NCBI GenBank assembly: GCA_029856435.1
Contig: JAHQXB010000109.1
Coordinates: 1-21,952, forward strand
Origin: Candidatus Jordarchaeia archaeon
Lineage (GTDB): Archaea > Asgardarchaeota > Jordiarchaeia > Jordiarchaeales > Jordiarchaeaceae
Direction: 5' to 3'
Length of the DNA: 21,952 bases
Shown here: positions 1 through 21,952 of the stretch, piece by piece
Layout of the letters: every line of letters begins with the position of its first letter
How positions within the stretch are numbered: position 1 is the first letter of the stretch
Made by a program: the position numbers and the translations under genes
The notes under the pieces: generated by a model
Databases searched by the model: none
Seen by the model: the letters and a program-made list of their open reading frames with translations, nothing else
What the model was told of the DNA's origin: nothing

Positions 1-1
1 C

Positions 2-353
2 TACCACATAAGGCCTAAAAAGTGGGGGGGAGAAGACTACGGGGGAGCGGTGTTTAGACGCTGCAAGGGAGGTGTTTGACCAAAACCTGTACTGCTGGAG
101 AAAGCTGGTGGAATGAAACTTCGTCAACATGGAGGCCAGAGCGGGCAAAACAAGTTACTATGGGGAGCAGGAGAATTATGACAAGGTTCTCAAGCTGGGG
201 GCTATTTATCACAACATCGAGCGTGTATTGTTCCTCCTTGGGATGAGGCGCTTTTTCGTTCTCCTCGGAAAACTGCTTCCTGAGGAAGTGGCTCTACCCC
301 AGTTCATGGAGCAGACAATCTGTGGAAAAACAGGCTTAGTCCACCCCATTTAG
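2..353 (+). pseudogene. Degenerate IS4/IS5-type DDE transposase, C-terminal remnant (runs off the left edge)
   Basis: Frame 2 (2-79) reads YHIRPKKWGG...VFRRCK. It shifts to frame 3: EVFDQNLYCWRKLVE*(TGA 114-116)NFVNMEARAGK...KVLKLGAIYHNIER. Y-x2-R-x3-E resembles the IS4/IS5 YREK signature and LK..I.HNI.R a typical C-terminal helix. GC is higher than in the flanks. The 129..353 ORF is only the piece after the stop. Confidence 0.5.
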
Positions 354-569
354 TCTGCCTCACAGCTCCCGCCACAAGAAGATTGGAATATGTAGAGTAG
401 AGAGAGAAACATACACCCCAAACAAGCACGGGAACACAAAAAAAGGCAAAACATCCCCCCAATGCCAATTATTTTTTAACAAGTTCGGAGAAGCTAGAAA
501 TCACTTCAATCAAAATTATAAACTAATAATTACTGTGTAGTAGATAAGGAATATGAGGAGTTTGGAAGG

Positions 570-1856
570 ATGGAATATAGAAAGAAGGGGAAATGGTCAT
601 TTATAAAAGACCCAATCTTTGGGTACATAAATATTTCTTATGATGAAAAGAAAATTATTGATACTGAGCCTGTCCAAAGATTAAGACGTGTTAGACAACT
701 GGCGGGGAGCGAATATGTTTACCCTGCGGGAGTACACACTCGATTCGAACACTCCTTAGGAACTATGTACCTAGCAGGAGAATTAACGAATTCTCTTGCA
801 CAAAAAGTGGAAATCGACCCGATAGAAAAAAGTATGGTAAAAATTGCTAGTCTGCTTCATGATGTGGGCCATGGACCCTTTTCCCACATTTTCGAGGCGT
901 TATTAATAAGGCACTTAGAAAAAACTCATGAGGATTTTACCACATGGATAATTAAAAATTCGGAACTAGGCGATGTAATAAATAATCTGGGATTAAGTGT
1001 TGATAAAATCGCAAAGCTGGCTGTTGGAAAGTTAGGACAAAAAAATAGATGGTTTTTGGATCAAATTATTGTAAGTGCAGTGGATGTAGATAAATGCGAT
1101 TACTGTATAAGAGATAGTTACCACACGGGTGGGGATTTTGATTCTATTGATATTTTTCGTTTAATTTACACAATGGATATTCTAAGCGAGAATCTTGCTG
1201 TGAATTTAAACTCCATATCAACTCTTGAAACCTTCCTCATCGCCCGTTTGGAACTCTTCAAAACTATTTACTTCCATAAAGCTTCTCGCGCAGTACAAAT
1301 TATGTTGGAAACGGCAATGGAAAAGGCGAATGAAGAACTATCATTCATGAAATTTGATTCAGTTGAAGAGTATATAAAATTAGATGATTACACCATGTGG
1401 TCAATGTTGGATCAATGCAAAGCTTCTAGAGAGATAATCAATCGTTTAAAAAGGAGAGAATTGCTAAAGGTTTCTTATGAAAGAATTTCTTTTGCGAAAG
1501 ACGAAGCCTTTTCAACAATTGTAACAAAAGACAAAGTACGCCAACAAATAGCGGAGGAAATTGCAGATAAAGCAGGAGTTGATAAGGACAAAGTCTACAT
1601 AGACGTGCCCACATTACCTTCTGTACCATACCACCACTCAATAAGTCTAGAACCTATGGAGATTCCCATATTTCAAGTAACACGCCAAGGTGAAAAAGTG
1701 CAACGCAACCTCTCGGAGGTTTCAAACATCGTTGAAGTTATGAAAGGATTTCTAAACATCATAAGAGTATACACAAACAAAGAAAATAGAGAAGCAGTAG
1801 CAAAAGCAACAGAAAGTGTACTCGGATCGCCTTACAGCGCAAAAATTTCTTACTAA
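570..1856 (+). CDS. HD-superfamily phosphohydrolase (COG1078, SAMHD1/dNTP triphosphohydrolase-like)
   Basis: Motifs IKDPIFGYI, QRLRRVRQL, HTRFEHSLG, LLHDVGHGPFSH, DVDKCDY..RD; 428 aa. Confidence 0.92.
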   Translation: MEYRKKGKWSFIKDPIFGYINISYDEKKIIDTEPVQRLRRVRQLAGSEYVYPAGVHTRFEHSLGTMYLAGELTNSLAQKVEIDPIEKSMVKIASLLHDVGHGPFSHIFEALLIRHLEKTHEDFTTWIIKNSELGDVINNLGLSVDKIAKLAVGKLGQKNRWFLDQIIVSAVDVDKCDYCIRDSYHTGGDFDSIDIFRLIYTMDILSENLAVNLNSISTLETFLIARLELFKTIYFHKASRAVQIMLETAMEKANEELSFMKFDSVEEYIKLDDYTMWSMLDQCKASREIINRLKRRELLKVSYERISFAKDEAFSTIVTKDKVRQQIAEEIADKAGVDKDKVYIDVPTLPSVPYHHSISLEPMEIPIFQVTRQGEKVQRNLSEVSNIVEVMKGFLNIIRVYTNKENREAVAKATESVLGSPYSAKISY

Positions 1857-2071
1857 AAAGGCCCCGGATAATTATTTATATATCAACAAACACTTCAGAT
1901 TATTTTAATAGAAATAATTGTAAATAGCACCCACGAGTTAGTATTTTCCTATAAAAAGACAGGAATTAATATTTATAATGTAGGTTTCCTAAATCATTAT
2001 CCTATTGGTGCTACATAAAAAGGAATACAAAAAGGAGAATACCGGAGAACAAATAGTGGGGTGTAAAAGGC

Positions 2072-2554
2072 ATGGAAATAAAAATTGTGAAGATAGAACC
2101 ACCTAAAGATACCCAAATAATCTTGGGGCAATCACACTTCATCAAAACAGTGGAAGACATATACGAAGCGATGGTCAATTCTGTACCAAACATAAAATTC
2201 GGTATAGGATTCTGTGAGAGTTCAGGTGAATGTTTAGTTCGAGTTGATGGGACAGACGAAGAGCTAAAAGAAAGCGCAGCTAAAAATGCATTAAAATTAG
2301 GTTGCGGACATAGTTTTATAATATTTATGCGCGGCGCCTACCCAATAAACGTATTAAACTCTATAAAGAGAGTGCCCGAAGTTGTTAACATATATGCAGC
2401 AACGGCTAACCCTTTAGAAGTTGTGATTGCTGAAACTGAGCAGGGAAGGGGAATACTCGGAGTTATTGATGGCCTTAAACCAAAGGGAATCGAAGACGAA
2501 GAAGGCGTAAAATGGAGAAAAGAACTACTCAGAAAAATTGGCTATAAAAGATAG
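2072..2554 (+). CDS. Adenosine-specific kinase family protein (DUF355/COG1839)
   Basis: Family motifs [63 protein letters not shown]. Confidence 0.9.
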
Positions 2555-2863
2555 GATAGAAGCGAGAGCAAGACTACAATCATAAAACAGAGTTATCCCT
2601 CAAAATAGGATAATTAAGAAGCAAGAACCAAAAAGCTAAAAAATGTATGCATTTAGCTGTTATGACCGAATAAGGGATAATAGGTTTAAGAAATCCGAAA
2701 AAGGGCCTATTACCCTTTTAGACGAGCATTGAATGCGGGAGTAGTCTGAAACAAATCTCATTTTCGTTTTCGGAAAAGAAGGCGGGTAACGTCGCCTACG
2801 GCTTCATCAACTAAATACGTACAAAAAATGAGCGTCCGATCCAGTTAAAAAGCATAAATTTAA

Positions 2864-2882
2864 GATATCATTTTTTGATATC
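2864..2882. repeat. GATATC iteron doublet (13-bp period)
   Basis: GATATC(2864)-ATTTTTT-GATATC(2877); same unit and spacing as the arrays around oriC. Confidence 0.7.
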
Positions 2883-3139
2883 AAAAAGCAAGCACATTTT
2901 GAAAAAAATTTAATCTAACTCGACAATGTTAAATTGATTTGGTTCCCGTATCTGGCGTTATTAAGTGGTGAAAAATCTTTTTTAAGCGTAAAAGAGAGAA
3001 AATCGGGAAGAAACAAGTTACGATAAAACAAATTTGACATTGCCGAGCTAAATAAAAACAATTATACGTTCACATAATTAGTTTTGCACAGAAGGTTGGC
3101 TGTTCGATTGTTAGGTCAGCTAGCGTTAAGTTAAGAAAA

Positions 3140-3418
3140 GTGCTGGGTGTGGCGTTTAAAACTCTTGTAACAGGAGCAAATATTATGTGTACGGTTATGA
3201 TTATGAAAGAGGCAATGTGGTTCCATTTCACAAACACCTAAGTTGAATATATTGTTAAGGGAAAATTGAGGTTAAAGATAAAAAATGAAGACTTAATAAT
3301 TCAAGCAGGGGCTCATATCTTGTTAAGGGAAATATGCTTCATTCACTTTAAGCCTTGGAAAAATCTTGATGTAGTTGACATGTTCTCACCGCCATGCGAA
3401 GAGTACAAAAGCAAATAG
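3140..3418 (+). pseudogene. Frameshifted cupin-domain protein (Cupin_2/COG1917-like) remnant
   Basis: Pieces in three frames: VLGVAFKTLVTGANIMCTVM / YERGNVVPFHKH / EYIVKGKLRLKIKNEDLIIQAG / KGNMLHS / VVDMFSPPCEEYKSK*. The metal-binding H-x-H and GN-x-x-H motifs are recognisable but separated by frameshifts and stops. Confidence 0.75.
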
Positions 3419-3522
3419 CAATACGAGCAACTCTGTTGATTTATCGACCTTAAGGTCGCCTAGAATCGTATTATTTTTGAAAAGGGGCTTACATTTTTAG
3501 GATATGGCTGGTTAATTTTATG

Positions 3523-3720
3523 TGGCGCCGGGTGTGAGATTTGAACTCACGCGGCGGAATTGCGGCCGAAAGGGTATCCGCCAGTAGGTTTCTTGTTCCG
3601 ACCCGACTGAGAGACTGATTTGATCTCGAGCTTCTGCAGTATCTCCCACAGAGATTGCTTCTACCGCCGTACCATGGCCATACACACACAGGATTGTGTG
3701 TTTAACTTGGCTAACCCGGC
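3523..3720 (-). tRNA. tRNA-Ser (probable anticodon CGA) with four predicted introns
   Basis: The minus strand begins GCCGGGT and ends ACCCGGC-G-CCA, with T-arm GTGAG-TTCAAAT-CTCAC. Removing 3675-3705 (15/16), 3632-3660 (30/31), 3590-3624 (37/38) and 3560-3575 (variable arm) gives an 87-nt type II cloverleaf: D-arm GCC-AAGTGGTAC-GGC, anticodon arm GTAGG-CTCGAGA-CCTAC, variable arm GGCGG-ATTT-CCGCC. The anticodon-arm parse is less certain than the rest. Confidence 0.85.
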
Positions 3721-3752
3721 TCTGACTTTTTGTAATTATTCAAGAATTCTTG

Positions 3753-3760
3753 TATATTAA
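3753..3760 (-). promoter_or_regulatory. Probable TATA box of tRNA-Ser
   Basis: TTAATATA on the minus strand, 33-40 nt upstream of G1, preceded by an A-rich BRE-like stretch. Confidence 0.45.
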
Positions 3761-3816
3761 TTTGTTGTATTACCTTAAAAAATGAAGCTTCAATTTATGT
3801 GTAATAGTTCAGTTTC

Positions 3817-4389
3817 TTATCTTGCTCCGGATATGAAGTCTATTTTTGTAATGATTCCTATGATTTCTCCTTTATCAATTACTAGAACGGCGGGGTTTCC
3901 GCTGGCTAGTAGTTGATTTATAACATTAATTTTGGTGGAGGGACTCACGCTGGGGAATGCTTCTTCCATTATTTCCTCGACTTTTTTCTGGAAAATTTGC
4001 TGCCCTTTGGATAAATGTTGAACAATGATTTGGTCATTTATGCTTCCGACTGGGCGCCCATGTTTAACAACTGGCAGTTGGGAGATGTCATTTTTTCTCA
4101 TTAACTCCGTAGCTTCGATGACTAGTGCTTCAGAATCAATTGTTATAACGGGAGAAAACATAATGTCTTTTGCAGTAAGGGATTCTTCATTTGCTTCTTG
4201 CATGGCATTCAATATTTTTTGCAGTGTAGAGAGTCTGGGATCTACCGAGCCTCTTTCAATTCTAGCTATGAGGGATTGACTTACTCCTGCTTTTTCGGCT
4301 AATTCGGTTTGGGTTAGCCCCACTTTCTTTCTGAGTCTTTTAATATCTTCTGGAGTGGGAAGTCGAAACAAAATAAACCCACCTACCAA
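3817..4389 (-). CDS. XRE-type HTH + CBS-pair transcriptional regulator (COG3620)
   Basis: IKRLRKKVGLTQTELAEKAGVSQSLIARIERGSVDPRLSTL (Cro/C1 HTH), then a CBS pair (DIMFSPVITI, ISQLPVV, IIGIITKID). Confidence 0.92.
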   Translation of the reverse strand: MVGGFILFRLPTPEDIKRLRKKVGLTQTELAEKAGVSQSLIARIERGSVDPRLSTLQKILNAMQEANEESLTAKDIMFSPVITIDSEALVIEATELMRKNDISQLPVVKHGRPVGSINDQIIVQHLSKGQQIFQKKVEEIMEEAFPSVSPSTKINVINQLLASGNPAVLVIDKGEIIGIITKIDFISGAR

Positions 4390-4409
4390 AAATACTCATT
4401 TAATACTTG

Positions 4410-4454
4410 GAATATTACCTATAAGAATATTACTCATAAGAATATTGAGGGTAA
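4410..4454. repeat. Three 15-bp tandem units with an AATATT core in the divergent promoter region
   Basis: GAATATTACCTATAA / GAATATTACTCATAA / GAATATTGAGGGTAA at 4410, 4425, 4440. Confidence 0.55.
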
Positions 4455-4630
4455 CTTGTGTAGATCAAATGCATAAACTTCCCACGTCGTTAAAGGGAAG
4501 GGGTTTCTTTTGCTACACGCTCATAGATATTAGAGGGATTTAGCGGTTAAAAAACCGAGAAAGATTATATAACTCTGCAAACTGCTCCAAGAATCGAGGA
4601 AAGAATTTCAAAAAAGATAAAAGTAAGCGG

Positions 4631-6964
4631 TTGGTTTTATTGAAGGCTTCCTGCGAAATTAATTGCAGCGGTATTGTCCAAGGAGTGGGTATGCGGCCTT
4701 TTGTTTATAGACTCGCTGTCAAGTGGGGGCTTGTGGGGTATGTTCAGAATCTTGGCGATGCAGGAGTTCGTATTGTTGTTGAGGGAGAGAAAAGCGCAAT
4801 TGAAAATTTTATTCAAGATCTAAAAAGAGAGAAACCACCTATGGCGGTGTATGAAAAAATAGGTGTGAACTGGGGTTCTTACCAAGGGCGGTTTAAAAAA
4901 TTTACTATTAGTAGAAGCTCCAAGGCAAGCGCTCTGAAAAGCTCCTATATACCTCCAGATATATCAATCTGTGATAAATGCCTCAATGATATTCTAAACC
5001 CAACAGACCGACATTATAAGTATCCCTTCACATGTTGTGCAGACTGCGGTCCCAGATTCACGTCCATTATAGAGTTGCCTTATGACAGAATGAGGACTAC
5101 CATGAAGGATTTTCCCCTTTGCTCTGAATGTGAACAAGAATATAATAATCCCTTGGATAGAAGATACCACGCACAAGGTATTTGCTGCCCAAAATGTGGA
5201 CCAAGATTGTTGCTTTATGATAGACAGGGGGGAATAGTTGATTGTGAAGATCCAATCACTGACGCTGCTAACATAGTTAAAGAGGGGAAGATTCTAGCAA
5301 TAAAAGGAATCGGAGGTACACACCTTGCCACCCTCACAACTGATGATGAATGTATACTGGAATTACGCAGAAGAAAAAGGGATAGGAGATATAAACCATT
5401 TGCGATAATGTCGCTAAATCTAGACAAGATTCGAGAGTATGCCATATTAGATGAATACGAAGAAGAAATCATCACCTCTTTTAGGCGTCCAATAGTTTTA
5501 CTGAAAAAATCTGAGCACTACGACCTATCCGAGTGGATAAGCCCTGGGCTCCACAATGTTGGAGTGATGCTACCGTACTCTGCACTCCATTATCTAATAC
5601 TCCAACAAATTGATGATCCAGCAATTGTAATGACAAGCGGTAATACAACAGACACACCCATGTCTATATCTAATGACGAGATAATATCGCGACTAGGACA
5701 CATAGCGGATTATTTCTTATTACATAATAGAGAAATCTACCAAAGAGCCGATGATTCAGTAATAAAAATAATAAATGGAAAAACTAAAATCATCCGCAGA
5801 TCCCGGGGATTCGTACCAGAGCCAATAGATATAATCCTAGAATATAAGGGCAAAGGAATTCTGGCAGTAGGACCAGAACTGACAGCTACTGTATCGGTAA
5901 TGAAAAGGAATAGGTGCTATCCAAGTCAACATATAGGAAACCTCTCAGGAGACCTAGAAACTATAGAATTTCATGAGAACGTGGTTAATCAAATGTTAAA
6001 ACTAACCCTCGTTGAGCCAGATGCAGTTGCTTGCGATTTGCACCCCAACTTCTACACTACAAGGTATGCAGAGAAATTCGCTGATACGCATAACATAGAA
6101 TTAGTAAGAGTCCAACACCACCACGCACACGCAGCAAAATTAATGGCAGAAAATAATATCACTGAACCAATAATATGCATAACAAGTGACGGAGTGGGAT
6201 ATGGACAAGATGGAACCATTTGGGGCGGCGAAATTCTCCTCGTTTCGTATAACTCTATGGAAAGATTAGCGCATCTAAAACCCCAACCTATGCCGGGTGG
6301 CGATATTAGCACTAAATATCCTACACGCATGTTAACTGCAATACTCAGCAAAGCAATATCTGAGGATGAGCTCAGACAGATACTAGTCAAAAATTACATT
6401 GAGGGATTCAAATACGGCCAGAGGGAAATGGAAGTAGTTTTTAGTGCTTTAAGAAAAAAAGAATATGTTACAACCACAAGCTCGGGAAGGGTCTTAGACT
6501 CTATCTCAGCACTTTTAAAAATATGCCTAGAGAAAACGTATGAGGGAGAACCAGCCATAAGGCTCGAATCAATCGCCGCAAAAGGTAAAGACCACATAAA
6601 AATAACCCCAGAGATAAATAAGCAAAATGGGAAATACGTATTCGACACCACAAAACTACTCAGCGACATCCTAGAAAAACTAAACCACAACAAAATCCAA
6701 GATTTAGCCGCCTCAGGCCAAAGAGCATTCGCAGAAGGACTGGCACAAATGGCAATAACAACAGCAGAAGAAACAGGCATAAAAATAATAGGATTTACTG
6801 GAGGAGTGGCATACAACGAAGCTATAAATAACATAATAAGCAAACTAGTAAAAGAAAACAATCTAAAATTCATTGAACACCAAAAAACCCCTCCGGGAGA
6901 TGCTGGAATTTCCTTAGGACAGGCAGTTATTGCGGCCGCAAAATTAAATGATACCATTAAATGA
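4631..6964 (+). CDS. hypF: [NiFe]-hydrogenase maturation carbamoyltransferase HypF
   Basis: Acylphosphatase domain (GIVQGVGMRPFVYRLA), zinc fingers (CDKC, CADC, CSEC, CPKC), IKGIGG.HL, YrdC-like region, VQHHHAH, C-terminal PPGDAGISLGQA. Confidence 0.97.
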   Translation: MVLLKASCEINCSGIVQGVGMRPFVYRLAVKWGLVGYVQNLGDAGVRIVVEGEKSAIENFIQDLKREKPPMAVYEKIGVNWGSYQGRFKKFTISRSSKASALKSSYIPPDISICDKCLNDILNPTDRHYKYPFTCCADCGPRFTSIIELPYDRMRTTMKDFPLCSECEQEYNNPLDRRYHAQGICCPKCGPRLLLYDRQGGIVDCEDPITDAANIVKEGKILAIKGIGGTHLATLTTDDECILELRRRKRDRRYKPFAIMSLNLDKIREYAILDEYEEEIITSFRRPIVLLKKSEHYDLSEWISPGLHNVGVMLPYSALHYLILQQIDDPAIVMTSGNTTDTPMSISNDEIISRLGHIADYFLLHNREIYQRADDSVIKIINGKTKIIRRSRGFVPEPIDIILEYKGKGILAVGPELTATVSVMKRNRCYPSQHIGNLSGDLETIEFHENVVNQMLKLTLVEPDAVACDLHPNFYTTRYAEKFADTHNIELVRVQHHHAHAAKLMAENNITEPIICITSDGVGYGQDGTIWGGEILLVSYNSMERLAHLKPQPMPGGDISTKYPTRMLTAILSKAISEDELRQILVKNYIEGFKYGQREMEVVFSALRKKEYVTTTSSGRVLDSISALLKICLEKTYEGEPAIRLESIAAKGKDHIKITPEINKQNGKYVFDTTKLLSDILEKLNHNKIQDLAASGQRAFAEGLAQMAITTAEETGIKIIGFTGGVAYNEAINNIISKLVKENNLKFIEHQKTPPGDAGISLGQAVIAAAKLNDTIK

Positions 6965-6981
6965 TATCAAATATTGACATC
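6963..6981. repeat. GATATC/GACATC iteron doublet (13-bp period)
   Basis: GATATC(6963)-AAATATT-GACATC(6976), immediately after the hypF stop. Confidence 0.75.
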
Positions 6982-7100
6982 TAAAAAGGCAATAGGAGGG
7001 AAAAAGGTTATCCAAAGACAAGGGTAGCCCAGAAAAGCAAGATATTGAAAAGGTAAGAAAATACATTGAGAACATATTATCAGACCCCATCGTAAACAAA

Positions 7101-7550
7101 TTGCTTAAATCATCCAACATCACACCCGTCCAATTTGAAACACTTCTAATTAATTTCCTATTAGACGAAGGCGCAGGCAAACCCGTGAAGTACAAAATTA
7201 AAGGTTTCCTAAGGTCACCCAGCAAAAAACGTAAATTCCCTACGCTAAAAACAAAAGGAGTCACACGAGGAGCCTTCAGGAGAGTTCTGGGGCAGGCGTG
7301 CGCCAACGTAATAAAAGCAATATATTCTTTAGTACTACTGGGATACGTTGGCATTCTGGATAGTCCAAGCCTACACCCATATCTTGACATGTCCAACATT
7401 ATAAGCAATTACATGGAACAAATGGAAATAAGTTATGGAAAAGAAATAAGTGAAGAGAAAAAAGCAGCACTAGAAATACTAGAAAAAAACCTACTAGATA
7501 TGATCCAAAAATACGCAGACCCCTTCTTTCTAACTAGTCGTAACGAATAA
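7101..7550 (+). CDS. Conserved-looking hypothetical protein, possible Tfx-like HTH; true start probably upstream
   Basis: GVTRGAFRRVLGQACANVIKAIY resembles the Tfx/sigma-like HTH recognition helix (inference). The frame stays open back to 6996 (LSKDKGSPEKQDIEKVRKYIENILSDPIVNKLL), with SD-like AGGAGGG at 6994-7000. Confidence 0.7.
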   Translation: MLKSSNITPVQFETLLINFLLDEGAGKPVKYKIKGFLRSPSKKRKFPTLKTKGVTRGAFRRVLGQACANVIKAIYSLVLLGYVGILDSPSLHPYLDMSNIISNYMEQMEISYGKEISEEKKAALEILEKNLLDMIQKYADPFFLTSRNE

Positions 7551-7657
7551 CACACACCTATCTCAAACTCTTTTTTGGACAAGTGGTGTACTCAGATCTG
7601 TTCAAGTAAAAACTGTTGACGTGCTAGGATTAGTTTTTGGGCGCTACACTTGTGTAC

Positions 7658-7786
7658 TCTTACAGCAGGTGATGTAGATTAGTCCGATTCCACACCTCAT
7701 TTCGAGGCTCTAAATCAGAAAAGAAGCCCTATGAAAGCTTCCTTCGAAGGCGAAATCGAACGAATCTACACCGCGTCTTACAGCAG
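7658..7786. mobile_element. MITE-like 107-bp insertion or structured ncRNA with 11-bp flanking direct repeats
   Basis: TCTTACAGCAG at 7658-7668 and 7776-7786; 17-bp inverted repeats at 7673-7689 and 7754-7770 (15/17 match); internal hairpins. Confidence 0.5.
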
Positions 7787-7840
7787 AGCTAAAAATTTAT
7801 CAAAAAGTATTCATAAAAGGAACCGACAAGAGACAATTTT

Positions 7841-7872
7841 GATATCACAAAAAGATAGCTAAAAAAGATATC
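7841..7872. repeat. GATATC iteron triplet (13-bp period)
   Basis: GATATC(7841), GATAGC(7854), GATATC(7867) with A-tract spacers; downstream of the RHH gene. Confidence 0.8.
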
Positions 7873-7952
7873 AAATCATTCAGTAAAAACCAATTCAATG
7901 AGAATCTTTTTTCGGTAGACTACAATTAACAAAAGACAGGGTAGTGAAATAT

Positions 7953-8393
7953 CTACGATTTTTTGGTTAAACTCTGATTTTGTTCATCTAATAATTCTGA
8001 GAATTTTAGAACATCGAGTTCACTTTTAGGGAATTCTTTCTCCATTTTTTCTAAGATAGCTATTCTACAAAAAACAGTAGCTCCTTTTTCCCCAAATTTC
8101 CTCTTCAGCAGCTCTAAATAACTACTTGGCATTCTCACATTAAAGTTAGTGTCAAGAAGAGTTATGGGATCCTTCCTAGTATAACGATAAATAACTTTCT
8201 CAACAACCTTAATCCCGTCAGACTCATAAACACGTTCAACTGCCGTTTCGCTTTTACTCATTCCACCAGTAACATCAGAAATCTGTGAAACTTTTCCAGT
8301 TTCAGCCACAGAAGATTCAGAAGCGTCCTCTATTTTTTCCCTCAGGGCGCGCCTACGTCTTTCTTCCTCAGCGATTTTAGTAAGCCTAGGCAA
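7953..8393 (-). CDS. Putative ribbon-helix-helix DNA-binding protein with long charged N-terminal tail
   Basis: C-terminal TNFNVRMP (alternating beta-strand) - SSYLELLKRKF (helix) - GATVFCRIAILEKMEKE (helix) fits the RHH pattern. The N-terminus MPRLTKIAEEERRRRALREKIED is followed by a Ser/Thr/Glu-rich low-complexity linker. Fold call is by pattern only. Confidence 0.65.
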   Translation of the reverse strand: MPRLTKIAEEERRRRALREKIEDASESSVAETGKVSQISDVTGGMSKSETAVERVYESDGIKVVEKVIYRYTRKDPITLLDTNFNVRMPSSYLELLKRKFGEKGATVFCRIAILEKMEKEFPKSELDVLKFSELLDEQNQSLTKKS

Positions 8394-8419
8394 GATACCA
8401 ACCCCGAAGTTATTATCAT

Positions 8420-8506
8420 GACATCATTATTAAGATATCAATTATTAGTAATCTATTAATGATATCAGTAAAATGGTTACTTATTAAGATATCCTTTTTT
8501 GATGTC
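8420..8506. repeat. Seven-unit GATATC iteron array (13-14-bp period)
   Basis: GACATC 8420, GATATC 8434, GTAATC 8448, GATATC 8461, GGTTAC 8475, GATATC 8488, GATGTC 8501; fills most of the gap between the ATPase stop and the RHH start. Confidence 0.85.
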
Positions 8507-8513
8507 TTTAGTA

Positions 8514-9581
8514 TCAATCTATCAGTTTTTCGACAGGAGGTAAAGCCTCAATTATTTCTCTAGTTATTTTTTCACTTCTACCCTCTTTAAAGTTTGAAGC
8601 TGCGACAAAAACACTCTGGTTACAGAGCAACCGAATATCACGCCCTACACCGTGAGCCTTCTCAGTTAAGACAGGGATAGTTTCCTCTTCGAATGGATAA
8701 ATTTCAAAGTTATTCTCATCAAAACTTCCTAGCTTCCCACTAGCCCAGTACAACCTCCTTCCTATAAACTCTCTGACCTTTTTTTCATTCAGCCTTTCAA
8801 GTTCGATTTCCCAGCAACGATCGTAAAGATGGGGAACACCCGCCTTCAGCCCTAAGGCATGGGTCCTTGTCCCCGTGAGTATTAGCATGCAAATCATCTG
8901 ATCTCTACTCTCCGGATTTAGGGCACACGCTTTTAATTCATTCAACTTATCCTTAGATATTTGATAACCCGCAGAACTAGCAAATTTCTTAAAGTCCGAT
9001 TCTTCATTTAGAAGAAAGTTATTAGCATCCTTCTGAGTTAAATCCCCCAACTCCTTAATTTTGATAAAAACTTCCGAATCATTATCACCAAAATCATCAA
9101 TAAAAATCAGGGTAATCTTATTAGTCAAAAGAAAATGCGTCATAATATCCTGCTTAATCAAAGTGTAAATATCTTCCGAACTCATCCTGCTCTTATATTT
9201 CACACCCAACTTTTGAGCTATTACCTCTCCCATCTGGCGCACAAATAATTTACTCTGAGTAACTACTATTGGGCGAAACAAGTATTCTGGATCCCCCTGC
9301 CTCGCTAAATTAGTAAGATCATTATAAATTAACTCTAAAAGCATAGTTTTACCCATACCGGGTTCCTCACTGGTAATAAGAAGATGCCTTTCCTTCGCTT
9401 TTATATAATCATCAATCTCTAGAATCACGTCAGTAGAAGCAACAAAAAGCTCAGGATCACTTAAACGAACCTTTGAAAACGGGTTCCACTTCCATCCGAC
9501 ATGGGCATAATAGGCGTTCCTAGCTTCAGCCACAGAAGGGTAAAGCTTACCAACCGCGCCAAATTTTTCTTCCACACGCAT
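8514..9581 (-). CDS. ExeA/GspA-like (initiator-clade) AAA+ ATPase
   Basis: N-terminal GWKWNPFS...DPELFV (ExeA-type G-L/W-x-x-x-PF), Walker A variant SEEPGMGKT, Walker B LIFIDD, candidate Arg finger LYDRC, sensor II-like GVGRDIRLLC. The ORF track starts at 9698, but SD-like GAGGTG sits directly before ATG 9581 and 6 nt before GTG 9575, so one of these is the likelier start. Confidence 0.85.
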   Translation of the reverse strand: MRVEEKFGAVGKLYPSVAEARNAYYAHVGWKWNPFSKVRLSDPELFVASTDVILEIDDYIKAKERHLLITSEEPGMGKTMLLELIYNDLTNLARQGDPEYLFRPIVVTQSKLFVRQMGEVIAQKLGVKYKSRMSSEDIYTLIKQDIMTHFLLTNKITLIFIDDFGDNDSEVFIKIKELGDLTQKDANNFLLNEESDFKKFASSAGYQISKDKLNELKACALNPESRDQMICMLILTGTRTHALGLKAGVPHLYDRCWEIELERLNEKKVREFIGRRLYWASGKLGSFDENNFEIYPFEEETIPVLTEKAHGVGRDIRLLCNQSVFVAASNFKEGRSEKITREIIEALPPVEKLID

Positions 9582-9728
9582 CACCTCGAAACTAAATAGG
9601 CTTATTGAGGTAAAATCACAATATTCTCCTATATATCGCTCATCAGCTATTTTTAAACGATTTTCAACCCAGATTGCAACACTAAACCAATTAAGCAATT
9701 ATCCTATTACCAATAATTTACTGATAAA

Positions 9729-9779
9729 GATATCGAAATCAGATACTAATATCAAAAAAAGATATCAAAAAAAGATATC
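9729..9779. repeat. GATATC iteron array upstream of the ATPase
   Basis: GATATC 9729 / GATACT 9742; AATATC 9748, GATATC 9761, GATATC 9774 separated by A7 spacers. Confidence 0.8.
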
Positions 9780-11806
9780 CACGCATCGAATCGAGGAAAA
9801 ATTTGACCAAAATCAACACAGGACACAAAAATAGATCATACGGCAGCTCAAAAAAATAAAAGCAAAGGCATATATGGGAGAGAACTAAGCACCATAAAAC
9901 CACACTCTGAAAAGAAGTATATGGAAATTCTCGTAAAATGTTTACAAAAGTGTATACATAGAGCCCACCCTGATAGAAACCCAAAAAAACGAAACTATTT
10001 ATAAAGAGAGTAATACCTAGAGACTATATACGTATCAAAATAGGCACAAAACAGGGTCCTAAAACGCACCGAACAAACTCCACAAACCATAAAATAACTC
10101 AAATTTAGGCCAAAAAACAAGCCCAACAGCAAAAGCGCCAAAGTAAAATTAACGAAAATCCATTTTCCAAAGTTTTTAAATATTCTCTAGCGAATGCTTT
10201 ACATAATTTTACTTTTTTAAATCTATTCCCTAAATTGTTGAAAATTTTTCAAATTAACAATGCAAAATTATAAAAAAATACGTCAAAATATATAAAGAAA
10301 TTAAAAAATAAAAATTGTACAACACACCGCTAGCAAAGGGAACAAGTCCAAAAAATTGAAGTATCCTTTTTTCTGGGATTGTTTGAGGCATGCTATCGCC
10401 GACGATTCCCCCCTTTACCGATGTAAATAGCCTGGACAGATTGGCCTGTGATGGCCACCTAAGCCGAATAGACGAACGAAGTGCCCACTGGCTTCGAGCC
10501 TCTGTTCACTATCATACACCCTACCCCTTTTCTGAGGAAATTGCACTGGCCTGGCAGAAGGAACTGCAACCATCTGTGTGGAAAACACGCTGATGCCATG
10601 GGCAATGTACTTAAAGCAATAGCCCTATCCTCTTATACGTCTGGCCTTAGGTAGTTCAGCGTGCCTCCATCCCCGGCCTTCCTGTCCCCTACAAGGCGTC
10701 AGTTTGTAACTTTAATCTCAAAAAGTCCTGTTCCGCTCCAAAAATTTGTAAAAATTACTACCTTCAAAACTGGAAAAACAACTAAAAGCAAAAAGGAAAG
10801 CCCAAAAAACCCATTTTACTTTACAAGCTGGCGTTCCACTAACTTTCTGGCGCCCATACTTCTCCCCGCCAAAATTTTTTGAACCTCGCGGCGCCCCTTG
10901 TAGGCCTCCCATCGTAAAATTTGGAGTAAACAATGAGGGTGATTCCCCTCCCTCTGACCGCACTCATAATTGCACCCAAACGTCACAAGTCAGCGTCCAT
11001 ATAGACTGCTGAGCCGGGCGGTACATGTCTTAGGAGGGAACCTGTATCCCAAGTGTTTTTTTGTGGCTTTAACCGCCACCACAGTGTTGATTGCCAGCTG
11101 GGTATAGACTTTCCATTTAATTTTTTCCTTTTCGCTTCCAGAAAGTATGGTTTTTCCTTCTTTTTTGGGGAAAGAAGCCTTAAATAACCCCGGTCAAGGA
11201 TAGGTTTAGGAAAAAAAATTAATGAGAAGCTCTATACTCAGAAATAAAAGAATTTTGGACGTGCTCCTAGCGGGGCCACGAAGCTTCACGCCGCTCCTCC
11301 ATCGAAGCGCCCCAATTCTTAGCTATAAAACTAGAATAACGCCGCAGAACACACGGAAAAGGCAATCACCCAAACAGCCTTACTCCAAATAAGAAAAGTA
11401 TGAAAGAAATAGAATTAGATCTATCTTACCAGCACGTACTAGTCTTAACAATTTTAGAAAATAGTTGGATCCAATTAAAAACAAGATCTTTATAGCATTT
11501 AGGAAAGACGTGCTTTGGATATTGCTTTTCGAAATTACTCAGAACTTCAAGCCAAATTTTTGAAGGTGTTATTTTGAACTGAGTGTGTGTACTTTACGGG
11601 GGTCAAAAGTGAGTCTTAGGAATTTATTGTAAAGGATCTATGCCCAAGCGATAAAAACCATTCATTTTGAATATCCGAAATTTAAGTGAAAACGGGGAAC
11701 GAAACATTAAGATTGTCACTCATGCTTAATTTTTGTATCTGCAGGACCTAAAAAAAGTTGTTGAATAGAAAAAAGCACTCTGAAGGTGGGAACTCTGTGG
11801 TAACAT

Positions 11807-11827
11807 ACCCCTCTCTTTCTACTGGAA
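11807..11827 (-). promoter_or_regulatory. Origin recognition box (ORB1)
   Basis: Minus strand TTCCAGTAGAAAGAGAGGGGT: ORB dyad plus G-string. Confidence 0.8.
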
Positions 11828-11989
11828 TTCCTTGTCTAAGATTGCTCGAATTAATTTTATAATAATTATTTGAGTTTTTAGTCCAAAAACTTAGATAAAT
11901 ATGCTTAAATATATGAAAAAGTAACTCTAAATGGGGGAGTAGTTAACAATTAACTATTATAAATAAATAGTTATTTAAGTAGTTAACCC
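11828..11989. other. AT-rich candidate DNA unwinding element
   Basis: About 77% AT by manual count over 11831-11990; lies between oppositely oriented ORB1 and ORB2. Confidence 0.55.
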
Positions 11990-12010
11990 TTACAGTGGAA
12001 ATGAAGGGGT
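11990..12010 (+). promoter_or_regulatory. Origin recognition box (ORB2)
   Basis: TTACAGTGGAAATGAAGGGGT, one dyad mismatch from the canonical ORB. Confidence 0.82.
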
Positions 12011-12492
12011 AGGCGTATTAACTTTAATTTTTATGTGGCTGTGTTTTGTTAGAACACGTGTACCAATTTTTTATATCTCTACCTCTCTTTGTATTGCAAA
12101 GACTCTGCACGATATTATGTTTTGGTACTTTCTGAAAAAGGAATTATATACTGGAACATACTGTTCGGGGACTATTATTGCGCTGTCACCTGCTGCTTCG
12201 CAACCTTCATAGTCCAGCAAACCGGCTTTATGTTTTACTTTCGTGTTGTTTTTTGTCTTCCAAGCGTATCTGAAGCCAAATAATTCTTTGTAGAACTTAA
12301 TCCTTAGGGGGTCGTTTTTTTTCCCTGGTAGAATATCATAGACGTATATGTAATTAATACTTGATCCCTCTTCTTTTGTTTCCCGTTTTTGGACTTATGC
12401 TTTTTTAAAATTTTATGTGACGAGGATATTTTTTAGAACATGTGTAGCTAGTTTTCTCATGACCTGCTAGCTTGTTCATGATTCCTTTTAAA

Positions 12493-12524
12493 GATATCTT
12501 ATATTGATATCTGGCTTTGACATC
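12493..12524. repeat. GATATC iteron triplet inside oriC
   Basis: GATATC 12493, GATATC 12506, GACATC 12519; between ORB2 and ORB3. Confidence 0.85.
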
Positions 12525-12762
12525 TATTCTTTGCTCACAAAAAGAAGGATCCATGTAGGTCTTGTTATTGGTGATACCTTTTCGTTTAATTATTCCTTAT
12601 GACGCGCCAAAATAAAACTTGACCGTGGGGTTACTGGCTCTTTATTTTTATTATTCACATGTGGCGCTCTATTTGTTAATGTTTGGAGTAAAATGAGGCA
12701 TATTTACGGGTTATTTTTGAAAAAAGGGCGATTTTTTCTTGTTAATATGGTTTTTATTTCTT

Positions 12763-12783
12763 ACCCCTTTGTTTCCACTGGAA
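12763..12783 (-). promoter_or_regulatory. Origin recognition box (ORB3)
   Basis: Minus strand TTCCAGTGGAAACAAAGGGGT, matching the canonical archaeal ORB consensus. Confidence 0.92.
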
Positions 12784-13060
12784 ATTTACTTGAAAAATTC
12801 TTTTTTCTTCTTTTTGCTGGATGGGTTTTTGTGAATCTGTTAATGTAGAAATCTGTGGAAAAATTACTTATTTTCTTATTTAAGATAATATAATTTATTA
12901 TTTTTCAAATTGAATCGTTATTTTTGTCTTTTATTGTAAAAAAGTCAAAATTCTTATTTTTTCGGTTTTTTATTTCTTTTTTTGGGTATTCACATTTTAT
13001 GTTATTCATAGATAAACTATATATACTTGTGAGTCTAATAATAGTTCACCTTAATTTCAG

Positions 13061-13546
13061 GTGGAAAGCTTGGCCAAAAGGAAATACAAATTTGAAATCT
13101 CGGATCCTGAGACCAATAGTAAGATAACGCTCACGCTAGAAGGTAAACTTCCCCCTCAGCTTGTGGCTTCCATGATTGAGGATTTATCTAGAAGGCTTTC
13201 GTCGGCTGAGCGGGAAACAGTAGTACCTGAAAATAGCTCTGCGTCTGGTTCCTATATTAATTTGGATAGTCTCTCTATGAAGGAGAAGGTGGAGATTGTC
13301 CTATTAAAGTATTTTAAGCATGGCTGGTTTACTTCTAATGATGTTCATGAACAGTATACTAATCTCTTTAAAGAAGAACTTCCTCTGAGTACCATTTCCA
13401 CCTACCTTGCAAGGATTTTTGAGGATAGTGAGGAACCTATTCTTGAGAGAACGGGCACACGCAAGCAGTACCGTTATCGCCTAATAACTGAAAACGTTAA
13501 GGATAAATTAGCGGCCCTTTCACAGCTTGACTACATTTTTACTTAA
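13061..13546 (+). CDS. Winged-helix domain protein directly upstream of cdc6
   Basis: C-terminal wHTH pattern WFTSNDVHEQY...LSTISTYLARI....LERTGTRKQYRYRL. TTG at 13070 (MAKRKYKF) with SD-like CAGGTGG upstream is a likelier start. Confidence 0.75.
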   Translation: MESLAKRKYKFEISDPETNSKITLTLEGKLPPQLVASMIEDLSRRLSSAERETVVPENSSASGSYINLDSLSMKEKVEIVLLKYFKHGWFTSNDVHEQYTNLFKEELPLSTISTYLARIFEDSEEPILERTGTRKQYRYRLITENVKDKLAALSQLDYIFT

Positions 13547-13555
13547 AATTCTCTT

Positions 13556-13614
13556 GACATCTTTTTTTGACATCTTTTTTTGATTCCTACTTTTTGATAA
13601 CTATTATAGATATC
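13556..13614. repeat. Five-unit iteron array between the wHTH gene and cdc6
   Basis: GACATC 13556, GACATC 13569, GATTCC 13582, GATAAC 13596, GATATC 13609, mostly with T-tract spacers. Confidence 0.8.
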
Positions 13615-13678
13615 CTTAGTATCAAGAGTATTACTCACATATTTTTACTCCTACCAAAATATTTCTACGTAACCTTTA

Positions 13679-13699
13679 TTACCTTGATTTCAAATGGAA
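13679..13699 (-). promoter_or_regulatory. Degenerate ORB-like site upstream of cdc6
   Basis: Minus strand TTCCATTTGAAATCAAGGTAA resembles ORB2 but lacks a full G-string. Confidence 0.35.
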
Positions 13700-13817
13700 C
13701 TTTTGCCCACCAACTCCCCTATTCCGGTTGGAATCATAAGAAATTTAGCGCGGAAGCGATTTCTTATTTGATTAGTTCCTTGCTTGAGGTTACCATCAAC
13801 TATGAGAGGTTCAAAAA

Positions 13818-15056
13818 TTGAGTGAAAAGCCCCTCGATGTAATATTCGAAAAATATCTATCAGGCCCTAGGATATTTAAAGACCGAGAGGTTCTCCGCCC
13901 CACATATATTCCCGAGAACCTACCCCACCGCGACAAGGAGATAAGCCGCGTGGGGCTCATTTTAGCCACCGCCCTAAAAAGTGGAACACCATCAAACATA
14001 TTCGTCTATGGGAAAACTGGCACAGGGAAGACGGCAGTAATTAAGTACGTTTTGAAGCATTTGGCAGAGAAATGTACGGAGTTGGGGGTTTCTATACCGA
14101 ACTATGTTTATTTGAATTGTAGTACTGTTAACACGAATTACCGCGTTTTGGCTCATTTGTGTGAGACTTTGGGTGTTGATGTGCCTTTTACTGGATTGCC
14201 TACAGATGAGGTTTATAATCGTTTTATTTCGGCTCTGGATTCGAAAAAGGGGCTCATGATTATTGTTTTGGATGAGGTAGATAAATTAGTGGATAAAGAC
14301 GGTGACGCTGTGCTTTACGATTTGACTAGGATTAATAATTCTGTTCTGAAAAAAGCTCGGGTTAGCATTATTGGGATTTCTAACAATCTTAAGTTTAAGG
14401 AGAACTTGGATCCTCGTGTTTTGAGTAGTTTGGGGGAGGAGGAACTTGTTTTTCCGCCTTACGGTGCATTGGAACTCCAGGATATTCTTAGGGAGCGGGC
14501 AAAAATGAGTTTTTTTGATGGTGTTTTAGAGGAGCCTGGTGTGATTAATCTTTGTTCTGCTCTTGCAGCTAGGGAGCATGGTGATGCAAGGCGTGCTTTG
14601 GATCTCTTGCGTGTTGCGGGTGAGCAAGCTGAGAGGATGGGAGCGAGTAAGGTTACAGAGGAGCATGTTAAGATGGCGCAGAATATTTTAGAAACTGATC
14701 GGATTTCTGAGGTGATTTCAACTCTGCCAGTTCAATCTAAACTCGTACTTTATAGCATTTATTTGTTGGAGAAGAACCAAGCTTCAAAAATTACTACAGG
14801 CCGCGTTTATAGCGTATATTCGGATCTTTGTAAGATGGTTGACTTAGAAACATTGGGGGAGAGACGTGTTAGTGGTCTTATTGCGGAATTGGATATGCTT
14901 GGAATAATAGTTGCTAAGCTTAAGAGTGAGGGGCGTTATGGCATGACTAAGAAAATCAAAATTAATGTTCCGATTAAACAGATAAAGGACATACTTGAAA
15001 ATGACTATCATATTAAAAAGGTTGTTAATTATATGCCGCCCCCCTTTCAAGATTAG
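13818..15056 (+). CDS. cdc6: Orc1/Cdc6 replication initiator
   Basis: LRPTYIPENLPHRDKEI, Walker A GKTGTGKT, Walker B LDEVD, GDARRALDLLR, C-terminal wHTH with AELDMLGII...GRYG. Confidence 0.97.
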   Translation: MSEKPLDVIFEKYLSGPRIFKDREVLRPTYIPENLPHRDKEISRVGLILATALKSGTPSNIFVYGKTGTGKTAVIKYVLKHLAEKCTELGVSIPNYVYLNCSTVNTNYRVLAHLCETLGVDVPFTGLPTDEVYNRFISALDSKKGLMIIVLDEVDKLVDKDGDAVLYDLTRINNSVLKKARVSIIGISNNLKFKENLDPRVLSSLGEEELVFPPYGALELQDILRERAKMSFFDGVLEEPGVINLCSALAAREHGDARRALDLLRVAGEQAERMGASKVTEEHVKMAQNILETDRISEVISTLPVQSKLVLYSIYLLEKNQASKITTGRVYSVYSDLCKMVDLETLGERRVSGLIAELDMLGIIVAKLKSEGRYGMTKKIKINVPIKQIKDILENDYHIKKVVNYMPPPFQD

Positions 15057-15060
15057 TTTT

Positions 15061-15092
15061 GATATCTTAAAAAGACATCAAAATAAGATATC
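15061..15092. repeat. GATATC iteron triplet between convergent cdc6 and DP1
   Basis: GATATC 15061, GACATC 15074, GATATC 15087. Confidence 0.85.
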
Positions 15093-15126
15093 AAAATCTG
15101 TACTCTTTTTTAGTGACAAGCGCTGA

Positions 15127-16746
15127 TTAGAGAAAATTTAATTCTGTGATTTTGTGTGATTCTAGGTCAAGGATTATTGGCTTGGCTGGAGTTGGTTCTA
15201 ATCCCATTGATTTTTGGTATACCGTTTGTGCTTGGAAGGTTCCAGAGTTTAGCAGAATCACCCCACGGTAGCTCCCAGTGTCATTAATGTGTATGTGCCC
15301 GCAGTGTAGTATGTCTGGTACTCTTTCAATTACTAGCCAGTCTTGTGTTTCGGCGGCTATTGCTGTGTTTCCGTATATTGGGCTTAGGTGTCTACCTTTT
15401 ATTAATTCCATCATTGCTCTGTGTGGTTTTGTTTTATCTATCGGGATCGACGCCATTACATCGTTAAGGCTTTCGCCATGGTACATTAGAACTTCAATGT
15501 CGTGAATCCGAATCTGGGCTGGATCTCCTAACATTTCTATACCTATTTCATACAATGGTTCTGCGTATTCTTTGGGTATTGCGGGTTGGGGTAGCGCTAT
15601 TCTAGTGGCGTCATGTCCTCCGGGAATAGCGATTGTTTTTATGTGTTCTGGGATGTCTTCTAAATATTTTGCTGCTAATTCATACTGTTCATAAATGTTT
15701 GTTACTAGTAGGTCCTCTTCCTGTGTGGGATAAATGCCTACGCCGTCTACTATATCCCCTGCGATTAATAGATATTTTACGCGTCCTGCGAGTTCTCTAC
15801 TCTTTTCGTCTCCTATTTCCCCTCTTAACCATTGTACGAATCGTTTAAATGAGTCAGCTAGGAAGTGTTTACTACCAAAGTGGGTGTCTGAAATAAATGC
15901 GGCGCAGACTGGTTCACTAGCCTTATTACGTTCATTTTTGAGTGGTATATCGGGCCATGAGAAGTCGTTTACGTTGAATATCTCATTAGACAAGTAACCT
16001 TTAAAGCACATTACTTGGTCTAGCATGATGTACTCTGCTTTTTTTAATAATTCACTATTTTTCTCATATATGATGGCTTTAATTGTGCTTTCAAGGTCTT
16101 CTAGCTCTAGTAAAATGTTTCCTGACTTTGTTTTTTGTATGGACGTTACCATTCCTATGATGTGGACTTGTTTATCTTTGCTTGAAGGAATTTTTGAGAG
16201 TTTGGATATGTTTTCGATATCCCCTCTTTTTATTATTATATTGTATATCCTCTTGTATCTGTCTATAAAGTAGTTTATGAAGTCATCGAGTGTGCCTTTG
16301 CTTTTTATTACTCCCGTTGGATTGAATATTACTTCAAATTTGGCATCAATATCTTTTGCTAAATACCTTTTCGGGCTTCCTTGTATTAATAATGCTTGGT
16401 TTGTTATATTAGACTCCACGTTTTTTATCATCTTGGGGCTTACTTCTTGGGTTTTCGTAGCTATTGCTTCTGTTTTAGTTTTTTCTGCGATTGGCTCATA
16501 ACTTTCTTGAGATTCGGTTTTCTCTATTTCATCACCTATCGCAAACTTTTCTTCCAGTAAGTTGATGTACTTGTTATCTATTACAATTATGTTTTCCGAG
16601 TTTTCTTCAATTTTTAAAATTAATTTCTTTGCAAGCTCTTCTGGATTTTCATAATGTGAAAAAGCTTTTAGTGCTTCAGGAGTTACCTGATATCCTGCTT
16701 CGAGAATAATTTGTAATGCTCTTTTTATTCTATCTTTAGCTTGCAA
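15127..16746 (-). CDS. polB: DNA polymerase D (Pol II) small subunit DP1, proofreading exonuclease
   Basis: OB-fold region plus calcineurin-like motifs ISDTHFGS, AGDIVDG.GIYP.Q, PGGHD, YHG, RHLSPIYG, HCGHIH, NSGTFQAQT.YQ. Confidence 0.95.
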   Translation of the reverse strand: MQAKDRIKRALQIILEAGYQVTPEALKAFSHYENPEELAKKLILKIEENSENIIVIDNKYINLLEEKFAIGDEIEKTESQESYEPIAEKTKTEAIATKTQEVSPKMIKNVESNITNQALLIQGSPKRYLAKDIDAKFEVIFNPTGVIKSKGTLDDFINYFIDRYKRIYNIIIKRGDIENISKLSKIPSSKDKQVHIIGMVTSIQKTKSGNILLELEDLESTIKAIIYEKNSELLKKAEYIMLDQVMCFKGYLSNEIFNVNDFSWPDIPLKNERNKASEPVCAAFISDTHFGSKHFLADSFKRFVQWLRGEIGDEKSRELAGRVKYLLIAGDIVDGVGIYPTQEEDLLVTNIYEQYELAAKYLEDIPEHIKTIAIPGGHDATRIALPQPAIPKEYAEPLYEIGIEMLGDPAQIRIHDIEVLMYHGESLNDVMASIPIDKTKPHRAMMELIKGRHLSPIYGNTAIAAETQDWLVIERVPDILHCGHIHINDTGSYRGVILLNSGTFQAQTVYQKSMGLEPTPAKPIILDLESHKITELNFL

Positions 16747-17226
16747 GTTGGTTCAACTTCTATTACTACCTTTATTATTTCTGAAAGATTATCTGGAAAT
16801 ATGCCTTTTGGTAAATTTAGCTGTTTTTTATAGGAGCTATGTTGTGGTTTTCTGCGTTGAAACATTATCTTTTTTATTTCTCATTGCATTATTCTAAAAA
16901 ATGTCTGTTTTTGCGGGTTGGTGTTCGTTTTGCGGAATATTCGTGAATAAAAATTCTCTATGTTTTTACGTCTCATAGTTAATGTGAGAGAGCAAATTAA
17001 TGGTATACTATTTATGCCGTCTGTTGGAATATTATCTTTAATTTGGTTTTACACCTTCTTCGTATATAAAAAATGTAATATTAATATAATATTAAAAGTT
17101 ACCCAAAACTATATATATGTCTAAAGAACTTATTTGCTACGGCTTAAAAGAGCTAAAAAATTTGTTATGGACTCTGAGGTAATAACCTAAATCGATATTA
17201 TTTAACAAAAAGGGAGTACTGGAAAA

Positions 17227-18194
17227 ATGGAAATTCGAAAATTACAAAAAACGGGAGGTAGCACTTTTTTATAAGTCTCCCCAAGGAATGGATAAAACGA
17301 CTTGGACTAAAGAGAGGAGATTTAGTTGCTATAACAGAGCGTGGAGATGGCGCCCTTCTAATAGATCCTAAATATTCCGAAAGGGAACATTTGAGAGTTG
17401 CTGAAATCGAAATGGGCGAAGGTTTTACTCGCGATATTACTGCAAAATATCTTTATGGATATGATATTATTCGTTTAAAATCGAAGGGTCCTAGGATAAA
17501 TCCTTACCAACGAGAAGAAGTTAAAAAATCTTTGCAACAACTAATTGGTGTGGAAATAGTTGAAGAGGATGCTCGGGAGATTACTCTACAGTGCTTGCTG
17601 TCTCCATCTGCGGTTCCATTGAGGCGAACGATGAAAAGAACCTATTTGATTGCTGCAAAAATGCAAGAAGAGGTTATTACCGCACTTAAGGAGCTTGATG
17701 ATAGACTAGCTAAAAATGTTATTAACCGTGACGAAGAGGTTAATAGGCTTTATTTCTTAATAGTTCGGCAACTGAGGGCAGCAATACAGGATCCTCGATT
17801 AGCTGAAAAAATGGGAGTAACTGCAATAGAATGCCTAGACTATCGCGCGGTGGTAAAGAGCATTGAAACTTTAGCAGATCATGCTGTAAAAATAGCAAAA
17901 CAGATTCCGCTGCTCCAAAAAACGCCTATACCTCAGACTGTACTTCAAAAAATTTTAGAATTAAGCAAAATAACACAAGAGATTCACTCAAATGCCATCG
18001 AGGCGTTATTAAGAAAAGATGTAAACTTGGCGGCTAAGACCATAGACAAAAAACCTGAACTAGAAAAGGCTTTAACTGAGGCTTATGAAGAAATATTAAA
18101 TCAAGCAGCAGTTTTAGCAACCCCTCTAAATACTATAGTAGACATGCTGGGAAGAATAGCTGAGTGTGGAATCGACATTGCTGATTTGACCTAG
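17227..18194 (+). CDS. AbrB/MazE-PhoU phosphate uptake regulator, interrupted by a -1 frameshift at a T6 run
   Basis: ATG 17227 MEIRKLQKTGGSTF then TTA TAA. The -1 frame continues ISLPKEWIKRLGLKRGD...DGALLIDP (AbrB domain) into the 17391..18194 ORF with PhoU repeats (RDEEVNRLYFLIVRQL, IETLADHAVKIA). Could be an assembly indel, a pseudogene or recoding. Confidence 0.8.
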
Positions 18195-18325
18195 GTACTA
18201 TTTATTTCTATCCTTTTGAATGGGCAGTTTCATTTTAACCTTAAAGTTATTCGAACACAAGTTACAGTGAAAAATGTTTTAATACTCAATCAAAAAGAGT
18301 TTAGCTTTAACAGAGGAGAGGTCAA

Positions 18326-19216
18326 TTGCGTATTGATTTTTTAAAAACCTTTTTGGAAGTCGTTTCTGCCGGTAGTTTCCTTGAGGCGGCAAGAAAACTA
18401 AAGGTGACACAAGCAACAGTAAGTAATCACATTGCTTCACTTGAAGAATATTTTGGAGTAAAACTCTTCGTGAGATCTAGAGATGGGGTTACTCTTACTA
18501 ATGAAGGCAAAATTCTAAATAAAAGAGCTCGACAAATTTTTGATTTAATAGACGCCACAAAAAGGGAAATCACCAATTCTACAAAAAGATTAAAGGGTAC
18601 AATAAAGATTGCCGCTAGTACCATTCCTGGTGAACATATCTTACCTGTCCTTGTGGGGAGCTTCAAAAAAGCATACCCCGAAGTGGACATTGAAGTTGAA
18701 ATTGGAGACACGGGTGTGAGCCTTAAAAAATTAGTTGAGGGTCGAGTTGATTTCGCTGCAACTGGTAGTTTGTTTAATAATCAAAATTTTTTTGAAACCA
18801 AGGTAATCGCTAAAGAACGTTTGGTAGTCATAACCCCAGTTAACCATGAATTATCTGGTAAAAAGAGCCTCGAACTTTCAGAGGTTTTGAATTATCCCTT
18901 TGTGTCCAGAGAACCTTCTTCTGGCACAAGAAATGAAATAAATAAAATATTCACCGAGCAGCACATTGATCCTAATAAATTAAATATTGTGCTGGAATTA
19001 GGTAGCACAGGATCTGTAATTACCGCCGTTTCTGAAGGCATAGGAATTAGCATAATTTCTTCGATAGCTGCTGAGAAGGCCAGAGCAGCAGGGCTGTTGA
19101 ATATAGTTGAAATAAAAAACGCCAGAAATTGGCGCGAATTATACCTTGTTAGGCTAAAGAAACCGGAGTACCCGGAGATACTGGAAAAATTTTGGAGCGC
19201 CGTAAAAACGATATGA
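18326..19216 (+). CDS. LysR-family transcriptional regulator (CysL-like substrate-binding domain)
   Basis: FLEVVSAGSFLEAARKLKVTQATVSNHIASLEEYFGVKLFVR HTH; AASTIPGEHILP, REPSSGTR, ELGSTGSVITAV. Confidence 0.93.
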   Translation: MRIDFLKTFLEVVSAGSFLEAARKLKVTQATVSNHIASLEEYFGVKLFVRSRDGVTLTNEGKILNKRARQIFDLIDATKREITNSTKRLKGTIKIAASTIPGEHILPVLVGSFKKAYPEVDIEVEIGDTGVSLKKLVEGRVDFAATGSLFNNQNFFETKVIAKERLVVITPVNHELSGKKSLELSEVLNYPFVSREPSSGTRNEINKIFTEQHIDPNKLNIVLELGSTGSVITAVSEGIGISIISSIAAEKARAAGLLNIVEIKNARNWRELYLVRLKKPEYPEILEKFWSAVKTI

Positions 19217-19217
19217 C

Positions 19218-19451
19218 TCATTTTTGACTTTTTTTAATGTATATCTTGAAGGTACCATTATCCTCTATTATTTCTAAAACCTTGTGTCCCGCTCTACTTG
19301 CAGCTCTTTCTATATTGTTCTTGGATGATGGAAAATCAGTGATAATCTCTAGTACTTCTCCTTCATTCATCTCCTTGAGTTTATCTCTCATTAAAATTAC
19401 TGGAATGGGACATGCTTTTTGCTTTACATCTAGATGGTGATTTGCCTTCAT
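19218..19451 (-). CDS. tusA: TusA/SirA-family sulfurtransferase
   Basis: LDVKQKACPIPV (CPxP motif), GEVLEIITD..SS..NI. Confidence 0.88.
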   Translation of the reverse strand: MKANHHLDVKQKACPIPVILMRDKLKEMNEGEVLEIITDFPSSKNNIERAASRAGHKVLEIIEDNGTFKIYIKKSQK

Positions 19452-19463
19452 TTCGAATCCCTT

Positions 19464-19856
19464 TTAGATCCATATTGTTTGGTCGCTTTCTTTTATCCAG
19501 TCGGTTAGTCCTTCCATTGTTGTTACTTCTGCTCCCTCTATTAGGTCCTCTGGCTTTATTCCCCTCCCTTTGATGCATATTCCGCAGACGCGTACTTTTG
19601 CACCTTCGTTTATGGCCTTCTTTAACCACTCTAATGCGTTTGCATATTCTTTGGGTTCTTGTCCTTTATGTGCTACAAGTACTCCGTCTTCAACTAAAAA
19701 TAAATTAACTTCAATTCCTTCAATTAGAGAGGTGAGCGCTAATCTTAAGGCAGTATATGATCTTTCATGGGTATAGGGTCCGCTGGATATTACAATGGTG
19801 ACTTTTTTCAAATTTTTCAACCCCAAAAACTTGGATTGGAAAAGCTGGGTTAACAT
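19464..19856 (-). CDS. DsrE/DsrF-family sulfur relay protein
   Basis: VTIVISSGPY..ERSYTALRLA, VNLFLVEDGV, VRVCGIC..GRG; a shorter start (TTG 19811, MKKVTIV) is plausible. Confidence 0.88.
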   Translation of the reverse strand: MLTQLFQSKFLGLKNLKKVTIVISSGPYTHERSYTALRLALTSLIEGIEVNLFLVEDGVLVAHKGQEPKEYANALEWLKKAINEGAKVRVCGICIKGRGIKPEDLIEGAEVTTMEGLTDWIKESDQTIWI

Positions 19857-19960
19857 TTAGCCCTTAAACTTATAAATATTACGAAATCTATTACCTTGTA
19901 TTAGTTTTTCTAATAATTATAAGGGCTTACTAGTTTAGATCAAAATTAGAAAATATTTAA

Positions 19961-20146
19961 TGGTGCGGGGAGCGAGATACTCGAGAGGCATCGTGGTAAT
20001 GTCTCTATTCGAACTCGCGCAGGCTTTCGCGGCTTCCGGAAGTGGGAGCCTCTACGCCAGCAGGTCCTGAGCGTTAGCCAGGGATTTAATTCCTGTCTGC
20101 CTCCTCTGGCCACCTGTCAGGCTTTGACCAGCTCGGACATCCCCGC
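19961..20146 (-). tRNA. tRNA-Leu(CAG) with four predicted introns
   Basis: Minus strand GCGGGGA...TCCCCGC-A-CCA. Removing 20106-20123 (21/22), 20073-20096 (30/31), 20025-20051 (variable arm) and 19978-20007 (59/60) gives an 87-nt tRNA: GCAGG-CTCAGGA-CCTGC, TGGCGTAGGCCT variable arm, GCGAG-TTCGAAT-CTCGC T-arm. Confidence 0.92.
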
Positions 20147-20170
20147 AGTTTTGATACCGGTGATGATGCT

Positions 20171-20178
20171 TTTATAAT
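20171..20178 (-). promoter_or_regulatory. Probable TATA box of tRNA-Leu
   Basis: ATTATAAA on the minus strand, 25-32 nt upstream of G1. Confidence 0.55.
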
Positions 20179-20226
20179 TGAATACTTTCTAATTTAGATT
20201 TAAGTTTTCCCTAATCATATTCTTTT

Positions 20227-21666
20227 TTATGTTGTGCTTTTCCTAACCATATTTTCCCTTTTTAATTTGTCGAAAATTTCTTGGGCTTTTTGTTCTGCCT
20301 TGATCTTCAGGGATTCTGATATTATCCTGTTTTTATAAGCTTCGTTAAGTTCTTCTTTGTCTATTATTTTTATTTCACCATTAGGCCACTTTACTACGTC
20401 TACGGCTAGGTCTACGTATCTTAGTCTATTTGGTGGATAGAACTCTATTGGTGTATTTATGTTATAGTATGCGCCTTTAAATTCTCTACCTTTGGAATAA
20501 TATTCTGTTTTTAGATTCCAAGTTCCTAGTGTAATTTCTGTTATTCCATAGTCACCAGTTCGTTTAGGCACGTTTAATCCGTCAAAATATCCGCCGCCTT
20601 GGAAGTGCCTTCTTAAAATTAATTGTTTTTTGTAGAGATCAATGTTGGTTAGGATTCCAGAAAGTGTGAATTGATAACCATTAATTTTTGTATGCTCTAT
20701 TAGTATTTGGTCGCCATTTTTGGGAAAGTCTCTGATGTATATTTTGTTGAAAGTTTCTAAAACCTCTTCTTCCATTTCAGGGTGTTTTGTTAAAATTTCT
20801 TCTGTAAAATCGACTAATAAAGCGTATTCTCGTCCTATTGATTTATAGTAGTGATGTTGGTTAATAGTTTTTACAACTTCTTTTCTTATATTGTCTAGCC
20901 TTCTTTTATCTTCACTGGTAAATTCAATAAATATGTTTTCTGTACCTTCTAATAGGAGCGCCGGGCTTTTGGCTTCTTCTTTTCTTTTCATTAAAGTTTT
21001 TGCCTTTTTGCTCAATTCGGATACTTCTTGAATTATAGTACTAGGATTTTGATTTGCTGCTTCGGTTCTAAAAATTATACCCCATTTATCTGGCTTTATT
21101 TTTTCTCCTAACGAATACAGCGCCTCTATATTTTCTTGATGTCTGATTTTTTTACTAATTTTAACGCCCTCTTGTTCTATTAGTATAACGTACTTTCCGA
21201 CAATCGAAATATTTGTGGTTGCTATGGGGTGTTGTGTTCCTGTTTTTACAATTTCAATAACATATTCTTCCCCTTCTTTTACTGGCTCATTTAAGAGAAT
21301 GGCGAAACAATCACCGATATCGACAAATGCTTTACCGTCATCGATTTTTACTACTTTGCCCTTATACAAAGAGTTTAGTTTGATTGGTGGCTTTCTAAAT
21401 ATTGCGTCTTCGAGTTCTGTTCTTAAAATTTCTTCGATTTTTTGTGCTTTACTTACTTCTCCACTGATTATTATTCCTTGTCTATTTTCAAAATCAACTA
21501 TTTCAATATCTGGTTGCTCAAAGTTTTTTTCTAAATTAAATCTCTCAATCTGTATGGGCGCTGCTTGAGTAATTTTAAATCCGTTGTCTAACATTATCTT
21601 TGTTAGTGCTGTTGAGTATATTCCTCGAATTTTAATTGAAGTTGATTGATTCAATTGCAAAACCAA
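20227..21666 (-). CDS. fau-1: FAU-1 (AU-binding, RNase E/G-like + DUF402) ribonuclease
   Basis: N-terminal IKIRGIYSTALT, S1-like region, RNase E/G-like IIFRTEA, C-terminal DUF402 (YYNINTPIE...YVDLAVDVVKWPNG..KIIDKEEL). Confidence 0.88.
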   Translation of the reverse strand: MVLQLNQSTSIKIRGIYSTALTKIMLDNGFKITQAAPIQIERFNLEKNFEQPDIEIVDFENRQGIIISGEVSKAQKIEEILRTELEDAIFRKPPIKLNSLYKGKVVKIDDGKAFVDIGDCFAILLNEPVKEGEEYVIEIVKTGTQHPIATTNISIVGKYVILIEQEGVKISKKIRHQENIEALYSLGEKIKPDKWGIIFRTEAANQNPSTIIQEVSELSKKAKTLMKRKEEAKSPALLLEGTENIFIEFTSEDKRRLDNIRKEVVKTINQHHYYKSIGREYALLVDFTEEILTKHPEMEEEVLETFNKIYIRDFPKNGDQILIEHTKINGYQFTLSGILTNIDLYKKQLILRRHFQGGGYFDGLNVPKRTGDYGITEITLGTWNLKTEYYSKGREFKGAYYNINTPIEFYPPNRLRYVDLAVDVVKWPNGEIKIIDKEELNEAYKNRIISESLKIKAEQKAQEIFDKLKRENMVRKSTT

Positions 21667-21952
21667 AAAATAATCGTTATCAAATATTTATAGTTTTTTT
21701 GGTATCCGGAAGGAACCTCGTCTTAAGTATGTAGCTTCTCTTCTATGCGCAATCGTTTGATCCTCTCAAAAAAAGGAGACTTTACATGGCTTCTTTCCAA
21801 ATAAGCCCAAAAAAAGGGAAGTAAGACCAGCTAACCCTGCACACATACCATGTCAACAAACCACATACTTACAACAAGGTCTCTATTCAGAACTTGTTAA
21901 AAAATTGTTGTTTCAGGTGTTCTGATTGGCTTTTCCAACGGGTGTAAACGGG

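Follow-up and report, generated by a model that had tools for sequence, protein, structure and literature searches.

What does an AAA+ ATPase gene do when it is paired with the gene of a small tailed protein and set among phased palindromic repeats beside the chromosomal replication origin of an Asgard archaeon? This question is raised by the window, by which we mean the whole 21,952-nucleotide stretch of Candidatus Jordarchaeia DNA that was analysed (contig JAHQXB010000109.1), a Freyarchaeia locus with the following genes and origin elements.

7101..7550, plus strand: orf149, a possible sigma-4/DUF134-like HTH protein, a neighbour kept in every lineage
7953..8393, minus strand: small tailed protein, 146 aa, directly 3' of the ATPase gene
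8514..9581, minus strand: AAA+ ATPase, 355 aa, ExeA/Orc1-Cdc6-like
11808..12783: oriC, with three ORBs and a weaker ORB copy
11808-11827 (minus), 11990-12011 (plus), and 12762-12783 (minus): the ORB elements; the weaker copy is at 12080-12099
13818..15056, plus strand: Orc1/Cdc6 initiator gene (context)
15127..16746, minus strand: PolD small subunit DP1 (context)

The two co-oriented genes, which a sequence-only reading of this DNA had proposed as a cassette, both occur as open reading frames at these coordinates and are conserved in relatives, and their distance from the ORBs, given there as 2-4 kb, was measured as 2.2-3.9 kb. For the ATPase, the most likely start codon is the ATG at 9581, preceded by GAGGTGA, which yields 355 aa, the length of its relatives. 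The cassette is linked to oriC: in a genome-wide ORB scan, no contig of the genome other than this 22-kb one had two strict ORB matches, and the ORBs, cdc6, and DP1 all lie within 2-6 kb at this locus. An Rfam search of the whole window matched no family. A mobile element, a plasmid contig, and a secretion or transposon context were ruled out, because the synteny is that of housekeeping genes in a complete chromosome and no genes of those kinds are present.

The repeats form the following arrays of GATATC-type hexamers.

2864..2882: array A, two units, the outermost; counterpart at L001:16003-16021
6950..6981: array B, three units, at the hypF stop and immediately upstream of orf149; also in F. 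deiterrae
7841..7872: array C, three units, where the small gene and orf149 converge, between their 3' ends
8394..8506: array D, in the space separating the ATPase stop from the small-gene start, its last unit at the TTG start, which the last conserved unit overlaps; units, at 8420-8506, GACATC, GATATC, GTAATC, GATATC, then GATATC and GATGTC
9723..9779: array E, five units, upstream of the ATPase gene
12493..12524: array F, three units, inside oriC, between ORB2 and ORB3
13556..13614: array G, five units, between orf161 and cdc6
15061..15092: array H, three units, where cdc6 and PolD-DP1 converge, between their 3' ends; the site in F. deiterrae has three perfect units

The arrays that had been noticed upstream of, between, and downstream of the two genes were all found as described (E, D, and C, respectively). 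They had been taken to bracket the cassette, and period-13 GATATC arrays do flank the pair, but there are eight in all, spread over 12 kb (2864-15092) and straddling oriC with its ORBs, cdc6, and PolD-DP1. The window contains 19 copies of the hexamer GATATC compared with 5.0 ± 2.6 in shuffles, of which 0 of 100 reach 19, and the dyad GAYATC-N7-GAYATC occurs nine times in this 22-kb contig and not once in the remaining 3.52 Mb of the genome, these genome-wide controls ruling out a chance origin of the arrays. In the complete genome of Ca. Freyarchaeum deiterrae, nine of ten dyads fall within 11.4 kb at the equivalent locus. The hexamers of array E are invariant in five Freyarchaeum genomes while its promoter-proximal flank diverges, and array D also combines conserved hexamers with variable spacers. 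As with the repeated sites of type I partition systems, genome-unique phased arrays adjoin the operon.

The initiator-clade motifs that had been read in the ATPase (PGMGKT, IDD, and an insert of ~40 aa) are present, and the alignment shows the motifs to be conserved across lineages: Walker A is PGMGKT, Walker B is IFIDD, Sensor-1 is T238, R255 is also conserved, and Sensor-2 is G-x-G-R-D-x-R, of the form G-x-[GP]-R-D-x-R, with the ~40-aa helical insert after Walker B (residues ~186-226) found in the Frey/Jord lineage only. In Pfam, the protein matches NB-ARC and AAA_22, the latter with E 1e-4 and 23.1 bits, under the 27-bit cut-off, and not AAA_31 or CbiA; among its distant relatives, called ExeA in database entries, P0033 and P0036 clear the AAA_22 cut-off with 34 and 53 bits. 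The TIGR03015 profile matches 11 of 13 family members (17.7 bits for the window protein vs. a 324-bit cut-off), and TIGR02928 (orc1/cdc6) matches eight of 13, with a best E of 1.4e-9. The predicted fold points in the same direction, its matches being Cdc6/Orc (Foldseek E 1.7e-3), with VIA Z values of 8.3, 8.1, and 7.8 over ~200 residues, with a large rmsd and at Z values that the tool describes as common; MuB and TnsC are also among the fold matches. In addition, the Walker B strand is separated from beta2 by two helices, as in the initiator-specific motif. PDB sequence and profile searches with alignments A1, A2, A4, and A6 returned nothing useful, and with alignment A5 P-loop-level matches only; the relatives themselves number only 26 among 1.84 billion representative proteins.

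Orc1/Cdc6 proteins are therefore the nearest to the ATPase in structure and in profile matches, sharing the AAA+ initiator-clade module with its lid and the location at an origin, but the ATPase ends after the lid, ~40 residues past sensor 2, with no Pfam match to WHD_Cdc6 or any other HTH, unlike the true Cdc6 at 13818-15056. Given that the winged-helix domain is missing, its targeting to DNA would need a partner. With ExeA/GspA, it shares an AAA_22-type core and an N-terminal ExeA-type G-x5-PF motif, whereas its score stays below the family cut-off and no ExeB/GspB partner or peptidoglycan-binding domain occurs at the loci examined.

A candidate for that partner is the small protein. In an alignment of 16 relatives, conservation is seen at its N-terminal tip, MPRLTKIAEKAREQE, and in its C-terminal domain, made of an Arc-like strand, FNVRMP, and then two helices, while the low-complexity linker joining them varies. 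The linker had been seen before, but the Arg-rich N-terminal run reported along with it is not conserved in the relatives, in which the conserved tip is the one just given. A weak Pfam Arc match (E 0.06, residues 83-99) and the sequence pattern make the protein a candidate RHH and a candidate binder of the GATATC arrays, and the Thor and Gerd-labelled proteins at the equivalent position match RHH_1 (best E 6e-5), Arc, and RHH_3. The AlphaFold monomer consists of helices only, and Foldseek with this model gave no match; hhalign between the Frey/Jord and the Thor/Gerd small-protein alignments, either whole or with the C-terminal domains only, gave no significant match, and neither did a tblastn search of the Gerd-type protein against phage records for viral relatives of aCcr1. 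A complex prediction with two small-protein copies and the ATPase reached a score of 0.25, with the mark at 0.32, and counts as evidence neither way.

We then have to ask whether the pair and the arrays travel together. The survey covered 11 loci from four Asgard lineages, with arrays examined in Frey, Jord, Gerd-labelled, and five Thor genomes. The order of ATPase and then small tailed protein is kept in all 11 loci, with the pair found also in Jordarchaeales, Thorarchaeota, and Heimdall/Gerd-labelled genomes, and genome-unique palindrome arrays surround it in Frey, Jord, Gerd-labelled, and four of the five Thor genomes. Homologous pairs found mainly beside secretion or transposon genes, with neither repeats nor a link to oriC, would have counted against the proposal, and the reverse was found: the loci examined hold no secretion, peptidoglycan-binding, or transposase partners of the ATPase, and ORB clusters lie in the array zone in both Freyarchaeia and Thorarchaeota. 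At the Gerd-labelled loci only, a T2SSE-type ATPase is encoded on the opposite strand at a distance of 2.5 kb, and the linkage of hypF to the cassette is constant across loci.

Around the equivalent gene pair, the Thor and Gerd-labelled genomes have a different palindrome as the array unit, GTAWTAC, with a period of 9. Of the 117 dyads in 26 Thorarchaeota genomes, 102 are no more than 25 kb from the ATPase, with a median distance of 5.5 kb; the arrays extend over 16-40 kb, with some inside coding sequence. Five Thor genomes have their sole ORB cluster at a distance of 9-15 kb from the ATPase, and in the four whose dyads were mapped it falls within the array zone. In G369, where the arrays are degenerate, the strict Thor dyad pattern has no site near the cassette, and the genome-wide motif count was made in G083 in place of the L006 genome. 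In Jordarchaeales, the period-13 dyads occur at the ATPase gene only, so that autoregulation alone could explain them there. The link between arrays and cassette is exclusive. The arrays follow the cassette and not Cdc6, because a different cassette comes with a different motif, whereas the ORB consensus is the same in the Frey and the Thor/Gerd lineages, and Orc1/Cdc6 was ruled out as the array binder on these grounds. The strand of the small protein carries S/T at the predicted DNA-facing positions in Thor/Gerd vs. N, N, and R in Frey/Jord.

The next question is what occupies this slot where the cassette is missing. In the Asgard family f4 (cassette in 0/3 genomes), the order is DP1-cdc6-ORB-X-orf149, with X being parA-parB, placed between cdc6/ORB and the orf149 homologue; this parA matches AAA_31 (E 1e-53), and the parB has ParB_N and HTH_ParB. 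Replacement of one system by the other is also seen in the family tallies, which are largely complementary but rest on few lineages because related genomes are non-independent observations: the ATPase occurs in 4/5 genomes of f1, 5/5 of f2, 9/12 of f13, and 78/89 of f31 and two related families, where ParB_N occurs in 0/5, 0/5, 1/12, and 8/89, respectively, and the reverse holds in f4 (ParB_N 3/3, ATPase 0/3) and f8 (29/31 and 0/31). Many Asgard families have neither system. The genome of the window contains eight ParA/MinD-type genes elsewhere, and so another segregation ATPase could be present.

Putting these results together, the cassette probably encodes a machine for chromosome partition or origin handling that has a new class of motor and has not been described before, and we found no publication in the literature describing a system of this ATPase, small protein, and arrays. 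The sequence-only reading had left two possibilities side by side, a partition-like logic or an initiator-like ATPase recruited by an RHH adaptor, and synteny, arrays, the oriC link, and parA-parB in the slot lend support to either. Judging from sequence comparisons, we lean slightly towards partition or organisation of the origin domain by a three-part, origin-tied chromosomal system. Dimers of the small protein would bind the palindromic GATATC hexamers, the eight phased arrays over ~12 kb around oriC would nucleate a large nucleoprotein domain, and the conserved N-terminal tip on its flexible linker would recruit or stimulate the AAA+ ATPase, which has all the catalytic motifs and no sequence-specific DNA-binding domain of its own. 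The ATPase would then drive ATP-dependent assembly and disassembly on DNA like its relatives ORC, MuB, and TnsC, with origin-domain positioning or segregation as the output, equivalent to the role of ParABS at oriC, and the arrays upstream of and between both genes would also autoregulate the operon.

MuB and TnsC bind DNA non-specifically in an ATP-dependent manner and are dismantled by a partner; by analogy, this logic of coating DNA and being removed by a partner could replace ParA. To our knowledge, initiator-clade AAA+ proteins load or remodel at origins or transposition targets and do not work in partition. The stronger claim, namely that this is the first partition machine in which an initiator-clade (ORC/ExeA-like) AAA+, in place of a ParA-, actin-, or tubulin-type NTPase, and a tailed RHH adaptor act on origin-flanking arrays, replacing ParABS in several Asgard classes, we rate somewhat below an even chance.

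Among the closest known systems, type Ib partition (ParF-ParG-parH of TP228 and delta-omega of pSM19035) shares the layout of a two-gene operon of an NTPase and then a tailed small protein with a C-terminal RHH-type domain, putative here, and likewise has short-repeat arrays upstream of and around the operon that are probably autoregulatory here too. The differences are that the present system is chromosomal, with its sites spread around oriC as eight arrays in a 12-kb region, and that its motor is an initiator-clade AAA+ (ExeA/Orc-like) in place of a deviant-Walker-A ParA: it has PGMGKT and not KGGxGK[ST], and folds of the Cdc6/Orc, TnsC, and MuB kind and not the ParA/MinD fold. The short tip, disordered linker, and C-terminal RHH-like domain of the small protein recall ParG, omega, and SegB (PMC7308502, PMC8682754), with no sequence similarity to SegB detected. 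SegAB-segS of Sulfolobales likewise pairs an archaeal chromosomal ATPase with a site-specific binder, of RHH type there and putatively so here, whose N-terminus is conserved, and its sites adjoin the operon, but SegA is a ParA-type ATPase (PMC8682754, PMC12139799), and we found no report of SegAB in Asgard archaea in the literature consulted. Chromosomal ParABS at oriC, as in bacteria and the Asgard f4 family, is also origin-proximal with sites clustered around oriC; the cassette differs from it in having neither a ParA fold nor a ParB_N CTPase domain, and in having phased hexamer arrays rather than 16-bp parS as its sites.

Since one array lies between ORBs, replication control fits that array equally well. 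The small protein would then tether the winged-helix-less ORC-like ATPase at the oriC arrays without the DNA being moved, and the device would license, time, or block initiation, aid or hinder Orc1/Cdc6 or MCM loading, or sequester the origin. Such a role would suit the Orc1/Cdc6 folds and profiles nearest to the ATPase, the other arrays on both sides of cdc6, and the ORB clusters within the array zone in Thorarchaeota too. We nevertheless consider it unlikely, given that f4 has parA-parB and not an initiator paralogue in the slot, that arrays accompany the operon but not the ORBs in Jordarchaeales, that the Thor arrays run well past an origin and into coding sequence, and that a related cassette on a plasmid has no recognisable ORB beside it.

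Partition or organisation of the origin domain also assigns the reading of the palindromes to the small protein, and here orf149 is the competitor: its product, with its possible HTH, would read them, leaving the small tailed protein only as adaptor or regulator. Homologues of orf149 are present at every locus examined, in Jordarchaeales as the third operon gene, one family member matches the DUF134 HTH family (E 0.005, a weak HTH assignment), and orf149 still adjoins parAB in f4. This last point cuts both ways, because a gene that persists where parAB replaces both arrays and cassette is not tied to the arrays; moreover, RHH proteins are documented as readers of GTATTA-type boxes (PMC9976892), and where the motif differs, so do the strand residues of the small protein. 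We regard orf149 as a still more doubtful choice than control of the origin.

The least probable reading, in our opinion, is a local transcription or cell-cycle regulator, with the small protein as an aCcr1/CdrS-type RHH repressor of the operon and its neighbours and the ATPase as its cofactor or merely co-regulated: arrays do lie upstream of the ATPase gene, over the small-gene start, and upstream of orf149 and cdc6, and in Jordarchaeales they are limited to the operon, but they are not merely promoter sites, because two of the eight are in 3'-3' gaps, one is inside oriC, and those of Thor are also in coding sequence, and the strict coupling to the ATPase across classes and the replacement by parAB would be left unexplained. 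The RHH protein aCcr1 of Sulfolobales reads the proven box AGTATTA / TGTATTAT (PMC9976892, PMC9976878), and the Thor/Gerd unit TTGTATTAC resembles this GTATTA-type palindrome. Although aCcr1 is a small archaeal RHH, as the protein here may be, it has ~58 aa, no tail, no ATPase partner, and sites scattered genome-wide in promoters, and the Frey/Jord motif is GATATC.

A 2024 review noted that Asgard archaea have ParA/ParB homologues, which are possibly used (PMC7617429). The Jordarchaeia/Freyarchaeia, the Thorarchaeota, and the Heimdall/Gerd-labelled group are mostly without ParB, and their origin has instead an ORC-like ATPase, a putative adaptor, and a field of sites resembling a centromere. 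If this system moves or organises origin DNA, it would be a new motor class for DNA partition, and ORC-type ATPases would be linked to chromosome handling beyond initiation, otherwise seen in eukaryotes, in the archaeal group closest to eukaryotes. The system is also tractable, with small proteins, defined sites, and a related plasmid-borne cassette in a haloarchaeon that can be cultured. With this plasmid protein, the small protein gave no match in BLASTP, and hhalign of the Frey/Jord protein (E 0.16) aligned only FNVRMP with LTQRMP. The cassette in question, on the 58-kb plasmid NZ_CP100358.1 of Natronosalvus rutilus, consists of a related ATPase (E 2e-6, 93% coverage) and then a 70-aa protein with a similar basic tip, linker, and Arc-type domain (Pfam Arc E 7e-4).

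The contig C176 (21,952 bp, here in full) comes from an Asgard genome of 3.54 Mb in the Freyarchaeia/Jordarchaeia group; relatives of the window's proteins carry the names Ca. Freyarchaeum deiterrae, Freyarchaeota and Jordarchaeales. Its genes include hypF, a CBS-HTH gene, cdc6 and the gene for the PolD small subunit (DP1), together with three canonical origin (ORB) elements:

11808-11827, ORB
11990-12011, ORB
12762-12783, ORB

C176 is the sole contig in its genome with two strict ORB matches, and the complete F. deiterrae chromosome has one, at the same locus. On these grounds this is the chromosomal oriC; on replication, the F. deiterrae genome paper gives only skew-based bidirectional replication. 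The order conserved in Frey/Jord genomes is DP1, cdc6, a small ORF, ORBs, an AAA+ ATPase, a small tailed protein, orf149 and hypF. The ATPase and small-protein genes, which the sequence-only reading had paired as a partition or origin-control cassette, are where it placed them:

8514-9581, minus strand, AAA+ ATPase, 355 aa
7953-8393, minus strand, small tailed protein, 146 aa
7101-7550, plus strand, orf149, neighbour of the cassette, possible HTH protein

The ATPase has Walker A (PGMGKT), Walker B (IFIDD), sensor-1 T238, R255 and sensor-2 G-x-G-R-D-x-R, all retained in relatives of only ~29% identity, which lack the helical insert of ~40 aa that follows Walker B in the window protein, as had been noticed. 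The family is rare (26 matches in a search of 1.84 billion representative proteins); the window ATPase matches Pfam AAA_22 below threshold, while TIGR03015 (ExeA-like) is matched by 11 of 13 family members and TIGR02928 (orc1/cdc6) by 8 of 13. The AlphaFold model (pLDDT 64 overall, core >85) has archaeal Cdc6/Orc1 as its nearest folds, then STAND, TnsC and MuB. The window ATPase lacks a winged helix and any other DNA-binding domain, and Orc1/Cdc6 membership is ruled out by the missing winged helix, as is membership of an ExeA secretion system by loci devoid of such context.

In the alignment of relatives, the small protein has a conserved N-terminal tip, MPRLTKIAEKAREQE, a variable linker of ~40 residues and an invariant C-terminal domain, FNVRMP followed by two helices; the Arg-rich run singled out earlier is present but not conserved. 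A weak Pfam Arc match, the sequence pattern and analogy make it a candidate RHH protein, and its monomer structure model was uninformative on the fold.

GATATC occurs 19 times in the window against 5.0 expected, and it forms phased arrays that precede, separate and follow the two genes. The claim that arrays bracket the cassette thus holds for three of them, but they are not confined there, and eight lie in the origin domain, of which they are a property:

2864, array start
6950, array start
7841, array start
8394, array start
9723, array start
12493, array start
13556, array start
15061, array start

Convergent 3' ends flank two of the eight, and ORBs flank one. Genome-wide, GAYATC-N7-GAYATC occurs 9 times on C176 and not once in the remaining 3.52 Mb, periods 26 and 27 being likewise restricted to C176, and in F. 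deiterrae (complete, 3.58 Mb) 9 of 10 GATATC-N6-8-GATATC sites fall inside 11.4 kb at the equivalent genes. Across five Freyarchaeum genomes the hexamers are kept and the spacers diverge; Jordarchaeales, which have the FNVRMP strand in common with Frey, carry period-13 GAYATC dyads at the ATPase gene only. An additional GATATC array of five units separates oriC from the ATPase in F. deiterrae (L001:8945-9016) and has no counterpart in the window; array number therefore varies within the genus.

The ATPase is present in 106 of 400 Asgard genomes: 4/5 and 5/5 in two Jordarchaeia/Freyarchaeia families (f1, f2), 9/12 in f13 (labelled Heimdall/Gerd) and 78/89 in the thorarchaeotal f31 with two related families. 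In each of the 11 loci inspected the ATPase is directly followed by a small protein of like design, whose tip is MSLLxKYRKEE, whose linker is rich in K and S and whose end is RHH-type; two of these proteins match Pfam RHH_1 (best E 6e-5). Profile comparison detected no statistically significant homology between the Thor/Gerd and Frey small proteins, and their orthology is therefore positional. The Thor/Gerd pairs are surrounded by a different palindrome, GTAWTAC with a 9-bp period; of the 117 dyads in 26 Thorarchaeota genomes, 103 share a contig with the ATPase and 102 are no more than 25 kb from it (median 5.5 kb), and one genome has arrays in nearly all gaps across 16 kb, plus inside hypF. 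The presumed DNA-facing strand residues, N, N, R in Frey/Jord versus S/T in Thor/Gerd, change together with the motif; this is an Asgard-wide module whose DNA motif changes with it. The archaeal RHH protein aCcr1 reads AGTATTA / TGTATTAT (PMC9976892, PMC9976878). One 15-mer, GTAATACTCGTAATA, is found unchanged in many Thor genomes (e.g., G321:C28:6307, G335:C5:16919, G340:C78:69132), roughly 3-11 kb away from the ATPase when both are on one contig; it probably represents either a conserved unit of the arrays or a site within a conserved gene.

On a 58-kb plasmid of Natronosalvus rutilus, the gene for a related ATPase (E 2e-6, 93% coverage, 21% identity) is followed by one for a 70-aa protein, in which an acidic linker joins a MGRRKITEEAERKK tip to an Arc-type domain (Pfam Arc E 7e-4); three TGCAATC boxes lie beside these genes. 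A second match, in Halobacterium noricense (plasmid NZ_CP089469.1, 279828-281406), has a different layout: its AAA_22 ATPase carries a fused C-terminal winged HTH (HVO_A0114-like), and a separate wHTH protein comes next. This is another way of directing a related ATPase to DNA.

In f4, complete 2.8-Mb genomes without the cassette, the order is DP1, cdc6, ORB, parA (AAA_31, E 1e-53), parB (ParB_N + HTH_ParB), two small ORFs, an orf149 homologue (49% identity) and CBS-HTH. Cassette and parAB are largely complementary across Asgard families, a tally with few independent lineages behind it. The window's genome has no ParB_N, and its eight ParA/MinD-type genes are located elsewhere than the cassette, for which membership of ParA-type partition families is rejected. 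We somewhat favor a partition-like or origin-organizing system, in which the small protein would bind the arrays and its tail would engage the AAA+ ATPase, the latter replacing ParA; a literature search found no published description of such a system.

The main cdc6 orthologue of Thorarchaeota is remote from the cassette; in the five genomes checked, 9-15 kb separate the ATPase from the sole ORB cluster, and two of the five clusters include an inverted ORB pair ~150 bp apart. Initiator genes and origin are uncoupled in this class. The cluster falls within the array zone in 4/4 genomes with mapped dyads, so the arrays straddle an origin in both Freyarchaeia and Thorarchaeota, and the ORB consensus is unchanged. 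In the Thorarchaeota genomes G369 and G313 the main Orc1/Cdc6 orthologue is hundreds of kb away from the sole ORB cluster, and a second Cdc6 paralogue (~30% identity) is found at a distance of 10-35 kb from the cassette. Control of origin firing is a less likely reading than the favored one. That orf149 is the true array binder is a slightly weaker proposal still, compatible with the other readings, and purely local transcriptional or cell-cycle regulation is improbable.

Both hypF (4631-6964 in the window) and orf149 neighbor the pair in every cassette-bearing lineage examined, and hypF is absent from the neighborhood in f4, whose slot is occupied by parAB. The orf149 frame is open from ~6994 (6994-7550, plus strand), and residues before 7101 match longer relatives; no ATG, GTG or TTG precedes 7101, and a TAG occupies the apparent start-codon position of a close relative (G120), so that either an unusual start codon is used or the gene is N-terminally shortened in the window. 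The ~1.8 kb from the ATPase promoter to the first ORB (9985-11800) contains no convincing ORF and no Rfam match, and includes a relatively GC-rich part (10.5-11.4 kb, 43% GC); a diverged gene or an RNA lacking annotation could lie there. Beside cdc6 lies one more small gene:

13061-13546, plus strand, orf161, small protein with a winged-helix-like C-terminus

It matches no Pfam family, adjoins cdc6 in Frey and Jord genomes and likewise in a distant locus (L008), and may be a cdc6-associated origin protein.

What the first reader, a model, noticed from the sequence alone, without database searches (positions are those of the whole stretch)
19961..20146. tRNA-Leu(CAG) with four introns, all at non-canonical positions
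Seen: 18-nt (21/22), 24-nt (30/31), 27-nt (variable arm) and 30-nt (59/60) inserts, each forming a bulge-helix-bulge. Central helices are GGTC/GGCC (4/4), AGGC/GCTA (3/4), GCGT/GCGA (3/4) and TTCG/CGAG (4/4), with good inner stems. Over half of the 186-nt gene is intron and none is at the canonical 37/38 site. Known: the classic multi-intron archaeal tRNAs (Thermoproteales) carry up to three introns as far as I recall; whether four is already catalogued needs checking.
Basis: partly seen in the sequence, partly recalled or inferred. Interest (0 to 1): 0.72.

Follow-up and report, generated by a model that had tools for sequence, protein, structure and literature searches.

The report
Four-intron leucine tRNA gene, Freyarchaeia
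This is a real leucine tRNA gene of an Asgard archaeon (Freyarchaeia), cut into five pieces by four short tRNA-type introns; standard finders miss it, but four-intron tRNA genes are already published for this lineage, so it is a new example and not a new kind.

Summary
On the minus strand, window 20146..19961 is a 186-nt gene with encoded CCA. Removing inserts of 18, 24, 27 and 30 nt (positions 21/22, 30/31, variable arm, 59/60) leaves an 87-nt product that ARAGORN calls tRNA-Leu(CAG). ARAGORN and Rfam see nothing in the unspliced DNA.

Four congeners keep all four inserts, and exons are more conserved than introns. Other Asgard lineages carry 3, 2, 1 or 0 of the inserts, with gaps at the predicted junctions; one genome has an uninterrupted, colinear gene. 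All four junctions have bulge-helix-bulge geometry. The genome encodes a catalytic and a non-catalytic EndA paralogue plus RtcB, and I found no other Leu(CAG) copy.

No RNA data could be obtained, so splicing is inferred.

Novelty is low. Valentin-Alvarado 2024 tabulates four-intron tRNAs in Freyarchaeia, and a 2026 preprint reports up to five. This scan had already found four-intron tRNA genes in other Asgard genomes. The one new point is that the orthologue in the published complete Freyarchaeia genome is absent from that paper's tRNA table. The same is true of a second four-intron gene in this window, tRNA-Ser(CGA) at 3523-3720.

The parts
19961..20146 (-). tRNA-Leu(CAG) gene, 186 nt including encoded CCA (19961-19963) and discriminator A (19964)
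   Evidence: orthologues
20124..20146 (-). Exon 1 (23 nt): acceptor 5' strand, 8-9, D-stem 5' strand, D-loop to nt 21
20106..20123 (-). Intron 1, 18 nt, at 21/22 (D-loop). Central helix GGTC/GGCC 4/4, inner helix 4 bp; type HBh'
   Evidence: The local MFE fold reproduces the motif. Absent in G031, G021, G018 and G016; present in G009
20097..20105 (-). Exon 2 (9 nt): D-stem 3' strand, nt 26, anticodon stem 27-30
20073..20096 (-). Intron 2, 24 nt, at 30/31 (anticodon stem). Central helix AGGC/GCTA 3/4 with the outermost pair unpaired in all 5 species; inner helix CAGG/CCTG
   Evidence: Absent in G009, G018 and G016; an intron at the same site in G031 and G021. The local MFE fold prefers a register shifted by 2 nt
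20052..20072 (-). Exon 3 (21 nt): nt 31, anticodon loop CTCAGGA, anticodon stem 3' strand, start of the variable arm
20025..20051 (-). Intron 3, 27 nt, in the variable arm between its loop and the 3' strand of its stem. Central helix GCGT/GCGA 3/4; inner helix GGCT/AGCC
   Evidence: Inserts of 17-35 nt at the same junction in G009, G031, G021 and G018; uninterrupted GGCGTAG|GCCTGC in G016. Thermodynamically the weakest motif
20008..20024 (-). Exon 4 (17 nt): end of the variable arm, T-stem 5' strand, T-loop 54-59
19978..20007 (-). Intron 4, 30 nt, at 59/60 (T-loop). Full hBHBh' motif: T stem as outer helix (5 bp), central helix TTCG/CGAG 4/4, inner helix
   Evidence: The local MFE fold reproduces it, z = -2.45. 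Found only in the genus; G009 has a 13-nt T-loop insert at another site
19961..19977 (-). Exon 5 (17 nt): nt 60, T-stem 3' strand, acceptor 3' strand, A73, CCA
20170..20177 (-). TTATAAAA, 24-31 nt upstream of nt 1: candidate archaeal TATA box (inference from sequence only)
   Evidence: Read; no tool test
19942..19953 (-). Two TTTT runs 8-19 nt after CCA: candidate oligo-T terminator (inference)
   Evidence: Read

Best explanation
This is the functional, and only detectable, tRNA-Leu(CAG) gene of a Freyarchaeia-type Asgard archaeon. It is probably transcribed from a TATA-like box about 27 nt upstream as a precursor of about 186 nt. Each of four inserts (21/22, 30/31, variable arm, 59/60) folds with its neighbouring exon nucleotides into a bulge-helix-bulge motif. 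That motif is a 4-position central helix, a 3-nt bulge on each strand, and an intron-internal helix. The splicing endonuclease EndA cuts after the second bulge nucleotide on both strands. EndA here is probably an (alpha-beta)2 heterotetramer built from a catalytic and a non-catalytic paralogue. RtcB then joins the five exons into an 84-nt class II tRNA plus CCA. Shown: the gene, the boundaries, their conservation, the presence/absence pattern in relatives, and the enzymes in the genome. Inferred: transcription, cleavage, ligation and any order of splicing.
For: (1) The spliced product is a full-length tRNA-Leu(cag) by ARAGORN. (2) Four congeners (G003, G001, G005, G002) keep all four inserts. 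Exon columns are 94% identical pairwise and intron columns 80%. All 115 cloverleaf pair cells pair, against 41-50% when partners are slid, with compensatory changes in the acceptor stem (G-C to U-A) and the T stem (A-U to U-A). (3) BHB helices pair in 90% of cells against 27-43% when slid, and the changes are mostly GC/GU swaps that keep pairing. (4) Orthologues outside the genus lack inserts at the predicted junctions. G009 has D, V and a different T-loop insert; G031 and G021 have 30/31 and V; G018 has V only; G016 has none and is colinear with the spliced product. (5) BHB geometry at all four junctions is far beyond chance. (6) There are two EndA paralogues. The C104 copy is closest to the catalytic chain of the Aeropyrum pernix heterotetramer (3p1z_B, E 3e-45) and keeps Tyr, His and Lys. 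The C64 copy has Thr in place of the catalytic His. RtcB is present. (7) No second copy of the anticodon-arm exon exists in a 97.8%-complete genome, and my survey recovered the other four Leu isoacceptors separately. (8) Published work describes the same phenomenon in this lineage.
Against: There is no RNA evidence of any kind. Introns 2 and 3 have only 3 of 4 central pairs, with the outermost pair unpaired in all five species. Local MFE folds prefer another register for intron 2 and give no signal for intron 3 (z = -0.07). The MFE fold of the whole precursor shows the motif clearly only for intron 4. Covariation rests on five closely related sequences. My solver is permissive: 3% of interior shuffles gave some ARAGORN-accepted product. 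No orthologue was found in congener G004 (96% complete).
Confidence: 0.87

Rival explanations
1. The gene is real but fewer than four inserts are spliced. One insert, most plausibly the 27-nt variable-arm insert or the 24-nt anticodon-stem insert, stays in the mature tRNA as an expansion, or is removed at other boundaries.
For: Introns 2 and 3 have 3/4 central helices with a conserved mismatch and weak or shifted local folds. My solver found an equally scored alternative variable-arm boundary at 93-113. Class II tRNAs tolerate long variable arms.
Against: An insert at 30/31 would break the anticodon stem. The variable-arm insert varies from 17 to 35 nt with unrelated sequence between lineages, while GGCGTAG and GCCTGC around it stay fixed, and it is absent in G016. 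In the four out-of-genus orthologues I checked by eye, the central helix at this junction reads 4/4. The alternative boundary would keep sequence that is not conserved outside the genus.
Confidence: 0.07
2. It is a decaying tRNA pseudogene that has accumulated insertions, and CUG codons are read by tRNA-Leu(UAG).
For: No expression data. A Leu(TAG) gene exists in the genome and could in principle read CUG by wobble. No orthologue was found in G004.
Against: All 23 cloverleaf pairs are intact in five species, with compensatory changes. Exons are more conserved than inserts. All four inserts keep BHB geometry. CCA, a TATA-like box and T-runs are in place. It is the only Leu(CAG) copy found.
Confidence: 0.04
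3. It is a chance resemblance or a different structured RNA in a GC-rich island.
For: ARAGORN and Rfam report nothing on the unspliced DNA. My solver gives some false positives.
Against: An uninterrupted orthologue in G016 aligns colinearly with exactly four gaps. Orthologues with 1, 2 or 3 of the inserts exist. No shuffle reached the real score.
Confidence: 0.01

Closest known systems
Four-intron tRNA genes of Freyarchaeia and Atabeyarchaeia (Valentin-Alvarado et al. 2024, Nat Commun, PMC11291895, Supplementary Data 4)
   Same: Same genus: the tool's G005 reproduces that table's coordinates for five tRNA genes. Same phenomenon: 92-95% of tRNA genes are interrupted, over half of them several times and often at non-canonical positions. 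Four-intron rows exist for Arg-TCT, Ile2-CAT and Leu-GAG.
   Different: The table's 38 Freyarchaeia tRNAs include Leu CAA, GAG, TAG and TAA but no Leu CAG. The orthologue of this gene sits at G005:C1:1631535-1631720 with the same four introns and is not listed. This isoacceptor is therefore an unlisted member.
Census of heavily interrupted Asgard tRNA genes (Goswami et al. 2026, bioRxiv 10.64898/2026.10.13.758758)
   Same: Freyrarchaeaceae average about 2.4 intervening sequences per tRNA gene, with up to five in one gene. D-arm inserts are often missed. Gains are repeated and lineage-specific. Two EndA paralogues fit an (alpha-beta)2 enzyme. My presence/absence pattern fits repeated gains.
   Different: As described, the census starts from annotated tRNA genes. 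I found no mention of whole genes that escape the annotator. This gene is invisible to ARAGORN and to the Rfam tRNA model; I could not run tRNAscan-SE.
Multi-intron tRNA genes of Thermoproteales / Crenarchaeota (Sugahara 2008; review by Yoshihisa 2014, PMC4090602)
   Same: Protein-spliced BHB introns occur at non-canonical sites, including 30/31, 45/46 and 59/60. Relaxed hBH / HBh' motifs occur. They are associated with alpha2beta2 endonucleases.
   Different: A different phylum. The review mentions three introns per gene for Crenarchaeota, while this gene has four. None of the four is at 37/38.

Membership tests
Archaeal protein-spliced (BHB) tRNA intron | [quoted passage not shown] | tested here: met
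   The geometry is exact at all four junctions. The central helix is 4/4 for introns 1 and 4. It is 3/4 (relaxed class) for introns 2 and 3 in all five species.
Archaeal protein-spliced (BHB) tRNA intron | At least one flanking helix (h or h') | tested here: met
   The inner helix h' has 4 contiguous pairs in all four introns of the window gene. Intron 4 also has the 5-bp T stem as the outer helix.
Archaeal protein-spliced (BHB) tRNA intron | Removal restores a canonical tRNA; relatives lack the insert at the same junction | tested here: met
   ARAGORN calls Leu(cag) on the spliced product. The uninterrupted orthologue in G016 and partly interrupted ones align with gaps at the junctions.
Archaeal protein-spliced (BHB) tRNA intron | Splicing endonuclease EndA and ligase RtcB are encoded | tested here: met
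   Two PF01974 hits (108 and 80 bits) and one RtcB hit (579 bits) in the window's own genome.
Archaeal protein-spliced (BHB) tRNA intron | Spliced RNA or excised (circular) intron observed | not testable with these tools
   No RNA run holds the locus. The two runs labelled metatranscriptomic behave like DNA and show no joints.
Class II tRNA-Leu | Cloverleaf with 7-bp acceptor stem, D, anticodon and T arms, a long variable arm, anticodon CAG, U33, purine 37, T-loop TTCGAAT, A73 | tested here: met
   ARAGORN drawing. All 23 pairs hold in five species. The 14-nt variable region has a 3-bp stem.
(alpha-beta)2 heterotetrameric EndA with broad substrate range | One catalytic subunit with Tyr/His/Lys plus one structural paralogue lacking the catalytic His | tested here: met
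   The C104 protein aligns gap-free over the catalytic motifs with A. pernix alpha (3p1z_B) and keeps the His that is mutated in 3ajv. The C64 protein aligned to M. jannaschii EndA has Thr at that His.
(alpha-beta)2 heterotetrameric EndA with broad substrate range | The two subunits assemble and cleave relaxed motifs | not tested
   Would need biochemistry; no complex prediction was run.

The most novel reading that the evidence does not exclude
The most fragmented tRNA genes of Freyarchaeia are missed as whole genes, not only as single introns. Published tRNA sets of even the complete genome (38 genes, no Leu-CAG, no Ser-CGA) then have artificial gaps, and the true intron load is higher than both published estimates. 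This window alone supplies two such hidden four-intron genes with unlisted orthologues in that genome.
Probability: 0.6. Interest if true: 0.4.

Novelty: new member of a known kind. Interest (0 to 1): 0.3.

Why it matters
The gene completes the leucine decoding set of this organism. It also shows concretely that standard tRNA finders can lose entire genes in Freyarchaeia, so counts of tRNAs and of introns in Asgard genomes are underestimates. The nested pattern of 0, 1, 2, 3 and 4 inserts at one orthologous locus across Asgard lineages is a clean single-locus illustration of stepwise intron gain. It does not change what is known about how such introns work.

Tried and rejected
- ARAGORN, with and without its intron option, and Rfam at gathering and at E<=10 found no tRNA in the unspliced region.
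- Genome-wide, Rfam's tRNA model gave 7 hits and ARAGORN 2-6.
- RNA evidence: no RNA holder is listed. Two hot-spring runs labelled metatranscriptomic gave multi-kb contigs like the DNA runs, with no joints, so they say nothing on splicing.
- The MFE fold of the whole 186-nt precursor (z = -2.5) reproduced the acceptor stem and the intron-4 motif but not the motifs of introns 1 and 2.
- My first solver over-called a fifth intron in the variable arm and then timed out. The second version works but yields low-scoring false positives, such as 5-6-intron solutions of 288-390 nt.
- An exact-pattern search for the joined variable arm matched only 1 of 301 Asgard genomes. That is enough as an existence proof and useless as a frequency.
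- The solver could not parse the Ser gene at 3523-3720, so I parsed it by hand.
- The published 'Ser AGA' of G005 is not its orthologue.
- Rfam found nothing in the ORF-poor stretch 10200-11400.

Full report
**What is there**

The GC-rich island (51% GC in a region of about 33%) reads as a tRNA on the minus strand. It starts with GCGGGGA at 20146 and ends with TCCCCGC-A-CCA at 19961. ARAGORN and Rfam find nothing in the raw sequence.

I removed pre-tRNA positions 24-41, 51-74, 96-122 and 140-169 (18, 24, 27 and 30 nt, 99 of 186 nt). That leaves an 87-nt sequence that ARAGORN calls tRNA-Leu(cag) over its whole length, with a 3-bp variable-arm stem, a TTCGAAT T-loop, A73 and CCA. The positions are 21/22, 30/31, the variable arm between its loop and the 3' strand of its stem, and 59/60. 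None is at 37/38.

**Is it more than chance?**

At each junction the exon ends with four nucleotides that pair with four intron nucleotides lying two bases before the 3' cut. Three unpaired nucleotides sit on each strand, and an intron-internal helix of four contiguous pairs starts directly after the 5' bulge.
- Central helices are 4/4 for introns 1 and 4, and 3/4 for introns 2 and 3.
- Intron 4 also has the T stem as its outer helix, which makes a full hBHBh' motif.
- The combination of central >=3/4 and inner >=4 occurs at 0.36% of random sites in this genome.
- None of 20,000 shuffles of the gene had more than two of the four sites qualifying.

It tied on score with one alternative variable-arm boundary. 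The solver is permissive. With the real acceptor and T arm kept and the interior shuffled, 9 of 300 shuffles gave some ARAGORN-accepted product, though none reached the real score. The decisive evidence is therefore comparative.

**Comparative evidence**

Four genomes of the same genus carry the gene with all four inserts.
- Exon columns are 94% identical pairwise; intron columns are 80%.
- All 115 cloverleaf pair cells pair, against 41-50% with slid partners. Compensatory changes occur in the acceptor and T stems.
- The BHB helices pair in 90% of cells against 27-43% when slid, mostly through GC/GU swaps.
- The outermost central pair of introns 2 and 3 is unpaired in all five species, so these two are conserved relaxed motifs.

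Outside the genus the same locus carries fewer inserts:

| Genome | Relation | Inserts present |
|---|---|---|
| G009 | same order | D-loop, variable arm, and a 13-nt T-loop insert at another site |
| G031, G021 | same phylum | 30/31 and variable arm |
| G018 | same phylum | variable arm only |
| G016 | same phylum | none |

The uninterrupted G016 gene is called Leu(cag) directly by ARAGORN. In one alignment, the window gene differs from it by gaps at or next to the four predicted junctions. For intron 4, MAFFT places the gap 3 nt further 5' than the BHB boundary; the BHB boundary keeps the T-loop as TTCGAAT. The variable-arm insert varies from 17 to 35 nt with unrelated sequence, while the flanking GGCGTAG and GCCTGC stay fixed. 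This rules out the alternative boundary.

**Machinery and context**

The genome (3.54 Mb, 42% GC, 97.8% complete) has two EndA paralogues.
- The C104 protein is closest to the catalytic subunit of the Aeropyrum pernix heterotetramer. It keeps Tyr, His and Lys, including the His that is mutated in PDB entry 3ajv.
- The C64 protein has Thr at that His.

This fits an (alpha-beta)2 enzyme, the type linked in the literature to relaxed motifs at non-canonical sites and already noted for most Asgard genomes. RtcB is present.

No second copy of the anticodon-arm exon exists in the genome. My heuristic survey recovered Leu CAA, GAG, TAA and TAG as separate genes. TTATAAAA lies 24-31 nt upstream of nt 1 and two T-runs follow CCA; both are inferences from sequence only.

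**Weak points**

There are no RNA data. Local folding reproduces the motifs of introns 1 and 4. It prefers a register shifted by 2 nt for intron 2 and gives no signal for intron 3. Splicing of these two rests mainly on comparison with relatives, and on the fact that an insert at 30/31 would break the anticodon stem.

**Comparison with what is known**

Earlier notes of this scan named the lineage. I tested this. The tool's same-genus genome G005, a single 3.58-Mb contig, has tRNA genes starting and ending exactly at the coordinates given for SRVP_Freyarchaeota in Supplementary Data 4 of Valentin-Alvarado et al. 2024, for all five genes that I fetched.
- That paper reports 92-95% of tRNA genes interrupted and more than half multiply interrupted.
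- Its table has four-intron rows: Arg-TCT, Ile2-CAT and Leu-GAG in Freyarchaeia, and Lys-TTT and Trp-CCA in Atabeyarchaeia.
- A 2026 preprint reports up to five intervening sequences per gene in these families.
- Within the window's own genome, my survey suggests about five four-intron genes among roughly 25 credible ones.

So four introns is not new for the lineage. What is new is small. The published table lists no Leu(CAG) for the complete Freyarchaeia genome, yet the orthologue with the same four introns lies at 1631535-1631720 of G005.

**In passing**

The window holds a second hidden four-intron gene, tRNA-Ser(CGA) at 3523-3720 on the minus strand.
- Its introns are in the D-loop, at 30/31, at 37/38 and in the variable arm, and it has a 7-nt anticodon-loop exon.
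- Full-length orthologues exist in four congeners, including G005:1647848-1648027, which is also absent from the published table.

**Verdict**

The gene is real, the parse is correct and the mechanism is well supported. It is a new member of a published kind. Confidence is 0.87 and interest 0.3.

Noticed in passing
window 3523-3720 (minus strand): Second four-intron tRNA gene: tRNA-Ser(CGA), 198 nt with CCA. Introns are at 3675-3705 (31 nt, D-loop, central 4/4), 3632-3660 (29 nt, 30/31), 3590-3624 (35 nt, canonical 37/38) and 3560-3575 (16 nt, variable arm, 4/4). Exon 3 is a 7-nt micro-exon. ARAGORN calls the spliced 87-mer Ser(cga). Orthologues exist in G003, G001, G002 and G005. The G005 copy at 1647848-1648027 is not in the published tRNA table, which has no Ser-CGA.
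   Followed up: yes
window 3590-3660 (minus strand): In the Ser(CGA) precursor, the outer helix (anticodon stem) of the 37/38 intron is complete only after the 30/31 intron has been removed. This hints at an obligatory order of splicing (inference).
   Followed up: partly
G005:C1:1631535-1631720 (L004:1513-1698): The orthologue of the finding in the complete published Freyarchaeia genome has the same four introns. It is absent from the 38-gene tRNA table of PMC11291895.
   Followed up: yes
G000:C93:302-1636 (L038), outside the window: The only RtcB gene of this genome has one in-frame TGA inside a 579-bit Pfam match. It could be selenocysteine, a short intron or an error; I did not examine it.
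   Followed up: no
window 9700-13060: A stretch of about 3.3 kb has no ORF of 100 aa or more. GC-rich islands (45-51%) lie at 10300-11100. There is no CRISPR-like repeat and no Rfam hit. Unexplained.
   Followed up: partly
window 19700-20400: Hot-spring metagenome contigs about 90% identical span the whole locus with all four inserts in place. Two of the three runs are labelled metatranscriptomic but behave like DNA.
   Followed up: partly
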